This document shows positions 1 to 64,000 of a stretch of DNA of 64,000 nt, piece after piece. This DNA is from an uncultured delta proteobacterium. Its GTDB lineage: Bacteria; Desulfobacterota; Binatia; Binatales; Binataceae. The notes beneath the pieces are model-generated. The model worked only from the letters and a program-made list of their open reading frames with translations. It was not told the origin of the DNA and did no database searches. The first letter of the stretch is position 1. Each line of letters starts with the position of its first letter. Both the position numbers and the translations under genes were made by a program. The stretch lies in contig CAVQEQ010000003.1 in NCBI GenBank assembly GCA_963711565.1, positions 192,001-256,000 of the forward strand, given 5' to 3'.

Positions 1-704
1 GCGTTCAGGTCCATCCCGAGGCTACTGAACAACGCGCGACCCTGCTCCTCAGTCAGCTGCGCCGGAGGAACGATATGCGGCGCGACGCGATGCTCCTGCT
101 CGGCCGGAAGTCCTATCCAGAAGTCGAGCTTGAGCGGTCCGGCGATTTCTGCGGCGACAAACTCACCGACGGTTTTGCCCGAGACGCGCCGGACGATCTC
201 ACCGGCCAGATAGCCAAAGGTCAACGCGTGATAGAAGTACGCGGTACCGGGTTTCCACCAAGGCTCCATGTTCGCGAGCGCCATCGTGCAGCGCTTCCAA
301 TCGAAGAGAGCGGCGCCGGATATTCCATCTTCCTCATCGAAACTCATGAGGCCCGCTCGATGTGCCAGAATGTCGCGGACGGTGATTCCGGCCTTACCCT
401 TGGCCGCGAACTCCGGCCAATAGCGCGCAACCGGCGCGTCGTAGTCGATCAAACCACGCTGCGCGAGCATGTGCACGCTCACTGCAACGACAGCCTTGGT
501 GCACGACATCAATATTGTGATCGTGTCTGCGGTGAACGGCCGGCCTTTCACCTTGTCCATTCCCGCCCACACATCGACCACTCTCCGGCCGTGCCGATAC
601 ACGCATAACTGTGCGCCGCCTTCGTCATTCGCCTGTCCCTCTGCGAATGCGTCGCGCACAGCCTCGAACCCGTGATCCACCGTTCCTTCAGCCCGCATCG
701 TCAT
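1..704 (-). CDS. Serine hydrolase / beta-lactamase-family esterase (3' end outside window)
   Basis: Manual translation from ATG at 704: MTMRAEGTVDHGFEAVRDAF...GAQLCVYRHGRRVVDVWAG...MSCTK, with an SxxK motif. Not in the ORF track because it runs off the window. Confidence 0.85.
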   Translation of the reverse strand, partial: MTMRAEGTVDHGFEAVRDAFAEGQANDEGGAQLCVYRHGRRVVDVWAGMDKVKGRPFTADTITILMSCTKAVVAVSVHMLAQRGLIDYDAPVARYWPEFAAKGKAGITVRDILAHRAGLMSFDEEDGISGAALFDWKRCTMALANMEPWWKPGTAYFYHALTFGYLAGEIVRRVSGKTVGEFVAAEIAGPLKLDFWIGLPAEQEHRVAPHIVPPAQLTEEQGRALFSSLGMDLN

Positions 705-717
705 ACCTCAAAGTTGA

Positions 718-2187
718 TTACCCTCCGCTGCTTCGCAGCGCCGCGAGAAATCTCTCCTTTAATCCATCGAATGGGCCGTTGGACATGAACAGCGCAACGT
801 CGCCTGTGCGCGCGTCGGCGATCATCTGCTGGAGGATCTCGTCGTTCGACGCGCATGCTATCGCATGAGGGCCGCGTGCGGTGATCGCGCTCGCGAGCGC
901 ACCGGTTTCCAGACGCTCGGCGGGCGCGATCGGATCGTTGTCCTTGAAATAGACCGGGCCCAGGTAAACACGCGACGCCCTGTCGAAGGCGGCCGCGAAC
1001 GCATCCTGAAATACGTTGCGGCGGGCAGTATTCGAACGCGGCTCGAACGCCGCGAGTATCCGCCGGCCGGGGAAGCGTTCGGCAATCGCCTCGAGCGTGA
1101 CGCCAATCGCCGTCGGATGGTGCGCGAAGTCATCGACCACCGTCACTCCCGCCGCCTCTCCAATCACCTGCTGGCGGCGCACCACGCCCTTGAAGCTGCG
1201 CAGTCCGGCCGCAATCTCGTCGCCGGAGACTCCGAACGCGCTGAGCAGCAAGTAAACACCAAGCGCGTTGGCGACGTTCATTCGGCCGCCGATCGGCAGA
1301 TGGATTGAATCGTGGATTCGGTCGCCATTTCGCGTCACCGAAAATCTCGCACCGTCGGCGCCGACCGTGATTTCCGTCGCGCGATATTCGCCGTCACGCA
1401 GGCCGTAGGTGAGGCGCCGCGAGCGAGCGGCCGCGCTGACTTCGAGCGCATGCGGAAAGTCGGCGCATACCGCGAGTACGCGCGACGAATCCATCTGCTC
1501 GACGAGCGCGCGGAAACTGGATTTCACATGCTCGAGGTCGCGATAGATATCGGCGTGATCGAATTCGACCGCGGTGATGATCGCGCCGCTGGCGCGGTAG
1601 TGCAGAAATTTCGGGCCCTTGTCGAAGAACGCGGTGTCGTACTCGTCGCCCTCGATCACGAAATCGGCGCCGCTGCCGAGCCGGTAATTCGATCCGAAGT
1701 CGCTCGCGACTCCACCCACCAGCATCGAAGGATCGCGCCCAGCGGCCTCGAGCACGTGCCCCATCATCGCAGTCGAAGTAGTTTTGCCATGCGTTCCCGC
1801 GACCATCAGCACGCGCCGGCCGCTGAGAAAAAAATGCCACAGCGCCTCGGGCATCGAGAGATACGGAATCGGCGACGCGAGCAGCGCGATGGCTTCGGGA
1901 TTAGTCGGGACGATCACGTTGCCCACCACCGCCAGGTCGGGCGCAGGCGAAAGATTCGCCGGCGAGAATCCGGTCATCAATCCGACCCGCGAATTTTTAA
2001 GAAGCGATGCCGTCGGCTCGTAGAGCTGATTGTCGGAGCCGGTGACCGATAAGCCGCGCTCGACCAGCATCCCGGCCAGCGCGGCCATCGCGGTGCCGCC
2101 GACTCCGATCAGATGCACGCGCCTGACCGACGCCGGGATTCGCGCGAGGCGTGAAGCGCTGCCGGAATCAGCCACCGTCGAGCGCAT
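718..2187 (-). CDS. mpl: UDP-N-acetylmuramate:L-alanyl-gamma-D-glutamyl-meso-DAP ligase (Mpl, MurC family)
   Basis: HLIGVGGTAM, P-loop AGTHGKTT, EGDEYDTAFFDKGPKF, DDFAHHPTA, FEPRSNT. Confidence 0.9.
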   Translation of the reverse strand: MRSTVADSGSASRLARIPASVRRVHLIGVGGTAMAALAGMLVERGLSVTGSDNQLYEPTASLLKNSRVGLMTGFSPANLSPAPDLAVVGNVIVPTNPEAIALLASPIPYLSMPEALWHFFLSGRRVLMVAGTHGKTTSTAMMGHVLEAAGRDPSMLVGGVASDFGSNYRLGSGADFVIEGDEYDTAFFDKGPKFLHYRASGAIITAVEFDHADIYRDLEHVKSSFRALVEQMDSSRVLAVCADFPHALEVSAAARSRRLTYGLRDGEYRATEITVGADGARFSVTRNGDRIHDSIHLPIGGRMNVANALGVYLLLSAFGVSGDEIAAGLRSFKGVVRRQQVIGEAAGVTVVDDFAHHPTAIGVTLEAIAERFPGRRILAAFEPRSNTARRNVFQDAFAAAFDRASRVYLGPVYFKDNDPIAPAERLETGALASAITARGPHAIACASNDEILQQMIADARTGDVALFMSNGPFDGLKERFLAALRSSGG

Positions 2188-3298
2188 CCATGATCAGATC
2201 GTGAATCTTCGGGCGGAAGTCGCGAATCTTCTGATTGTCGCGCCGCGGATGAACTCGATTAGTCAGCATCGAGATCGCAATTTCGCTCTCCGGTTCGATC
2301 CAGATCGAAGTGCCGGTGAAGCCAAGATGCCCCACCGCCGCGGGCGAGAAGCGATGACCCGAGCTGGAATGCTCCGCCGACGGCGTGTCCCAGCCGAGCG
2401 CCCAGGTCGAGCCAGGCACGGTCGCATCGCGCGTCCAGAACTCGCGGATTATTTTTCGCGGCACAAAATCCGAGCGCCCCGCGTAGCATGCGATCAGCTC
2501 GCCCGCGATACGATCGACCTCGCGCACCGGGGCGAACAGTCCCGCGTGCCCGGCGACTCCGCCCATCGCGAACGCGTTCTCGTCGTCAACCTCGCCGACC
2601 AGCAGGCGTTTGCGCGACGGACATATTTCGGTCGGCGCGAACATGTCGGGGACCGGCTCCAGGCGCCGCGAGCGGACGTGTGAAATGTCGATATAATCGG
2701 TCGCGCGCAAGGACAGCGGGCGGAAGATTTTCTCGCGGCAGAACCGGTTGAGCGCGACGCTCGCGACCTTTTCGATCGTCTCGCCAAGCAGGATGAAACC
2801 GAGATCAGAGTAGATGGTCTTGCTCGCGGGCGGAGCTTCAGGTTTCTCGCGATGAATCTCCTCGTAGACGAACTCCTTGGCGCCGTAGCTCGCCATGAAG
2901 TTGACCCGCCCGCTTTTTTCGATATCGGCGATCCGCTGGTAAAACGGACGCCACGCCGCCAGGCCCGAGCAATGCGCCAACAGATGGCGAAACGTGATTA
3001 CGGTCTTGCCGTGCACGCCGAAGTTGGGAAAGAAACGCGTCACGCGATCGTCGAGGCGAAACTTGCCGTCGCGCGCGAGGATCATCAGCGCGACCGTCGT
3101 CGCCAGCGCCTTGGTGAGCGACGACAGGTCGTAAACGGTTTCGATTTTGGCCGGGGAGCGACTCGGCTCGATCGACCTGAATCCGAACGCGCCCTCGAAC
3201 GCAACGTCCGCGCCGCGCCGCACAACCACCGTCGCGCCGGGGATTACCCGCTCCTCGACAGCGTCGTTGAAAGCCTGCTCAACCTCACTCCATCCCAA
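2168..3298 (-). CDS. Serine hydrolase (beta-lactamase fold), AmiE/NamA-like amidase candidate
   Basis: YDLSSLTK (SxxK), YSDLGF, GEVDDEN, GGVAGHAGLF, GHLGFTGTS, LTNRVHP. Start placed at TTG 3298. Confidence 0.8.
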   Translation of the reverse strand: MGWSEVEQAFNDAVEERVIPGATVVVRRGADVAFEGAFGFRSIEPSRSPAKIETVYDLSSLTKALATTVALMILARDGKFRLDDRVTRFFPNFGVHGKTVITFRHLLAHCSGLAAWRPFYQRIADIEKSGRVNFMASYGAKEFVYEEIHREKPEAPPASKTIYSDLGFILLGETIEKVASVALNRFCREKIFRPLSLRATDYIDISHVRSRRLEPVPDMFAPTEICPSRKRLLVGEVDDENAFAMGGVAGHAGLFAPVREVDRIAGELIACYAGRSDFVPRKIIREFWTRDATVPGSTWALGWDTPSAEHSSSGHRFSPAAVGHLGFTGTSIWIEPESEIAISMLTNRVHPRRDNQKIRDFRPKIHDLIMDALDGG

Positions 3299-3323
3299 CA
3301 GTCCATCCTCCGCAATTGGGCCG

Positions 3324-4250
3324 CTACCGCGTAACGGCCGGCTCAGTGAAAACGATCCGGCGCGCGGCGGAATCGATTCGCGCAACCACGCCGAACGGAA
3401 TCGTAAAATTTTCGGTGCCATGCCCGGCCTCGACGCCCCACAGCACCGGACATCCAAGGCCGTCGGTCTGCTCCGCGGCGAAGCGCGCGATCATCCGGCT
3501 CTCCTGCTCGTTGCCGTCGATCGCGCGAATCGCTCCGAAAACGATTCCCGCGACGCGTGCGAGCGCACCCGATTGGCGCAACTGCACGAGCATTCTGTCG
3601 ATTCGATACGCCTTCTCGCCGGTGTCCTCGAGAAACAAAATTCGTCCGTCGAAACGCGGCGCGTACGGCGTGCCGATCGTCGCGACCAGCACCGACAGGC
3701 ATCCGCCGATAACCTCGCCCTGCGAGTTCCCCGGATGCATCGCCTCGTGCGCCTCCAGCTCGAAGCCGTCAAGCTTGCCGGTGAGCAAACCTTGCAGATG
3801 CTCGAGCGCTCGCGGACTCAGGCCTCGCGCGAAATCCATCGCGACCATCGGCCCGTGAAACGATACCATCCCGGCAAAATCAACCAGCGCGTTGAGGATG
3901 AAGGTCGCATCAGAGAAGCCGACGAAGATTTTGGGCGTGCGTGCGAGCGCCTTGAAGTCGAGGAGCGGCAGCAGTCGGCCACATCCGTAGCCGCCGCGCG
4001 CCGAGAAGATCGCCTTGACCTCGGGGTCGGCGAAATATTCCTGGAGCTCGCTCGCCCGCCCGCGATCGTCGCCGGCCAGGATTCCCGAACGCGCGAGCGC
4101 GCGCTCCGAAACTTTGACCCGATAGCCCATCGAGGCGAGTGCGTTCACGCCGCGCTCGAGATGCGCCCGCTCGATCGCCGCAGCAGGCGCGACGACCGCG
4201 ACGGTATCGCCCGCTTTGAGCGCGTTGGGTTTGATCGGTTTGTTCTTCAC
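3324..4250 (-). CDS. ldcA: LD-carboxypeptidase (peptidase S66)
   Basis: RGGYG, GFSD (catalytic Ser), LFLED, GHG. Confidence 0.9.
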   Translation of the reverse strand: MKNKPIKPNALKAGDTVAVVAPAAAIERAHLERGVNALASMGYRVKVSERALARSGILAGDDRGRASELQEYFADPEVKAIFSARGGYGCGRLLPLLDFKALARTPKIFVGFSDATFILNALVDFAGMVSFHGPMVAMDFARGLSPRALEHLQGLLTGKLDGFELEAHEAMHPGNSQGEVIGGCLSVLVATIGTPYAPRFDGRILFLEDTGEKAYRIDRMLVQLRQSGALARVAGIVFGAIRAIDGNEQESRMIARFAAEQTDGLGCPVLWGVEAGHGTENFTIPFGVVARIDSAARRIVFTEPAVTR

Positions 4251-4338
4251 GGATTCGCGCTATCCCGCCCCGAATCCTACCAGATGACCCGCGCGAACGC
4301 CCATCAATTGCGCGAATTGCGCCGCTTCCGATTTCGGA

Positions 4339-5643
4339 TCAGTCGGCGACGGACGGCGCGGCATGCTCCTCCATTCCGGTGAGCGAACCAACTTCGGAAA
4401 ATCCGAGCAGTGCCGCAGTGACCCACAAACCCGCCGCGCCGATTGCAATCGTCGGACGCAGGCCGATGACGCCGCCCGCGATTCCCGCGACGAGTTGCCC
4501 GCAGAGCACGCTGGCTAGGCGGACGAAACGCAGGCTCGCGTTGACCCTGCCCAGCATCGGCTTGGGCGTGATCGTCTGGATCAGGCTGACGGCGTTGATG
4601 AAGTAGACCGTCGCGGCGCTGTCACCGACTAATTGTTGCGCGACCAGCAGCGCCACCGATACCGTGCCGTTGCCCCGCGCGATCGGAAGCAGCATGTACG
4701 CGACGCCTTCGATCGCGAGCCCGGCCACCATCGCCATTCCGGTACCGAGCACATCGGCGGTTCTGCGCGCGGCCAAAGCGCCGAACAGCGAGCTCGCGCC
4801 GCCGACCGCGAAGATCACGCCGAGCACGCCGGGCCTGAAGCCGAGCGCGTTGACGACGAACAGCAAGTAGAGCGTGCCGACCAAACTGTTCGCGAAGCCG
4901 CCCACGATCACGTTGACTCCAAATGCGCGCAGACGGCCGTCGCTGAAGATCAATCGCGCGCCGTCGGCGATCTCACGGGACACACTGGCGTCGCGGGCGC
5001 GCGGTGCGGGGGCAGGTTCAGGCTTGCGGATAAGCGCGATCGCAATGGCTGACGCGAGGAACGAGATCGCATCGATTAGAATTGCGAATGGCGCCGTGAG
5101 CCACTCCACCAGCCAGCCCGACAGCGCGAAGCCGCCCGCTTCGGCGACCCCGGCGCTGGCGGTGAGCTTGCTGTTCGCGTCGAGTAGATCTTCGCGGTCA
5201 ACGAGCGATGGCAGATAGGATCGATAAGCGACGTCAAAGAACAGATCGAGCGCGGAGTACGCGAGCATCACCGTGCAGAGCTGCAGCATGGTGAGTTTCG
5301 CAAACATCGCGGCAACCGGAATCGTGCCCAATACGATGAAGCGGCCGATATCGGTGCCGATCAGAATCGGGCGGCAGCGGACTCGATCGACTATCACGCC
5401 CGCGAAGAGGCCCAGCACCAGCGTCGGCACAATTCCGGCCGCGGCGAGGACGCCCATCTGGAACGGAGTCGCCTTGAGCGCGATCACCGCCGCGAAGCTG
5501 ATCGCGACATCGCCCATCCGCGTGCCGAACAGCGAGACCGTCTCTCCCGTCCACAACTTCATGAAGTCGGCGCGGCTGAATAGCACGCTCCGGCGGCGCG
5601 CGTCGGCGCCGATTGATTCGTTGTCTCTTTCGTCCGAGTGCAT
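4339..5643 (-). CDS. MFS transporter (DHA3/EntS-like)
   Basis: About 12 hydrophobic segments, GVIVDRVRCR motif A, QTITPKPMLGRVNA. Confidence 0.85.
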   Translation of the reverse strand: MHSDERDNESIGADARRRSVLFSRADFMKLWTGETVSLFGTRMGDVAISFAAVIALKATPFQMGVLAAAGIVPTLVLGLFAGVIVDRVRCRPILIGTDIGRFIVLGTIPVAAMFAKLTMLQLCTVMLAYSALDLFFDVAYRSYLPSLVDREDLLDANSKLTASAGVAEAGGFALSGWLVEWLTAPFAILIDAISFLASAIAIALIRKPEPAPAPRARDASVSREIADGARLIFSDGRLRAFGVNVIVGGFANSLVGTLYLLFVVNALGFRPGVLGVIFAVGGASSLFGALAARRTADVLGTGMAMVAGLAIEGVAYMLLPIARGNGTVSVALLVAQQLVGDSAATVYFINAVSLIQTITPKPMLGRVNASLRFVRLASVLCGQLVAGIAGGVIGLRPTIAIGAAGLWVTAALLGFSEVGSLTGMEEHAAPSVAD

Positions 5644-5673
5644 CGCAAATCTCACGCGCGGCGCACCGCGCAG

Positions 5674-5709
5674 AAAAAGAAAAAGCCCCGGGCTTCGACG
5701 CCCGAGGCT
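5674..5709 (-). terminator. Intrinsic terminator in the MFS leader (attenuator)
   Basis: Minus strand AGCCTCGGGC-GTCGAA-GCCCGGGGCT followed by TTTTCTTTTT. Confidence 0.8.
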
Positions 5710-5736
5710 CTTTCAAGCCAGCTTTCGAAGTATCCC

Positions 5737-5784
5737 TCACCCACCAGGTCGTTGTTTGATTGAGATGATGAGGGTGACTTTCAC
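5737..5784 (-). CDS. Putative 15-aa attenuator leader peptide (M/V)KVTLIISIKQRPGG
   Basis: GTG start with GGAG RBS, located between a sigma70 promoter and the terminator. Confidence 0.65.
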   Translation of the reverse strand: MKVTLIISIKQRPGG

Positions 5785-5813
5785 GGGATTCTCCGAGTTC
5801 TGACTAAGGCGCG

Positions 5814-5842
5814 AGACTAATCCCGCCGCGCGAGTGGGTCAA
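5814..5842 (-). promoter_or_regulatory. Sigma70-type promoter of the leader/MFS unit
   Basis: TTGACC-N17-TAGTCT on the minus strand. Confidence 0.7.
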
Positions 5843-5851
5843 GAAACCGGC

Positions 5852-6835
5852 TCAGTCGAATTTGAGGATTATTTTGCCGAAGTGCTCGCTCGCCTGCATC
5901 ATCCGATGTGCTGTAGGCGCGTCTGCCGCCGGCACCACTTTGTAGATTGGCGGACGCAATTTGCCGGCCTCGAGCGCGACGCCGAATCGCTCGACGAAGC
6001 CCGCGACGATCTGCGCTTTCTCAGTGGCTGGGCGCATTCGCAAAGTCGAGCCGAAGATCTTCAGATGACGGCGCAGGACGGCGGCGAGGTCGAGTTCCGC
6101 GCGCGTTCCATTCATCAGCCCGATCAGCACCAGCCGCCCTCCTTGCGCGAGCGACTCGATATTTCCCGCCAGGTAGGCGCCGCCGATGCTGTCCAGGATC
6201 GCGTCAACGCCGCGCCCGTCCGTCGCGGTCTGCACCGCGGGAGCGAACGGCCCATTCTTGTAATTGATCGCAACGTCGGCGCCCAGCTTGCGGCATTGCT
6301 CGCATTTCTCGTCCGAGCCCGCGGTTACGATCACGCCCACGCCGGCTTCCTTGAGCAACTGAATCGACGCGGTGCCGATACCGCTGCCGCCGCCGTGAAT
6401 CAACGCCGTCTCGCCGCGCTTGATTGCGGCCAGCATGAAAAAATTCAGGAACACGGTCAGGAAGACCTCGGGGACACCGGCGGCTTCCTCGAAACTCAGC
6501 GTCGCTGGAATCTTCATCGCGGACCCGTAATGCGCCACCGCCTTCTCCGCGTAGCCGCCGCCGGGCAGCAGCGCCATCGCGCGGTCGCCGATTTTCCATC
6601 CCGTAACCGCGGCGCCGACCGCGACGACTTCGCCGGCGCATTCCATGCCGATAATTTCCGACGCGCCCGGCGGAGGCGGATAAAATCCCTGGCGTTGAAG
6701 AAGGTCCGCGCGATTCACGCCGGCAGCCCGGACGCGAATCAAGATTTCATCGGGCTTGATCGACGGTTCGGCAACTTCGCCAAGTTTGAGCGCGTTTTCA
6801 TCGCCAGGTTTTTCGACGACTATCGCTTTCATCAT
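5852..6835 (-). CDS. NAD(P)H-quinone oxidoreductase, PIG3 family
   Basis: GVNRADLLQRQGFYPPPPGAS, HGGGSGIG, HFGKIIL. Confidence 0.9.
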   Translation of the reverse strand: MMKAIVVEKPGDENALKLGEVAEPSIKPDEILIRVRAAGVNRADLLQRQGFYPPPPGASEIIGMECAGEVVAVGAAVTGWKIGDRAMALLPGGGYAEKAVAHYGSAMKIPATLSFEEAAGVPEVFLTVFLNFFMLAAIKRGETALIHGGGSGIGTASIQLLKEAGVGVIVTAGSDEKCEQCRKLGADVAINYKNGPFAPAVQTATDGRGVDAILDSIGGAYLAGNIESLAQGGRLVLIGLMNGTRAELDLAAVLRRHLKIFGSTLRMRPATEKAQIVAGFVERFGVALEAGKLRPPIYKVVPAADAPTAHRMMQASEHFGKIILKFD

Positions 6836-7293
6836 CTGTAAATCATCTTCACGGGTATCTGCTTCCAGCCGCTGCCGTCGTAGTGAAACTTGCACTGGTC
6901 GAAGGTCGGCGCGCTGAATTGTGGCACGACGTTGTTCGAAAATCCGTAGCCCTCGAGCGGGTAGCCGACGAAATTCGATTTGAACTTGCCGCTGCTGTCC
7001 TCGTCATGAAAGAGCGTGATCGCATAGTCGCCGGCGGGGAAGGTTCCATTGAAAACGCATTCGCCGTTGGCGTTCTTAATCGGCGCCCAGACGTGCTTCA
7101 CTATATGAGAATCGTCCCGCGGAAATCCGGCAGGCCCCGACCACAGCGAGCATCCCACCCGCCCGTTGTTATTTCGAAAGCCTGTCACTTCGACCTTGAT
7201 GCCTTTCGACGCGTCTTGTGCCCGCGACGAAGTCGGCAGCACGAACGCCGCCAGCATCAGTGCAAATGCGATCGCCTGGATTTTCACTCTCAT
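6832..7293 (-). CDS. DUF2141 family secreted protein
   Basis: Signal peptide, YAITLFHDED, GYPLEGYGFSNN. Confidence 0.8.
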   Translation of the reverse strand: MRVKIQAIAFALMLAAFVLPTSSRAQDASKGIKVEVTGFRNNNGRVGCSLWSGPAGFPRDDSHIVKHVWAPIKNANGECVFNGTFPAGDYAITLFHDEDSSGKFKSNFVGYPLEGYGFSNNVVPQFSAPTFDQCKFHYDGSGWKQIPVKMIYR

Positions 7294-7373
7294 CAAATCG
7301 CAACTCCATAAACGAAGAGGGTCCACGAGGACCCTCTCACGTGTTTAATTCCAACGAACCGCGAACGCCGCGA

Positions 7374-8429
7374 CTAGTTGTAGTTGTTGATTACCGTGAC
7401 GCCGATATTCTGAAAAGTGTTCATCTCGTTGAAAATCTTGTTGATCCCGTCCAGCCCACAGGTCCCGGTCACCATCGCCTTGGGCGTGACCTTCTTCGCC
7501 TCGACCATTTGCAGCATCGCCGGATAGTGCGATGCCTGCATCCCGAGCGATCCGATCATCTGCAACTCCATCAGGACGATCCGATCGATCGGCATCGGAA
7601 TCTCGCCCTGCTCCGCCGAAGTCGTGAGCCCGATCTGCAGATGACGGCCCTGCTTGCGCAGGCTCATGATCGAATTGCGGCAAGTGGCCGCAACGCCGAG
7701 CGCATCCACGGCCACGTGCGCGCCGCCGCCGGTGAGATCGAAAATCGCGCTCAGGGGATCGGTCTTCTTCGCGTTGATCACGTGCGCCGCGCCCATGCCC
7801 TTGGCGAGTTCGAGCTTGGCCGAGTCGAGATCGACGCCGATGACGTTGGCTCCCATGGCGGCCGCGATATTGATCGCCGACAGTCCGATTCCGCCGCAGC
7901 CATGAACCACCACCCACTCACCGGGCTTCACCTGCGCGCGATCGACGACGCCGTGAAACGAAGTCATAAAGCGGCAGCCCATCGAAGCCGCCTCGACAAA
8001 GTCGATGCTCGCGGGGAGAGTGACGAGGTTCATGTCGGCGAACGGCACTGCGACCAGGTGGCCGAATCCGCCGTGATACGAAAATCCCGGCAGCAGTGGA
8101 GTCAGGCATACGTTGGATTGCCCGTTGCGACAGTATTCGCAAGTGCCGTCGCCCTGGCTGAACGGCACCACGACGCGCGCGCCCTTCTTGAAGTTGCGCA
8201 CGTCCTTGCCGACTTCCTCGACGATGCCGGTGAACTCATGCCCCATGACCGCGCCGGGCTGCGCCGAAAGCCCCATCCACGACCAGTCGCCCGTCCACGC
8301 GTGCCAATCGGAACGGCAGATGCCGTTGGCCTCGACGCGGATGATCGCGCTGGTCGGTTCGCATTCCGGATCGGGAAGAGTTTTTACGACGAGCGGCTTT
8401 TTGGTCGCCTCGAATACAGCTGCTTTCAT
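7374..8429 (-). CDS. Zinc-dependent alcohol dehydrogenase
   Basis: GICRSD, GHEFTG, structural-Zn Cys cluster, GCGGIG. Confidence 0.9.
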   Translation of the reverse strand: MKAAVFEATKKPLVVKTLPDPECEPTSAIIRVEANGICRSDWHAWTGDWSWMGLSAQPGAVMGHEFTGIVEEVGKDVRNFKKGARVVVPFSQGDGTCEYCRNGQSNVCLTPLLPGFSYHGGFGHLVAVPFADMNLVTLPASIDFVEAASMGCRFMTSFHGVVDRAQVKPGEWVVVHGCGGIGLSAINIAAAMGANVIGVDLDSAKLELAKGMGAAHVINAKKTDPLSAIFDLTGGGAHVAVDALGVAATCRNSIMSLRKQGRHLQIGLTTSAEQGEIPMPIDRIVLMELQMIGSLGMQASHYPAMLQMVEAKKVTPKAMVTGTCGLDGINKIFNEMNTFQNIGVTVINNYN

Positions 8430-8505
8430 TGTTGAATCTCCTTAACGAAGTCGTGATTGATTTCGATATAGCGCCTTTGGCGGCAAACCGGCAAATTCCA
8501 ACACT

Positions 8506-8587
8506 GGGTGCAGGGGTCACCCCTGCCCAAGGAAGCGCGAAACCCACGGAGGGTTTCGCATTCAATTAAGTGATTTCCCCTTCCCCA
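8506..8587. repeat. REP-like intergenic double-hairpin element
   Basis: GCAGGGGT-C-ACCCCTGC (8510-8526) and GCGAAACCC-ACGGA-GGGTTTCGC (8537-8559). Confidence 0.5.
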
Positions 8588-8589
8588 TC

Positions 8590-9585
8590 CTATAACAGCC
8601 TCGCCACGGTTTTCTCGAACTCGGCCGGCGTGCTCGCATCAACATCTATCGGATGCAGATCGACGCCCGCCTCGTCCTGCGCCTTCAGACGCTCGACCGC
8701 GCCTTCGATGCCGCCGATATAACCCAACTCCGCGAGCAGCTTCGGCGACAGCGCCGCGGTCCCGGCCTTCGAGCCGCCCGCGTCCCACGCCTGCTTGACC
8801 TTCTGCACATCGTCGCCGAAACCGAAGCGCGTGAGTTGCTCGGAATAAAAGGTCCCCATGCGCGCGGCGTAGAACGCGACGTTGGCCGCATGTCCCGCGA
8901 CGGCGCGATCGACGTTCGCAGTAACAGTCACGTGTCCGGGCGCCTTGACCGCGACATCGCGCGGATTCCGTCCGGCGCTCGTCGCGATCTCGCGAAAATC
9001 CGCGATCGCTTTCTTGAGCGAGTTGATCGGGATCATCACCGGCAGCCATCCGTCGGTTTTCCTGGCGGTGAACTCGACGCTCTTTTTGTTGAGCGACGCA
9101 ATCCAGATCGGGATGTGCTTGCGCGGAGTCTCGAAGCGCATCGTGAAGCCGCGTTGCAGCTTGAACAGCTTGCCTTCGTAGTTGAGCGGCGTCTGCGCGA
9201 AAATCATGTTGATAATTTCCACGTACTCTTTCATCCGCGTCAGCGGCGGATTAAACGGGACGCCGTGGAAATGCTCGATCACCTGCGGCCCGCTGGTGCC
9301 GAGCCCGATTATCATGCGGCCGTTGCTCAATTCGTCGAGCGTGCCGAAATGCTGCGCGAGAGCTGCCGGCGTACGTGAATATATATTCACGATCGAAGTC
9401 GCGAGCTGAATCTTGCTGGTATGCTCGGCGAGCAGCGTCAGCAGCGTGAACGCGTCGCGGCCCCACGCTTCGGCCACCCAGATCGAATGGATGCCCGCGG
9501 CTTCCGCGATTTTCGCGTGCTCGATCGTCTTCTTGAAATCAGGCTTGCCCTGCCAGTTCACTCCGACTGATAATTTGCGTGCCAT
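8590..9585 (-). CDS. LLM-class (luciferase-like) flavin/F420-dependent oxidoreductase
   Basis: WVAEAWGRDAF, TLDELSNGRMIIGLGTSGPQVIE. Confidence 0.9.
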   Translation of the reverse strand: MARKLSVGVNWQGKPDFKKTIEHAKIAEAAGIHSIWVAEAWGRDAFTLLTLLAEHTSKIQLATSIVNIYSRTPAALAQHFGTLDELSNGRMIIGLGTSGPQVIEHFHGVPFNPPLTRMKEYVEIINMIFAQTPLNYEGKLFKLQRGFTMRFETPRKHIPIWIASLNKKSVEFTARKTDGWLPVMIPINSLKKAIADFREIATSAGRNPRDVAVKAPGHVTVTANVDRAVAGHAANVAFYAARMGTFYSEQLTRFGFGDDVQKVKQAWDAGGSKAGTAALSPKLLAELGYIGGIEGAVERLKAQDEAGVDLHPIDVDASTPAEFEKTVARLL

Positions 9586-9595
9586 CAAAATCCTC

Positions 9596-10234
9596 CTACG
9601 CGAGATCGCGAATCCTTTCGTACCATCGACTGACGTTTTTGAAATCTTTCACCGTCGCAAAGCTCGCTGGGTTGAGCGTTAGAAAAAACAGCGGGTGGTA
9701 CACTGACGCGTCCGCCATCGTGAAGCTCTTGCCCAGAATGAAATCCTTGCCCGCGAGCTGATCGTCGATCATCCGCAAATGACTCGCGAGCTGCTCCTTC
9801 ATCGGCACGTGACTCTCACGCATCTGCGCCGTCGTCATCCCGATCAGCTTCTCGCGATTCGCCTTCAGCTTCGCGTCGCCCGCCGCGTCGAGTAAATCGG
9901 GAATCGTCAAAAACAAAATCGGCATGAAAAACGTGTTATCGGCCCAATTGTCGACCAGCTCGATCAGCAGGCGCGACTCGTCGGGAATCACGCGGTTCGC
10001 CGGCAATTTGCGATCGAGCCACTTGATTATGTCCGCGGAGTTGTAAACCACCTCGCCGTCCCATTCGAGCACCGGCACCCGCGTCCACGCGCCTTTGGTC
10101 ACGGCGAGCAGGTTGGTCTTGTCCTCGTAATGGCAGTCGATCGGATGCCACTTGAGATGCTTGTAGATGAGCACGCGCCGCACCTTCTCGGAGAACGGCG
10201 AGATTGGATACTGATAGAGATTTATTTCTCCCAC
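9596..10234 (-). CDS. Glutathione S-transferase family protein
   Basis: ISPFSEKVR, RVPVL, NSADIIKWLD, FTMAD. Confidence 0.85.
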   Translation of the reverse strand: MGEINLYQYPISPFSEKVRRVLIYKHLKWHPIDCHYEDKTNLLAVTKGAWTRVPVLEWDGEVVYNSADIIKWLDRKLPANRVIPDESRLLIELVDNWADNTFFMPILFLTIPDLLDAAGDAKLKANREKLIGMTTAQMRESHVPMKEQLASHLRMIDDQLAGKDFILGKSFTMADASVYHPLFFLTLNPASFATVKDFKNVSRWYERIRDLA

Positions 10235-10238
10235 TTTT

Positions 10239-10676
10239 TCAGAACCTCATCACCTTGAGCGAAAATTCAATATCTTCGCGAATCAAATTCCGAATATGGC
10301 ATCCGCGCTCGGCAACTTCGACCAGTCGATGAAGCTGTTCGTCGTTGGCGCTGGATTCAACTTGAAGTTCTACTTTAATTTCCTTCACATGCCCTTTTTC
10401 GTTGGCGCGAGCATGCACCGACGCTCGGCCGAGATGGACTTTGCGCACGCGCGCAGCGACTCGGAGCGACATCAGCAGACATCCACCAAGCGCGCCAAGG
10501 AACGACGACACCGGATCGGGCGCAGCCGCATCTTCGCCCGACAGCCGCCACCGCAGCGCATCGTACTTCACCTCGGCGCTGAGCGAATCGCCCGCCGAAT
10601 CGACGATGACGTCGCGATGATGCGTCGGTTCCTGCGATGGATCTGCGGCTGGCACATTGGGCACGTCGTCCTCCAA
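10239..10676 (-). CDS. OsmC family protein
   Basis: PDPVSSFLGALGGC ... AERGCHI. Confidence 0.75.
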   Translation of the reverse strand: MEDDVPNVPAADPSQEPTHHRDVIVDSAGDSLSAEVKYDALRWRLSGEDAAAPDPVSSFLGALGGCLLMSLRVAARVRKVHLGRASVHARANEKGHVKEIKVELQVESSANDEQLHRLVEVAERGCHIRNLIREDIEFSLKVMRF

Positions 10677-10801
10677 CGCCCAACCCTAGCCGAGACGACG
10701 ACTTTTCTACAAACCGTTCCTTCAGGGAATTGGACGCGATCACCCTGCTACTCGATTTTTTCGCGCCGAAGTATCATCGTAGATTGCAACCGAGGCGCGC
10801 T

Positions 10802-11644
10802 ATGAAAAAGCATCTCACCGTCATTCTCGTCGCGACAACGCTGATCGTCACCACGGTCCTCTCGCGTGCCGTCGCCGACGACCTGGAGGCGAACGACAAG
10901 GACGCGGTCTGCACCACCGGTGCGGCTGGCCAGATGGGCCTGCACCTGAGATTGAGCGACCACATGACGATGACCGAGTCGCGGCCGATGACGCCGGCGG
11001 ACACTGAGCGCGGCGAAAAGATCATCGCGACGATGCGCGCGAAGCTCGCCAAGTACGAGGACTACAAGGTCGCGATCGCCGACGGCTACCAGCCTTACAT
11101 GGAATCGGTGCCGCAGGACGTCTATCACTTCGCCAATCGCGAGCTGACGGCCTCCGAGTACATGGGCGACTTCGATCTCGCGCACCCCGGCTCGCTCCTC
11201 TACGAGAAGAAAATGTTTGGTGGATACAAGCTGGTCGGCGCGATGTACGACGCGCCCGAGGGCGATACTCCTGAGCAACTCGACGCGCTGATCCCGCTGA
11301 GCCTTTCCCATTGGCACGCGCACACCAATATCTGCCTCCCCAACGGCGTGACCGAGGCCGACGTAATGAACGGCAACATCGCGGCCAGGATGCGGCCGGA
11401 TATTTCCTCGGCGGGCGATGCCCCCGAGCAGTTTGGTCGCGGCGGTGGCGCGGGTGAGTCCGTACGGATGCGCGTCGGCTACCTGGCCGATCCGCGTTTC
11501 GGCTTCACCGGCACGATTTCAAATCAGGCTGACTGCGAGGCGGCGGACGGAAATTTTCACAAGCAGATTTTCGGCTGGATGATCCACGTCTACCCGTTCG
11601 CAAGCGACGATATGAAGGTAGCGTTCAGCCTCGAAGCACCGTGA
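10802..11644 (+). CDS. Secreted hypothetical protein (His motifs)
   Basis: Signal peptide MKKHLTVILV, YHF, PGSLLY, WHAHTNIC, GWMIHVY. Confidence 0.7.
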   Translation: MKKHLTVILVATTLIVTTVLSRAVADDLEANDKDAVCTTGAAGQMGLHLRLSDHMTMTESRPMTPADTERGEKIIATMRAKLAKYEDYKVAIADGYQPYMESVPQDVYHFANRELTASEYMGDFDLAHPGSLLYEKKMFGGYKLVGAMYDAPEGDTPEQLDALIPLSLSHWHAHTNICLPNGVTEADVMNGNIAARMRPDISSAGDAPEQFGRGGGAGESVRMRVGYLADPRFGFTGTISNQADCEAADGNFHKQIFGWMIHVYPFASDDMKVAFSLEAP

Positions 11645-11660
11645 CACGGACGCCCACTGC

Positions 11661-12299
11661 TTAGTCCGCCGCAGTGATGCGGTACGCGCAGCGCCGCGCG
11701 CCGGCCAGGATGTGATCGATTCGTTCGACCCGCGCCTTGTCGCCGAGCACGGAGCGGAACAGCGACAGTTCTTCGCGGCATAGGCCCTGGCAAGTGGCTG
11801 CCGCGGCGCAGATCGGGCAATGATTCTCCGCCAACAGCATCGAGCCGTCCGGCATCCGCGAGCATTCGGCCATGTAGCCCTGCTCGCGTCGAATCTCGGC
11901 CAACGCGTGCGCGCGCTTTGCGATCGAAGTCCCCGTCGGGCGAAGCCGCCTGCGATATTCCTCGATCTGGCGGCGCGTCCTCTCGCGCAGCAACTTGTCC
12001 ATCCCGGCTTCGCCGAACGCCGCGCGCACGGCGCCGATGATCTCGACCGTCAGGTCGCCATGAGTGTCGGGAAAGCGCTCGGCCGCTGCGCTAGTCAATC
12101 TCCACACTCGCGCGGGCCGTCCCACCTTGCGCCGCTCGTCGGTGTATTCGACCAGGCCCTCGACCCTCAGGCGATAAAGATGTTGCCGCACCGCCATCGC
12201 CGTGACGCCGAGGCGCCGCGCGACCTGGGCCGCCGCTTGCGGTCCTCGCGTCTTGAGCTGGAACAGGACGCCCTCCTCCGCGCGCGCATCGTGCTTCAT
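11661..12299 (-). CDS. SufR-like HTH transcriptional regulator (Cys-rich, probable Fe-S/metal sensor)
   Basis: ArsR/DeoR-type HTH VRQHL, GRP wing, ENHCPIC-x5-C-x3-C ... RRCAY. ATG lies 8 nt after the -10 box, so likely leaderless. Confidence 0.85.
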   Translation of the reverse strand: MKHDARAEEGVLFQLKTRGPQAAAQVARRLGVTAMAVRQHLYRLRVEGLVEYTDERRKVGRPARVWRLTSAAAERFPDTHGDLTVEIIGAVRAAFGEAGMDKLLRERTRRQIEEYRRRLRPTGTSIAKRAHALAEIRREQGYMAECSRMPDGSMLLAENHCPICAAAATCQGLCREELSLFRSVLGDKARVERIDHILAGARRCAYRITAAD

Positions 12300-12307
12300 G
12301 AATTGAG

Positions 12308-12372
12308 ATGGTACCGAACGTGACACGTTAGTCAAGCGGCCGCTTGACTTAGTATATAAAGCGAGTACTTTA
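12308..12372. promoter_or_regulatory. Divergent promoters and operator
   Basis: Perfect palindrome AGTCAAGCGGCCGCTTGACT (12330-12349) supplies TTGACT on both strands. -10 boxes TACCAT (minus) and TACTTT (plus), each at 16 nt. TAAAG-N6-CTTTA at 12357-12372. Confidence 0.65.
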
Positions 12373-12403
12373 CAAATTATCGACCAGCGAGGAGGACGCA
12401 TCG

Positions 12404-14176
12404 ATGAATACGCAATCGATCGAACCCGCCAACCGCACTTTCGTTCGCGCCGCATCGCTCACCGACCTGCCCCCGGGCGGCCACCTGACCGTCAACCTCG
12501 ACGGCCACGTGATCGCGCTGTTCCATACGCCCGAGGGAACCTTCGCGGTGGACAATCGATGCCCCCACATGGGCTTCCCTCTAGATCGCGGCACGGTGAA
12601 GGATTGCATCCTCACCTGCCACTGGCATCACGCGCGCTTCGACCTGCACAGCGGCGGCGCCTTCGATCCGTGGGCCGACAACGTCCGCGCGTTCCCGGTC
12701 AAGCTCGAAGGCGGCGACATCTGGATCGATCTGGCACCGCGCGGCGACTCTCGCCGGCATCGCGTCGAGCGCCTGCGCGACGGCATCGAGTGCAACCTCT
12801 CGCTCGTCATCGGCAAGTCGGTGATCGCGATGCTCGACGACACCGGCGACGCGCGCGAGCCGTTTCGCATCGGACTCGAATTCGGCACGCACTATCGGCG
12901 CGACGGCTGGGGCGCGGGCCTGACCACCCTCACCTGCTTGATGAACCTGGTCCCGATTCTGCGCGACGAGGATCGCGCGCGTGCGATGTTCCACGGGCTG
13001 TGCTCGGTGGCCAACGACTCCGACGGCCATCCGCCGCGGTTCGAGATGCGCCCGCTGCCCGGCAACGGCGCGAGTCTCGCGGAGATCAAGCGATGGCTGC
13101 GCAAGTTCGTCGAGGTCCGCGACACCGAGGGCGCCGAGCGATGCATCGTCTCAGCCGTGCGCACAGGAGCCGCGCCGCGTGAGGTCGCCGACATGATGTT
13201 CGCCGCGGCGACCGACCATCGCTATCTCGACGGCGGTCACACACTCGATTTCAGCAACAAGGCGTTCGAGGCGCTCGATCACGCGGGATGGGATCTTGCC
13301 GAACCGGTGCTCGCCAGCCTCGCGCGCGGCTACGCGACCGGCGATCGAATGGAAGAATCCAACTCGTGGCGGAATCCGGTCAACCTCGTCGCGATTCTCG
13401 AAGCCGCGTTCGAGCACATTTCCGATGCGCTGGCACTGGGCCGGCGTGCCAGCCGCTCATCGGATCAATTCGGCCGCGATGCGCTTGTGCCCGTAATCCT
13501 CGGCGACGATCCTCAAGCTATCGTCAACGCGATGCTCGCTGCGCTGCGCGAAGGATGCGCGCCCGCGGACCTCGCAGGCGCTGTTGCGTATGCTGCCGCG
13601 CTGCGGATTGCGCGCTTCCCTGTCAGCAACGAGTTTGGCGATTGGGATACCGCCCATCACAGCTTCACATTTGCCAACGCCGTTCATCAGTCGGCGCGCC
13701 GGGTCAGCTCGCCGGAATTGGTGCGCGGAATTTTCGACGCCGCAACGACGGTCTATCTCGACCGATTTCTAAATGTGCCCGCCGCAAAACTCCCGGAGCT
13801 GAATGGCGCGCGGAACGGAAAGAGCGCATCGAATCGACTCGCCGAGTTGCCCGCCTTGCTCGATCGTCAACAGCAGGTGAATCAGGCGGGCGCGCTGGTT
13901 GCCGAATATCTTGCCGCTGACGCAGCCACCGACGCATTGCTCGCAACGCTCGGCAGTACCTTGCTCCGTGAGGACCGCGACTTTCATACGATCCAGGATG
14001 TCGAGGCCGCTGTCCGCCAGTACTCGATCCTGAAAGGAACTCCCGCGGCTGCGCACGTGCTCATCGCGACGACGCGCTACCTCGCTGCTCACGCTCCCAC
14101 TGTTCGCGCGCAGGCGCAGACCTATCAGATAGCGTTGCGGTTGAATCGCGGCGAGCACGTCTTCGACGAAAATTGA
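12404..14176 (+). CDS. Rieske [2Fe-2S] domain fused to a large helical His-motif region
   Basis: CPH...CHWH Rieske motif, then GGHTLDF, AHHSFTF, DFHTIQ. Confidence 0.85.
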   Translation: MNTQSIEPANRTFVRAASLTDLPPGGHLTVNLDGHVIALFHTPEGTFAVDNRCPHMGFPLDRGTVKDCILTCHWHHARFDLHSGGAFDPWADNVRAFPVKLEGGDIWIDLAPRGDSRRHRVERLRDGIECNLSLVIGKSVIAMLDDTGDAREPFRIGLEFGTHYRRDGWGAGLTTLTCLMNLVPILRDEDRARAMFHGLCSVANDSDGHPPRFEMRPLPGNGASLAEIKRWLRKFVEVRDTEGAERCIVSAVRTGAAPREVADMMFAAATDHRYLDGGHTLDFSNKAFEALDHAGWDLAEPVLASLARGYATGDRMEESNSWRNPVNLVAILEAAFEHISDALALGRRASRSSDQFGRDALVPVILGDDPQAIVNAMLAALREGCAPADLAGAVAYAAALRIARFPVSNEFGDWDTAHHSFTFANAVHQSARRVSSPELVRGIFDAATTVYLDRFLNVPAAKLPELNGARNGKSASNRLAELPALLDRQQQVNQAGALVAEYLAADAATDALLATLGSTLLREDRDFHTIQDVEAAVRQYSILKGTPAAAHVLIATTRYLAAHAPTVRAQAQTYQIALRLNRGEHVFDEN

Positions 14177-14189
14177 CGGCAGGTGAAAA

Positions 14190-15245
14190 ATGAATCCCGC
14201 TGATTACTCCGCCCTCGATGAGACGCTCGAAATCATGGCGCCGATGGGTCCCGACCTGAGCAACGGCTTCTCCAATCACGCGCCGATGGCGATTGAAGCG
14301 ATGTGTGCGATGGGCCGTCGCGACGCCGTGATGCCGTGGTTCGAGCGCTACCGACACTCGCTGGCGCCGCGTCGTGCCCGGGTCGCGCGGCTTACTGACG
14401 ACGGCTGGCGCGCCGCGCTGGGAGATCAACGCCGCACCGAAGATTGGTTCGAGTTCTTTCGCAACGAACTCGAGGGCCGCCCGTGGCCTGCTGTGCTCGA
14501 CACCTGGGCCGAACGGCTCGCGCCCGGTCTGATGGCGGCCGCGACGCACGGCGTGATTCGTACCGGGCACGCAACGCGAGCGATCGCACTCGATGACAAT
14601 CCCGCGCGCCGGCGCGAACTGGCCGACGGTCTCGCATACTGGGCGGCCGATTATATGCCGCTTCCCGCCGAGCGGCATCGGCCTGCTCGCGCGACGCCGT
14701 CGGCTGCGATCGCTCGCGTGCAAATCATTCCGCCGGGAACTCGCCGCGGCAACTTCGGTGCGTTCACCGACGCGCTCGCGCAGCTCGATTCCTTTCCGCC
14801 ATTCAAGGATACGCTCGACGCCGTCGATCCTTCCGGCGACCCGCACGCGTTCCTCTCCGATCTGACTGCTACCTTTGCGCGCGTCTTTCTCGCCAATGCC
14901 CACGACACTTACACGACTATCGCGTTCGTCCACGCCGTCACCGGCCCGTCAGCTCTGCGCCCGATGCTTCCGTACCTGCGCGATACAACCACGCAGGCCG
15001 CGCTCGCATACGCATGGCAAACGGCCGCAGCGATGTATGGAACTTTCGGCACGCGGACTGACCTCTCACGGCTCGGCGAGATTAAGGTCGAGAACCCGGA
15101 TGAACTCATCGCTCGTGCGATCGCGTGTGGTGACGAGCACGCGATCAAATTCACCGAGGTTTGTTTACGCGAGTTCGCGCTGATTCCGGACCCGGCTTTT
15201 CCCGCGGCCGCCGATCATGCGATTCGAATGCTGAGCGCTACTTGA
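14190..15245 (+). CDS. Questin oxidase family (BTG13/GedK-like) metalloenzyme
   Basis: NHAPM, ATHGVIR, VHAVT, GDEHAIK. Confidence 0.8.
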   Translation: MNPADYSALDETLEIMAPMGPDLSNGFSNHAPMAIEAMCAMGRRDAVMPWFERYRHSLAPRRARVARLTDDGWRAALGDQRRTEDWFEFFRNELEGRPWPAVLDTWAERLAPGLMAAATHGVIRTGHATRAIALDDNPARRRELADGLAYWAADYMPLPAERHRPARATPSAAIARVQIIPPGTRRGNFGAFTDALAQLDSFPPFKDTLDAVDPSGDPHAFLSDLTATFARVFLANAHDTYTTIAFVHAVTGPSALRPMLPYLRDTTTQAALAYAWQTAAAMYGTFGTRTDLSRLGEIKVENPDELIARAIACGDEHAIKFTEVCLREFALIPDPAFPAAADHAIRMLSAT

Positions 15246-15918
15246 GGCCGCAGTAAACGGCAAAGATCAGGTTCTTGTACGCGCAATCGATATCGCGGAA
15301 CCCGGCTTCGCGCAGCCATTCGAGCTGATCCTCTAGCGTCGCCGCGCGATCGAACTTCATCCGCTCGAGCGCCGCCGCGAGGTCGCGATCGTCCACGCCT
15401 AATTCGCGCACCCGCGTGACCCATCGCTCGTGATGGAACTTATGCCGCTCCGGCGTCGCGCAGCGAAACTGCTCGGCGTTGACGAACACGCCGCCGTCGT
15501 TGAGCGCGCCGTAGATTCGATCGAACAGCGAGCGCTTCTGCTCGTCGCCAAGGTGATGGATCGACAGGGCTGAAACGACCGCGTCGTACTTTTCCTGGAT
15601 TCGATCGACGCCGTAGTCGGAGACCTCGAAGCGGAAACGCTCGCCCGCCAGTTCGAAGCGCGCACGCGCGCGCTCGAGCATCTCGTTCGAGATATCGACC
15701 ATCGTGATCCGCGCGTTTGGGAAGTTGTACGCGATAAACGCCGCCATCAGCCCCGTGCCGGCGCCGAGATCGAGAACCTTGAGCGGGCTCTCGCGCGGGA
15801 ACTGGATCAGATCGATTGCCGCGCGATAGAAGTCGTCGAACCCAGGCACCAGCCGACGCCGCGTGCGGTCGTAGTCCTCCGCCGCCAGATCGAACGCGTG
15901 CTGTACTGAATTCGCCAT
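15238..15918 (-). CDS. Class I SAM-dependent methyltransferase (CmoA-like)
   Basis: VLDLGAGTG, SALSIHHL. Confidence 0.85.
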   Translation of the reverse strand: MANSVQHAFDLAAEDYDRTRRRLVPGFDDFYRAAIDLIQFPRESPLKVLDLGAGTGLMAAFIAYNFPNARITMVDISNEMLERARARFELAGERFRFEVSDYGVDRIQEKYDAVVSALSIHHLGDEQKRSLFDRIYGALNDGGVFVNAEQFRCATPERHKFHHERWVTRVRELGVDDRDLAAALERMKFDRAATLEDQLEWLREAGFRDIDCAYKNLIFAVYCGLK

Positions 15919-15990
15919 CTGAAGATTGTGCGGACGCGACGGTCGTGAATCAACCGCACGCTTGAGACGGCTATCTGGACTGCCGCCCCG

Positions 15991-16245
15991 CTACTTGCCG
16001 AGTTTCGTCATTCCTTTCTTGCGCCGCTCGGCCCATCGCTTCTTCATCAGCTCCGACAGCCGCTTGCGACCTTCTTTGCTGATACCGCCGCGCCGCTTTC
16101 TGGTCTTGGCGGCTGCCTTAGGACCAGGTTTCCGGCCTCGCTTCTTTCCGGTAGACGCGGATCCTACGCCTACCAGGGCCGCGATCGCTTTCACAAGCCG
16201 ATCTTTTTCCTTCGTCAGGTCTGCAACGATTTTGTCGATCTCCAA
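15991..16245 (-). CDS. Small Lys/Arg-rich probable nucleoid-associated DNA-binding protein
   Basis: TTG start with GGAGGAG RBS, N-terminal coiled coil, KKRGRKPG, GRKRLSELMKKRWAERR. Confidence 0.7.
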   Translation of the reverse strand: MEIDKIVADLTKEKDRLVKAIAALVGVGSASTGKKRGRKPGPKAAAKTRKRRGGISKEGRKRLSELMKKRWAERRKKGMTKLGK

Positions 16246-16302
16246 GTAAGTGCTCCTCCAGGTCCCCAATAAGGATGCTTATCCAGTTGTTACTGCAGCA
16301 TA

Positions 16303-16347
16303 TCCAACAATTATAATTGCTGGAAGGGACAAGAATTGCAATTCTTG
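16303..16347. promoter_or_regulatory. Two AT-rich palindromes upstream of the basic-protein gene
   Basis: TCCAACAATTATAATTGCTGGA (16303-16324) and perfect CAAGAATTGCAATTCTTG (16330-16347). Confidence 0.5.
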
Positions 16348-16389
16348 CCGGCTAGGACTCGAACCCTTTCCTTAGCCTTAGGACTCGGA

Positions 16390-18081
16390 TTATGCGCCGG
16401 CGTGGCCGTGACGTAGTAGCTTGCCGGGCAGTGAGCCGTCAGACGCGACCTGATCCTTGTTCTCGCGCCGGATGACTGTGCCGTTAACTATCACCGCGTC
16501 GATTCCTTCCGCGTCGGCTACAAGACGATCCTGATTCGCAGGAAGATCGTACACGCGGCGCAGTTTGCTCGCGCCTACTTTGTCGGGATCGAAAATCGTG
16601 ACGTCAGCCGCCAGGCCGGGCACAAGCCGCCCACGATCGGTGATGCCGAATACTTCGGCCGGTCGCGCACTAAGCATCCAGATTGCGCGCTCCATCGGAA
16701 TCGCGCGCTTCTCTCGCACCCAGCGGCCGAGCATGTAGGTCGAGAAGCATGCGTCGCATAGCTGGCTCGCGTGAGCGCCCGCGTCCGAGAGTCCCAGCAC
16801 GGTGTGGCGCCCGGCGAGCAGTTCGGCGACTTCATCTTCGACGTTGTTGAGGATCGACATGCGAAAGCGCGCTTCCAGATTCGACGCCAGCGCCAGGTCG
16901 AGCGCGAGATCGATCGGATCGACGCCGCGCTCGCGCGCCACTTCGTTCAGGTTGCGTTCATCGAGCGATGGATCGCTCGGCGAGAAGGAGATCACCGTGC
17001 GATCCCATCGGTTGGCGAACGCGCCGCGCGAGCCTTCGCCCGCCTTGGACTTGAAGGCGCGGCGGAATTCCGGGTCGGCGTAGATTTTCTTCTTGCCTTC
17101 GAAGTCCGCCGCTGAGACCGGCGCGAACACGCTCATGCTCTCGAAGATAAACGGAGCCTTGAACTGAAATTCGAAATTCAGCGGACGACAGGTAACCTGT
17201 GGGATTATGCTCAGCCCCTCGTCGCACAGTTTCTGTGACGCTTCGAGCGGCCCGCGATGTCCTCCGGGACCGTTCATGCCCGCGAGCAAGGCCGTGTAGG
17301 TAATCGGGCGATGAGTCTCGCGCGCGATTTCCGCAAACTCGCGCAGGAACAACTCGCGTCCTATCGTTGCCTGCATGATTCCATGGCCCGCCTCGCCCAT
17401 CGCCGATGCGAGCGTCCTTATCTCGTCGAAGTCCGACATGCGGCTGGGCACCGGCTTGCCGCTGTAGCCGACGTGGGTCGGCGACTTCGAGGTTGCGAAG
17501 CCAATCGCGCCGGCGTCCATCGCGCGGCGCACAAGAGTCTTCATCTGCGCGACTTCGTCCGTGGTCGCGGAGCGTTCGGTCGCCTCCTCGCCCATCACGT
17601 ACAGTCTTATCGGCGTATGTCCCACCAGCGCGCCGAGGTTGATCGCGGTGCCGCGGCGCTCGATCGTATCCATGTACTGCTCGAAGCTCTCGAACGGCCA
17701 TTCGTAGCCGAGCCCCGTCTCGAGCGCCTTGAGACTCATCCCTTCGACATTTTCGAGCGTCCGCATGATCAGCCCGCGATGCTCGGGGCGCGTCGGCGCC
17801 ACGCCGAAGCCGCAGTTCCCCATGACAACAGTGGTCACGCCGTGCCATGGCGAGATCGTCATCATGCGATCCCACATCACCTGCGCGTCGTAGTGCGTAT
17901 GAATATCGACGAAGCCCGGCGCCACGACTTTGCCCTTGGCCTCGAGGGTCTCAGCCGCTTTGCCCCTGGCCTCGCCAACCGCCGCGAGCTTGCCATCCTT
18001 GATAGCGACGTCGCCGACACGTCCGGGCGCGCCAGTACCGTCGTAAATCGTGCCGCCTGTGATCTTGAGATCGTAGTCCAT
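16390..18081 (-). CDS. N-acyl-D-amino-acid deacylase family amidohydrolase
   Basis: PGFVDIHTHYD, GNCG, SDAGAH. Confidence 0.9.
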   Translation of the reverse strand: MDYDLKITGGTIYDGTGAPGRVGDVAIKDGKLAAVGEARGKAAETLEAKGKVVAPGFVDIHTHYDAQVMWDRMMTISPWHGVTTVVMGNCGFGVAPTRPEHRGLIMRTLENVEGMSLKALETGLGYEWPFESFEQYMDTIERRGTAINLGALVGHTPIRLYVMGEEATERSATTDEVAQMKTLVRRAMDAGAIGFATSKSPTHVGYSGKPVPSRMSDFDEIRTLASAMGEAGHGIMQATIGRELFLREFAEIARETHRPITYTALLAGMNGPGGHRGPLEASQKLCDEGLSIIPQVTCRPLNFEFQFKAPFIFESMSVFAPVSAADFEGKKKIYADPEFRRAFKSKAGEGSRGAFANRWDRTVISFSPSDPSLDERNLNEVARERGVDPIDLALDLALASNLEARFRMSILNNVEDEVAELLAGRHTVLGLSDAGAHASQLCDACFSTYMLGRWVREKRAIPMERAIWMLSARPAEVFGITDRGRLVPGLAADVTIFDPDKVGASKLRRVYDLPANQDRLVADAEGIDAVIVNGTVIRRENKDQVASDGSLPGKLLRHGHAGA

Positions 18082-18221
18082 CGTCGTGTGCCTCGATTCG
18101 CTATCTATATCGCGCGCGCTTCCATGCGGTCCAGACCGATCGGTATGGAATCGCGGCGTTGTAAAGCTCACAATGCTCTAGTAATAGAAATTCCAGCGCA
18201 ACGGCCAATCGAGGGCATACG

Positions 18222-19319
18222 ATGCAGAAGCCAATTATCTCCGCAGATTCTCATATCACCGAGCCGCCCAACACTTACATCGATCGAATCGATCGCAAGT
18301 ATAAGGATACTGCCCCGCACATGATTCACGACGCGAAGCTCGGCGATGTCTTCATCGTCAAGGACTTCCCGCGTCCGATCAACGTCGCGCTCGCTGCCGC
18401 CGCGGGCAAGGATGCGAGCGAGCTGCGGACTATTGGCGCGAAGTTCGATGAGATGCACAAGGGCGGATGGGATCCCAACGCGCGCATGGCCGACCAGGAT
18501 CGCGACGGCGTCGCCGCCGAAGTCATCTACCCTACAGTCGGCATGGTGCTCTGCAACCATCGCGACTTCGACTACAAGAAAGCATGCTTCGACGCTTACA
18601 ACCTCTGGATAGGCGAGTACTGCGCGGCGCATCCCGATCGGTTGATAGGATGCGGGCAGACTGCGATGCGGTCGGTCGAGGAAGGAATCTCGGACCTGCG
18701 CAAGATGAAGGAACTCGGGCTCAAGGGTGTCATGATGCCCGGTAACCCCGCGCTCGAGGACTACGACAGTCCTATCTATGCGCCTTTCTATGAGGCCGCG
18801 ATCGACCTGCAGATGCCACTGAGCTTTCACATCCTGACCAGCAGCAGCGATAACTTCCAGACCCGCGGGCCCAAGCTGAACAGCTTCCTGTCGATCATCC
18901 GCGGATGCCAGGACATTATCGGCACTTTCGTTCTCGGCGGAGTTTTCGAGCGTCATCCAAAGTTGAAAGTAGTATGCGTCGAGGCTGACGCCGGATGGGT
19001 GCCGCACTATATGTATCGGATGGATCATGCATACGACCGGCATCGCTACTGGCTACCGGCCGGCACGCTTACCAAAATGCCTAGTGAGTATTTCCGCGAG
19101 AACGTTTACACTACCTTCCAGGACGACTATGTAGCATTCCAAGTCCGCAATCTTTGCAACATCAAACGCCTGATGTGGGCGAGCGACTTCCCCCATAGCG
19201 ACTCGACCTGGCCGTGGTCGCAGGACGTCATCAGCAAGCACACCGTCGGAATGACCGCGGACGAGAAGAACCTGGTGCTGCACGACAACGTCGCGGAACT
19301 GTACCATCTGAGCATCTAG
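18222..19319 (+). CDS. Amidohydrolase 2 family protein
   Basis: ISADSH, WASDFPH. Confidence 0.9.
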   Translation: MQKPIISADSHITEPPNTYIDRIDRKYKDTAPHMIHDAKLGDVFIVKDFPRPINVALAAAAGKDASELRTIGAKFDEMHKGGWDPNARMADQDRDGVAAEVIYPTVGMVLCNHRDFDYKKACFDAYNLWIGEYCAAHPDRLIGCGQTAMRSVEEGISDLRKMKELGLKGVMMPGNPALEDYDSPIYAPFYEAAIDLQMPLSFHILTSSSDNFQTRGPKLNSFLSIIRGCQDIIGTFVLGGVFERHPKLKVVCVEADAGWVPHYMYRMDHAYDRHRYWLPAGTLTKMPSEYFRENVYTTFQDDYVAFQVRNLCNIKRLMWASDFPHSDSTWPWSQDVISKHTVGMTADEKNLVLHDNVAELYHLSI

Positions 19320-19468
19320 GGCATATTCGATCCCACGCGACGGATTTTGCCCAGCCGAAGCGACTAACCGATGAGGTTAGCGCTCGAACGGGTAAGGTCT
19401 GCCGTCCAGTGGGTGCACAATTATCGACGGAGAAAGGGCGGTTGGCGTCCGGTCGGAGATTCTCGCTT

Positions 19469-20008
19469 GTGACCGCCGCTGAGCCGCAACGATCTTCGGA
19501 GCCCGATCTCATCGCCCGTCTCAAAGCTGGCGACGAAGACGCGGCGCACGAGTTCTTCGATCGCTACGCATCACGCATTCGGCGTTTCATCGCGAATTCT
19601 CTGGGCGCCGCGGCCGCCGAGGCCGACGACGTGCTGCAGGAGACTTTCATCGCGCTGGCCGACGCGCTGCCGTTTTTTCGAGGCGACAGCTCGTTGTTCA
19701 CGTTTGCCTGTGCAATCGCGCATCGCAAGGTTCTTTCGCTGATCCGCACCAACGCGCGCCGCGCGCGCCTGATGCGCGCGGCTCCCCTCGAGCAGGGCGC
19801 TGCGCCGCGAGACCCAAGCGCTAATCGAGAACTCAGCCGCGCTCTCGCGCAACTTAGGCTCGATTACCGCGAAGTGTTGCTGCTCAAGTACGTCGAAGAA
19901 CTCGGCGTGGCGGAAATCGCGCGAATACTGCGGCTCGGAGAGCACGCGGTGGAATCGCGGCTTGCACGCGCACGAAAAGCTCTTCGCAATAACCTGCGGG
20001 AAGATTAA
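19469..20008 (+). CDS. ECF RNA polymerase sigma factor
   Basis: ADDVLQETF (region 2), EIARIL...VESRLARAR (region 4). Confidence 0.85.
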   Translation: MTAAEPQRSSEPDLIARLKAGDEDAAHEFFDRYASRIRRFIANSLGAAAAEADDVLQETFIALADALPFFRGDSSLFTFACAIAHRKVLSLIRTNARRARLMRAAPLEQGAAPRDPSANRELSRALAQLRLDYREVLLLKYVEELGVAEIARILRLGEHAVESRLARARKALRNNLRED

Positions 20009-20466
20009 TGGAACCTGAAAAAACAGAATCAGAATTTGCGGCTAGAATACAATCTGCGATCGAACCCGCTCGCGGAGTGGACGATCGCGGCCTCAGGAAC
20101 ACATTCAGCGCACGGCTTAAGCGAGTCGCCGCCCGTCCTGAAGTCGTGCCGATCGAGTTCGACGGACAGAAGATCAACGTACGCCGCGGTGGCACTCTGC
20201 TCGGCGCGGCGATGAAGAACGGTGTCCGCCTGATGCATGTTTGCGGCGCCCGCACATTGTGCGCGACCTGCAGGGTCGTGGTGGAGTCGGGAGAGGACAA
20301 CCTGACGCCGATGCGCGCGACGGAGAAGTTCTCGCTGCGATGGCATCTGTCGGTGAGCCCGCGAACGCGACTGGCGTGCCAGGCGCGCGTGAGCGGGCCA
20401 GTCGAGGTTGAATCGGTTTTTCCGCATTGCGGTGAGTTGCCAAATGAGTCATTGCGCGGAACTTAA
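20008..20466 (+). CDS. 2Fe-2S ferredoxin with an N-terminal extension
   Basis: CGARTLCATC ... RLACQ; overlaps the sigma stop (TAATG). Confidence 0.85.
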   Translation: MEPEKTESEFAARIQSAIEPARGVDDRGLRNTFSARLKRVAARPEVVPIEFDGQKINVRRGGTLLGAAMKNGVRLMHVCGARTLCATCRVVVESGEDNLTPMRATEKFSLRWHLSVSPRTRLACQARVSGPVEVESVFPHCGELPNESLRGT

Positions 20467-20520
20467 CCCTAACCCTTCGCCGCTCGGGAACGGCTAGCGG
20501 ATTTTGTGGAGTAGATCGAT

Positions 20521-20766
20521 ATGTCGTGGCCGATAAAATTTCGCGCGATGAGTTTCGCTATTACGATGGGGGTGACAATCACGGAATCGGTAATGGCATC
20601 GATGCCTGTTGCGCTCGCGCTTTGGTATTTCGATGTTGCGAGCGGTAGGGCGATTCTGGAAGCTGTCGTGGTGATTGTAGCCATCGTGTCGCTCTCGATA
20701 TCGATTTATTCGCACGTGCGTCCGGCTCAATTCTCGCCGCGTGGGCCCGAAGAAGGGGTGCTATGA
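20521..20766 (+). CDS. Small membrane protein
   Basis: Two hydrophobic segments; ATGA overlap with the next gene. Confidence 0.5.
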   Translation: MSWPIKFRAMSFAITMGVTITESVMASMPVALALWYFDVASGRAILEAVVVIVAIVSLSISIYSHVRPAQFSPRGPEEGVL

Positions 20767-21209
20767 AGACCAAAATTCCGCGGTGGGTCGTTCCACTCCT
20801 CTGGCTCCTGGCCGCGATGCACATCGTCAACGGCTTCGCGATGTTCTTCTTTCCTTCCGGATGGTTCTTCAAATTGGTGCCCGGCGTGCCTGAGACCGGT
20901 GCGTACAATATGCACCTGGTGATGGACGGCGGGACGTTCTTCCTCGCGGTCGGCGTAGGACTGGTGGCCGCCGCGCTGAACCCGCGCCGCAATGCAATCG
21001 CGGTTGCCGTTGCCGCGGTCGCGGGCGTGATGCATTCCGCGCTGCACATATACTCACATGCCGCCGGCCTGCTCTCGACTGAGCATCTTGTGACCGAGCT
21101 ACTGGGTATCTACATTCCCGCGATCTTACTAATCGCAATCACGGCTATCCTCTATAGCCAGTCGGTCGAAGCGAAAGACTCGTTCATGAGTTTGGTTGAG
21201 GCGAAGTAG
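20763..21209 (+). CDS. Four-TM membrane protein (DUF4345-like)
   Basis: GAYNMHLVMDGG, HSALH. Confidence 0.7.
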   Translation: MKTKIPRWVVPLLWLLAAMHIVNGFAMFFFPSGWFFKLVPGVPETGAYNMHLVMDGGTFFLAVGVGLVAAALNPRRNAIAVAVAAVAGVMHSALHIYSHAAGLLSTEHLVTELLGIYIPAILLIAITAILYSQSVEAKDSFMSLVEAK

Positions 21210-21218
21210 GATACAACT

Positions 21219-21789
21219 ATGAGAATCCAGGCACTCGAAAATAACCAAGTCAGTTGGATGATTCGGCCGCTGTACGGAATGATGCGGCGACGATTCGGCA
21301 AAGTGCTGACGCCATTCAAGGTGTGGGGATACCGCCCGGCGATCACGCTGGGACTGGCCGGCCTGGTTCAAGCGGTCGATCATTCAAACGCGATCGCGCC
21401 GCGGACCAAGGATCTGGCGAGCCTCCGCGCCGCTCAATTGATCGGTTGCAGTTTCTGTATCGACATCGGTTCCGCGATCGTGATGCGGCTCGGCGTGACC
21501 GAGGAAATGCTCGCCGCTCTGGACACCTACGACGAGAATCCGCTCTTCACCCCCGCCGAACGCGCCGCGATCCGATACGCGGAAGAGATGACGCGAACGC
21601 CGGTCGAAGTGTCCGACGAGACCTTCGCCGAACTGCGGCGTCATTTCGACGATCGAGCACTGGTGGACCTGACGGCGGCAATCGCGCTGGAGAATCTGCA
21701 CGCGCGCTTCAACTGGGCTTTTCAAATCGAGAGCGACGGCCTCTGCCGACTGCCGCTGAATCCAGCCCTCGCGCGCCGGCCACAACTGA
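21219..21789 (+). CDS. Carboxymuconolactone decarboxylase/AhpD family protein (stop out of frame by +1)
   Basis: LRAAQLIGCSFCID, AERAAIRYAEEMT. The ORF reads on into the next gene unless one base is removed before TGA at 21787-21789. Confidence 0.75.
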
Positions 21790-21930
21790 CCGGGAGCGCC
21801 GTTTCGGTCGAAATTCATATTTTCCTCGCCTCGCGCGAGCCTGATAGTATCCGCGACGTTACTCTGCCGGGCCGTAACTGTGGCCCGGCGGCGCGGTTAC
21901 TCTATTCGAGAGTTGAAAGGCAATCTCACC

Positions 21931-23055
21931 TTGAAGCAATGGTGCGCGATAGCTCTCGTCCCGACGCTCGCACTGATTGCGATTGTAGGATGCTCGCACG
22001 GGCCGGCCGATACTTTCGGCGAGCGCGACGCCGTGCCGATTCTCGCGGCCAAGGTCGTGCAGAAGACTGTCTCCGATACGATTCGTGCGATAGGCCGAGT
22101 CGAGGCTTTCTCGACCGTCGATGTGAAGGCGCAAATCAACGGCCAGGTCATGCAGGTCCATTTCCTCCAGGGGCAGGACGTCAAGCAGGGCGACCTGCTG
22201 TTCACGATCGATCCGCGCCCGTTCGAGGCCGCGCTGCAACAGGCGCAGGCCAATCTCGCCAAGGATCGCGCGCAATACCGCGAGGCTGCGGCCGACGAGC
22301 ATCGCTACTCCGTGCTGCTCAAGGAGAACGTCGGATCGCGCCAGCAATACGATCAAGTCGAGGCGACCGCGGCCGCGCTCTCGGCCTCGATGCAGGCCGA
22401 CGAAGCTGCGGTGCAGACCGCGCGCTTGAATCTCGAGTACTGCGAAATCCGCGCGCCGATCGACGGCCGCACCGGCGACCTGCTCGTGCATGCCGGCAAT
22501 CTCGTCAAGCCCGATGCCGACACGGCGATGGTCGTCATCAACCAGGTGCATCCGGTGTACGTCAACTTCGCGATTCCCGAGCAGAAGCTGCCCGCCGTTC
22601 GCGAGTTCATGGCGGACCGCAAGCTCGCAGTCCAGGTCTCGTTGCCCGAGCAGCAAGGGGTCGAGTCCGGCGATCTTACGTTCGTCGATAACACCGTCGA
22701 TGCGAAGACCGGCACGATAAATCTCAAGGGACAGTTCGCCAACACCAACGGGCGCCTGTGGCCGGGCGAGTATGTCAACGCGACACTGATCCTCCACGAT
22801 CACCCCGGCGCGATCCTGGTGCCATCGCAGGCTGTGCAGACCGGCCAGCAAGGCTCGTTCGTGTTCGTCGTGCAGTCGGCGATGAAAGTCGAGCTCAGGC
22901 CGATCGTCGTCGGCGAAACGATCGACAATCAGACTGTCGTCAACAGCGGACTCAAGGCCGGCGAAACTGTCGTGACCGACGGGCAGCTCCGCCTGATTCC
23001 CGGCGCCACCGTCACCATCAAGAGCGGCTTGACCGAGAGCGGCGCGTCATCATGA
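21931..23055 (+). CDS. RND efflux periplasmic adaptor (MdtA-like lipoprotein)
   Basis: Lipobox IVGC, IDPRPF, IRAPIDGRTG, VVTDGQ. Confidence 0.9.
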   Translation: MKQWCAIALVPTLALIAIVGCSHGPADTFGERDAVPILAAKVVQKTVSDTIRAIGRVEAFSTVDVKAQINGQVMQVHFLQGQDVKQGDLLFTIDPRPFEAALQQAQANLAKDRAQYREAAADEHRYSVLLKENVGSRQQYDQVEATAAALSASMQADEAAVQTARLNLEYCEIRAPIDGRTGDLLVHAGNLVKPDADTAMVVINQVHPVYVNFAIPEQKLPAVREFMADRKLAVQVSLPEQQGVESGDLTFVDNTVDAKTGTINLKGQFANTNGRLWPGEYVNATLILHDHPGAILVPSQAVQTGQQGSFVFVVQSAMKVELRPIVVGETIDNQTVVNSGLKAGETVVTDGQLRLIPGATVTIKSGLTESGASS

Positions 23056-26000
23056 ACATCGCCGGAATATTCATTCGCCGCCCCGTCATGACGACGCTGA
23101 GTTCGCTCGCGATCGTGCTGTTCGGGCTGATGGCGTACCGCTATCTGCCGGTAAACAATCTTCCCAACGTCGATTTTCCGACGATCGTGGTGAGCGCCTC
23201 CCTGCCGGGCGCCAGTCCCGAGACGATGGCGTCGTCGGTCGCGACCCCGCTCGAGAAACAGTTCTCGACCATCGCCGGCCTCGACTCGATGACCTCGACC
23301 AACATCCAGGGCTCGACCAACATCACGCTGCAATTCAACCTGACGCGCAACATCGACGCCGGCGCGCAGGACGTGCAGGCCGCGATCGCCGCGACGCAGG
23401 CGCAGTTGCCGCCGGGGATGCCGAGTCCGCCGTCCTACAAGAAGGTCAATCCTGCCGATCAGCCGATCCTCTACCTCGGGCTCGGTTCGAGCACGATGCC
23501 GATTTCGCAGGTCGATCAGTACGCCGAGACCTACCTCGCCGAGCGCATCTCGATGGTCTCGGGCGTCGCGCAGGTGCAGGTTTACGGTGCGCAAAAGTAC
23601 GCCGTGCGCATCCAGCTCGATCCGAAGGCGCTCGCCACCCGCGGCATCGGCATCGACGAAGTCTCGACTGCGATTCAAAACGCGAATGTCAACTTACCGA
23701 CCGGCACGCTCTACGGCTCGCATCAGGCGTTCACCGTCAACACCAAGGGTCAGCTGACAAATGCGGCCGCCTACCGATCGCTGATCGTCGCGTATCAAAA
23801 CGGTTCGCCCGTGCGCCTCGACAACGTCGGTCGGGTGCTCGACAGCGTGCAGAACAACAAGACCGCCGGATGGGCCAACGGCGAGCCATCGGTCGTGCTC
23901 GCGATCCAGCGTCAGCCCGGGACCAACACCGTGCAGGTCGTCAACAACGTGATGCGCCTGATTCCCGCGTTCCAAGCGGAAGTGCCGGCCGCGCTGCACA
24001 TCCGCACGCTCGGCAACTATGCCGAAACGATTCGCGCCTCGATCAACGACGTGCAATTCACACTGCTGCTCACCATCTTCCTGGTCGTGCTGGTGATTTT
24101 CCTGTTCCTGCGCAACCTCTCCGCGACGATCATCCCGAGCCTCGCGCTGCCCATGTCGATCATCGGCACCTTCGCCGTCATGTGGATGCTCAACTACTCG
24201 CTCGACAATCTCTCGCTGATGGCGATTACGCTCGGCGTCGGCTTCGTCGTCGATGACGCCATCGTCATGCTCGAGAACATCGTGCGCCACATGGAGATGG
24301 GCAAGGACGTGATGACGGCGGCGCTCGATGGGGCCGCGGAAATCGGTTTCACGATACTCTCGATGACCTTCTCGCTCGCCGCCGTGTTTATCCCGGTGCT
24401 GTTCATGGGCGGCATTTTGGGCCGCCTGCTGCATGAGTTCGCCGTGACGATCGGCGCCGCCATCCTGGTCTCGGGCTTCGTCTCGCTGACCTTGACGCCG
24501 ATGCTGTGCTCGCGCTTTTTGCGACCGCCCGGCAGCGAGCGTCACGGCAAATTTTACGCCGTCACCGAGCGATACTTCGATCGCATGCTCGACGCCTACC
24601 AGCGCAGCCTGTCGTGGGTCATGCGCCATCGCCGCGCGACCATGTATTTTTCCGGCGCGCTGCTGCTTGCAACGATCTACCTCTTCTACGCGATCCCCAA
24701 GGGCTTCCTGCCGTCGGAAGACGACGACCAGTTGATCATCTTCACGCTCGCCGCGCAGGGAATTTCCTACGACTCGATGGTCGAGCATCAGCTCGCCGCG
24801 GCCAGCCTCATAAAGAACGATCCAAGCATCATCAGTTACTTCGTCAGCGTCGGCCCGGGCGGTCCCGGCGGCGCCGGCAATTCCGGCATTATATTTCTGC
24901 ACCTGAAGCCGGCTTCCCAGCGCAAATTAAGCGTCGATCAGCTGATTACGAAATGGCGGCCGCTGTTGAACAGCGTGCCCGGGCTGCGCGTGTTCCTGCA
25001 GAATCCGCCGCCGATCCAGATTGGCGCGCAATTCACGCGCAGCATGTATCAGTTGATGTTGCAGAGCCAGGATACCGCCACGCTCTACAAGTACGCGCCC
25101 ATACTCGAGTCGAAACTGCGCCAGATTTCCGATCTGCGCGGCGTCAACAGCGACCTGCAAATCGAAAATCCGCAAGTCACCGTCAACATCGATCGCGACA
25201 AGGCGCACTCGCTCGGCATCTCCGCCGACGCGATCGAAGACGCGCTCTATAACGCCTACGGTTCGCGCCAGATCTCGACCATCTACGCGCCCAACGACGA
25301 GTACTGGGTGATCATGGAGGTCGAGCCGCAGTACCAGAACGATCCCTCCACTCTGTCGCTGCTCTACGTGCGATCCTCCAGCGGCGACCTGGTGCCGCTC
25401 GACACGCTGGTCAAGTTCACGCGCTCGCTGGGCCCGTTGCAGGTTAACCATTCCGGGCAATTCCCCTCCGCGACGATTTCGTTCAACGTCGCGCCCGGCG
25501 TGTCGCTCGGCAAGGCGCTCGCCGAGGTCCACAAGGTTGCCGCGGCTACCTTGCCCGACAGCATCACCACCAATTTCCAGGGCACGGCGCAGGCCTTCGA
25601 GTCGTCGCTCGGCGGACTCGGCATCTTGCTGATCATGACGATCCTCGTCATCTACCTGGTGCTCGGCGTGCTCTACGAAAGTTTCATCCATCCGATCACG
25701 ATTCTCTCCGGCCTGCCGTCGGCCGGCTTCGGCGCGCTGATGACGTTGTGGATATTCGGCATGGAGCTCGACCTGTTCGCGTTCGTCGGCGTCATCATGC
25801 TGGTAGGTCTCGTCAAGAAAAACGCCATCATGATGATCGACTTCGCGCTCGACGCTCAGCGCACCGAAGGCAAGTCGCCCGCCGACGCAATCTTCGAGGG
25901 CTGCATCATCCGCTTCCGCCCGATCATGATGACGACGATGGCGGCGCTGATGGGAACCCTGCCTATCGCGATAGGACTGGGCGCCGGCGGCTCATCGCGC

Positions 26001-26216
26001 CGTCCGCTGGGAGTAGCTGTCGTCGGCGGTCTGTTCTTCTCGCAGTTCCTGACCCTCTACATCACCCCCGTCTTCTACACCTACATGGAAGCATTCCTCG
26101 CACGTTACAACGCATGGCGCGAAGGCCGCCCGCTGGTGCCCGCACCGCAACCAGCGCCCGCGCAGCTCGCTGCTGAGCCAACCGCCGACCCCGCCGACGG
26201 CCGCCTCGCTTCGTAG
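23052..26216 (+). CDS. RND efflux permease (MdtB/MdtC-like)
   Basis: FIRRPVMT, GFVVDDAIVMLENI, RFRPIMMTT. Confidence 0.95.
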   Translation: MNIAGIFIRRPVMTTLSSLAIVLFGLMAYRYLPVNNLPNVDFPTIVVSASLPGASPETMASSVATPLEKQFSTIAGLDSMTSTNIQGSTNITLQFNLTRNIDAGAQDVQAAIAATQAQLPPGMPSPPSYKKVNPADQPILYLGLGSSTMPISQVDQYAETYLAERISMVSGVAQVQVYGAQKYAVRIQLDPKALATRGIGIDEVSTAIQNANVNLPTGTLYGSHQAFTVNTKGQLTNAAAYRSLIVAYQNGSPVRLDNVGRVLDSVQNNKTAGWANGEPSVVLAIQRQPGTNTVQVVNNVMRLIPAFQAEVPAALHIRTLGNYAETIRASINDVQFTLLLTIFLVVLVIFLFLRNLSATIIPSLALPMSIIGTFAVMWMLNYSLDNLSLMAITLGVGFVVDDAIVMLENIVRHMEMGKDVMTAALDGAAEIGFTILSMTFSLAAVFIPVLFMGGILGRLLHEFAVTIGAAILVSGFVSLTLTPMLCSRFLRPPGSERHGKFYAVTERYFDRMLDAYQRSLSWVMRHRRATMYFSGALLLATIYLFYAIPKGFLPSEDDDQLIIFTLAAQGISYDSMVEHQLAAASLIKNDPSIISYFVSVGPGGPGGAGNSGIIFLHLKPASQRKLSVDQLITKWRPLLNSVPGLRVFLQNPPPIQIGAQFTRSMYQLMLQSQDTATLYKYAPILESKLRQISDLRGVNSDLQIENPQVTVNIDRDKAHSLGISADAIEDALYNAYGSRQISTIYAPNDEYWVIMEVEPQYQNDPSTLSLLYVRSSSGDLVPLDTLVKFTRSLGPLQVNHSGQFPSATISFNVAPGVSLGKALAEVHKVAAATLPDSITTNFQGTAQAFESSLGGLGILLIMTILVIYLVLGVLYESFIHPITILSGLPSAGFGALMTLWIFGMELDLFAFVGVIMLVGLVKKNAIMMIDFALDAQRTEGKSPADAIFEGCIIRFRPIMMTTMAALMGTLPIAIGLGAGGSSRRPLGVAVVGGLFFSQFLTLYITPVFYTYMEAFLARYNAWREGRPLVPAPQPAPAQLAAEPTADPADGRLAS

Positions 26217-26250
26217 GGAACCCATCCGCTCTGCCCGATCGAAATTAGCT

Positions 26251-26264
26251 CGCCATATTTGGCG
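26251..26264. promoter_or_regulatory. Probable operator of the HTH-Fic operon
   Basis: CGCCA-TATT-TGGCG palindrome; GCCATAT half-sites repeated near 26283 and 26314 in an AT-rich spacer. Confidence 0.5.
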
Positions 26265-26359
26265 TAGTTTTACAATATTCGCGCCATATTCATCATATTT
26301 ATGGTTGCTTTTATGCCATATATACCGTATATTGATCTTGAGATGGAAACCGTTGAACT

Positions 26360-26764
26360 ATGAATTCAGCTGCTCAAAAGGATCTGTCGTTGGCTCTGTT
26401 CCGCTACCTTGACGGGCGCCGCAAGGAATTGGGAATGAGCGCGCGGGTGCTCGCTGAACGCTCCGGCGTCGGCATGCGCACCGTGCAACGCATCCTCTCC
26501 GGCCATGAACCAGCCGCCAACATCAATACGGTTTTGTCGATCGCCTGTGCGCTGGAGGTCGAGTTGAGACCAATTGCAACCGTCTCGGCCCACTCGGTTC
26601 GCCGAGCACAAGCGGAGCGAAAGGCGAGTAAGCTGGCTTCGATGGTTCAAGGCACCTCGGCCCTCGAATCTCAGGCCGTGCCCGACGAAGCGCTGCGCGA
26701 GATCAAGGAAGAAGTCGCCGGCAAATTGCTGAGCGGGTCGCGCCGGCAACTCTGGGCGAGTTGA
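26360..26764 (+). CDS. XRE-family HTH protein (mobile mystery protein A-like)
   Basis: RKELGMSARVLAERSGV HTH; VQGTSALESQAV and C-terminal RQLW. Confidence 0.75.
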   Translation: MNSAAQKDLSLALFRYLDGRRKELGMSARVLAERSGVGMRTVQRILSGHEPAANINTVLSIACALEVELRPIATVSAHSVRRAQAERKASKLASMVQGTSALESQAVPDEALREIKEEVAGKLLSGSRRQLWAS

Positions 26765-27360
26765 TGGAGAGTGATTCTACGGAACCAGATGGGGGGACAC
26801 CGTTTGACGGTGAGGGATTGCTCCTTACCAACATCCGAACTCGCGATCAGCTCTTCATCGCGGAAGCACGAAATATCAGCAAGGCCGCGCTCAAGTACCT
26901 GGCAGCGGTGCCATCGGAAAGGTCGGCTCCCTTCACGCTCGATTGGTCCTACCGGCTTCACCGGGAAATGTTCGGGGACGTATGGGAGTGGGCAGGAAAA
27001 AAACGCACGACGCAGAAGAACATAGGGGTTCCTGCTAATCAAATTGACTCTGGTCTCAAGGATCTTTTCGACGACCTGGCCGCTTGGCGCGAGCACAAGA
27101 GTTATTCCTCAATTGAGCAGGCAGCCAGACTCCATCACCGCGCCGTATCAATTCACCCATTCAACAATGGCAATGGCCGCTGGTCGCGTCTCCTGGCTGA
27201 TATCCACTTGAAGCAGTCGGGTTCGCAGCCAACAATGTGGTTGGAAAACATCAACACGGATGAGAGTGCGGCGCGAAAAGAATACATCGCAGCCCTGAAG
27301 GCCGCGGACAAGTCGGACTACAGCAAATTGATACGACTCCACGAAAAGTATTCCCGATGA
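26764..27360 (+). CDS. Fic-domain protein (mobile mystery protein B-like)
   Basis: LHREMFGDVWEWAG, HPFNNGNGRWSR Fic motif. Confidence 0.9.
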   Translation: MESDSTEPDGGTPFDGEGLLLTNIRTRDQLFIAEARNISKAALKYLAAVPSERSAPFTLDWSYRLHREMFGDVWEWAGKKRTTQKNIGVPANQIDSGLKDLFDDLAAWREHKSYSSIEQAARLHHRAVSIHPFNNGNGRWSRLLADIHLKQSGSQPTMWLENINTDESAARKEYIAALKAADKSDYSKLIRLHEKYSR

Positions 27361-28103
27361 ACATGAACTCATTTGAAGGCAAGCGCATTCTCGCGCTGAT
27401 TCGCGGGGGCGACTACGCGCATGCCGGTGAGGAAGAAGCGATCGAGCGCGCCTTCCGCGGAGTTCCGAAAAATCCTGACCATTGGATGCTCGACGTGGGA
27501 TGCGGCCGCGGCGGCAGCGCGGAGTATCTGCGCCGGCATGGATGGGGCCATGTCGACGGAATCGATCGCGACAAAGACTCGATCGAATACGCGCGCACGA
27601 CTTATCCCGAAGTCGCCTTTCACATTTGCGACGTGCTCGACGTTCCGCGCACCGTCGCCCGCGAATTCGATATCGTCTATATGCTCAACGCCTTCTACGC
27701 GTTCTCCAACCAGCGCGAGGCGCTCGCAACTTTGCGACGCGTCGCGAAGCCGGGCGCGCAACTCATCATCTTCGATTACACAATCGGGGCCAAGGCGAAC
27801 GAAGAATCGCTCGCGGTCGATGGGCAAATTCTCATCCCGCACGCGATTCGACTCTCGGAGATTGCGGCGATGCTGAGTGATGCCGGATGGGAGCCGGGCG
27901 GCATCGAGAACCTAAGCACCGACTACGCGCGCTGGTATGCGACGTTCGTCGAACGAATCCAGCTCAAGCGTGCAGAGATCGAAGAGATCGGGGGGTCCGA
28001 TTGGTACAATTTCGTGCTCTCGATGTACTCCGGCCTCCACGGCGTGATCGCGCAAGGCACACTCGGCGGCGCGATCGTTCACGCGCGCAGATTGATCAGT
28101 TGA
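27357..28103 (+). CDS. Class I SAM-dependent methyltransferase
   Basis: MLDVGCGRGG. Confidence 0.85.
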   Translation: MNMNSFEGKRILALIRGGDYAHAGEEEAIERAFRGVPKNPDHWMLDVGCGRGGSAEYLRRHGWGHVDGIDRDKDSIEYARTTYPEVAFHICDVLDVPRTVAREFDIVYMLNAFYAFSNQREALATLRRVAKPGAQLIIFDYTIGAKANEESLAVDGQILIPHAIRLSEIAAMLSDAGWEPGGIENLSTDYARWYATFVERIQLKRAEIEEIGGSDWYNFVLSMYSGLHGVIAQGTLGGAIVHARRLIS

Positions 28104-29211
28104 GCCGGTAAAATCGCAGCGCGTTCTGGGTCAGGATGTTGTCGCGCGCGCTCTCCGGCAATTTCCCCAACGCCCGGGTCACCTCGCGCACCACGCCCGG
28201 ATAGGTGCAGTCGAAGTGCGGGTAGTCCGATCCCCACAGCACGTTGCGTTCGACGCCCAGATCGATCATCGCCTTGAGTGTGCTCTCATCAGGATCCATC
28301 GATACGTAACATCGCTCGGCGAAATACTCGCTGGGCTTGCGCTTCAACCACGGCACGTAAGTGCCCATCTTTTCGTAGTGGCTGTCCATCCGATCGAGCC
28401 AGTAACCCAGCCATCCGATTCCCGATTCGAGAAAGCCGACCGTCAGTTTTGGAAATCGCGCGAGCACTCCGCCGCAAACGATATCCATGCAGGCCGCTTG
28501 CTGCTCGAACGGATGACAAACCATGTGGAAGAAGAACGGGTCGTGGTATCGATCGCCGCCCATCGTGGGCATTCGCGTGCCGAAACTGCCGTGAACCGCG
28601 ACCGGAATGTCGAGTTCCTGCGCCTCGCGCCAGAACGGATCGTACGCCGGGTCGTTGAGACGGCGCCCGTTAAACGGATTGGGCCTGACGAACACCGCTT
28701 TGAATCCGAGTTCACGCACGACGCGGCGCATCTCGCGCACCGCTTCATCGACGCTCTGGATCGGCATCGGTGCGACGCCGAACAACCGTTTCGGAAATGG
28801 CTTGCAGAAGTCGGCGAGCCAGTTGTTGTAGGCTCGACACGCGGCCGCCGCGAGCGCCGGATCGACGAGATCGCCGTAGAGCAGCCACAGCGACGGATAA
28901 AGGACCGCGACGTCGATCCCCTCTTCATCCATCACCTTGATACGGGCGTGAGGATCGTAACCGCCGGGCAGAATGTCATCCCAGGTGAGTTTGCGCGCGC
29001 GATCGAGGTCGGAGAGTCCGCCGGGCGTCATCGACGCCGCCACTGGCAGTGACGGTCGGCTGCGATTCTCGTCATTGATCCACAGCTCGTCGGCGCCGTC
29101 GCGATTTCGCCGAACCTGGATCATGCGATCGCGAAATTGCGGTTCGGCGTAATCTTCCCAGAGCGTGCGCGGCTCGACGATATGCCCGTCGGCGTCGATT
29201 ATCCGGGTCAT
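28096..29211 (-). CDS. Amidohydrolase 2 family protein
   Basis: IIDADGH, WGSDYPH. Confidence 0.9.
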   Translation of the reverse strand: MTRIIDADGHIVEPRTLWEDYAEPQFRDRMIQVRRNRDGADELWINDENRSRPSLPVAASMTPGGLSDLDRARKLTWDDILPGGYDPHARIKVMDEEGIDVAVLYPSLWLLYGDLVDPALAAAACRAYNNWLADFCKPFPKRLFGVAPMPIQSVDEAVREMRRVVRELGFKAVFVRPNPFNGRRLNDPAYDPFWREAQELDIPVAVHGSFGTRMPTMGGDRYHDPFFFHMVCHPFEQQAACMDIVCGGVLARFPKLTVGFLESGIGWLGYWLDRMDSHYEKMGTYVPWLKRKPSEYFAERCYVSMDPDESTLKAMIDLGVERNVLWGSDYPHFDCTYPGVVREVTRALGKLPESARDNILTQNALRFYRLN

Positions 29212-29267
29212 GAGAGATCCTCCTTCGAGGCGGATTAGTCAGATCAATGACCGGACGGGCGAGATTG

Positions 29268-29834
29268 TCAAGAAACGCGGTTGCGCGACCATTCCTCGCG
29301 CAGCGTCGCGTACTGATACTCGTCGCACCACTCGCCCTTGAACCATACGTTGTGGAGAAAGTGCCCTTCCCTTTTCATTCCCAGCCGCTCCATCAGCGCG
29401 ACGGACGGAGCGTTGCGGCAATCTGTAGTAGCGATGACGCGGTTGAGGTCGAGCGGACCGAAGGCGAAATCGATCACAGCTCGTGCGGCCTCGGCCGCCA
29501 GCCCGCTGTGCTGGTAGGCGCGCGCGAATGTGTAGCCGATTTCCCCGATGCGCGGCGTAGTCCTGACAACCAGCAGCGCGCAATCGCCGGCCAGCGCGCC
29601 GCCCGCCTTGACCTCTGCCGCGAACTGAAACCATCTTCCCGGGATGCCGGGCCGATGGTGGCTCTGCTGCGCGATGAATCTCACCGCTTCGGCGCGCGAG
29701 ATCGATTCCCACGATTGGTAGCGCGCGACCTCGCGATCGTTTCGATACGCCATGAAACTCGTGAGGTCAGAATCGCGAAAGCGCCGCAGAATCAGGCGCG
29801 GCGTATCGAGATTTGTGAATGTTCGCGTGTTCAC
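29268..29834 (-). CDS. GNAT N-acetyltransferase (RimJ/RimL family)
   Basis: TPRLILRRF, EIGY, NAPSVALMERLGM. Confidence 0.9.
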   Translation of the reverse strand: MNTRTFTNLDTPRLILRRFRDSDLTSFMAYRNDREVARYQSWESISRAEAVRFIAQQSHHRPGIPGRWFQFAAEVKAGGALAGDCALLVVRTTPRIGEIGYTFARAYQHSGLAAEAARAVIDFAFGPLDLNRVIATTDCRNAPSVALMERLGMKREGHFLHNVWFKGEWCDEYQYATLREEWSRNRVS

Positions 29835-29840
29835 GCGGGT

Positions 29841-30086
29841 TCACCAAAATATCAGGTGAACCGGATACATGAGTGCTGCGCCAATTTCGCTCATGACGCC
29901 GTCGGAATCGTCCGACGATTGAGGCTTGGGCGCGCTGGCCGGATCGCGGTCTTCGTCGGAGATGGACGCATACGGCGGCAGGGTCTGATCGATCTCCTGC
30001 GTCTGCATGCATCCCGCCGCGAGCACGAGCGCGCCCACAACCATCGCGGCCGCGAGGGTAGATTTCCGCCTTCCCGTCACTCGCAT
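29841..30086 (-). CDS. Small lipoprotein
   Basis: Lipobox LAAGC after a basic N-terminus. Confidence 0.6.
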   Translation of the reverse strand: MRVTGRRKSTLAAAMVVGALVLAAGCMQTQEIDQTLPPYASISDEDRDPASAPKPQSSDDSDGVMSEIGAALMYPVHLIFW

Positions 30087-30329
30087 AGTTTCGGCGCTCC
30101 GGCTAACACGGTATCGGCCCTTGAATAGGGTTTCAACGCGCCTTCGATTTCTGCGCGCAGTTGTGTGCCGCCGGCGACGGGAAAATCGGTGGTCCCTCTC
30201 AGCGCATACTCGGCCACCGTCCTGGCTTCGTAGCGTGCGAGCGTTTAGCGATGCTATCTTATCGCGTGTGAAGTTTTACGAGAGCGGCGTCGGGTAACCA
30301 ATATGAAAAAAATCGAGTCAGGTGTTGCT

Positions 30330-30773
30330 ATGCGAAGAATCACCCGCCCGTTGACCGCTTTGATTGGGGCGGCCGCGTTGCTCGGACTGCTCAGCGTGAA
30401 CTCTGCGGTGCGCGCCGATGATTCCGTCGGCTCTGTCACCCAAGTCAGCGGCAGCGCGCAGATTCAGCGCGGCGGCGCGACACTCGCCGCGCAACAGGGG
30501 ACGCCGGTAAAGCTTCACGACGAGGTGACCACGCAACCCGGCGCTTCCGTGACGTTGGGGTTTGCCGACGGCAGCTCGATCGCGCTCAGTGGCAACACCA
30601 GCATCGCGATCGAGGACAGCGCTATGGTGAACGGGCAGACAGTGCCGAGCCGCGTGACGTTAATCAACGGCGACATTCATACGATCGTCCCCGACAAGAC
30701 CACCGGGCAACAGCACAGCATCGAAGTGAATACCGCGAACTCGAAGGCGACCGGACCTGCGCCGAATCAATAG
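30330..30773 (+). CDS. Secreted FecR-domain protein
   Basis: Signal peptide; VTLGFADGSSIALSGNT. Confidence 0.7.
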   Translation: MRRITRPLTALIGAAALLGLLSVNSAVRADDSVGSVTQVSGSAQIQRGGATLAAQQGTPVKLHDEVTTQPGASVTLGFADGSSIALSGNTSIAIEDSAMVNGQTVPSRVTLINGDIHTIVPDKTTGQQHSIEVNTANSKATGPAPNQ

Positions 30774-30779
30774 CCGCAG

Positions 30780-32225
30780 CTAGCGCGCCTGCAAGTGATC
30801 GCCGGGAATCCACGTCGAGTGGAACCCGACCGGCACCCGCTGGGGAATCCGCACGCGCGCGATTGGACCGGCTGCGAAGTTTTTCGCATCGAGTATGACG
30901 ACCTCGCTGCTGCTCATGGCGTTGGAGTCCGCGACGAACGTGACGACGTAGCCGTCGTCTTCGTCGCGCGCACCGACGCGCGGCGCGAACGGTGCTTCAT
31001 TCGACGTGCGTCCCGCGCCAAACATAAATTTCTCCGAAGTGCCGCGGACGGTGTCGTATTTCACCAGCCCTTCGTAGTGCGGCACCATCGAGTTGTACGC
31101 GTAGCGCGACTTGCGGCCCATCATGTGCCGGTTGATCGTCGGCCATTCGGTCTTTTCGTCGTCGAGCTGCTCCTCGGTCACTGCTCCTGTCACGAGGTTG
31201 AAGCGCCACCGGCATAGTTGAGCCTCGAGGCGCAGGAACGCCCGCATCCGCGCCAGCTCGCCTTCGCCGCGCTTCGCGCCCGGCTCGGCCTGGATGACTC
31301 GGCATGCTTCCATCACGAACTCTTCGCCATCCTCCCACGCGTTGACCACGTGGTAGATGTAGCAGGGCGACGCCTCGAACCATCGCACGTCGGCGTTGGT
31401 CCCGTAGCGCGGCAGGATGCCGAAGCGGCTCGGCAGTTCGGGATAGTAGGTGACCTTGTGCACCTTGCGCTCGAGCAGTTGCGGATCCCAGAACAGCGGC
31501 AGATCCATCAACAGTGAGTAATGCTCGGTGAACGCCATGTCATGCGGCAGGCGCGAGCCTGGAAGATCGATCGGCTCATGATGAGTCAGTTCGCCCCGCG
31601 CCGAGACGACGTTGTAGGTCATGTACGGCGGGCGCGTCGCATAGTCGAAGAACAGCAACTCGCCGCTCACCGGATCGACCTTGGCATGCGCCGATACTGC
31701 CCGCTCGAGCTTGCCGCCGAAGCGCTCGACGCCGAGCGTCTCCAGCGTGCACGGATCGATCTTGTAGGGCAGCCCGCACTGATACCAGAGCGCCAGCGCA
31801 TAGCCGTTGTGAAATACGAGGTCGGTGTTGGCGGAGTCCTTGAGCCATCCGTCCGAGCCGGCGCCGTGCGGCACGTTGGGGTCGGGGCGATCCATCAGCC
31901 CCGGCCATATCGTGCGATTCGCCTCCTGCTCGGCGGCAAATGCCTCGGTGCGAATCCAGCGGTTGCGATATGTCGCTTTCCCGTCGTGGAACTCGATGCC
32001 ATGCACCATGCCGTCGCCGTCGAACCAGTGATAGCGCCCGCGCGGCTGGAAAATCGGATTAGGTCCGTTGCGTAGATAGGCGCCGTCGAGGTCTTTGGGG
32101 ATTTCGCCGATAACCGTCAAATCATCGGCGGTGATCTCCGTCGAGATGGGCGCATAGATCCCCTTGAGGAACGAATTCTCGCCGGGATCGATCTGGATAG
32201 GAATTTCGCGCTCAATCTTCACCAT
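30780..32225 (-). CDS. Carotenoid cleavage oxygenase family dioxygenase
   Basis: YLRNGPNP, HWFDGDGMVH, SAHAK, HDMA, EDDGY, GFHSTW. Confidence 0.92.
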   Translation of the reverse strand: MVKIEREIPIQIDPGENSFLKGIYAPISTEITADDLTVIGEIPKDLDGAYLRNGPNPIFQPRGRYHWFDGDGMVHGIEFHDGKATYRNRWIRTEAFAAEQEANRTIWPGLMDRPDPNVPHGAGSDGWLKDSANTDLVFHNGYALALWYQCGLPYKIDPCTLETLGVERFGGKLERAVSAHAKVDPVSGELLFFDYATRPPYMTYNVVSARGELTHHEPIDLPGSRLPHDMAFTEHYSLLMDLPLFWDPQLLERKVHKVTYYPELPSRFGILPRYGTNADVRWFEASPCYIYHVVNAWEDGEEFVMEACRVIQAEPGAKRGEGELARMRAFLRLEAQLCRWRFNLVTGAVTEEQLDDEKTEWPTINRHMMGRKSRYAYNSMVPHYEGLVKYDTVRGTSEKFMFGAGRTSNEAPFAPRVGARDEDDGYVVTFVADSNAMSSSEVVILDAKNFAAGPIARVRIPQRVPVGFHSTWIPGDHLQAR

Positions 32226-32562
32226 GATGCGCTCCGCGTTAGCTGCGACATTGTCCAGCCGCGAGCCTATCACGCAGGAGGACAAAGCAACACAGAATTT
32301 GTTGTTCGGCGTCTGTTTTGATTCCCGCGCGTCCTCACGTTGGTGAGGGTGCGGGCTTTGCAGAGGAAGCGGCCGCCACTGTAGCCGTTAGACCATATAT
32401 TCTGGCAGCGTCACGCCGAAACGTACAGTTGAGCGTAATCCGCTGCCAACCTAAAATGAATAACTATGACTTCCGATACTTCGTCGATCTTCCCCAGACC
32501 GCAACCTTCTTCGCAGACTCCGCAATGATCAACGGTCTCGTATCTGGCTATAAGGGACGGTC

Positions 32563-32940
32563 GTGAAACTTGACGCTCAAGAGCACTTCGATCTCGCGAA
32601 GCGTCATTTGAAAAAAGTCCTGGCAGCTTGGGATGACCCAACGGACTGGTCAGATCTCGCAATCTACGGATTCTACTGCTTGGAGCAGGCCGTGGTGGCC
32701 GCGGCCACCGAATGCGGCCTGAAGGGTAAACGGCAACACCGAGATAAAGTTCAGCTCGCGAAGACCCTGCATAAGACGAAGGGACTTCCTGATGTCGCCA
32801 AGTTGCTGACTCACCTTCACCGCGCTCAAAAATACAAATCGTATGGCAACGTCAAGCCTCCTCCGCTGGATCCTGGGGATGTTGCCAGGGAGATCGAAGA
32901 ATACGTAGAAGCGGTCTCTAAGATTGTTGAATCGCCATGA
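32563..32940 (+). CDS. HEPN-domain protein
   Basis: Helical pattern AKRHL..., FYCLEQAVVAA, RQH, KSYG; translationally coupled to the next gene. Confidence 0.6.
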   Translation: MKLDAQEHFDLAKRHLKKVLAAWDDPTDWSDLAIYGFYCLEQAVVAAATECGLKGKRQHRDKVQLAKTLHKTKGLPDVAKLLTHLHRAQKYKSYGNVKPPPLDPGDVAREIEEYVEAVSKIVESP

Positions 32941-33626
32941 GCAGGCGTTCAGATAGCGCCCGGTTGGCCATCGGGGTCGTTCGGCACTGGCCAAGTTTGA
33001 ACGCCAAGAGATGGGCAATCTCCAAGTTGAGCCGCTTGGCTTCGGAAGGTGCTACTGCGGCGATTGTCGGCATTGGTTCCGCGGTCAGACCGGTCCATCA
33101 TCCTGGGTCCGACGTAGACTTCCTGGTCGTTTCGGATATCGATCTCAGGCCAGACGAGTCTCAACCGATCGACGTTGACCTGTGCATATTTCGCACTACC
33201 GATATCGACCAAAGACTTCAGGCATTCGATGACCTTCTGGGTTGGGCGCTCCGATTCGGCCGGCCTATCTTCGACCGTAATCAATACTGGGCGAATCTCT
33301 GTACCCGGTGGGCTGATAAGATCCCTTTTCCTTCGCCCGAAGTCTCTATCGCACGGGCCCTTCATTTTGAGCGTTTCGCCCGAGAACTAGTCTCGATGCA
33401 GGATCTCGATGCCGCTTTGGAACAGGTGGTCGCGATGCTTACCCACCGAAGCCGTGCAAAACTACTCCGGTCTCGGACTTACCCTGCATCTCGTCCCGAA
33501 CTTCCTGCGCAGCTGCGAGAAATTGGAGAGTACCGCCTGGCCGAATGGCTGGAAAGCGCCCTTCTGAATCGTGAGATTGCTCAAGACCTCCTTGATAAAT
33601 TGAAGGAGAGAGCGAAAGCAGCCTGA
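32937..33626 (+). CDS. Minimal nucleotidyltransferase (Pol-beta fold) with a C-terminal HEPN-like helical domain
   Basis: GIGSAVR...SDVDFLVV, DVDL; C-terminal helical bundle. Confidence 0.7.
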   Translation: MSRRSDSARLAIGVVRHWPSLNAKRWAISKLSRLASEGATAAIVGIGSAVRPVHHPGSDVDFLVVSDIDLRPDESQPIDVDLCIFRTTDIDQRLQAFDDLLGWALRFGRPIFDRNQYWANLCTRWADKIPFPSPEVSIARALHFERFARELVSMQDLDAALEQVVAMLTHRSRAKLLRSRTYPASRPELPAQLREIGEYRLAEWLESALLNREIAQDLLDKLKERAKAA

Positions 33627-33645
33627 GTTCTCATCGGACCGACGC

Positions 33646-33811
33646 CTACGACAAGAATTCTTTGAGCTGGGGCAGCTTGTCGCTGATCTCGAACCACGGC
33701 GCCTTCGAGCCCACAAAGATGTGAGCGTCGGGAGGCACGCCGGGTTCGTCGTCGAGCGCTCCCAGGTAAATGAACAGGCTGCCACCGATAGGGTCGCCGC
33801 GGCCGGCAACG
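33646..33811 (-). pseudogene. C-terminal fragment of a GFA (CENP-V-like) family gene
   Basis: Manual translation ...SLFIYLGALDDEPGVPPDAHIFVGSKAPWFEISDKLPQLKEFLS*; no start and an upstream in-frame TAA. Confidence 0.75.
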
Positions 33812-33857
33812 CGGCAAGGCCGGCGTTAACTACGACGGCAGCAAAATGCTTTGCAAC

Positions 33858-34235
33858 TCAGTTCCGGACTTTCCGTCGTTTGCGCGGTTTCGGCTTTGGC
33901 TCTGGTCGCCGGTTCGCTTTGGAGACCTGTGCTCGCTCAAGCAGGCGAACAACCCGGTTCAAACTTCTCGAGACCGTGCGCAACTGCCGGGCACCGCATA
34001 TCAGCGTCCGAGAGAGCGGCTTACTGAATACGCGCTCGGCGGAAACCATCTCCATTTCTTCCGCACCCTGGTCGATTGCGCGCCGGAGGCTCCGCAGCTG
34101 AAGAACCACATCGGAACGGTCGATCTCGAAAATCTCGTTTTGATCCCACGATGCGTCAACTGTGGTCGCAGCAACGGGACGTTGTCGCCTATTGCCTTCA
34201 ACCACGAGCGGGACGGTGAGCATGAGTTGTGCCAT
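33858..34235 (-). CDS. Hypothetical protein with a basic C-terminal tail
   Basis: ATG ORF, coiled-coil-like middle, PKPKPRKRRK tail. Confidence 0.45.
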   Translation of the reverse strand: MAQLMLTVPLVVEGNRRQRPVAATTVDASWDQNEIFEIDRSDVVLQLRSLRRAIDQGAEEMEMVSAERVFSKPLSRTLICGARQLRTVSRSLNRVVRLLERAQVSKANRRPEPKPKPRKRRKVRN

Positions 34236-34444
34236 GACTTTCCGTTGCTATGACTGAACCCTAACCGAATTCCACGGTGTAAACAAGAAGTCACATTTCG
34301 ATACTGTTGTTCCGGCGCGGCTGCGCCGGTTCTTCGGCCATGCAAAGGGGGCCTTCAGCGAGCCCGTGATCAGCCGAGTCTCAGGCGGGGGATTGACGCG
34401 GTCCGCGATAGCCTCAGTCGCGATCGCATGCTCTACTCGTCGCT

Positions 34445-34975
34445 ATGGACGTCTCGAAAATTCCGCCCGGCCGCAATCCACCCGAAGACATCAACGTGCT
34501 CGTGGAAATTCCGCAAGGCGGAGTTCCGGTGAAGTACGAGCTCGACAAGGCCTCCGGCGCGCTCTTCGTGAATCGTTTTCTGCATACCGCGATGTTTTAT
34601 CCCGCCAACTACGGGTTCATCCCGAACACGCTGTCCGAAGACGGCGACCCTTGCGATGTGATGGCGCTGTCGCAGGTGCCGGTCGCACCCGGCGCGGTCA
34701 TCAGATGCCGTCCGGTGGGCGCGCTGATGATGGAAGACGAAAACGGCATCGACGAAAAAATTCTCGCGGTGCCGGTCGATGAGCTGAATCCATACTTCGA
34801 CGGAATCGCGAACTACACCGACCTGCCGCAGATCATGCTCGACCAGATCGATCACTTCTTCCGCCACTACAAGGATCTGGAGAAGGGCAAGTGGGTGAAG
34901 ATCGGCGACTGGGTGGATCGCGAGGCGGCGGCCAAGCTGATCCTCGAAGCAATCGAGCGCGTGCACAAGAAGTAA
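34445..34975 (+). CDS. ppa: Inorganic pyrophosphatase (family I)
   Basis: VKYELDK, YPANYGFIP, DGDPCD, FFRHYKDLE. Confidence 0.95.
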   Translation: MDVSKIPPGRNPPEDINVLVEIPQGGVPVKYELDKASGALFVNRFLHTAMFYPANYGFIPNTLSEDGDPCDVMALSQVPVAPGAVIRCRPVGALMMEDENGIDEKILAVPVDELNPYFDGIANYTDLPQIMLDQIDHFFRHYKDLEKGKWVKIGDWVDREAAAKLILEAIERVHKK

Positions 34976-35134
34976 AGCGCAGCTAGCTCGTCGTGCCGCC
35001 CCAGACGCAAGCTGAAGCCGAACGTATCGCGGAGCCAATCGATCGCCGCGCCAACGTCCGGATAACCTAAAACAGGATCGCCGTACGCGACGGCATCGAC
35101 CGATTCTCAAGCACGGAGCTTGTTAACCGGCCTA

Positions 35135-35638
35135 CTACTGCGAAGCGGCCTCGCCCGGGGTCTGCGCGAGCGGCACCAACTGCGCGATGTCGCACTGGAT
35201 CAGCGCCTGGATCTTGTTATCGATCTGGTAGAACCGCGTCACCTTCACCTGCGAGACAACCGCCAGGAATTGCGGGATGAACTCGCGCTGCACATCGAGC
35301 CGCGCCTGCGCAATAGCCATGACCTCGTCGAGCTTCTTTTTCGCGTCGGCGTCGGTGAGATTATTGTACTTGGCGGCGAATTCCTTGAGCTCCTTGACGT
35401 GGCGGTCCTCTATTTTGTCCATCTTCGCTTCGTAAGCGTCGTAAACCGGCCAGAAACTGGCGGCTTCAGCGGAGGTGAGGTTCATGTTGGCGCCGACGGT
35501 GGCCTTGCGCTGCGCGCGTGCGGCCGCGATGTCGAGTTGCTTCTGCGAAGTCTGTGCAGAGGCAACCCCGCTCAGTCCAAGCGTACAGATGACAAGTGAA
35601 GCAGCGGTCAAACCGGCAAGAATATTCTTAAGGGTCAT
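35135..35638 (-). CDS. Secreted helical hypothetical protein (Spy/CpxP-like)
   Basis: Signal peptide; LTSAEAASFWPVYDAY. Confidence 0.7.
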   Translation of the reverse strand: MTLKNILAGLTAASLVICTLGLSGVASAQTSQKQLDIAAARAQRKATVGANMNLTSAEAASFWPVYDAYEAKMDKIEDRHVKELKEFAAKYNNLTDADAKKKLDEVMAIAQARLDVQREFIPQFLAVVSQVKVTRFYQIDNKIQALIQCDIAQLVPLAQTPGEAASQ

Positions 35639-35866
35639 CAACGGGTTCTCCTGAGTTTTGCTTACAGCAGCGACCGCAGGATGGTGCGGGATTGCAAGTT
35701 CATAGTCAAGTGATAGCTAGTTGGCTCTAGAACTGAGAATCCCTCGTATTGCATTTAGCCAAGTAAAGTGCGAGTTTGCATCCTCAAACCGGGTAAATAA
35801 CTTGAGGGACTTTTCGCTGGCACCGGCCAGCCTGAACGGGAAGCCTCACCACAGACGGAGGAGACA

Positions 35867-36424
35867 ATGAATTCGAAAGCACGAGGAATGGTAATCGCAC
35901 TGGGGTTAGCGGTAGCACTTGCCGCGGGTGCGCCATCGGCACAGGCCCAGGGCGCAGCGCCTGCAGCGGCGCCCGCTTCGAGCGGCGGCGGCAGCGGCGG
36001 AGCAGTCCGGGCAGGATACCTGACTTGTCATGTCGCGGCAGGGTGGGGATTTATTTTCGGATCGTCGCGCAAGCTGCAGTGCGCTTATGCGATGCAGCCG
36101 GGATACACCGAGTACTACACCGGTTCGATCACGAAGTTCGGCGCTGATATTGGATACCTTTCGTCGGGCGTAATTCTGTGGGCGGTTCTCGCCCCGACTA
36201 GCAACCCCGGACAGGGTGCGCTTGAAGGTACCTACGGCGGAGCGACTGCGAGCGCAGCGGTCGGAGTCGGCGCGGGCGCCAACGTACTGGTCGGCGGCTT
36301 CAACAGCTCGATCGCGTTGCAGCCGGTCTCGATCGAAGGACAGAACGGCTTGAACATCGCGGCAGGTGTGGCCGCGCTGCATTTGAAGTTCAACAAAGAG
36401 AAGCCGGCGAAGGCCACTCCGTAG
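35867..36424 (+). CDS. DUF992 family secreted protein
   Basis: GYLTC, GFIFGSSRKLQC, GANVLVGG, LQPVSIEGQ. Confidence 0.85.
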   Translation: MNSKARGMVIALGLAVALAAGAPSAQAQGAAPAAAPASSGGGSGGAVRAGYLTCHVAAGWGFIFGSSRKLQCAYAMQPGYTEYYTGSITKFGADIGYLSSGVILWAVLAPTSNPGQGALEGTYGGATASAAVGVGAGANVLVGGFNSSIALQPVSIEGQNGLNIAAGVAALHLKFNKEKPAKATP

Positions 36425-36454
36425 CCAGCACCGTAGTTAGTCCTAGTTATGTTC

Positions 36455-36489
36455 AGCGGGAGCGGTCGTTGTGACCGCTCCCGTTTTTT
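36455..36489 (+). terminator. Intrinsic terminator after DUF992
   Basis: GCGGGAGCGGTC-GTTGT-GACCGCTCCCGT followed by TTTTT. Confidence 0.85.
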
Positions 36490-36572
36490 GCACCATGCAA
36501 GTCTCGCCGCGGCATAGCGCCAAAAGCCGTACAGACCCACCCATGCGCAGATGATAGGATTGCGCTCGATTT

Positions 36573-37823
36573 TTGTCGCCATCGGGGGAAGCGACGAGCG
36601 TGGATCTGAAACGGGCGCATCCAGAGGAACCATGGCTATGGCGCGCGGAGTGGGCCGCGGGCGAGATCCACTCGAGCGCGAGGCCCGTCGCGATTGCAGT
36701 CTGCGCGCTCGCGCTCTTTTGGAATGCCATCGCGCTGCCGACCGCCGTGCCCGCCTTGCTCGCCCACAACCTGCGTTACGAGCCAAAATTCGCTGGGCTC
36801 GCAATTTTTCCGATAATCGGATTCGGGCTGATCGCGTGGGCGATACATCTGCTCCTAAGGTGGAATGCGTACGGCGATTCGCGCTTCGAGATGAAATCGG
36901 TGCCGGGAAAAATCGACGGAACGCTCGAAGGCTCTATCCACATTGGCCGCGGTGTCGAGCCGATGCGCCCGGCAAATCTCAAGCTGGTTTGCATCAACTA
37001 CATATCGTCCGGCAACAACAGTACCGCCACGCCGTTGTGGAGCGACGAATCGCAGGTCACGGCCGGCGGCGATGGATCGATCCCGGCCTCGTTCCTGATT
37101 CCGCCCGAATGCAAACCGAGTGACGATACCAACTTCCACGATCGCATCTGCTGGCGACTGAACGCAAAATCACCCGTAGGCGTAGTCAGCTACAAATCGA
37201 GCTTCGAAGTGCCGGTCTTTCAGATCGACGAAACCACCGCGCAGGCCGCGGAAGCGGTTGATCTGCGCACGCGCCGCGACCAGCGTGTCAGCGAGTTTCG
37301 CCCGCAAGGATCGGCCATCCGCTTCGGCCTCAACCCTGACGGCCAAACCGAAATCTATTTTCGAGCGTTCCGCAATCCGTCAATAACTTTCGTACTGCTA
37401 GGATTCCTCGCTATCTGGTCCTGCGTCACCTATCTGATCTTCAAGGAGCACGCGCCGCTGATCTTCAGAATCATGTGGCCGGTTTTCGAAGCGATCGTCG
37501 TTGTCTGGGTCATCTCCCTGATGTTCGGCACCACAACCGTACTCATCGGCGACGGCCCGTTGAAGGTGACGCGGCACCTTCTCGGCATACCAGCATCGAC
37601 GCGTCGAGTTCCGGCCTGCGATGTGCTCGATATTCGCTCGATCGCGGGCATGACCGCGGGAACAACGGTATATCGACCGATCCAGGTCCGTTACGGACGC
37701 GGGGAAAAACTCAATTTCGGCGATGGAATCGAAGATCCAATCGAAGCCGATTGGCTCGCCACAAAGATCGCCGAGACGCTTGGGTTGACGACGGCCGCAG
37801 CCGCGCAGAAAACGGTCGCCTAG
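36573..37823 (+). CDS. Multi-TM hypothetical membrane protein
   Basis: HPEEPWLWR and two pairs of TM helices; true start uncertain. Confidence 0.7.
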   Translation: MSPSGEATSVDLKRAHPEEPWLWRAEWAAGEIHSSARPVAIAVCALALFWNAIALPTAVPALLAHNLRYEPKFAGLAIFPIIGFGLIAWAIHLLLRWNAYGDSRFEMKSVPGKIDGTLEGSIHIGRGVEPMRPANLKLVCINYISSGNNSTATPLWSDESQVTAGGDGSIPASFLIPPECKPSDDTNFHDRICWRLNAKSPVGVVSYKSSFEVPVFQIDETTAQAAEAVDLRTRRDQRVSEFRPQGSAIRFGLNPDGQTEIYFRAFRNPSITFVLLGFLAIWSCVTYLIFKEHAPLIFRIMWPVFEAIVVVWVISLMFGTTTVLIGDGPLKVTRHLLGIPASTRRVPACDVLDIRSIAGMTAGTTVYRPIQVRYGRGEKLNFGDGIEDPIEADWLATKIAETLGLTTAAAAQKTVA

Positions 37824-37921
37824 CAGGGTGTTGAAGAACTCTTACCTACAACATCTCCCCCTTTGGGGGAGACAAGAGAGAGGGAGCAGGCGTTGAAAAT
37901 TACTTTTTCAACAGCCTGCTA
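37821..37921. mobile_element. MITE with IS5/IS1182-like terminal inverted repeats
   Basis: TAGCAGGGTGTTGAAGAA ... TTTTTCAACAGCCTGCTA; internal hairpin TCTCCCCC-TTT-GGGGGAGA. Confidence 0.7.
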
Positions 37922-38329
37922 CATCTTTGCCTTCGGATATCGCGCCCGCATCCAGGCCACGAACTTTTCCGGCACCGCCATCGTCGAGAGACGTCCTTGT
38001 CGTACCAGCGCCCAGTCGTCGAACTTGCCCGACTGCTTGATCTCCGCCAGCGTGACAGGCGAATCGAGGCGTCCGGCGAATTCCAAATCGACTATCGCCG
38101 ATTTGGGATTTTTGGGATCGTCGCGCCCCGGCGATTTCACGACGGCCGTCCCGACCACGCTCGAAACGCCGCCGCTATGATAAATGAACACGATGTCGCC
38201 CGGCTTCATCTCGCGGATCGCGCGAACCGCTTGCGGATTCGTCACGCCGTCCCAGGTTGTGCGGCGGTCGCGCTCGAGATCGTCGATCGAGTAAGTATTC
38301 GGTTCGGTCTTGGCAAGAAAATAGTTCAT
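37919..38329 (-). CDS. EVE-domain protein
   Basis: YFLAKTEP, WDGVTN, IYHSG, RQGRLS. Confidence 0.9.
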   Translation of the reverse strand: MNYFLAKTEPNTYSIDDLERDRRTTWDGVTNPQAVRAIREMKPGDIVFIYHSGGVSSVVGTAVVKSPGRDDPKNPKSAIVDLEFAGRLDSPVTLAEIKQSGKFDDWALVRQGRLSTMAVPEKFVAWMRARYPKAKM

Positions 38330-38388
38330 CGGCGCGTCCTCTTTAGACGTGATTCGGGGTAAATCTAACACGGCGCGCGGAAACTCTC

Positions 38389-39288
38389 ATGCCTGAACTA
38401 CCTGATGTCAGCGTATACGTGGAAGCGATCAGAACGCGGGTCGCCGGCCACAAGCTCGTCAGGACGACTGTCAAGTCGCCGTTCCTGCTGCGCTCCACTG
38501 CTCCCCCGATCACCGCGACCGCGGGCAGGACGGTCCGCGAGGTTCGACGGCTCGGCAAGCAGATCGCAATCGGAGTCGACGGCGACTTGTGGCTCGTCTT
38601 GCATCTCATGATCGCGGGCCGGCTGCATTGGAAAACGTCCGCGCCCAAGCTCGGCAGCAGAAATATCCTGGTCGCGTTCGAGTTCGACAACGGCTGGATG
38701 TGGTTGACCGAGGCGGGCACGCAGCGCCGCGCCGCGCTCCGGGTCGTTGAAGGCGAAGCGGGACTTCGGTCGTTGAACGCCGGCGGCATCGAACCGCTCG
38801 ACGCGAGCCTCGACGCGTTCAGCGCCGCGCTACGATCTTCGAACCACACGCTGAAGCGCTCGCTCACCGACCCGCACATCTTCAGCGGTATCGGCAACGC
38901 GTACTCCGACGAGATTCTGCATCGCGCGCAACTCTCGCCGATTGCGATGTCGCAGAAGCTGACTGCCCCCGAGATCGAGCGACTGTACGACGGCACCCGC
39001 GCGATACTTACCGAGTGGACCGATCGCCTGCGCGCCGAAGCGGCCGGGGAATTTCCGGAGAAGGTTACCGCGTTTCGTCCCGAGATGGCGGTTCACGGGC
39101 GCCATGGGATGCCGTGCCCGCGATGCGCCGCCAAGGTCCAGCGCATCCGCTATGCCAGCAACGAGACCAATTACTGTGCGCCATGCCAGACCGGCGGCCG
39201 CCTGCTCGCCGACCGCGCTCTTTCGAGGCTGATGCACGAGGATTGGCCGCGAACGCTCGAGGAACTCGAGGCGCTCAAGAATCGATGA
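38389..39288 (+). CDS. Fpg/Nei family DNA glycosylase
   Basis: MPELPDV, GIGNAYSDEIL, CPRC...CAPCQ zinc finger. Confidence 0.92.
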   Translation: MPELPDVSVYVEAIRTRVAGHKLVRTTVKSPFLLRSTAPPITATAGRTVREVRRLGKQIAIGVDGDLWLVLHLMIAGRLHWKTSAPKLGSRNILVAFEFDNGWMWLTEAGTQRRAALRVVEGEAGLRSLNAGGIEPLDASLDAFSAALRSSNHTLKRSLTDPHIFSGIGNAYSDEILHRAQLSPIAMSQKLTAPEIERLYDGTRAILTEWTDRLRAEAAGEFPEKVTAFRPEMAVHGRHGMPCPRCAAKVQRIRYASNETNYCAPCQTGGRLLADRALSRLMHEDWPRTLEELEALKNR

Positions 39289-39817
39289 GGTGAGACTTAA
39301 GCGGCGTCTTTTGATGCGAGTGCTCGACGGACGATTCGGCGCGCAGTCGGCTCGCCAGTCCGAGCGCGATTCTCCGCCACAGCCGCGGGAACCGGTCGGC
39401 GAGCGCCGAGAAGTCAGACTCCGCAATTCGCGCGACGATCGAATCGCATGTCGCGATGACCGACGCCGATCGAGGCATTCCCGGATCGACGACGGCCATT
39501 TCTCCGACATGCTCGCCGGCTTTCTTGCGGGCCACGACGCGCCCGTCGATCGCAACCGAAACCGCGCCCTCGAGAATCAGGAAGAGGTCACTGTCCGACG
39601 CGCCCTGCTGAATCAGGTTCGCGCCTGCGGAAATATCCTCCAGCTTCAGGTGTTGGGCGACGACCACGGCCAAGTCCTGATCGCGGACCAGTGGCTGCGC
39701 CGTCAATGCGTCAATCAGACGGCGTCGACCGTCAGAGCCCAAGAATCGCTTCAGCAAGGGCTTTTCGGTGGTCTCAGGTTTTGTCAAATCCCGAGAATCC
39801 TTCGTTTGAACTAACAT
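39275..39817 (-). CDS. Stand-alone cyclic-nucleotide-binding domain resembling the PycTIR N-terminal sensor
   Basis: RFLGSDGRRRLIDAL, GEHVGEMA, RSASV, WRRIALGLASRL; no TIR domain follows. Confidence 0.8.
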   Translation of the reverse strand: MLVQTKDSRDLTKPETTEKPLLKRFLGSDGRRRLIDALTAQPLVRDQDLAVVVAQHLKLEDISAGANLIQQGASDSDLFLILEGAVSVAIDGRVVARKKAGEHVGEMAVVDPGMPRSASVIATCDSIVARIAESDFSALADRFPRLWRRIALGLASRLRAESSVEHSHQKTPLKSHLIDS

Positions 39818-40129
39818 AAGCGTCTAAATCTTCTTTGAGCAATTTAAAATTGCTCGCTATTCCTCGTACGTCTTCATATCTAAAAATGAGCGCATTTACC
39901 ATGCCATGCAAGGCGACGAAAATCGGCCGATCGAGGCGAGGAGATTCTTGAGCAAATTAAAGGAAAAGATGCTTGAGCCGAGTTCCAACGTCTCAGGCCC
40001 TCTTTTCAAATTGAAATGAAACAATGCGGCGATTTGAAGGGTTAAGGCCGCGCGCGCCGAAGAAGTGCTTCATCCGCATGTGAGCTATAGGCGGCACGCT
40101 TGATGCTGATTTGGCCAGCATGGCCAGCG

Positions 40130-40605
40130 TCATTCCATTTCGGCGTTCGCATGACGAGCCCATGGCTCCGCCGAGCATCAGGTCAATCGCGAGTGTACCT
40201 GAACTACCGAAGACCGCCGTTGTCGCTTGCCTGAATACCGACAGCTCGAGCAATAGCGAACTGCTGCGCAAGGCTCGGCGCGCGGCGCAAGAGAGTGATG
40301 GCGAATTCTACGCTGTCCTGGTCGATTCGCCGCACACCCGATTTGGAAGGGTTCAGGCCGGCACGCTGCTCGACAACGTCATCCTCGCCAGCTACTTCGG
40401 CGCAAAAATCGTCCGGCTCAAATCGTCCGACGTGGTAGGCGAACTAATCCAGTTCGGGCGCCAATCTCGAGTCGGCCGGATCTTCATTACGCGAAGTCAG
40501 CCGCGTCCATTCCCGCGAGCATTCGGGCGCCGTATCTATTCCGAGCTGCTGAGCCGCAGCGAAGGTTTCCGCATCGACGTGATCGGGTTCGAGCGCGCGA
40601 ACTAA
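40130..40605 (+). CDS. KdpD-like universal stress (USP) domain protein
   Basis: ELLRKARRAA, NVILASYFGAKIV, DVVGELIQFGR, IDVI. Confidence 0.6.
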
Positions 40606-40714
40606 TCCGCTAGCGACTGAAATTCAGACACTCAGCCCCGAATTAAAATAGTGCCTTCGGCTTGTTTCGCTCTTATTTCAGTACGGCAGCGGAATCGAAA
40701 TCGCCGCCAGTTCC

Positions 40715-43649
40715 CTACTGGGCGGCAGTGCCGGGATTCTCATTCAGTTCATCGAGCAAGGCCTTGGCCTCTTTGAGTGCGAGCGTATCGAAGCCCTCAA
40801 TGAACCAGCCATAGGTCTCGCCGAGCAGCGCGCGAGCCTCCGCGCGGCGCCCCTGCCCTTTGAGCCATCGCGCAAAAGGAGTCGCCGCCTGGAGCTCGAA
40901 GTACCTGGCGTTCTGATCGCGCGCACATTGGAGCGCTTCGCGGTATGCCGCGGCAATCGCCGAAGCGTCGGCGTTGCTCTGAGCGAGCAGTTCCGCCCGC
41001 TGCCGAAGGGCCGGCGATCTGACTACGGCGTGCTCTTCCGAATCGACGAGAACCTCGGCGACGAGAGCGAGACCGTGGTCAGTCTGCTGCCGGCTGGCGA
41101 AGTATTCCGCCTCATCCAGCTTGGCCCATCGCATATGCGAGAGCAGGCCGCTTTCCTTGTGGAGCGGAACCGCCCGGCGCGAGCAGTCCACCCCTTTCCT
41201 GCCAGCGGCCTTGAAGCATGAGCGCGCGCCCCATGTTCTGGTCGGCCATACATTGAAATACCGGTTGCCGAGCGGCCACACGCCCTAAAGCCTGGGCATG
41301 CTCCAAAGCCCGGTCTGCGTCGCGGAGAAAGCCGCTGACCATGCCACCCCACATATGCGCAACGCCCAGCCAGAACGGATGATCGCGACGCTGCGCGCGG
41401 CGCAGGCCGGCTTGCAACAACTGACGTGCCCGATCGGGAAAGCCGAGCAGCAGAGACGGTATTGCCGCAAGCGCGAGCGCGTCGATCCCCATCGCTCCCA
41501 GTTCGGTCCGATTGTCTTCGTGGTAGAAACTGTCAGCCAGTTCGAGGTGATCGCGCGCCTCGGTAAATTGGGCACACGCCATGAGAGTGGCCGCAAGACG
41601 CGCATGCGCCCCGCAGAGCGCCGCGCGATCCCTGCTATGCTCGGCCGCCAGCAATGCCAGCGTTCCCAGATCAAGTGCCAATTTGAACTGCCCGTTCCCG
41701 TCGGCGACCGACTTTTGGCCCATCAGCACCCGCAAGAGCTGATCGGTCTCGCCAAGCTTTCTCGCCAATTCTTCCGCACGCGCAAAGGCCCGACCCGTCT
41801 CCTGATGCGACCAGCTACGTGAGCCGCGCAGCACCGTCCCAAGCGCCATCTGGACTTCGATCTCTTGGTGATCGCGTGCCGCACTTTCCGGCAACTCCGT
41901 CAGGAGTTCGATGGTACGGCGGTAATGATTCTCCGCCTCCGCGGTGGCGCCGCGTCTGACCGCCCGCCTTCCGGCTTGCCGCAGGTATTTGATCGCCTTC
42001 ATCCTGTCGTTGGCGCGACTGTAGTGATGCGCAAGCTCGGTGGCGACTTCATCCGCACGTTCGCCGTAGCCGGTCTCTTCGCGCGCCGCAATCAGCCGAT
42101 GAAGGTCCATCCGATCTGCGGGCGAGAGCAAGTCGTAAATGATCTCCTGATAGAGCGCGTGATGAAACCGAAAGCCGGCTGCCACGGTGCCATCCGGCCA
42201 TTCGACGGGGCCGTTTGCGGTGACGAATTGCTTCTGTCGCGACAGCCGCGTGAAGCACGCCTCGACTTCCCTCTGCGGGCGTTCGAGCGCCGCCGCGACT
42301 GAAGCGGCCGAGAACTCTGCGCCGACGATGCTGGCGCCCTCGAGTACCGCCTGTTCCTCCGCTTGCAGTTGGTGCAGATTGCGCTCGATCATCTCGCGGA
42401 TGCTGCGCGGTGCATCGAGACCAAACGAGCGCAGCGCCTCAACCGCCGCGCCGGCGTCGCCGGAGCTCGGCGACAATCCCGCTTCGACCAGGTAATCGAC
42501 CACACTGACCATGAACAGCGGATTACCGTCGGTGCGTGCGTGGATAGCAGGTGCGAGGCTGTCGAATTTCACTGGACTATCGGCCGCAAAGCGGCGCGCG
42601 AGGTAGCTCGTAACGTCCTTTTCGTTCAGCAGCTTGAGCGACAACTCTTCGTAGTAGCGATGGAGACCGAGCTCGTGACTCATCGTGCGGAGCGGATGCT
42701 CGTAGGCAAGCGCCTCGACCGGCCGGTTGCTCCCAACAATCAGCAACCGCGCCGGCTCGGTCCGCCGCGCAACCGCGGAGATTAGCTCGAGCGTCGAGAA
42801 ATCGCTCCAGTGTAAATCTTCAAGCACCAGAACCAACGGCACGTCCGCTGCCAGCGCTTCCAGCGCCTCCGTCATCTCGCGCAGCATTAGATTCCGTGTC
42901 ACATCCTCATTCTGCGCCTGCATCCGCGCGCGCTCTTCAGGCGTCTGCAAAGCCGGCATCTGTGACAACCATGTGGGAGCGAAGCGGTTCAGAAGTTCAA
43001 TCACGCGACTGTTGCCGGGCTCCTGACCCAGGCGACTCAGCGCCTCCAGCACCGGCATGTACGGCTCGCCCGATCCGTACTGCTCGACGCACTGGCCGCG
43101 AGAGACGCGCACCGCGCCCCGTTGCGCAAGCGAATCGAGGAAGGACTGAACGAACGTGGTCTTGCCGATGCCGGCTTCGCCGACAACGAAGACTACGCGG
43201 CGATGACCCTGCAGGACATGCGAATACCAATCCTGCAGTTGCTCCATCTCCTGCTCGCGCCCGACCACCATCGGCGCAGGACCGTTCGATGCCGGCGGCG
43301 GCCGTTCAGGATCCAACTCCTGCGTAGCCGCGATCTTCACGTCCGCGATGATACGGTAGCAGCGGCGATGCACGGTCTCGATGAAGCGTGGTGTCTTGGC
43401 CTCGTCACCCAGCGCCTTGCGCAGTTCGGCAACGCAGGTCGCCGGCATCGAGTCGCTGACTATAACCTCCGCCCATACAGCATCGAGCAGCGCCGCCTTG
43501 GTCACCAGCTCACCGGGATGATCGACCAGATAGCGAAGCACATCGAAGGTCTTGCGCCTCAGCCTGATCTCCTTATCGCCCCGCCAAAACTGAGCGTTAA
43601 CAGGATCGAGGCGAAACGGGGGGAAAACGTGAATGGGTCCGTTGGCCAT
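40715..43649 (-). pseudogene. Winged-helix/AAA ATPase/TPR (STAND-like) regulator, split by a +1 frameshift near 41196
   Basis: Trans_reg_C domain (IETVHRR), GEAGIGKT, LEDLHW, C-terminal WFIEGFDT in a second frame. Confidence 0.8.
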
Positions 43650-43794
43650 GAGCGCTTATTCAAAGGGTCGAAATGCGAAAATCACAACAATTGAGTCCAA
43701 ACTGCATCAAAGTTGCATCCGACTCACAAGACTTCAATCCGCGCCAGGTTTACCTTGCGCTTGCAGAGGCGCGAGACGATCAAAGAGGACGACA

Positions 43795-45906
43795 ATGATG
43801 AATAGTAGAAGGCTTTTGTTACGGTTCCTTTCTCATGGAGCGGCTCTTGTCGGGGCTTTGTTTCTGACACTGGCGACGGCGGGCGTGGCCAGTGCTGGAC
43901 CGACACACATAGGATCGGTTCAGGGCCTTGTCGAGAGCGACGGCGTCGGATTGAGGAACTATCAAGTCTCGCTGTACGCCTCTCTGCCGAACGGCGGGGG
44001 CTGGCAGTCTCTCGCTCACACCACAACCGACGCGACGGGTCATTTCACGATGACCTATTCGGTTCCGCAGACGCAGAGCGGGCAACCGCAACCGCCGCTG
44101 TTTGTTGAAGCAGTGTCCGGCCCCGTTATGCTCGCAAGTGCGATCGGCAACGTGGGCAACGTTCCTCAGAATGTGGTTATCAACGAACTCACTACCGTCG
44201 CGACCGGCAACGCTTTCGCGCAATTCATCGGCAACGGTGGCATCCAGGGTAACCCCTACGGCATAAGCAACGCAGTGCAGATGGCGGCCAATCTCGCCGA
44301 TCCACAAAGCGGCGATGCCGGCGTCGTACTGGCCTCATTGCCGAATGCGACGGAGACGTTGACCCTGGCGACTTTTAATTCGCTGACCAACGCCGTGGCA
44401 AGCTGTGTAGCAGTCGCCAATAACTGCGCGAAGCTGTTTGCGGCGGCCACACCGCCGGGCGGTCCAACTCCGGCCAACGTGCTCCAGGCGGTGGCGAACG
44501 TCGTGAAAAATCCATCCTACCTCAAGCCGAATGGCACGCCTGCGCCGGACGATCCGCTCTTCGACCTGTCGGAGCAAAGGAAAATATACAGTCCCTATCT
44601 GGCCCAACGCCCGACGAACTGGCTGCTGTTTCTCAAGATTACGGGAGGTTTCTACAGCGACCAGGACCAAGACAATCTTTTGAACGGTCCAGCCAATTTC
44701 GCTATCGACAAGCAGGGCTCCGTCTGGGTAGCCAACAACTACATTCCCGAGCCGCCGAGCGAGACCGCCTGCGCCGGCAACCAGATGAACAGGTTTACTC
44801 CCTGGGGCGCGGTTTATCCCGGTTCGCCGTATTTTCGCGGCGGCGTGGACCGCGCCGGATACGGCATCACGTTTGATCCGAGCAACAATCTCTGGCAGGC
44901 GAATTTCGGCTTCCAGGATCCGCCTTGCGCCTCGACTCCAGAGGCGGCGACGAACGACAGCGTTTCGCTCTTCAAAGACGACGGTACCGCGCTGTCCCCT
45001 TCCACTGGAATCACCGCAGGCGACATTTCGTGGCCACAGGGAGTTGTGTCGGATCACCACGGCAACATCTTTGTCGCCAATTGCGGCAACGATTCGGTCA
45101 CAGAAATACCGGGAGGACATACCGATCTGGCGTTCAACATCAAACTGAAAGACGCGAGCCAAACTCCAGGCGAACCGCAAGTGAAGCCGTTCGGCATCGC
45201 GCTCGATCTCAGCGGCAACGCATGGATCACCGACAACTACAACAATACAGTTTCGATCGTCTCTCCATCAGGCCATCTGATCGATACTCTACCGGGCACC
45301 TACAATGGCAAGTCGGTGCTGACTCATCCGGTAGGCAACGCCGCCGACAGCAAGGGGAACGTATGGGTTGCCAACTCGGACTGGCTCGATGTGCCCTGTC
45401 CGAACGCAACTGCTGGTGCGGGAGTTAATCCGTCGATCACCTTGTATCCGACGAATACTCGCGCGCCATACAAGGGCTCGCCTTTCACCGGCGGTGGTCT
45501 TACCATTCCGTGGGGAATCGCCGTCGATGGGAGCGACACCGTTTGGGTCTTTAACTTTGGATCCGTACCGGTGAATCCGATGGCCTGCGCTCAAACCGGT
45601 ACCAACCAATTCGCCTGTGCCCCGACCGGCATAAGCCGCTTTTGCGGCACCAACACCAATTCCTGTCCGGCGGGGCTGCAATATGTCGGAGCCCCGCTAT
45701 CGCCCAAGGGCACCGGCTATCAGAGCAACGCACTGATGCGAATCACGGGAGGCCAAATCGATCAGTCGGGGAATATTTGGATCACGGGTAACTGGAAGAT
45801 CAATGCGACGCCGAACATGAATCCCGGCGGAAACTCAATTGCAATCGCAATCGGAGCCGCGGCACCAGTACAGACGCCGCTGATCGGTCCGCCCGTCCCG
45901 TTTTAA
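43795..45906 (+). CDS. Secreted NHL-repeat beta-propeller protein
   Basis: Signal peptide; repeated P-x-G-I-A-x-D-x-x-G-N-V-W units. Confidence 0.8.
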   Translation: MMNSRRLLLRFLSHGAALVGALFLTLATAGVASAGPTHIGSVQGLVESDGVGLRNYQVSLYASLPNGGGWQSLAHTTTDATGHFTMTYSVPQTQSGQPQPPLFVEAVSGPVMLASAIGNVGNVPQNVVINELTTVATGNAFAQFIGNGGIQGNPYGISNAVQMAANLADPQSGDAGVVLASLPNATETLTLATFNSLTNAVASCVAVANNCAKLFAAATPPGGPTPANVLQAVANVVKNPSYLKPNGTPAPDDPLFDLSEQRKIYSPYLAQRPTNWLLFLKITGGFYSDQDQDNLLNGPANFAIDKQGSVWVANNYIPEPPSETACAGNQMNRFTPWGAVYPGSPYFRGGVDRAGYGITFDPSNNLWQANFGFQDPPCASTPEAATNDSVSLFKDDGTALSPSTGITAGDISWPQGVVSDHHGNIFVANCGNDSVTEIPGGHTDLAFNIKLKDASQTPGEPQVKPFGIALDLSGNAWITDNYNNTVSIVSPSGHLIDTLPGTYNGKSVLTHPVGNAADSKGNVWVANSDWLDVPCPNATAGAGVNPSITLYPTNTRAPYKGSPFTGGGLTIPWGIAVDGSDTVWVFNFGSVPVNPMACAQTGTNQFACAPTGISRFCGTNTNSCPAGLQYVGAPLSPKGTGYQSNALMRITGGQIDQSGNIWITGNWKINATPNMNPGGNSIAIAIGAAAPVQTPLIGPPVPF

Positions 45907-45959
45907 CAAGCGCCCGGCCTTGTCGTCCCGGTTGGGATTTGTCCGATGCGCCAGGCAAG

Positions 45960-45995
45960 GAGTGGAGGGCGCGCCGAGCGGCGCGCCCTCCACTC
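45960..45995. terminator. Strong hairpin downstream of the NHL gene
   Basis: 17-bp perfect IR GAGTGGAGGGCGCGCCG-AG-CGGCGCGCCCTCCACTC; no U-tract. Confidence 0.5.
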
Positions 45996-46175
45996 GCAAG
46001 AAGGTTTCGACAACGCGACGAGCATCTTCGTCGCGCTTGCAGCACATAGGGCTGTGCCCGACACCAGCAGGTCACGCAGTCAGGCGCGGCAACTCCCGTA
46101 GGTCCTGCACGATGTCTTTCGAATATCCATGTGCCGCTGGAGAACCACTTCATCGTCGTCACGCGAACTGCTGAC

Positions 46176-46236
46176 TGCCGGGGGCGGGGGTCGAACCCGC
46201 ACGGAGGTTACCCTCCAGAGGATTTTAAGTCCCCTG
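46176..46236 (-). tRNA. 3' half of tRNA-Leu(TAA), a fragment interpreted as the att site of an integrated element
   Basis: CAGGGGA-CTTAAAA-TCCTC, long variable arm, GCGGG-TTCGACC-CCCGC-CCCCGGCA; D-arm and 5' acceptor strand absent. Confidence 0.85.
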
Positions 46237-46282
46237 AATATAGTCCTAACTATGCGAAATTATTGGGTTTCTTTCATCACTC

Positions 46283-46310
46283 ATGTGTAAATGTGTAACT
46301 TTATGTGTAA
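46283..46310. repeat. Three ATGTGTAA direct repeats (probable tyrosine-integrase arm-type sites)
   Basis: Copies at 46283, 46291 and 46303, about 50 bp inside the att core. Confidence 0.65.
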
Positions 46311-46453
46311 GTTTTGAAGTAAATCCGACTGGTCTTGAAGGCCTGTCAGGCCGGTTTGCAGGCTCCAGGGCGAGCGATGGGCATCGATGTCAGAGGTCCT
46401 TCGGTTCGGGCCGCAGGCGGTCGCTTTGACGTACATAATTTTTCCTCATCATT

Positions 46454-46666
46454 CTACTCATGCTTCGGACACCGGGAAATCAGCTTGCGAGTTTTTGCGC
46501 ACACCGGGCACGGTGACGGCTTAAGTTTCAGCAAATCGCGCAAGGGCTGCAAGACTTCGGTTTCAAACTCGCGGCTTGCCGGCGTCATGCTGTCGAGCGC
46601 CTCGATGACGCCAATCGCTTCCTTCAATCCTGTCCTCAACGCTCCGACGTATTGGGTTGCGTTCAC
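46454..46666 (-). CDS. Small protein with a C-terminal CPxC...CxxH zinc-finger-like motif
   Basis: GTG start with AGGAGG RBS, directly downstream of ssb. Confidence 0.6.
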   Translation of the reverse strand: MNATQYVGALRTGLKEAIGVIEALDSMTPASREFETEVLQPLRDLLKLKPSPCPVCAKTRKLISRCPKHE

Positions 46667-46734
46667 GGGATTCCTCCTGTGTGTTGAGATTGATTGAGGG
46701 AGAGCCGCTTGCGCGGCCCTCCCGGCAGCATTTC

Positions 46735-47106
46735 CTAGAATGGAGCGTTTGCAGCCGGCTGGGCCGCCGCATCGCCGCGCCGTCCCAAGAACCGGATTTG
46801 CCGCGCGACGATTTCCGTGCGGTAACGCTTGCCGCTGCCGTCCTTCGCCTCGTACTCGCGGGTCGTCAGCCGTCCTTCGACGTAGACCTGGCGCCCCTTG
46901 CTGAGATACTCCGCGCATGTTTCGGCCAGCTTCCCGAAGGCCACGATGCGGTGCCATTCAGTCCGTCGCTGCTTCCCGCCATTGCGGTCGGTAAACCGCT
47001 CGGTCGTCGCCAGCGAAAGATTCGCCACGCTCTGACCCGACGGAAGAGTCCGCGCCTCGGGAGTCGCACCCAGATTGCCGATCACCGTTACACTGTTTAC
47101 TGCCAT
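46735..47106 (-). CDS. ssb: Single-stranded DNA-binding protein (mobile-element type)
   Basis: VNSVTVIGNLG, TEWHRIVAFGKLAE, KGRQVYVEGRL, C-terminal APF. Confidence 0.92.
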   Translation of the reverse strand: MAVNSVTVIGNLGATPEARTLPSGQSVANLSLATTERFTDRNGGKQRRTEWHRIVAFGKLAETCAEYLSKGRQVYVEGRLTTREYEAKDGSGKRYRTEIVARQIRFLGRRGDAAAQPAANAPF

Positions 47107-47188
47107 TTTCCTTCCTCCTGCGCCCGCTTCCCGTCTTCGGGCAGGGCGTTTGTTCCGTTTGCTTTGTGTCCCAAATGAAAAGAGGGAA

Positions 47189-47234
47189 TTTTTTTTCCGG
47201 CCTCTCAAAAAAGAGTGGAGGCCGGAGAAAAAAA
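47189..47234. promoter_or_regulatory. Long hairpin upstream of ssb (ssi/Frpo-like candidate)
   Basis: TTTTTTTTCCGGCCTC ... GAGGCCGGAGAAAAAA. Confidence 0.5.
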
Positions 47235-47324
47235 TAAGTCGGGGTGGAGCGGCGGTTGGGCGGTTACAATTTTGGATCGCGAAGACGCGGCGTCCTGCGG
47301 ACGCAGGACAGGACTGTTTTACCT

Positions 47325-47454
47325 TCTTTAATGCGGTTCGCGTCAAGGATTTTTTTACGTTTTGATTTTGCCCTGGCCAAGGACGCGCGACGCGGCAAGC
47401 CACCTCTTTAAATGCGGTTCGCGTCAAGGATTTTTTACGTTTTCATTTTGCCCT
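47325..47454. repeat. Duplicated IS right end (about 50 bp x2) separated by a copy of the 32-bp left target flank
   Basis: 47325-47374 matches 47405-47454; 47373-47404 matches 48908-48939 with 1 mismatch. Confidence 0.85.
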
Positions 47455-47499
47455 CTCCGTTAAAGCGATCGATGATGTCATCCCCATGCGAGCCTCGGC

Positions 47500-47720
47500 A
47501 GGTATCACGCTTCTTTCCGGGATCGGCGCCAGCATGAGCTTGCGTGAGGCGCGCCGTCCCAAATGACTGTCCATTCGAAGAGTGAAGCGGAACCATCTGG
47601 CCATCGTGGTCGCTCGGTCCTGAATTTCGACCGCCTCCACTAGGTAAAAGCCGTTCTCGCTCCAGTCTCTTCCCGTCCTGCCGGACGGCTCTTCGCCGAT
47701 AGTGGCGGCGGAGAAGCTAG
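47500..47720 (-). ncRNA. Bridge/seekRNA of the IS1111-type element
   Basis: Internal loop displaying TTTTACCT and TGGCCAGA, which match the two halves of the target; second loop displaying ACAGTCAT and AAAGA, which match the donor junction. Ends approximate. Confidence 0.8.
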
Positions 47721-47748
47721 ATAAATCGTTTACTCCTTAAGTGATGGG

Positions 47749-48795
47749 CTAAGCTGCGGCCGCCAGCGCGTCAACGCCAGGCTGATTGAACCGGAACTCG
47801 GTTCCATCGCGCCACATCGCGTGCAGGATTACCGCGAGTCTGCGCGCTACCGCCACGCAGGCTTTTTTCTTCGAGCTGCGTTTAGCAAGGCGCAGGCCCC
47901 AAGCCTTCAGTGCACTCGGCTTGCCACGGGTGAGAAGCACAGTGGCGGCTTCAAAGAGATGCGATCGCAAGAACGCGTCGCCGCACTTGGTGATATGGCC
48001 GTCATAATCCACTTCCCCGGATGCATACTTCCTGGGTGTCAATCCGACCGCTGCGCCCACCGCCTTTGAACGCGCAAACCTTTGCGGCCGATCGATGGAT
48101 GTTTTGTACAAAAGGGCGGTCAAGGGTCCGATCCCTGGAGCCGTCATGAACCGACGGCATACTTCATCATCCCTGACGTGATCCAGAATCATCTTCTCCA
48201 GTTTCATCATCTGGACGATAAGCTCGCGCCGCACGGCCAGCATCGGAAAGATGTAAGCCTGGAGTTCCTGGTCGTCTCCAATCAGCTCGCGGATGCGCGG
48301 TTCATAAGAGCGAATCGTAACCTTGCCGGTCTTCATGCCGAACACTTTGAGCGTTCCCCGGATTTGACTGTCAATGTCGAGCCGCTTGTCCAGAAGGCAG
48401 CGGCGATTGTTGAGCAGAACGCGGAGCTTCTGACTGACGTGGCTTTTCAGGTGGACTTCTCGATACCAGCCAGTGCGCATGATGTGCGCAATGCCTCGGG
48501 CATCGTTGCGGTCAGTCTTGACTTGCTGTGCTTTAAGCGCCGCTTTCGCGTGCCGGGTTTCTATGCAGATGGCCGGATAGTTCAAGGACAAAAGCTCATG
48601 GCACAGCCAGGGCGTAAGACCGCCAGCTTCCAGGCCAACTCTCTCCATGGCGAGTCCGAGCTTGCCGAGCCACTCGTGGATGGCGGCAGGCTCCGTAGGC
48701 ACCTCGCCTTCGCGCACGATGTCGCCGTCCTGGTTCACGACGCACAACGCCGTGCTGTTCAATGACACGTCCAGACCGCAGAAATATTTCTTCAT
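47749..48795 (-). CDS. IS110-family DEDD recombinase/transposase
   Basis: GLDVS, GLEAG, KTDRND, PGIGP, ASGE (catalytic Ser), VAVARRL. Confidence 0.95.
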   Translation of the reverse strand: MKKYFCGLDVSLNSTALCVVNQDGDIVREGEVPTEPAAIHEWLGKLGLAMERVGLEAGGLTPWLCHELLSLNYPAICIETRHAKAALKAQQVKTDRNDARGIAHIMRTGWYREVHLKSHVSQKLRVLLNNRRCLLDKRLDIDSQIRGTLKVFGMKTGKVTIRSYEPRIRELIGDDQELQAYIFPMLAVRRELIVQMMKLEKMILDHVRDDEVCRRFMTAPGIGPLTALLYKTSIDRPQRFARSKAVGAAVGLTPRKYASGEVDYDGHITKCGDAFLRSHLFEAATVLLTRGKPSALKAWGLRLAKRSSKKKACVAVARRLAVILHAMWRDGTEFRFNQPGVDALAAAA

Positions 48796-49109
48796 AGCTG
48801 TTCTCCGTTGTTGATGGCAGGAAAGGTGAATCTACAGCCGGAACAGATCTTTTTCTATGCAGGGTCAGACTGTTCCGCTGGCTGCCGTCGAGCCGCATTA
48901 CAGTTATCTGGCCAAGGACGCGCGACGCGGCGAGCCACCATAATCCCCGGCGCCGCCATCGGTATAGCCGCGCGTCTGATCAACCAGCGGTCAGGGTGAT
49001 ACGTTGTCGGGCATAGACCCGCGAGAAGCGCTCGAGCGCGCTGAGTGTGTATTGCCGGAGGCGGAGGCAGATAGGCCGTCGCACGTCCCGGCCAAGATGC
49101 TGGTCCTGG

Positions 49110-49757
49110 CTAAGGCGTCTGCTCGATGAAGGAAGACCTTATCGCATTAAGGCACCCGGCTGCCGGTAGGACCACCCCCCGGGGGAACCCGCCCTGATGC
49201 GGCGGGGTACCGGGAAGTGGCCCCACTCCTTCTGGCCCCGGACCGGGGGCCGCGAGAAGCCGGTTAGCAAGATTTTCGCGTTCATCTGCGGACATGGCGC
49301 TGATTCTCGTTGCCGCGCTGTCCTGCATTTTTTGTTTGAGATCACTCATAATCTTGTCGATGCTTCCGAAATGTGCGAGTACATCGGCCTTGGTCACGCT
49401 GCCCTGTTTCAGCTTTCCGGCAAATTCTTTGCGCAGATTGCCGATCCGGTCGAAGTTCTCCTGCAACGATGCAAGATTGTCTTTCATGTCTTGCGGGTGG
49501 AAAACGTCGTCCGGACCAAAGAATGGCGGCGGCGCACCCAGTTCGGGCCCACCCCCTAGCCTGCCGTCCGGCCGGACCCCCGCTAGAAAGGGAGCTGGTC
49601 CTATTCGTGGTCCATGGAACATCATCTCGCACGGCCCAAGGCTGCCATGATGACCGACTATAAGGCCGATCAGAAACACATTCAGAGCTGCGGATCCCAA
49701 CAAAAGTTTCGTGCTTCTCAGACCATTCACGTAAGCCCCCCTGTCATGGTTGTTCAC
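49110..49757 (-). CDS. Membrane-anchored periplasmic heavy-metal-sensor/Spy-like protein
   Basis: SAALNVFLIG anchor, helical bundle, MSADERENL. Confidence 0.65.
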   Translation of the reverse strand: MNNHDRGAYVNGLRSTKLLLGSAALNVFLIGLIVGHHGSLGPCEMMFHGPRIGPAPFLAGVRPDGRLGGGPELGAPPPFFGPDDVFHPQDMKDNLASLQENFDRIGNLRKEFAGKLKQGSVTKADVLAHFGSIDKIMSDLKQKMQDSAATRISAMSADERENLANRLLAAPGPGPEGVGPLPGTPPHQGGFPRGVVLPAAGCLNAIRSSFIEQTP

Positions 49758-50125
49758 AGCATAATTTCATAAGGCGAATCCGGACCCAGTATGATGAGGT
49801 CGGCATACCCTTTGCGATATTTCACCGCCTTGAAGTGTGCCGAACCCATGTCAGAATCCGTGAAGCTCGCCATTGCAGCATCGTGCCTGCTATCTCGTGT
49901 TTCTCCGATACCCAGCGTAAAACCAGATAGCCCGATCAAAAGATACAGCACCGCATACGCAAGCCGCGTCCAATATGGGTTTTGCTCCTGAATCTGATTG
50001 GCGGCAAGGTGGGTGGCCGGCAGGAACTCTGCAATTTCGATTGCCGCAAGCACCCGCTGAAATAGAGCTTCGTCCGCACCTGCGGCGGTATAGGTATCAA
50101 GCAGCCGATCTAGATCCTTATCCAT
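49754..50125 (-). CDS. Probable single-TM anti-sigma factor
   Basis: LDRLLD N-terminus, one TM, overlaps the sigma gene. Confidence 0.65.
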   Translation of the reverse strand: MDKDLDRLLDTYTAAGADEALFQRVLAAIEIAEFLPATHLAANQIQEQNPYWTRLAYAVLYLLIGLSGFTLGIGETRDSRHDAAMASFTDSDMGSAHFKAVKYRKGYADLIILGPDSPYEIML

Positions 50126-50675
50126 GCTTCTCCTCCTGTAAATTCTCTCTCAAATCCTGTTTCAGGTTCTGCCGAGCGCGATAGAGCAATTGTTCAAATG
50201 CGCCAAGCGGAAGCCCCATGACGTTTGCCGCCTCCTTGTTGCTGATCTGCTCGTAATAGCTGAGAATGATGGCTGCCCTCTGCCGTTCTCCTAAATCTCC
50301 TATCGCCCTGCGAACATGTGATCCGCGTTCGCGATCAATCAGAGTCTTTTCTGCGCCCGGTTTCTGGTCTTCGACCAAGTCCAGGTCGAGATTCGCGACA
50401 GGTACTTGACGGCGCTTGTGATCGATAGAGGCATTGAGCACCACTCGATAAAGCCAAGTCGAGAACTTCGCCTGCGGCTGCCAGCGCTCTGCTTCGTGCC
50501 AAATCTTGAAACATACGATCTGCGTTATATCTTCCGCATCCTGGCGATTTCCCACCATGCGCTCAGCAACGCGCACACACAAATCCATATATTTATGCAT
50601 CAACTCGCGATACGCGAGTTGATTCTTCTGCGCAATCTGCACGATCAAAAAGTGGTCGGCGTCAGAAAAGGGCAA
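50118..50675 (-). CDS. ECF RNA polymerase sigma factor
   Basis: DAEDITQ, FSTWLYRV, QRAAIILSYYE, LLYRAR. Confidence 0.9.
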   Translation of the reverse strand: MPFSDADHFLIVQIAQKNQLAYRELMHKYMDLCVRVAERMVGNRQDAEDITQIVCFKIWHEAERWQPQAKFSTWLYRVVLNASIDHKRRQVPVANLDLDLVEDQKPGAEKTLIDRERGSHVRRAIGDLGERQRAAIILSYYEQISNKEAANVMGLPLGAFEQLLYRARQNLKQDLRENLQEEKHG

Positions 50676-50719
50676 ACACCTGTCTCCTCAGCTCTCCTGC
50701 GCAGACTGCTGTTTCTTTT

Positions 50720-50744
50720 AACGAGTGCCGCGCGAAAACCTTAC
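50720..50744 (-). promoter_or_regulatory. Candidate autoregulatory ECF promoter
   Basis: GTAAG-N16-CGTT upstream of the sigma gene. Confidence 0.5.
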
Positions 50745-51020
50745 GCGACAATTTCTCTTTTGCGCACTAAAGGCACAAAATGAATTTAACGGTAAATGCC
50801 TTTTCGAAAGGACTACAGATTTTATTATCTTTTGAACTGACTACGACAGCTAGCCGACAAAAGAGAACCCAGCACGCCAAATAACGCACACCCGTTTCGG
50901 AAGAGCATCAATAAAGCACCCGGCGTATATCATGGAACGAAAGAAGAGACGAGGCGAGGTGGCCCCGTCTCTTCTCCGCAGTCCGGCACTTCCTTACATC
51001 AAAGCCACCTGGGGGGAGGA

Positions 51021-52013
51021 TCAGGCTGAGATGCCTCCTAGGCTGGAAGTGCTTTGTTGGCTAAATTGACTTAGCCAATTCTGAGCCGAACTGGATTGTG
51101 TCGCGGAGCCAGAAGATGTAAGCATACCAAATAGTTGTTGTAATTCCGCGATCAACTCAGTGTCTGTCGAAGGCGTAGAGTTTGTACTGGAGTCTGTAGA
51201 AGACGTAGAGTCTGTAGAAGACGTAGAACCTGTATTAGAGGATGTTGTATCAGTTGAAGCACTCGTGCTGGAAGTTGAGTTGCCTGATGTCGCGCTGTCA
51301 GTCGCATCCGCTCCGGAAGAAAGTGCATTAACCAACTGCTGTAACGCCGCGATCAGATTAGCATCGCTAGAAGAAGTAGTGTTTGCACCAGTTGAAGCAC
51401 CTGGGCTGGAAGCTGCTGCGGTTGATGTGGTGCTATCGGTATTGTTATCAGCCATCGTCGGCGGTGGCGGCATCATGCCGGGTGGCATTCCCTGCATCAT
51501 TGCGGAGGCCAGCTGACTTTCCGTTATCGAGTCAGAGTTACTGTTTCCGCTGATTGCGGAAAACATCGTGTCCGCTTCCGCCTGAGTGCCTCCGTTGTTC
51601 TCGATGAAGCTTTCAAACTCCGTTTTTGAAACGCTGCCATCGCCATTGGTATCCATCGCAGCGTACAGTTGCTGAGCAGGCGATTGCTGCGTGGATGTGC
51701 CGGAAGTGCTGCTGGTGGAATCACTATTACCGCTTGCGTTGGTGGTGCTGCTACTCGTAGCGGATGTACTGGAATCTTCCTCCTGCAATTGCAGAAGAAG
51801 ATCCATGATAGCGCCACTGATCTGTGTCGTGCCGCCAGTATAGCCCTGTGCCTGCGTTGTTGAGCTGTCACTGGCGCCGGCGGCACTACAGGTACTTGTA
51901 GACTCGGCGTCAGAATCGCTATCGGTTTCTGATGCTTGATCGAGTTGGCCGTAAAGCTGCGAGAGTACCTGACTAAGGTTGATTGAACCGGAAGTTATGG
52001 AATCGATGGACAT
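51021..52013 (-). CDS. Ser/Thr-rich EF-hand protein without a Sec signal peptide
   Basis: DTNGDGSVSKTEFE EF-hand, repeated LIAxLQQL helices, 18-bp tandem repeat at 51190-51225, GGAGG RBS. Confidence 0.8.
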   Translation of the reverse strand: MSIDSITSGSINLSQVLSQLYGQLDQASETDSDSDAESTSTCSAAGASDSSTTQAQGYTGGTTQISGAIMDLLLQLQEEDSSTSATSSSTTNASGNSDSTSSTSGTSTQQSPAQQLYAAMDTNGDGSVSKTEFESFIENNGGTQAEADTMFSAISGNSNSDSITESQLASAMMQGMPPGMMPPPPTMADNNTDSTTSTAAASSPGASTGANTTSSSDANLIAALQQLVNALSSGADATDSATSGNSTSSTSASTDTTSSNTGSTSSTDSTSSTDSSTNSTPSTDTELIAELQQLFGMLTSSGSATQSSSAQNWLSQFSQQSTSSLGGISA

Positions 52014-52129
52014 GGCTCTGCCTCCGTTGGAACGATGGATATATGCGCCGACCAAACTTCTCGGGCAGGTGCAAGGCTGCGAGCAGTCAGACGATCCTCG
52101 TCCGACAGGGTCCTCTCGAGGCATCATGG

Positions 52130-52144
52130 GCAAATTTCGTGCCG
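52130..52144 (-). promoter_or_regulatory. Sigma54-type promoter for the EF-hand gene
   Basis: CGGCACG-AAAT-TTGC (GG-N10-GC). Confidence 0.6.
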
Positions 52145-52522
52145 CAGAAATGTACGTGTGAAATCATGCGCGTAGAGTTTTTGAAGCGGCAACCACAATC
52201 CGAGTTCTGGCAAAATGTGCCGCGCGATTTCTGAGGTGGTTCACTTTCCGGCTATTGTTGTTCATGAAAGGGGTGTGTGTTGCTGGCGCCCGCGTAACAT
52301 TTATGTCGATGCGACACACAATCAAATAAGTGCGCAAGAAAAGTGGATTCCACCTTGGTGGTCTAAACAACGCGCCAGGCTTCAATGCATACTAACTAGG
52401 CATTTGGTGTTATCGGCAGGTTTATCACGGCAATGGCAAACGACTAGGCAAATCAGGCTTAGTGTCAGCTTACTCAGCTTTGCTCTTTCCTACTAAGCGT
52501 TTGATTTACTTGATGTGTGGGC

Positions 52523-52539
52523 TTGGCAACAGTCTTGCT
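52523..52539 (+). promoter_or_regulatory. Sigma54-type promoter for the flgD unit
   Basis: TTGGCAACAGTCTTGCT (GG-N10-GC). Confidence 0.65.
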
Positions 52540-52597
52540 GCGGTTCACTCAAGGTATGTGTGTGCCAGGACTGTGGCATTTTGAGAGGGAGCGAAGC

Positions 52598-52726
52598 ATG
52601 AACATTGAAAGCGCGGATGAGTATTACCTCACCGACCCCGAGCCGCTTGAAACATACGAACTGCTCGACTGCACTGACATAAATGCTCTTAACGAGTGTC
52701 TAGATCGGGCGCACATGCCAGATTGA
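52598..52726 (+). CDS. 42-aa acidic hypothetical peptide
   Basis: ATG with GAGGGAG RBS between the sigma54 motif and flgD. Confidence 0.4.
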   Translation: MNIESADEYYLTDPEPLETYELLDCTDINALNECLDRAHMPD

Positions 52727-52798
52727 GCAAATGCGCCAGAGCAAGAGTTCATCATATCGGCAACGATACGATGATTTAGGGAAGGAAGGAACGAGACC

Positions 52799-53605
52799 AT
52801 GACGATCAGCGAAATCTCCTACAGTACCGCTACTTCGGCGGGAACCTCTGCTAGCAGCGCCGCCAGCAGCGCCACGACCAGCGCCTCTGGCAGCGCGACA
52901 TCTAATCCTCTGGCGTCGCTGAGTGACGATTTCAACACATTTCTGCAATTGCTAACTACGCAGTTGCAGAACCAGGACCCGCTCTCGCCTGAAGATCCGG
53001 ATCAGTTCACCCAGGAACTCGTTGAAATGACGGGCGTCGAACAACAGATCACCGGCAATGGCGATCTCAGCCAACTCGTTACTCTTTCGCAAAGCAACGC
53101 CTCGGCAACCTATATGGGTTTTATTGGCCAGACGGTCACCACGCCCAGCAGTCAGATTGCGCTCGAAAATGGCTCCGCCCAGTTCTCCTATACCCTGCCA
53201 AGCGAAGCCTCCAACGTGACCATCTCGATAGAAGACAGCAACGGCAACACGGTCGCAACTCTAACGCCTGGCAGCGATGCCGCCGGCACGTATGACAAGA
53301 ATTGGGACGGCACCTCCGATAGTGGCACCACGGAATCGAGTGGCAGCTACACAGTCAGCGTCTCCGCCACGGACGCAAACGGTGACGCGATTAGCAGCAC
53401 TTCGACCCAAATCATCGGAACCGTCACCGGCGTACAAACCAGTTCGTCGGGCTCGGCCATACTCGATATCGGCCCGGTTTCGGTTGCAGCCAGCTCTGTG
53501 ACCGATGTCGGCAGCGACACCAGCACAACGAGCACCACCACTACGAGCAGCGCCGTCAGTACTCTGGCAAGCCAGCTTACCAGCGATCTTGAGAGCGATC
53601 TCTAG
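52799..53605 (+). CDS. flgD: Flagellar hook-capping protein FlgD (orphan copy)
   Basis: FLQLLTTQLQNQDPLSP, VEQQ, WDGT...G...SGSYT Ig domain. Confidence 0.88.
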   Translation: MTISEISYSTATSAGTSASSAASSATTSASGSATSNPLASLSDDFNTFLQLLTTQLQNQDPLSPEDPDQFTQELVEMTGVEQQITGNGDLSQLVTLSQSNASATYMGFIGQTVTTPSSQIALENGSAQFSYTLPSEASNVTISIEDSNGNTVATLTPGSDAAGTYDKNWDGTSDSGTTESSGSYTVSVSATDANGDAISSTSTQIIGTVTGVQTSSSGSAILDIGPVSVAASSVTDVGSDTSTTSTTTTSSAVSTLASQLTSDLESDL

Positions 53606-53660
53606 CAGTCTAGTTCAGCACTGTCCTCTCGGCCATCAACTTATACGATCAACAACATCG

Positions 53661-54140
53661 CTACTGCAGTTGGAGATCGAAAGTTCCTTTGCCATTGCAG
53701 TGCTTATGATTTCCCTTGACCAGAAACGTGCCCGACATCGTGTCACCGTCAACCGTCGCCATGACGGCAGCGGTGCATTTGTGCTCGGTTCCACCGGTAG
53801 TATGAAACGTAAGCGTAAGGTCGTTTCCAGAGATTTTGCCTGCGAGTTTTCCGACAGGCGTCTCGTCGCCGGCCGTTATGCTGAACGTACCGTCGATCGT
53901 TTTTTTATGCTGAGTAAGATCCAGGGTCATAGGACCTGAGCCGCTTCCTTGGTCACCTTCGTCCAGAGTGTCAGTGCCACTCCAAGTACCCGCGACTTGT
54001 GTGATCGGCCCCGTCTCCCTCGCCTCGTACGTGCTTGATTCGTCAGCGTCCTGAGCACGGCCTGCGGTCTGGCAAAGCACCGCCAACAGCATCGACGCGG
54101 CGGCGAGGGTGGCTGGAACAAGTGTGATGGGGAACTTCAT
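53661..54140 (-). CDS. Secreted beta-barrel-like hypothetical protein
   Basis: Signal peptide, VAGTWSGT, two Cys. Confidence 0.7.
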   Translation of the reverse strand: MKFPITLVPATLAAASMLLAVLCQTAGRAQDADESSTYEARETGPITQVAGTWSGTDTLDEGDQGSGSGPMTLDLTQHKKTIDGTFSITAGDETPVGKLAGKISGNDLTLTFHTTGGTEHKCTAAVMATVDGDTMSGTFLVKGNHKHCNGKGTFDLQLQ

Positions 54141-54200
54141 CTAATTCTTACCGAGTTTAACCTGCTCAAAGGCAGAGACATGCAACCGTTGAGAATCGCG

Positions 54201-54404
54201 CTACTTCTCAGCGCTGAAACAAGGCGTTACAACGCTACCGGATGTGTTGGCATCACTGCTTATCTGCGTCCTATAAGCCTTACAATCGGATTCAGCCTTA
54301 AAAGGTCCGACCTGAGTGAACGGAGCATAGCCGGTGTTCCAGCTAATCAGAAAGTACCAAACAAACACGAGCGCTGTGGCATTGCGTAGGAGTTTCGTCT
54401 TCAT
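54201..54404 (-). CDS. Small secreted/membrane protein with two Cys
   Basis: Hydrophobic N-terminus, GPFKAESDC...TPC, GAGG RBS. Confidence 0.55.
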   Translation of the reverse strand: MKTKLLRNATALVFVWYFLISWNTGYAPFTQVGPFKAESDCKAYRTQISSDANTSGSVVTPCFSAEK

Positions 54405-54510
54405 TCTTCCTCTTGTTGCTGCGTTGCAATTTTAAGACTGGTAGAAGAGGTCCTTCGGCCGATTTGGGAGAATTTTAGATTTTGCCTCCAGGGGATACTT
54501 ACCACCAACA

Positions 54511-56908
54511 TCAATGCAGGGGGGGAACCTCGGTCGTGTTGAACGGCGTATCGCCGCTGTTAGAAGTGCCCGGTTCCGCGGCTCCACTGTCTGGCTCCGT
54601 GCTTGGAGGAGCATCGTACGGAGCATTCAAGTCGGCCGCAGGCGGAACAGGAATAGAAAAGCTCGGCTTGTAGAGCTCGCGGATCTGCGAAGCAGGCATA
54701 TCGTGAATCTCTTTGCGGCCTAGCGAGCTGACCAACTTCTGGCGTTCGTCCAGAGCTAGTGAGCGGAGATCCGATTTGGTGCGAATGATGTGTGGAGTAA
54801 CGAATACGATGAGATTCGTCTTATCCTTTTCTTTGGACTTGTCCGAGAACAGATTCCCGATGACCGGTACTTCGGAAAGAAACGGAATGCCTTGGTTGGT
54901 ATTCTCGTCGTCGCTCAAGAGTAGGCCGCCAATCACGGCAGTCCGATGATCCTGTACGTAGATGGTCGTCGACGCGGACCGCAGAGTCGTGGTTGGGCCG
55001 TTGGTATTGTTCGCCGTTCCGCTCACAACATTTGACACTTCCTCGTACATATCAATCTTCACGTAGTCGCCGGATGTGACTTGAGGAACCACGTCGAGTG
55101 TGATGCCCACGTTCTGCCTCTGCACGGAGTTGAATATTTCCCCCGAAACCGCTGAATTGGCCGATGACGATGAAACAAAAGGCAGGTTCTCGCCGACCAC
55201 GATCATTGCCTCTTCGTTGTCTGCCGTAAGCAGGGTCGGGGCAGAAAGCACATTCGAATGTGTATCTGCCTGGAGAGCATTAATTAACGCCACGTCACAT
55301 GGAACGGTGACGTAGTCCGAACTACTCGACGAAGTGCTACTCGAACTTGAGGAGGTTGACACTTTGCATTTGCTTCCCGATGCGATTCCGAAACTCAGGC
55401 CAGTTAGCGACAGGGGATCGGTAAGTGCGCTCGACAGGGTGCCGAAGTTCAGCGATCCGACTCCGATCGCACTTCCGCCACCAGCGGCAGCGTTATATTG
55501 AACGCCAAGTTCTCGCTGATGCTGCTGGGAAATCTCGACAATGATGGCCTGTATGAACACCTGCACGCGGGGAACGTCGAGCTCATCTATGACTTGTCGC
55601 AGCGTCTGCCAATCCTGTGGCGCGGCGGTTACCACCAACGCATTGGTCGCGGGATCTGCCGCGATGTTAACCGGATAGCTGAAGTCCATGCTCTTCCCGC
55701 TACTGCTGGCCGTTGCAGACCCGCTGCTGGCGTTCGACGAACCGCCCCCGCGCATCCCACCGAAACCACCGCTCCCGCCGGTTCCGCCCAAGCTGCCGCC
55801 ACCGCTTGTGCTGCCGAAGCTGGAGCTGCCGGACGTGCTGCTGCCACCGAGTCCACTCATCCCGCCGAATCCGGAGTTACCGTTGGAAGCGTCGTTGAAG
55901 CTGGAGCGGCCAAGGGATCCCTTGCCGGTGGTGGGCGAGAGCGTAGTTGGACCGCTACCGCCGTTGAGAAGGTTGTTGAGCACCTGGACCATCTCGAGCG
56001 CTTGCGCGTTCTTGAGTCGATAGACGTGGATACGCGAGGTGGCCAAGGGAGGATTGACGTTCGAGCTTCTGCACGATTTCCTGGATCTCGCGCATCTGCA
56101 CCGGCGGCGCGGCCACGATGAGGCAATTGGTGCGCTCGTCAGGAATCACTTTGTAACCCATGGCTGTACCGGTGCTCGAGGGCGCTACGCCCATTTGGGG
56201 CCGTATCCCTGTCTGCGAGGCGCCGGAGGTGCCGCCCATCTTGGCGGTCATAAGCGCGTCGATCTCGGGCGCGAGCTCGGTGGCAAATGCGAGCTTGAGC
56301 GGAATAACGACAATGGACTGCTGCTCGCCGCGCACGTCGAGGCTGCCGATGATGTCGAGCAGGCGCTCAACGTTATAGGCGTCGTCGGTGACGATAATCG
56401 TGTTGTCTTGCGGAAATGCGGCAATCAGGCCGTCGTGCGAGACCATCGGCTGTATCGCGCTGATGACGGAAGCGGCGTCGATATTCTTAAGCCGCACCAT
56501 CCGCGTGACGTACTCGTCGCCAGTACCTTGGGAGGGAGTTTGCGACTCGGTAAGCTCGGCTGACGAGCGGACATTGCGGGCGGGAACGATTTTGATGATT
56601 TTGCCAGCTTGTACGGTCGTGAAACCCTTCACCTGCAGGACCGACTGAAAGATTGAATAAGCTTGCTCGGGCGTGACCTTGCTCGGCGAGATGATGGTGA
56701 CTTTGCCGCGCACGGATTCATCGATGATGAAATTGCGGCCGGTGATCTCACTGATGAATTTGGCCAACACGGGAATATCCACGTTTTGGAAGTTCATCGT
56801 AATTGTGTTGTTGGGCGAGAGCGGTTGAGTATCGGCAGCTTCGGACCCAAGCGCTATCAAACCAAGTAATACAGTCGCGACTGTAGCCCGGAAAAAAAGG
56901 CTCGTCAT
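54511..56908 (-). pseudogene. gspD: Type II secretion secretin GspD, split by a +1 frameshift at about 56060
   Basis: MNFQNVDI (N0), RIHVYRLKNA, QVFIQAIIVE, VLSAPTLLTADNEEA, GIPFLSEVPVIGNLF. Removing one A restores KLDVNPPLATSRIH. Confidence 0.85.
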
Positions 56909-57000
56909 AAAAACATCTCCACCTTGCTGAGAAGCGCTTCGGTGCTTTTGGTTGACGCCTGCTCGAAGGCGCACCTTCACTTCACCGCTTCGAGTTGGGA

Positions 57001-57027
57001 GACGCGCGCGATCGCAGAAAGTTGCGC
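57001..57027 (-). promoter_or_regulatory. ECF-type promoter of gspD
   Basis: GCGCAAC-N16-CGTC. Confidence 0.7.
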
Positions 57028-57174
57028 AGCAAAATTCTGAAAGGGCCGAGCGAGACAATTTTGGGGAAAATGGTGCGATTGAGCCTCGGTGGCCGTGACA
57101 GGACTTAATCAACGCCGCGGGGATTCGAGTCCACCGACCAGTTTTTGGTCACGGGCGGTCGCGCACGCGCAGCA

Positions 57175-57201
57175 GCGCAACTAAATCATCTTTGGAGCGT
57201 C
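57175..57201 (+). promoter_or_regulatory. ECF-type promoter of the HTH-tolC-macAB operon
   Basis: GCGCAAC-N16-CGTC. Confidence 0.7.
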
Positions 57202-57264
57202 ATGCATTCTGATCGTGGAGCGGCGACAAATGAGATTCCGCGGCAACTACCAGGACAACGAAAC

Positions 57265-57528
57265 GTGACCAATCCCGGTTTACGACAATCACATTCGATC
57301 TGGACGGTGCGCGATGTCGTAACATATTTGCGAATCAGTAAGAGCGAGATTTATCGGATGGCGAAACGGGGGGCATTGCCTTGCTTTCGCATCGGCGGAC
57401 AACTGCGGTTCCCAGCCAGCGAAATAGTGAAGTGGTCGAGCGAGTCGAGCGAAGAAAAGAAATCTACAAAGACGGCAGAAATTAAATCGGCCGAGTTCCT
57501 GAGCGGAATCGTGGCAAAGTACCTTTGA
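57265..57528 (+). CDS. Excisionase-family HTH_17 DNA-binding protein
   Basis: WTVRDVVTYLRISKSEIYRMA...LPCFRIGGQLRF. Confidence 0.8.
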   Translation: MTNPGLRQSHSIWTVRDVVTYLRISKSEIYRMAKRGALPCFRIGGQLRFPASEIVKWSSESSEEKKSTKTAEIKSAEFLSGIVAKYL

Positions 57529-59084
57529 ACAACGGTCGCTTAAACAGAGACTGCAGTTTCTCGCACCGCCGCACAACGCGAGTGCCTGATCGGTTCCAGG
57601 CGCCAGCCGTTGCACGGGCTCTGTTGGCCGTATTTGGCGTGTTCTGGGGCTGCGCGGTTGGTCCAAACTACCGGCAGCCAAAGGTTCCGGTGGAGTCCGG
57701 ATGGAGCGAAGCGGCCTCGAACAAGAATGCCGCCCCCAGCCAAACCGGTCCCGATCAATGGTGGCTGGTATTCAAAGACCCAAAGCTTAATTCGTTGGTA
57801 GAGCGCGCAATCAAAGCCAATCTAGATCTTCAGTTAGCGGAAGCGCGGATTCATGAAGCACGCGCGACCCGGCAGATCGAGGCCGCACCTTTGTGGCCTG
57901 AGTTGGATGCGACCAGCTCTTTCTCGCGAACTTTACAGAGTCAGAATCAGACTCAGAACGCGGGCGTCTCGCTTTCAACAGGCTTCGCCATTTCAAATCA
58001 ACCCATGAATCTTTACGAGTCAGGCTTCGATGCAAGCTGGGAGATTGACGTCTTCGGTGGAACGCGGCGCTCGGTTGAATCCGCCCAGGACAGCCTCGAG
58101 GCCTCAATTTACGACCGCAATGATGTGCTCCTGACGCTGCTCGGCGAAGTGGCGAGCGGCTACATCGATTTACGCTCCTATCAAACGCAACTGGAGGTCA
58201 CCCGGAACAATCTTGCTGCGCAAACCGGCACGCTCAAGCTGACACGTGCCCGTTATGAAGGCGGCCTCGCCAGCGACCTCGACGTCGCGCAGCAGGAAGC
58301 ACAGGTCGCGGCAACCGCGTCGGAGATTCCGACCCTGGAAACCTCATGCCGTCAATCGATTCACTCGCTTGGTACTTTGCTTGGCGAGCAACCAGACGCT
58401 CTGTCGGAGGAATTGAGTTCGCCCGCGGCAATTCCGATTGCTCCATCGAAATTGCCGATCGGGCTGCCGTCGGAACTGTTGCGCCGGCGCCCCGATATAC
58501 GCCGCGACGAAAGAAAGCTGGCGGCCACGGTCGCCAATATTGGCGTGGCCACGGCAGACCTCTTTCCCAAGTTTTCTCTGACCGGCGCCACGCAGTTGCA
58601 AAGTATTAGCGTAAACACTCTGCTCTCCGAAGGAAGCATCTACTGGACTTTCGGACCAACCGTCACATGGCCGATCTTTGAGGGTGGTGAGATACTCGGC
58701 AACATCGACAAGGCCGATGCGCAGAGAGACGAAGCTCTCATCACCTACCAGCAGACGATCCTCAATGCGCTCGAAGAGGTGGAAAACGAAATCGTCGCAT
58801 TCAGTCACGAGCGCGAGCGCTACCAGTATCTGTTTACAGAGGTCAGCGCGAGCCAGCGAGCGCTCGATCTTTCGACCGAGCTTTATCTCGGTGGTCTGAA
58901 GAACTTCCTTGATGTTCTCGATGCACAACGCACCTTGCTCACGTCTGAGAACGACCTGGCCACCAGCCAGGCGGCGGTGTCGAAAGATCTGGTAGCGCTG
59001 GACAAAGCTTTAGGTGGCGGATGGCAGGGTTCCCAGTACGACGCGAGCCAACCGCTGCCCGCAGTCAAAGTGATGGATGATTAG
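57525..59084 (+). CDS. Outer-membrane efflux lipoprotein (NodT/OprM/TolC family)
   Basis: GCAVGPNY, SWEIDVFG, PSELLRRRPDI, KALGGGW. Confidence 0.92.
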   Translation: MNNGRLNRDCSFSHRRTTRVPDRFQAPAVARALLAVFGVFWGCAVGPNYRQPKVPVESGWSEAASNKNAAPSQTGPDQWWLVFKDPKLNSLVERAIKANLDLQLAEARIHEARATRQIEAAPLWPELDATSSFSRTLQSQNQTQNAGVSLSTGFAISNQPMNLYESGFDASWEIDVFGGTRRSVESAQDSLEASIYDRNDVLLTLLGEVASGYIDLRSYQTQLEVTRNNLAAQTGTLKLTRARYEGGLASDLDVAQQEAQVAATASEIPTLETSCRQSIHSLGTLLGEQPDALSEELSSPAAIPIAPSKLPIGLPSELLRRRPDIRRDERKLAATVANIGVATADLFPKFSLTGATQLQSISVNTLLSEGSIYWTFGPTVTWPIFEGGEILGNIDKADAQRDEALITYQQTILNALEEVENEIVAFSHERERYQYLFTEVSASQRALDLSTELYLGGLKNFLDVLDAQRTLLTSENDLATSQAAVSKDLVALDKALGGGWQGSQYDASQPLPAVKVMDD

Positions 59085-59111
59085 CGCGTCACGCCCGGAG
59101 GCAGTGAGAAA

Positions 59112-60416
59112 ATGGACCAGGTCGATACAACTCACAACGGCGGAGGCAGCCCGTCGCAAAGGAGTACTAGCGCGCCGGGCGAAAGCAACTCGCATCGCGG
59201 CGTGATCATCAATTCCAAGAGATCGCGCTCCCGCCGCAAACTTACATTTCTGGCCCTCGGCATCGGAGTGATGGCGATCGCTTCGACCTTGATGATTCAG
59301 CGGCACAATCAGAACACCGACGCTCAGGGCTGGACGACCGCCAAAATCTCAACCGGTTCGATCGTTCGTGTCGTCACGGCGACGGGAACCGTCGATCCCG
59401 TAATTACGGTCGAGGTCGGCACATACGTGTCCGGTCCGATAACCGCGATTTATGCCGACTACAACGCCTCAGTTAAGGCGGGGCAGCTCATCGCCAAGAT
59501 CGATCCGCGGCCGTTTCAAGTGAAAGTTGATGAGGCTGCGGCATCGCTGGCCAATGCGACCGCACAACTCCACAAGGACATCGCCGACGAGAAGTACAAA
59601 AGTGTCGCGTACCGGCGAGATGCCAAGCTCCTCAAACAGAAGGCTGTGTCTCAGGACGCACTCGACAGCGCCCAAAGCGCATCTGAGCAGGCGACCGCTC
59701 AAATCGAGCTCGACCGCGCGACGATTCAGCAGCAGCAGGCAAATTTGAGAGATGCGGAACTGAATCTCAAATACACCGACATTGTTTCTCCGGTCAGCGG
59801 CACGGTCATCGCGCGCGAGGTGGACGTCGGCCAGACAGTCGCGGCAAGTCTTCAGACGCCCACGCTTTTTCTAATTGCCAAGGATTTGACCAAGATGCAG
59901 GTCGATTCGAACGTAAGCGAAGCCGACATCGGAGAGGTGCGTGCCGGACAGAAGGCGAAATTCACGGTAGATGCCTATGACCGCAGCTTCGAAGGAGTGG
60001 TCAGGCAAGTCCGCCAAAACCCAAGCACGACTCAAAACGTCGTCACGTATGACGTGGTCGTCTCTGCTGACAATCCGCAAATGCTGCTGGCGCCAGGCAT
60101 GACCGCGAATGTCAAAATCATCACGCAGGAGCGCACCAATGTACTGCGTGTGCCGCTGCAGGCGATCAAGTATGAGTCCGTCGGCACATCTCTGGACCGC
60201 GACGAATCGGCGCCGGAAAACCTCCAGGCTTTTCTGTGGATCCCGGACGGTGCGGAGCGAAAACGCTTGCCGGTGCAGACTGGGGTTCGCGACGCGAAAT
60301 TCGCAGAGATAATCAGCGACCGCATTCACCCTGGCGCCACCATCCTGATCGAACCGGCGGCGCAGTCCGAAACGAATTCCGCCAACCAGCCGCCTGGGCC
60401 TCCGGGAATGATGTGA
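59112..60416 (+). CDS. macA: MacA-like periplasmic adaptor
   Basis: ATGTVDPV, VGQTVAASLQTPTLF, NVVTY. Confidence 0.85.
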   Translation: MDQVDTTHNGGGSPSQRSTSAPGESNSHRGVIINSKRSRSRRKLTFLALGIGVMAIASTLMIQRHNQNTDAQGWTTAKISTGSIVRVVTATGTVDPVITVEVGTYVSGPITAIYADYNASVKAGQLIAKIDPRPFQVKVDEAAASLANATAQLHKDIADEKYKSVAYRRDAKLLKQKAVSQDALDSAQSASEQATAQIELDRATIQQQQANLRDAELNLKYTDIVSPVSGTVIAREVDVGQTVAASLQTPTLFLIAKDLTKMQVDSNVSEADIGEVRAGQKAKFTVDAYDRSFEGVVRQVRQNPSTTQNVVTYDVVVSADNPQMLLAPGMTANVKIITQERTNVLRVPLQAIKYESVGTSLDRDESAPENLQAFLWIPDGAERKRLPVQTGVRDAKFAEIISDRIHPGATILIEPAAQSETNSANQPPGPPGMM

Positions 60417-62500
60417 GCAAAATCGCCGACAGCGTTATCGAACTCTCTGGTCTCTCACGGTGTTACGACTTGGGAGAGATCTCGGTCATCGCGCTCAACG
60501 GTGTCTCATTGTCGATTGCGCGTGGCGAGTTCGTCGCGATTATGGGAGCTTCGGGCTCCGGAAAATCCACCCTGCTGAATCTCTTGGGATGCCTGGATCA
60601 AGCCACCTCCGGTTACTATCGACTCGAGGGCACCGATGTCGGAGGACTCGACGAGCCTTCACTTGCGCATGTGCGAAGTCTCAAGGTGGGCTTCGTGTTT
60701 CAGAGTTACAACCTGCTTTCCAGGACGACCGCGCTGGAAAATGTCGAGTTGCCGTTGGTCTATTCGGGCCGGCCATCCGACGGCCACGAGAGAGCCTCAA
60801 ACATGCTTCGCCTCATCGGACTCGGCGACCGCGCGCAACACTATCCGAACCAGCTATCCGGCGGCCAGCAACAGCGGGTGGCGATCGCGCGCGCCCTCGT
60901 CAACGATCCGGCCATCCTGCTCGCCGACGAGCCAACCGGAAACCTCGACTCGAAAAGCTCACTTGAGATCATTGCGATTATCCGCCGACTCAACCAGGAA
61001 CAGGGGCTTACGGTCGTTCTCGTAACGCATGAACCAGACATAGCATCCTTCGCGGATAGGATTATCACGCTGCGAGACGGCGTTATCCTCTCAGACGTTG
61101 ACAACCAACAGACCCGGCTCGCCGACTCCCATAGCCAACGCGTTCGCCCGGTATCCGATCGAAACTCGCGCCCGGAAATCGAGGCGATACGCGGCGGCGC
61201 CTTCGCGATGATGATGTTGCGGACCGCATGGATTGCGATCAATCGCAACCGGCTTCGATCGGCTCTTACCGTGCTCGGCATCCTGATCGGGGTGGCGGCG
61301 TTGATCGCGACGGTTACCGTCAGCCGCGAGGCGGGCCAGCATGTCCGCCAACAAATCGAGGGCTTGGGCACCAACCTTCTGATCGTCCTCCCGGGAGCCA
61401 CCACCTCGTCCGGCGCCAGCGGAGGATTCGGCAGCCGTTCGACATTAACGGTTGACGATGCCGACGCCGTAAGTGAGAACGCTCCGTCAGTTGAGTTCGT
61501 CACCTACAGCAATCGACAATCAGCGCAGGTCGTTTATCGAGACCGCAACTGGAACACTACGGTTGAAGGCGTAAGCGCAAGCTATTTGGCGGTGCGCGAT
61601 TGGTCGGTCGCTATCGGACGAAGTTTTCTAGCGCAGGAAGATTCGGCGGGAGCGCGTGTCGGCATTCTCGGCCAGACGGTGGCAAAGACGCTGTTCGACG
61701 ATGCCGATCCGATTGGCTCGACCGTCCGGATCGGCGGGATACCGATCGAAGTGGTCGGCGTACTCACGCCCAAAGGACGTACCGGATTCGGCCAGGATCA
61801 GGATGACATCGTCCTTGTGCCCTTCAACACCGCGCAAGACCGAATTACCGGTGTGACCGCGCCGACCTCGACGGTGTCAAACAGCAATCCGATCTTTAAT
61901 GCGTCCTCGAATCCTCTCGGCGTCGGGCGAAAAATTGCGGGAATTGTCGGAACCATCTTTGTCAAGAGCCGCAGCCCCGAACTAAGCGGTCAGGCGATGT
62001 CGGAGGTAGAGCAGATTCTTCGCCGTCGTCATCGCCGGCCGCAAGATCAGGCCGACGACTTTACCGTAAGGAACATCAACGACCTGCTCAATGTCGCTCA
62101 AAGCACGACGCGCTCGTTATCTTTGCTGCTCGCTTCGGTTGCCGCCATTTCGCTCGCGGTCGGAGGCATCGGCATCATGAATATATTGCTGGTATCGATC
62201 AGCGAACGAACGCGCGAGATCGGCATTCGGATGGCGATCGGGGCCACTCGAATTCATATACTTTCGCAATTTTTGCTCGAAGCCGTTGCGCTCAGCGCTG
62301 TCGGAGGCAGCGCCGGGATCGTCGTGGGCCTGGGCATTTCTCTGGTTGCGTCCGCTATCGCAGGTTGGTCGATCTCGATTTCATTCACCGCGATCATGGT
62401 CGGGTTTCTTTTTTCCGTGATCATCGGGATTTTCTTCGGCTACTACCCCGCGCTGAAGGCTTCGAGACTTAACGTCATCGATGCTCTCCGCTTCGAGTAG
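60413..62500 (+). CDS. macB: MacB-like ABC transporter (ATPase-permease fusion)
   Basis: GASGSGKST, LSGGQQQRV, GGIGIMNILLVSISERTREIGIR. Confidence 0.92.
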   Translation: MSKIADSVIELSGLSRCYDLGEISVIALNGVSLSIARGEFVAIMGASGSGKSTLLNLLGCLDQATSGYYRLEGTDVGGLDEPSLAHVRSLKVGFVFQSYNLLSRTTALENVELPLVYSGRPSDGHERASNMLRLIGLGDRAQHYPNQLSGGQQQRVAIARALVNDPAILLADEPTGNLDSKSSLEIIAIIRRLNQEQGLTVVLVTHEPDIASFADRIITLRDGVILSDVDNQQTRLADSHSQRVRPVSDRNSRPEIEAIRGGAFAMMMLRTAWIAINRNRLRSALTVLGILIGVAALIATVTVSREAGQHVRQQIEGLGTNLLIVLPGATTSSGASGGFGSRSTLTVDDADAVSENAPSVEFVTYSNRQSAQVVYRDRNWNTTVEGVSASYLAVRDWSVAIGRSFLAQEDSAGARVGILGQTVAKTLFDDADPIGSTVRIGGIPIEVVGVLTPKGRTGFGQDQDDIVLVPFNTAQDRITGVTAPTSTVSNSNPIFNASSNPLGVGRKIAGIVGTIFVKSRSPELSGQAMSEVEQILRRRHRRPQDQADDFTVRNINDLLNVAQSTTRSLSLLLASVAAISLAVGGIGIMNILLVSISERTREIGIRMAIGATRIHILSQFLLEAVALSAVGGSAGIVVGLGISLVASAIAGWSISISFTAIMVGFLFSVIIGIFFGYYPALKASRLNVIDALRFE

Positions 62501-62507
62501 CGGAAAC

Positions 62508-63119
62508 TCAGGGAGCGGCGGGCGGGGGCAGTACTTTTTCGAGTTTAAAACTGGGTGGCGGCGTTTCGTCAACCAGAGTGATTAACTTGTTCCGCCGATC
62601 GATCAATAAGTCCTTGAGTTGCTTCTGCTGGTTGTCATCGAGACTGAGATCCTCGGTGAAATGTTCCAGCAACGGCCGGTAGATCACCATCGAGACGAAG
62701 ACAGGACCCATTATCGGACCACAGCCGGGCAGTGGATCGGGAAGGTTCGCGATGCGAGCCTTGATGACATCGAATTTACGTTTCTGCTCAGAATTTAGTA
62801 TCGTTTCGAAGGAACTCCTGAATTGCTGCTCGATCGCATCGACGCTCTTTCGAAAAGCCTCGACTTGGGGTTCGAGCATCGCGATCCTTTTGCGAATCTC
62901 CTCCGCACCTGGAGGCGGCTCATTATGTGAATTCTGTATCCAGGGTGGAAGCGCCGGAGGAGGGCCTGGGAACCCGGGAAGCGATTGCCCGCCGAATTCG
63001 CTCATCGGCCCAAACGGCGGCGGCGGCATTGGCCGCACCTTCTGTGTCCAGATTCCGACGAGAAGTCCCGACAGAAACAGGGCAACCGTTATCAGGATGA
63101 CCCGAAGGTTGTCCCTCAT
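62508..63119 (-). CDS. Membrane-anchored periplasmic Spy/CpxP-like protein
   Basis: N-terminal TM, Pro-rich linker, ILNSEQKRKF and LSLDDNQQKQL (LTxxQ-like) motifs. Confidence 0.65.
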   Translation of the reverse strand: MRDNLRVILITVALFLSGLLVGIWTQKVRPMPPPPFGPMSEFGGQSLPGFPGPPPALPPWIQNSHNEPPPGAEEIRKRIAMLEPQVEAFRKSVDAIEQQFRSSFETILNSEQKRKFDVIKARIANLPDPLPGCGPIMGPVFVSMVIYRPLLEHFTEDLSLDDNQQKQLKDLLIDRRNKLITLVDETPPPSFKLEKVLPPPAAP

Positions 63120-63382
63120 ATTGCCTCCTCGAGCGCCTGGATCTGGGCAGTCACCTGCGTCCACGCTGCGAGACTCTGTTTCTCAGCCGATTGGGTCTTT
63201 AGCCAATGGAACGATACCGTTGTGACTACACATAGCGTCCCGGTTATCACCATCAATCTGAGTTGTCCTAATACGTAGCGCCGCTTCTTGGCGTCTTCTA
63301 CGACCCGCCTCGCAAAATCCGGCGGCAGACGAAGCCCAGCCTGACGTTGAAGATGCTGCATGTAGCGTGAGCTAATCTTCAT
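63116..63382 (-). CDS. Probable single-TM anti-sigma factor
   Basis: LPPDFARRV followed by one TM; overlaps the sigma gene. Confidence 0.7.
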   Translation of the reverse strand: MKISSRYMQHLQRQAGLRLPPDFARRVVEDAKKRRYVLGQLRLMVITGTLCVVTTVSFHWLKTQSAEKQSLAAWTQVTAQIQALEEAI

Positions 63383-63920
63383 CGGTCTCCCTCCCTCGAA
63401 GAAATTCTCTCGCTCTGAACAGCCGTGACTTTACTGAACTTACGGTGCTGTTTGTGATTTCTGCCAGCTGCTCGTAAGACCAATCGTTTTCGGCGAGCAG
63501 CAGGATCAGCTCCTTCTGCGCGCGTGGCAGACCCTCGACCGCAACTCGAAAGGCGTCCAAACGACTGTCCAGATGGTGTCCCGGCGTCGTTACTGGTTCG
63601 TGCTTGAGCTCAAAGGGCACAAACAGCCGGCGCACCCGTTCTTTCCGAAAGTGATCGTTGCAGACGTTCCGCGCGATTTGGAACAGCCACGGTTCGAAAC
63701 TGTTGGCATCTCGGAGTCTGGGTAAACCTGAAATCATTTTGAGAAAGGCGTTGTGACAGACATCCTCAATTGCGTCACTCTTGCCGATCAGAGAGTAGAC
63801 GAGCCCGGCGATCCTATCCTGGAACCGGCGGACGAGCGCCTCCATAGCCGCTTCAGACCCATCCTGAGCTCGGCGTACCAAGGCGGCCAAGTTTTCCTGG
63901 TCAGGATTGGTCTTCGTCAC
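63372..63920 (-). CDS. ECF RNA polymerase sigma factor
   Basis: FEPWLFQIARN, SYEQLAEI, VKSRLFRAR. Confidence 0.9.
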   Translation of the reverse strand: MTKTNPDQENLAALVRRAQDGSEAAMEALVRRFQDRIAGLVYSLIGKSDAIEDVCHNAFLKMISGLPRLRDANSFEPWLFQIARNVCNDHFRKERVRRLFVPFELKHEPVTTPGHHLDSRLDAFRVAVEGLPRAQKELILLLAENDWSYEQLAEITNSTVSSVKSRLFRAREFLRGRETDED

Positions 63921-63939
63921 CCATCTCTCTGTTTCTTAA

Positions 63940-63966
63940 GACGGAATTACGAGGCAAAAGTTGCGC
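63940..63966 (-). promoter_or_regulatory. Autoregulatory ECF-type promoter
   Basis: GCGCAAC-N16-CGTC. Confidence 0.7.
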
Positions 63967-64000
63967 TAGATTTCCCAATCATTGCGAAGCCAATCGGGAC

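Follow-up and report, generated by a model that had tools for sequence, protein, structure and literature searches.

On its minus strand the window, by which is meant the whole stretch of 64,000 nucleotides analysed, carries a mobile element that, by its sequence, is an IS1111-type insertion sequence of 1585 bp plus one core. The recombinase gene (47749 to 48795) encodes an IS110-family DEDD protein of 348 aa, matched by PF01548 and PF02371 and scoring 246.6 bits with the NF033542 profile, for which the cut-off is 140. Both domains typical of the family are present, a DEDD RuvC-like domain as well as a C-terminal domain bearing the catalytic serine, and the residues concerned (D9, E56, D95, D98 and S259) are invariant across 40 aligned proteins. 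The best fold matches of the predicted structure (pLDDT 89) are IS621, with an E value of 1.3e-15, and ISCro4.

The gene is framed by a short left end of 112 bp (48796 to 48907), with a ribosome-binding-site-like GGAGA before the ATG, and by a right end of 424 bp. The right donor, ATAACTGT, occupies positions 48900-48907 on the minus strand, and in homologues, too, this end word comes after the flank. Subterminal inverted repeats, TAATGCGG on the left (48893-48900) and CCGCATTA on the right (47329-47336), both read on the minus strand, match perfectly over 8 bp inside a 15-nt repeat at 87%. Homologues at 57-80% identity, irrespective of their flanks, end in ..CATTAAAGAAG and begin with AGATA(A)CTGTAAT. 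No damage is apparent in the ORF, the ends or the guides, and the element may be active. It is present once in its own genome, no second copy being found by blastn, tblastn or the RNA model described below; in 40 related genomes the best recombinase relative reached only 35% identity.

Outside the element, on the same strand, lie the two halves of a non-coding target motif of about 90 bp. The left half (48910 to 48939), conserved in empty alleles, ends in the left target TTGGCC; the right target GTAAAAC and the right half of the motif are found at 47260 to 47322. Further downstream, an ssb gene of 123 aa (46735 to 47106, minus strand; PF00436, E 3e-37; TIGR00621 above cut-off) begins 217 bp from the element. 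The element sits near the edge of a lower-GC island, which further on contains ORFs that we take, from their N-terminal sequences, to be resolvase-like and relaxase-like. A lower-GC block (51-57%) at 49110-53605 includes a sigma factor of the ECF type, two small upstream-linked ORFs that have no match in Pfam, and serine/threonine-rich ORFs, one of which presumably resembles a flagellar hook-capping protein. No tRNA gene was found within the 64-kb window, and Rfam searches of 7 loci gave no match at gathering score.

The limits of the element were established from unoccupied sites. In public contigs, positions 47322 and 48908 are joined, with 2 bases of overlap and 1585 bp left out; such joints were found in four of six DNA runs, namely in three of four (X1, X3 and X8) and in one of two further runs (X6). 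Their shorter side measures 28-32 bases, so that they may represent paralogous empty alleles. In genomes of the same family, empty alleles read TTGGCC-AG-GTAAGAG (L220) and TTGGCC-AG-GCAAAAG (L219). The constant ends of homologues, the 2-base joints and the single AG of the empty alleles together show that the core is AG, the left copy of which lies at 48908-48909 (minus strand). The empty site is read as TTGGCC-AG-GTAAAA, and the target is about 15 bp long. A short core at both ends and the lack of a fresh target duplication, both features of the IS110 family, are seen in the AG overlap and in the empty alleles.

The sequence-only reading had placed a 3-bp core, AGA, at both junctions, with AGGTAAAA as right target half. 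AGA is indeed present at both, and the left guide reads TGGCCAGA; yet the joints overlap by two bases only, the empty alleles contain a single AG, and the AG that follows AAAGA is kept at homologous right ends for any target and copied in the donor guide, so that this core is almost certainly wrong. The empty target derived from it (..GCC-AGA-AGGT..) is 3 nt longer than contig joints and genome alleles allow, and the circle junction, judged by joints that skip 1585 bp with a 2-base overlap, was given 3 nt too short. The predicted circle junction is CATTAAAGA-AG-ATAACTG. When AG is taken as the core, the junction matches at least 9 of the 12 sigma-70 consensus bases in 23 of 26 elements, which as kin are not independent, while the junction proposed earlier does so in 1 of 26. 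The -10-like hexamer of the window, GATAAC, does not end in T. No consensus promoter was found in the native region of the element, and no circle-type joint was seen among those listed for 8 runs, contigs being apt to drop rare forms.

A bridge RNA, or seekRNA, is predicted from the right end at 47497 to 47691 (minus strand), composed of a 5' hairpin, a target-binding loop and a donor-binding loop. In a 28-row alignment, two-sided changes were found in 18 of 31 pairs, a value reached by none of 500 shuffles, and only 3-11 pairs were compensated when the partners were slid; the structure was derived from the same sequences that were used to score it. The resulting model has a single match in the whole genome, 47497-47691, corresponding to one two-loop module. 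Besides the window and L107 it matches 20 of 39 other loci, down to about 35-45% protein identity, and gives no match at IS4321 and IS5708. Contigs of two RNA runs (X19 and X20) contribute only three 151-nt pieces at 47717-48217, with no piece in the guide region, a depth that shows neither expression nor its absence.

Much of what had been proposed for this region from the sequence was borne out. The quoted guide words TTTTACCT (47642-47649), TGGCCAGA (47596-47603) and ACAGTCAT (47563-47570) lie where they had been placed, and the fold of the hairpin at 47577-47672 contains the pairs named for it, outer as well as inner (z = -2.93, with 3 of 200 shuffles as stable), the two guides being partly paired to each other in its minimum-energy fold. 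A second hairpin was found to be no more stable than its shuffles (z = -0.41, 62/200), but its stem covaries among 28 homologues, with two-sided changes in 7 of 10 pairs. AAAGA, proposed as a donor guide, is present, but the full guide is AAAGAAG, at 47510-47516.

Four guides can be assigned, all on the minus strand. The right target guide, GCTTTTAC-CT (47642 to 47651), is the complement of top-strand AG-GTAAAA(G), and the match is completed by a G at 47316 (minus strand) in contigs from X1, X3 and X8. The left target guide, ATGGCC-AG (47595 to 47604), was assigned by guide-flank comparison; the top-strand guide lies 5' of the bottom-strand one. The AT after the left target guide is part of the shared scaffold (28 of 34 rows) and is identical to the bases that open the donor, not to target; its reading as a handshake guide was dropped, since handshake guides pair with top strands (PMC13626964). 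The right donor guide, ACAGTCATTT (47561 to 47570), is an imperfect complement of AG-ATAACTGT, and all four elements with ATAACT left ends (window, L026, L124 and L138) have a matching AT in it. The left donor guide, AAAGA-AG (47510 to 47516), equals the end of its own element in 31 of 31 rows, in 28 of which the pattern used to find the end constrains the result; in the other three it tracks the variant end, AAAGG in L029 and L032 and AGAGA in L035. A 7/8 match between a loop of the 5' hairpin and the beginning of the left flank was set aside, as it is estimated to be expected by chance. In L125 the target-binding loop is deleted and the donor loop is intact.

The relation between guides and flanks was evaluated across homologues. 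From 50 loci examined (at least 49% identity), 38 had an alignable RNA region and 34 entered the test; 12 rows were dropped for lack of an RNA anchor, and L125, L036, L037 and L131 because they were deleted or misaligned. Left guides, taken from the 28 rows with a left flank (23 distinct guides), match 4.65 of 6 bases in their own flank versus 1.61 in those of other elements; right guides, from 31 rows (25 distinct guides), match 6.16 of 7 versus 3.05, three registers being allowed for observed and permuted pairs alike. Neither value was reached in 100,000 permutations, which ignore kinship. The own guide was best or tied for 19 of 23 left and 22 of 25 right guides, the poorest fits being L043 (1/6), L119 and L121 (2/6 each) on the left, and L033 and L124 (3/7 each) on the right. 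Loop sequences thus change with the targets, contrary to what the sequence-only reading had named as its possible refutation, and the structured non-coding region, with loops covarying with target and donor, is that of the IS110 family. An IS1111-type architecture, with bispecific guides matching the element's own target and donor, is likewise supported. The element likely inserts by RNA guidance, through an RNA predicted to be made from its right end.

The target motif recurs outside the window. Among 26 loci inspected, 18 align over at least 70 nt, with ssb downstream on the same strand in 8 of the 18, and at 2 loci a RepB-type primase gene precedes the motif. Six loose contig ends from X1, X4 and X8 start at 48933-48942, suggesting that related alleles diverge just upstream of its left half. 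Other members of the clade lie beside ardC (L021, L028) or ardA (L022, L027), and further ones beside integrase, resolvase, methylase or ParA-like genes, as well as some unrelated genes. We infer that the motif is a regulatory element of mobile-element leader regions. Frpo/ssi single-strand promoters, in which a stem-loop reconstitutes the -35 and -10 boxes ahead of leading-region genes, were weighed as a model for the motif; compensated pairs (2/10 and 2/13) reveal no convincing conserved fold, nor was a convincing promoter found. The 16-nt left-target word occurs in 17 of 301 genomes, mostly within a conserved coding stretch; at the 18 loci other than the window's two, the motif accompanies it in 3 (L187, L189 and L200). 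The motif pattern was not found among viral contigs, and Rfam searches of 6 loci with target-type motifs gave one weak tmRNA match, below threshold. That the target is new, as had been claimed, is true, but this is ordinary, because every IS110/IS1111 element has its own target (PMC11187229).

Further observations concern the same sites. A GC-rich hairpin in the ssb leader (47190-47236) is found again within the island at a distance of 17 kb (L106, G000:C3:256290-256336), without target motif or ssb. A family-conserved coding stretch at G000:C4:489559-489574 (L206) contains the left target, AG and GTA, and is an unoccupied potential off-target site. Other IS110-family genes were seen beside or inside elements and target motifs (L023, downstream of the RNA region; L026:10-987; L231; L233), which suggests insertion hot spots.

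The nearest named elements, compared by eye, are ISAzs32, ISMex9, ISMno22 and ISMpo4, whose recombinase, as represented by their cluster row, is roughly half identical to that of the window over the RuvC-like domain by a hand count. The bridge RNA of ISAzs32 is one of six drawn in Extended Data Fig. 10c of PMC11208160; in part of the supplements of that paper, three end and guide words of the clade gave no match. The window element differs from this group in having its own guides and target. Its RNA model also matches alphaproteobacterial relatives that are 42-55% identical. On a Methylobacterium plasmid, one 55%-identical relative (L209) immediately follows a traA relaxase gene; its right end is preceded by a long insert. 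Subterminal repeats (7-17 bp), a guide RNA downstream of the gene together with a short left end, and the guide order all agree with the IS1111 group, for whose ISfinder members bridge RNAs are predicted in 93% of cases (PMC11208160). ISEc11, ISKpn4, ISPa11 and ISPst6 resemble the window element in the long stretch of non-coding DNA 3' of the transposase, in their subterminal inverted repeats and in the protein length of 330-350 aa, and in ISEc11, ISPa11 and ISKpn4 the top-strand guide is also 5' of the bottom-strand guide (PMC11187229). IS1111-group seekRNA elements target attC, REP or Tn21 repeats, whereas the target here is a mobile-element leader motif; the doubled right end with a target copy, described below, also sets the window element apart from them. 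To proteins of the IS4321/IS5075 type the recombinase is only about 25% identical. In a tree built without an IS110-group outgroup, and without L131, L139, L138, L043, L148, L128 and duplicate rows, IS4321 and IS5708 are placed outside on long branches. The order of the source data in PMC11187229, where the ISAzs32 block is apart from IS1111A/ISPa11 and beside ISPpu9, weakly hints at a separate grouping.

Compared with IS621 and ISCro4 (PDB 8wt6-8wt9 and 9t56), the modelled recombinase has the same fold (TM 0.68-0.70) at 20-22% identity. The DEDD plus serine residues, a two-loop RNA and a 2-bp core are common to these systems (PMC11208160, PMC13626964), but in the window the core is AG instead of CT, the RNA lies in the right end, the guide order is reversed and the inverted repeats are longer. 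ISPpu9, with MITEPpu9/ssr9, shares the AG core, repeated end boxes and stray recombination at AG. Its repeated boxes allow alternative circles, and in its extra module an sRNA gene is flanked by both a left and a right box (PMC12288879). In the window, by contrast, the repetition concerns the right end alone, and target DNA is what is carried along.

This repetition was missed by the sequence-only reading. On the minus strand, an inner, altered right end (RE1, 47405 to 47454, with a -35-like TTGACG at 47422-47427), also found in L107, is followed by a copy of the left target half plus AG (47373 to 47404), by an outer, canonical right end (RE2, 47323 to 47374, with TTGACG at 47341-47346) and by the right target. 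The 32-nt copy is 97% identical to 48908-48939, and RE1 and RE2 are 94% identical over 51 nt. RE2 contains the left donor AAAGA (47325-47329) and the core AG (47323-47324), and of the two ends this outer one alone is identical to the donor guide and adjoins the right target. The internal join of target copy and RE1 reads CCTTGGCC-AG-GGCAAAA; as the inner copy begins with AG-GGCAAAA, in which 4 of 7 bases agree with the right guide, the join itself reads like a target. L107 has the doubled end as well, in an element allele 98.85% identical to that of the window.

Taken together, these data make it very probable that the locus holds an RNA-guided IS1111-type insertion sequence with an AG core, a target of the ssb-leader type and, within its doubled right end, an inherited target copy of 30 bp. 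The recombinase would bind the RNA predicted from the right end, the first loop of which likely finds TTGGCC-AG-GTAAAAG and the second the element's own joined ends. By analogy with IS621, ISEc11, ISPpu9 and CazIS110-1, the ends would join into a circle, ..CATTAAAGA-AG-ATAACTG.., placing TTGACG 17 nt before GATAAC so as to drive recombinase and RNA; the ribonucleoprotein would then pair target and donor and exchange strands. Recombination would take place at the 2-bp AG core without fresh duplication, and since the donor guide fits the outer right end alone, the unit that moves probably runs from the left core to the outer right core. The doubled end would be inherited cargo, left long ago by faulty recombination at AG sites of similar sequence, in which one event may have taken 30 bp of flank and another joined the left target to the internal AG-GGCAAAA. 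Precedents exist: ISPpu9 recombines at AG and also at unexpected AG sites and alternative junctions (PMC12288879), and CazIS110-1 gives tandem by-products and single-junction transfer (10.1101/2025.10.25.684509).

Right-end DNA resembling the element's own target was sought in 27 members of the clade, duplicates (L115, L117) and elements with inserts under 40 nt (L033, L035) being left out. Four, the window, L026, L116 and L138, gave matches with z between 11.5 and 24.5; L022 was borderline (z 3.6) and the other 22 had none. Insert matches fall on near flanks and on none of 42 distant control segments.

Right-end inserts are shared between some elements. A stem-loop of about 140 bp with terminal inverted repeats is common to the right ends of L026, L126, L138, L116, L117 and L118. 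It is also the landing site of L026 and L038, within its terminal repeats, and of L116 and L138, at internal positions. As cargo it occurs in separate branches of the tree, and it is single-copy in the two of five genomes that contain the stem-loop. At L211:1500-1640 it lies upstream of a DotI/IcmL-family gene. The right ends of L021, L022, L111 and L136 have in common a structured insert of about 250 bp, ending in a ribosome-binding-site-like word; L021 is located directly before ardC and L022 directly before ardA. A 26-nt piece of this insert also matches a repeat that the L022 genome has in 4 copies at other sites. For the L021-type cargo, plasmid sequences gave no match, and its similarity to its own target was not significant (z 1.0), although by eye the layouts look alike.

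It is conceivable, although we hold it to be doubtful, that target-derived cargo is selected, as a spare regulatory copy restored before the downstream gene that lowers the cost to the host mobile element; this is compatible with the explanation given above, and both can hold. The four strong matches and their confinement to near flanks speak for it, as do the presence of two or more different cargos in distinct parts of the tree, the fact that the window's copy begins where conservation of the motif begins, and targets that precede ssb, ardC and ardA, gene types that are expressed from single-strand promoters in the leading regions of plasmids (PMC11541004). Against it, 23 of 27 elements have no such match; in the window, 50 bp of right end separate the parts of the rebuilt motif, whose fold is no more stable than that of shuffles (z -0.39); a conserved fold of the motif, with the few compensated pairs reported above, is not convincing; in L118 and L126 the stem-loop is present without a match to the flank compared; and a stem-loop with terminal inverted repeats could be a MITE. 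The pattern of stem-loop cargo may merely record repeated life beside the same repeats. Integrative elements replace the ends of the tRNA genes they enter, and target-repairing cargo would be alike. The wider generalisation, by which the AG-core clade targets the leaders of mobile elements (ssb, ardC, ardA), repeatedly captures a target copy and restores the downstream leader, is offered as a speculation of low probability. In the literature covered, no description of target-derived right-end cargo in IS1111 elements was found, most subscription journals, ISfinder and bioRxiv supplements being outside that scope.

It also seems unlikely that the element is a fossil, whose guides match through one old insertion inherited with the host element and which no longer moves. 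Its single copy in the genome would fit, as would the same ssb side in all occupied alleles seen and the small differences between alleles, about 1% (98.85% to L107); since occupied alleles with different upstream DNA share the ssb side, they may descend from one insertion. Yet ORF, catalytic residues, ends and guides are intact, occupied and empty sites occur in the same runs (X1, X3, X8 and X6), and the occupied alleles show at least three upstream contexts (the window; L107 and X4; X8 record 32).

For the doubled end, a different origin would be that the element stops at the inner right end and created a 32-bp target duplication, the outer end being the remnant of an earlier, deleted copy. 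Direct repeats of the 32-mer do lie on either side of the element body. However, the copy has a T where the real left flank has a C in the window as well as in L107, and the upstream flanks of the two loci differ, which makes inherited cargo likely and a duplication at this insertion very unlikely; among 17 empty motifs, 3 have the T allele. The inner end moreover fits the donor guide worse, the right target follows only the outer end, the RNA model finds one two-loop module, and only the window, out of 31 elements that were scanned, contains a nearly identical copy of the left flank. An assembly error deserves hardly any credence: two of the four differences between copies and originals do concern homopolymer length, but single contigs bridge the doubled end in X3, X4 and X8 (three studies) and, with 0 differences, in X2, a fourth study and possibly the source sample, L107 shares it, and no listed joint in 8 runs skips one 81-bp unit.

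With inherited cargo as the preferred account of the doubled end, it is well supported that the element belongs to a known class, with a corrected core and one unexplained feature, the target copy in its doubled right end. It provides a natural AG-core system in which four guides are mapped, an empty site is observed and about 25 guide variants are found on one scaffold, and hence a template on which a bridge RNA encoded in the right end can be tested or reprogrammed, in a branch whose identity to IS621/ISCro4 is only about 22%; the corrected AG core is needed for any reprogramming assay. The doubled end permits a direct test of the choice between two right ends and of the capture of flanking DNA. 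If the cargo were selected, RNA-guided elements of this kind would parasitise other mobile elements while repairing the site that they hit.

Follow-up and report, generated by a model that had tools for sequence, protein, structure and literature searches.

GspC and the secretin GspD's N0 domain are a textbook pair within T2SS, the type II secretion system. Binding between GspC and GspD runs via N0 (PMC3169554), and in Pseudomonas aeruginosa a second GspD/GspC pair, XqhA/XphA, encoded outside the xcp locus, is described as joining the resident T2SS in a hybrid (PMC6567927). Sigma-VreI is reported to control Hxc in P. aeruginosa (PMC2729926), and RpoE to control eps in Vibrio cholerae (PMC6598108). 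A one-helix anti-sigma factor at position +1 and an LTXXQ or heavy-metal-resistance protein at +2 are given for ECF111, ECF03s10, ECF281 and ECF290 (PMC7826278). MacAB-TolC is described as a periplasmic exporter of peptides that are Sec-dependent and disulfide-bonded, and of small molecules (PMC8277102).

The locus considered here lies in a 64,000-nucleotide stretch of DNA (the window) from a member of Ca. Binataceae, and combines elements of these systems in a ten-kilobase gene cassette that is likely mobile (Table 1). We think it probable, though by no means certain, that the ECF sigma factor of this cassette drives its own operon together with a spare GspD for the host T2SS, and possibly the MacAB-TolC pump as well. 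The gene assignments of a preliminary description of this DNA were upheld for both operons, the anti-sigma factor as a candidate, for gspD, and likewise for two small open reading frames after gspD, whose products that description takes to be secreted.

Table 1. Features of the cassette, by position in the window.
Feature	Position	Strand	Basis
159-aa protein, N-terminal hydrophobic helix	53661..54140	-	in 2/4 cassette loci reaching there (G000, G032)
67-aa protein, two invariant cysteines, candidate exported peptide	54201..54404	-	in 3/4 cassette loci reaching there
T2SS secretin GspD, full-length (N0-N1-N2-N3-secretin), short-tailed paralogue of host gspD	54511..56908	-	Pfam on two pieces
ECF-type promoter of gspD	57001..57027	-	26.6 bits, genome rank 3, 0 control sites
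Imperfect ECF-type site before HTH-tolC-macAB	57175..57201	+	11.5 bits, background level; conserved
HTH_17 (excisionase-like) DNA-binding protein, first gene of pump operon	57265..57528	+	profile match; dN/dS 0.45
NodT/TolC-family outer membrane factor	57525..59084	+	Pfam OEP; TIGR01845 above cut-off
MacA-type periplasmic adaptor	59112..60416	+	profile matches
MacB-type ABC transporter	60413..62500	+	ATPase + MacB periplasmic core + FtsX, 4 TM helices
Spy/CpxP (LTXXQ)-like protein, 203 aa	62508..63119	-	N-terminal hydrophobic helix, two invariant-region Cys/Pro motifs
Putative anti-sigma factor, 88 aa	63116..63382	-	position +1 in all triad loci; one hydrophobic helix 43-61
ECF sigma factor, 182 aa	63372..63920	-	Pfam Sigma70_r2 + r4_2; TIGR02937 above cut-off
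Proximal ECF-type promoter of sigma operon	63940..63966	-	27.5 bits, joint genome top score

The preliminary description placed one promoter motif, GCGCAACT-N15-CGTC, upstream of three units, and all three exact copies were found in the window in the orientation given, against 0.04 expected; three or more copies were reached in 0/100 shuffles, a figure that is flattered because the pattern was derived from those very sites. A fourth copy lies 149-175 bases past the window end (C3:256149-256175, minus strand), so that the sigma operon has tandem sites, and exact matches across the 4.8-Mb genome number 12, of which the cassette holds 4. Independent evidence comes from a matrix whose training set consisted solely of sites lying upstream of related sigma genes (19 sites, 12 non-cassette loci; 14 of the 19 from g32-like loci), all of which have a T-tract and all of which have CGTC as the -10, the element by which they were chosen. 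When the whole genome is ranked by this matrix, ranks 1-3 go to both sites of the sigma operon and to that of gspD, at 26.6-27.5 bits, a score that no control site reaches. The tolC-side site, which lacks the T-tract, ranks 249th, with 234 control sites equally good. A single motif for all three units is thus borne out for the sigma operon and gspD, but on the tolC side the score is that of background. Spacing was checked in three genomes, where the correct spacer gave 37 matches against 6 in controls, and a spacer longer by one base 15 against 9. The proposed scan of relatives found the motif ahead of homologous sigma genes in 10/10 other Binataceae-type triad loci, and no sigma-70-like site was detected in 53400-64000. 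Judged from these sequence data, the motif is likely the autoregulatory promoter of the cassette ECF sigma factor.

The sigma factor itself, whose dN/dS is 0.07 (against L071), has the features of an autoregulated ECF sigma factor: sigma2 and sigma4 domains only, and an upstream AAC-N16-CGT site that is conserved among homologues. With the putative anti-sigma factor, which matched nothing in Pfam or NCBIfam, and the Spy-like gene it makes up a triad that recurs with the upstream motif in related genomes. With E<=1 as the limit, each of the 13 Spy-like homologues matches LTXXQ of Pfam, the lowest E being 1.1e-6; for the window protein E is 0.0027, under the cut-off; its single-sequence fold is helical and of low confidence (pLDDT 55.6), and a fold search with that model returned no match at E<=0.001. 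It is from this Spy/CpxP-like neighbour that we infer envelope stress as the trigger. The genome encodes many ECF sigma factors, and a host sigma at C4:873 kb, 45% identical to that of the cassette and with its own operon preceded by the same motif, could be the one that reads the motif sites.

The preliminary description took the unit to be mobile, and the search it proposed for neighbourhoods combining gspD, macAB-tolC and an ECF sigma gene recovered the cassette in 1/46 congeners and in 7 metagenome contigs, with identical gene order in every contig spanning it. Its surroundings differ, being an ssb/IS110/relaxase region in G000, a position behind a tRNA in G032 and terminase genes in L071 and L072. 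Carriage by viruses was considered and dropped, no relative of the sigma factor or of the GspD barrel being found among viral contigs. The copies share 82-94% protein identity, and dN/dS is 0.07-0.24 for sigma, anti-sigma, Spy-like, tolC, macA, macB and both halves of gspD (dS 0.43-0.57). Frameshifts occur in sigma and macA of G032, in gspD of L072 and in tolC and sigma of L074.

The present assembly, too, has a broken gspD reading frame, with one base in excess at ~56060. This break, those in L072 and the presence of the cassette in so few congeners are what one would expect had gspD been captured as a passenger and begun to decay, its motif a leftover, and inactivation had indeed been named as an outcome that would undo the proposal. 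The extra base is missing, however, from a near-identical contig of run X1 (one contig, depth 3.1) and from G032, and the cassette gene is intact in G032, L071 and P0001, the G032 orthologue having 798 aa and scoring 561.5 bits against the TIGR02517 cut-off of 351.35. The frameshift may well be an assembly error. Moreover, the barrel evolves at a dN/dS of 0.10, and the gspD site is retained in 6/6 cassettes covering it, with the -35 and -10 invariant at 12/12 positions (the spacer at 10/15). A decaying passenger is, on this evidence, very unlikely.

If the spare secretin is in use, what does it serve? Within the window gspD is an orphan, as the preliminary description put it, but in the genome as a whole a host T2SS is spread over three loci, with gspE, F, G, J, K and L at C4:899-907 kb (Pfam), a gspC-like gene at C4:1139 kb (tblastn only), and a second, intact gspD, the host core copy, standing alone at C3:767-770 kb. 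A separate gspD is usual in the host genus, and the cassette gene is likewise encoded away from the main T2SS locus; no cognate GspC paralogue lies beside it, the one gspC-like match in the genome being that on C4. Phylogenetic placement against the host core GspD, as had been suggested, identifies the cassette copy as a paralogue whose N-terminal half nests within the core genes of the host genus (AU p=0.008 against placement outside), and N0 is identical to that of the host copy at 69/70 positions, the secretin domain at 124/166. The closest database proteins to the barrel are GspD of Ca. Binatus (63-71%). Two other histories were set aside. The protein tree hinted that the N-terminal half had been converted repeatedly, host by host, but DNA trees unite the cassette N-halves in one clade; and a foreign donor of the barrel is unsupported, its nesting among host-genus genes not being rejected (AU p=0.243).

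These observations bear on the two options offered for the secretin at the outset. A stand-alone pore was dropped as the lead because host T2SS genes are present and the core gspD is likewise separate; the other option, that the gene supplies the host T2SS with an alternative secretin, is the one supported, in agreement with the presence of the other T2SS genes checked and with the host-like N0. There is nonetheless something to be said for a secretin independent of the T2SS, an inducible large pore for uptake or leak that is paired with the pump. The barrel branch is long (0.55; that of the N-terminal half is 0.073), the cassette has no gspC, and in the matrix scan the motif is absent from gspE, gspC and core gspD of the host, so that the sigma factor would induce the pore without the remaining machine; among congeners, 0/27 non-cassette core gspD promoters score >8.5 (L030 without an anchor). 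On the other side, N0-N3 is complete and under purifying selection (dN/dS 0.22), the N-terminal half nests within the host genus, the pump already has its own TolC, and in genus g32 not gspD alone but gspE too has the motif. We accordingly give an independent pore only a slim chance.

The g32 signal merits attention in that the sigma factor of this genus is the closest relative of the cassette sigma (67%). Matrix scores of 21.9-27.5 were obtained upstream of 6/8 gspD copies and 3/3 gspE genes in g32, a signal from a single genus and four or five related genomes, whereas 0/32 gspD and 0/37 gspE regions in other genera (0/69 in total) exceeded 10.3; the triad-bearing g50 and g42 genomes have no motif at gsp genes.

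The link to the pump is a different matter. The operon has the MacAB-TolC architecture (MacB domains with four TM helices, adaptor and outer membrane factor), and is best called MacAB-like, falling short of the macrolide-pump equivalog cut-offs (PRK10535, 526/966 bits; PRK11578, 195.5/342). The sigma factor might control only itself and gspD, tolC-macAB being under another ECF sigma factor, of which the genome has many, or under the HTH protein, with pump and pore as unrelated cargo of one island. Besides its low score and missing T-tract, the tolC-side site has a spacer that is as invariant (14/15) as its elements, unlike a typical promoter; neither macA nor tolC was seen among 30 g32 motif loci inspected; and core macA genes of the genus have, in ~22/28 loci, an ECF-type site that is related yet not the same (read by eye). 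Yet the -35 core, the 16-nt spacing and the -10 are all retained in 6/6 cassettes, 25/27 positions of the site being invariant against 195/297 other intergenic bases, and the conserved gene order also argues for a joint unit, so that we regard separate control as unlikely. The cassette copies are close relatives of single origin, so pump and pore may have stayed together by descent, without selection for their linkage. The tolC-side site being conserved but poorly matching, control of tolC-macAB by the sigma factor is plausible but weakly indicated, and less strongly than that of gspD; of the co-induced secretin and pump that had been proposed, the part that holds is an ECF-type promoter common to gspD and the sigma operon.

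Our preferred reading, a sigma-driven spare secretin for the host T2SS, would work as follows. The sigma factor would be held by the putative anti-sigma factor and its Spy/CpxP-like partner until periplasmic stress frees it; the freed sigma would read GCAACTTT-N13-CGTC and transcribe its own operon and gspD, whose site ranks among the genome's top. Cassette GspD, with its host-like N0 and diverged barrel, may then bind host GspC and give the host T2SS a second pore. The divergent, imperfect site might drive HTH-tolC-macAB as a parallel route from periplasm to outside, for which the 67-aa two-cysteine protein (present in G000, G032 and L071, absent from L072) is a conceivable cargo; the 159-aa protein, with a 61% paralogue elsewhere in the genome, belongs to no known family and matches unnamed Atlas clusters only. 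Under envelope stress, the cell would thus refit an existing protein-secretion machine with a spare pore. More speculatively, and in our view improbably, the cassette is a secretin-swap module with a docking half taken from the host gene and a distinct barrel, refitting the outer face of the host T2SS under stress for another cargo range or phage-receptor surface, and giving its own disulfide peptide an exit through MacAB-TolC.

For Ca. Binataceae, an abundant uncultured lineage of soil and peat, an ECF promoter is now defined and a regulon predicted, and the sigma-promoter pair is testable in a laboratory host. T2SS genes are linked to the site of this sigma clade twice: one genus has it at gsp genes of the chromosome, another on a likely mobile cassette. 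Should the secretin prove to work as a mosaic, it would illustrate how a horizontally moving gene can change a multi-protein secretion machine through exchange of the outer-membrane part alone.

We found no paper on this cassette in a literature search, and comparison is with its parts. Its triad has the layout of ECF111, ECF03s10, ECF281 and ECF290, although the promoter predicted for ECF111 differs from the cassette motif. The -35, CGCAACTTT, equals that predicted for ECF249, for which a one-helix anti-sigma factor at +1 also fits; the -10 of ECF249, in contrast, is GTT, against CGTC in the cassette clade (19/19 training sites, selected on CGTC), and the parts of PMC7826278 consulted give no LTXXQ neighbour for ECF249 and no secretin target for any of these five groups. 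The pump resembles MacAB-TolC as described in its fused ATPase-permease MacB, MacA adaptor and outer membrane factor, and departs from it in scoring under the MacA/MacB equivalog cut-offs, in its own NodT-type channel and in the HTH gene of its operon. As with sigma-VreI and Hxc or RpoE and eps, an ECF sigma factor is placed, here by prediction, over type II secretion genes; in those accounts, however, the whole T2SS cluster is covered, whereas in the host genus the site is found at the secretin alone, and in g32 at gspD and gspE, and the regulator is a sigma/small anti-sigma/LTXXQ triad instead of VreA/VreR signalling or RseA/RseB. Closest is XqhA/XphA as described: the cassette secretin is likewise a separately encoded paralogue and, we predict, a separately regulated one. 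Unlike that pair, it comes without a GspC partner, its N0 matching that of the host instead, and travels on a likely mobile cassette that also carries a sigma factor of its own and a MacAB-TolC pump. From its sequence, then, we predict an XqhA-like arrangement: an ECF-switched spare T2SS secretin carried by a mobile cassette.

The genome from which the window derives encodes four secretins, two of them of the GspD type, and the cassette secretin is probably a spare part for the host T2SS. By the names of the nearest GspD proteins, the host belongs to Ca. Binataceae, probably to Ca. Binatus. The preliminary description had left the choice between a stand-alone pore and an alternative secretin for that system; the latter reading is favoured and the former unlikely, since T2SS genes are present in the genome and the core gspD is solitary too. 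This core gene is divergent from lolC-lolD-bamA-skp-fabZ, an arrangement repeated among the congener loci listed; gspE, F, G, J, K and L lie on contig C4 with no gspD beside them, and a gspC-like gene lies elsewhere. An inverted-repeat-like element (GCAAC ... GTTGC) between lolC and the core gspD is conserved throughout the host genus (L003-L029). Second gspD copies turn up repeatedly in the family (4/4 genomes of genus g32, 7/7 of g42, congener G026, and G028), in G026 clustered with mreB-like and gspC-like copies. The core copy has an Ala/Pro/Ser-rich C-terminal tail of 60-120 aa, which is missing from the second copies read in g32, g42 and G026. The N-domains of the two gspD copies in G088 are identical, which points to gene conversion.

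Features discussed in the text (window coordinates unless a contig or locus is named)
Feature	Position	Strand
Motif, sigma operon	63940-63966	-
Motif, gspD	57001-57027	-
Motif, tolC side	57175-57201	+
Cassette gspD	54511-56908	-
Surplus base in cassette gspD	near 56060	
Second ECF triad and neighbour	49110-52013	
Second ECF sigma	50118-50675	
Small protein of second triad	49754-50125	
Helical protein of second triad	49110-49757	
EF-hand protein	51021-52013	
flgD	52799-53605	
113-bp repeats	C3:239124-239236; C3:256228-256336	
Core gspD	C3:767-770 kb	
Core macAB	C3:1555.6 kb (window's genome); L169-L196	
Host operon with related sigma	C4:872.8 kb	
Clustered additional gspD of G026	L034-L035 (G026:C11:861-873 kb)	
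Metallophosphoesterase-NACHT gene	L043:7222-12747	
Hairpin	L044:9740-9830	

The two halves of the cassette GspD have different relationships to the host core protein, with identities of 69/70 in N0, 54/62 in N1 and 124/166 in the secretin domain. Against 19 core genes, N0-N1 identity is 89% (core-core 92%), whereas the secretin core reaches 74% (core-core 90%, cassette-cassette 96%). Four-fold sites agree at 61% against 65% in the N-half and at 40% against 67% in the barrel (cassette-core against core-core), and GC3 is 0.73 in the N-half, 0.62 in the barrel, 0.56-0.70 in other cassette genes and about 0.8 in core genes. The proposed phylogenetic comparison with the host core GspD (half trees and AU tests on 21 of the rows) placed the N-half among the core genes of the host genus, a position outside them being rejected (AU p=0.008). 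The barrel has a branch of 0.55 and no firm placement. A foreign donor for the barrel is not supported, as nesting in the host genus is not rejected (p=0.243). A close N-half joined to a diverged barrel makes it likely that the cassette gspD is an old duplicate whose N-half was afterwards overwritten from a core gene. N0 is the region of GspD that binds GspC (PMC3169554), and the host-matched N0 thus fits docking of the cassette GspD onto the host T2SS.

The window's gspD carries one surplus base that is seen neither in gspD of congener G032 nor in a single contig of sequencing run X1 (depth 3.1). Most pieces of this run share at least 99% identity with the window, and the run may represent the sample from which the window came. 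The gene is intact in L071 and P0001; the surplus base is likely, though not proven to be, an assembly error, and a gspD that is inactivated and unconserved in this context is unlikely. Breaks occur in other copies (sigma and macA in G032, gspD in L072, tolC and sigma in L074).

The gene identities originally assigned were borne out, and the cassette is conserved and probably mobile. A search for gspD, macAB-tolC and ECF neighbourhoods, as had been suggested, found it complete in one of 46 other genus genomes (G032, 90% DNA identity). A metagenome survey kept 80 loci out of 404 TolC relatives; TolC is 82-92% identical in seven, and the cassette is present in 7/7 as far as the contig extends. 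In six aligned intergenic regions, three of them near-identical to one another, -35 and -10 are invariant at 12/12 positions for gspD (spacer 10/15) and 11/12 on the tolC side (spacer 14/15), with 195/297 of the remaining bases invariant. Against L071, dN/dS is 0.07 for sigma, 0.10 for the gspD barrel, 0.11-0.15 for macA, macB, tolC and the Spy-like gene, 0.22 for the gspD N-half, 0.24 for the anti-sigma, 0.33 for the 67-aa gene and 0.45 for the HTH gene. Regional GC is 0.52-0.59 (genome 0.61), and two 113-bp repeats of 88% identity bracket the region, with an IS110 between them and ParA-like, resolvase and MobA genes outside. The flanks vary: G032 has a tRNA there, L071 and L072 have terminase genes, and L075 has mobile-type genes of other kinds. 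The conserved core contains no integrase. The triad of sigma, putative 88-aa anti-sigma and Spy-like gene occurs in 0/42 other host-genus genomes at least 80% complete, against 4/4 in g32, 10/10 in g50, 3/7 in g42 and 1/6 in g38, a distribution that would fit its import into the host genus.

The same island holds a second triad of ECF sigma, small protein and helical protein, beside a Ser/Thr-rich EF-hand protein; both lack the motif and are missing from the other cassette loci. A single flgD (hook-capping) gene also lies in the window, in a genome with no match to a flagellar basal-body rod. Just past the window, an adjoining element encodes an 1841-aa metallophosphoesterase-NACHT protein, neighboured by an AbiEii pair, a resolvase and MobA, possibly an anti-phage system.

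The promoter motif was confirmed at all three places and strands initially reported (0.04 copies expected in the window), and a fourth copy lies just past the window end, upstream of the sigma operon. Sigma relatives were found at 27 genome loci, 11 with the full triad. Apart from the G032 cassette, which is among the 11, none of these has gspD or a pump nearby, and the motif precedes the sigma homologues in 10/10 of these non-cassette loci, doubled in seven. A matrix trained on 19 sigma-upstream sites from 12 non-cassette loci (two from Rhizomicrobium), none from gspD or tolC, was run over the genome on its core positions, with the reversed genome as control. Both sites of the sigma operon score 27.5 bits and that of gspD 26.6, the three best values in the genome, and no reversed-genome site reaches them. 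A host operon whose sigma is 45% identical to that of the cassette has a site of 24.7 bits, and core macA one of 21.1; the motif is missing at gspE, gspC and core gspD of this genome. Judged from these sites, the motif is likely the promoter of this ECF sigma clade.

Shared control by the sigma, as first proposed, is supported for gspD and weaker for tolC-macAB, whose conserved site scores 11.5 bits (rank 249 in the genome, 234 control sites) because it lacks the T-tract. The T-tract is probably important for ECF reading of the -35. Geometry and conservation make it plausible, despite a poor site, that the pump is co-induced with the secretin. MacAB-TolC exports disulfide-bonded peptides from the periplasm (PMC8277102), and the 67-aa protein behind gspD, with two cysteines invariant in 8/8 aligned sequences, is by inference only a candidate cargo. 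Core macAB of the host genus lacks its own tolC; in about 22/28 congener loci it is preceded by a distinct though related site of the ECF type.

The predicted sigma-T2SS link recurs outside the cassette. Exact motif matches number 16, against 1 in the control, in five genomes reached via sigma loci; the four without the cassette all carry it upstream of gspE. With the matrix applied to 80 gsp upstream regions, 6/8 gspD copies of g32 (4/4 long-tailed, 2/4 short-tailed), whose sigma is 67% identical to that of the cassette, score 21.9-27.5, as do 3/3 gspE, in genomes that are kin, overlap the five-genome set and supplied most training sites. Elsewhere, including triad-bearing g50, g42 and g38, 0/32 gspD and 0/37 gspE regions exceed 10.3. 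Among the 30 of 37 g32 matches read, the genes that follow the motif include an Hsp70-like one (3/3) and a PlsX-like one, the latter identified by reading translations. A conserved hairpin, about 80 nt long and C-rich in its loops, lies between tandem ECF promoters of g32-like genomes (the tabulated locus and six similar ones). It has 27 predicted pairs, no two-sided changes and a weak Rfam ar14 match (E=0.24), and is a candidate for a small RNA driven by the ECF sigma, with its loops as anti-Shine-Dalgarno elements.

We regard the following scheme as moderately probable. A periplasmic signal would set the sigma free; freed sigma would amplify its own expression and the Spy-like protein, and would induce the spare secretin, which would use host GspC and platform. 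Literature searches turned up no description of the cassette, in keeping with the initial impression. Among the ECF group descriptions consulted, ECF249 has a predicted -35 equal to that of the motif, and the triad layout resembles ECF111 and other groups (PMC7826278); P. aeruginosa XqhA is likewise a separately regulated second secretin (PMC6567927), and Hxc (PMC2729926) and the Vibrio T2SS (PMC6598108) are under ECF control, as predicted here. Unlike these known systems, the cassette has no GspC partner, its secretin is probably a mosaic, and its own sigma triad and pump travel with it.
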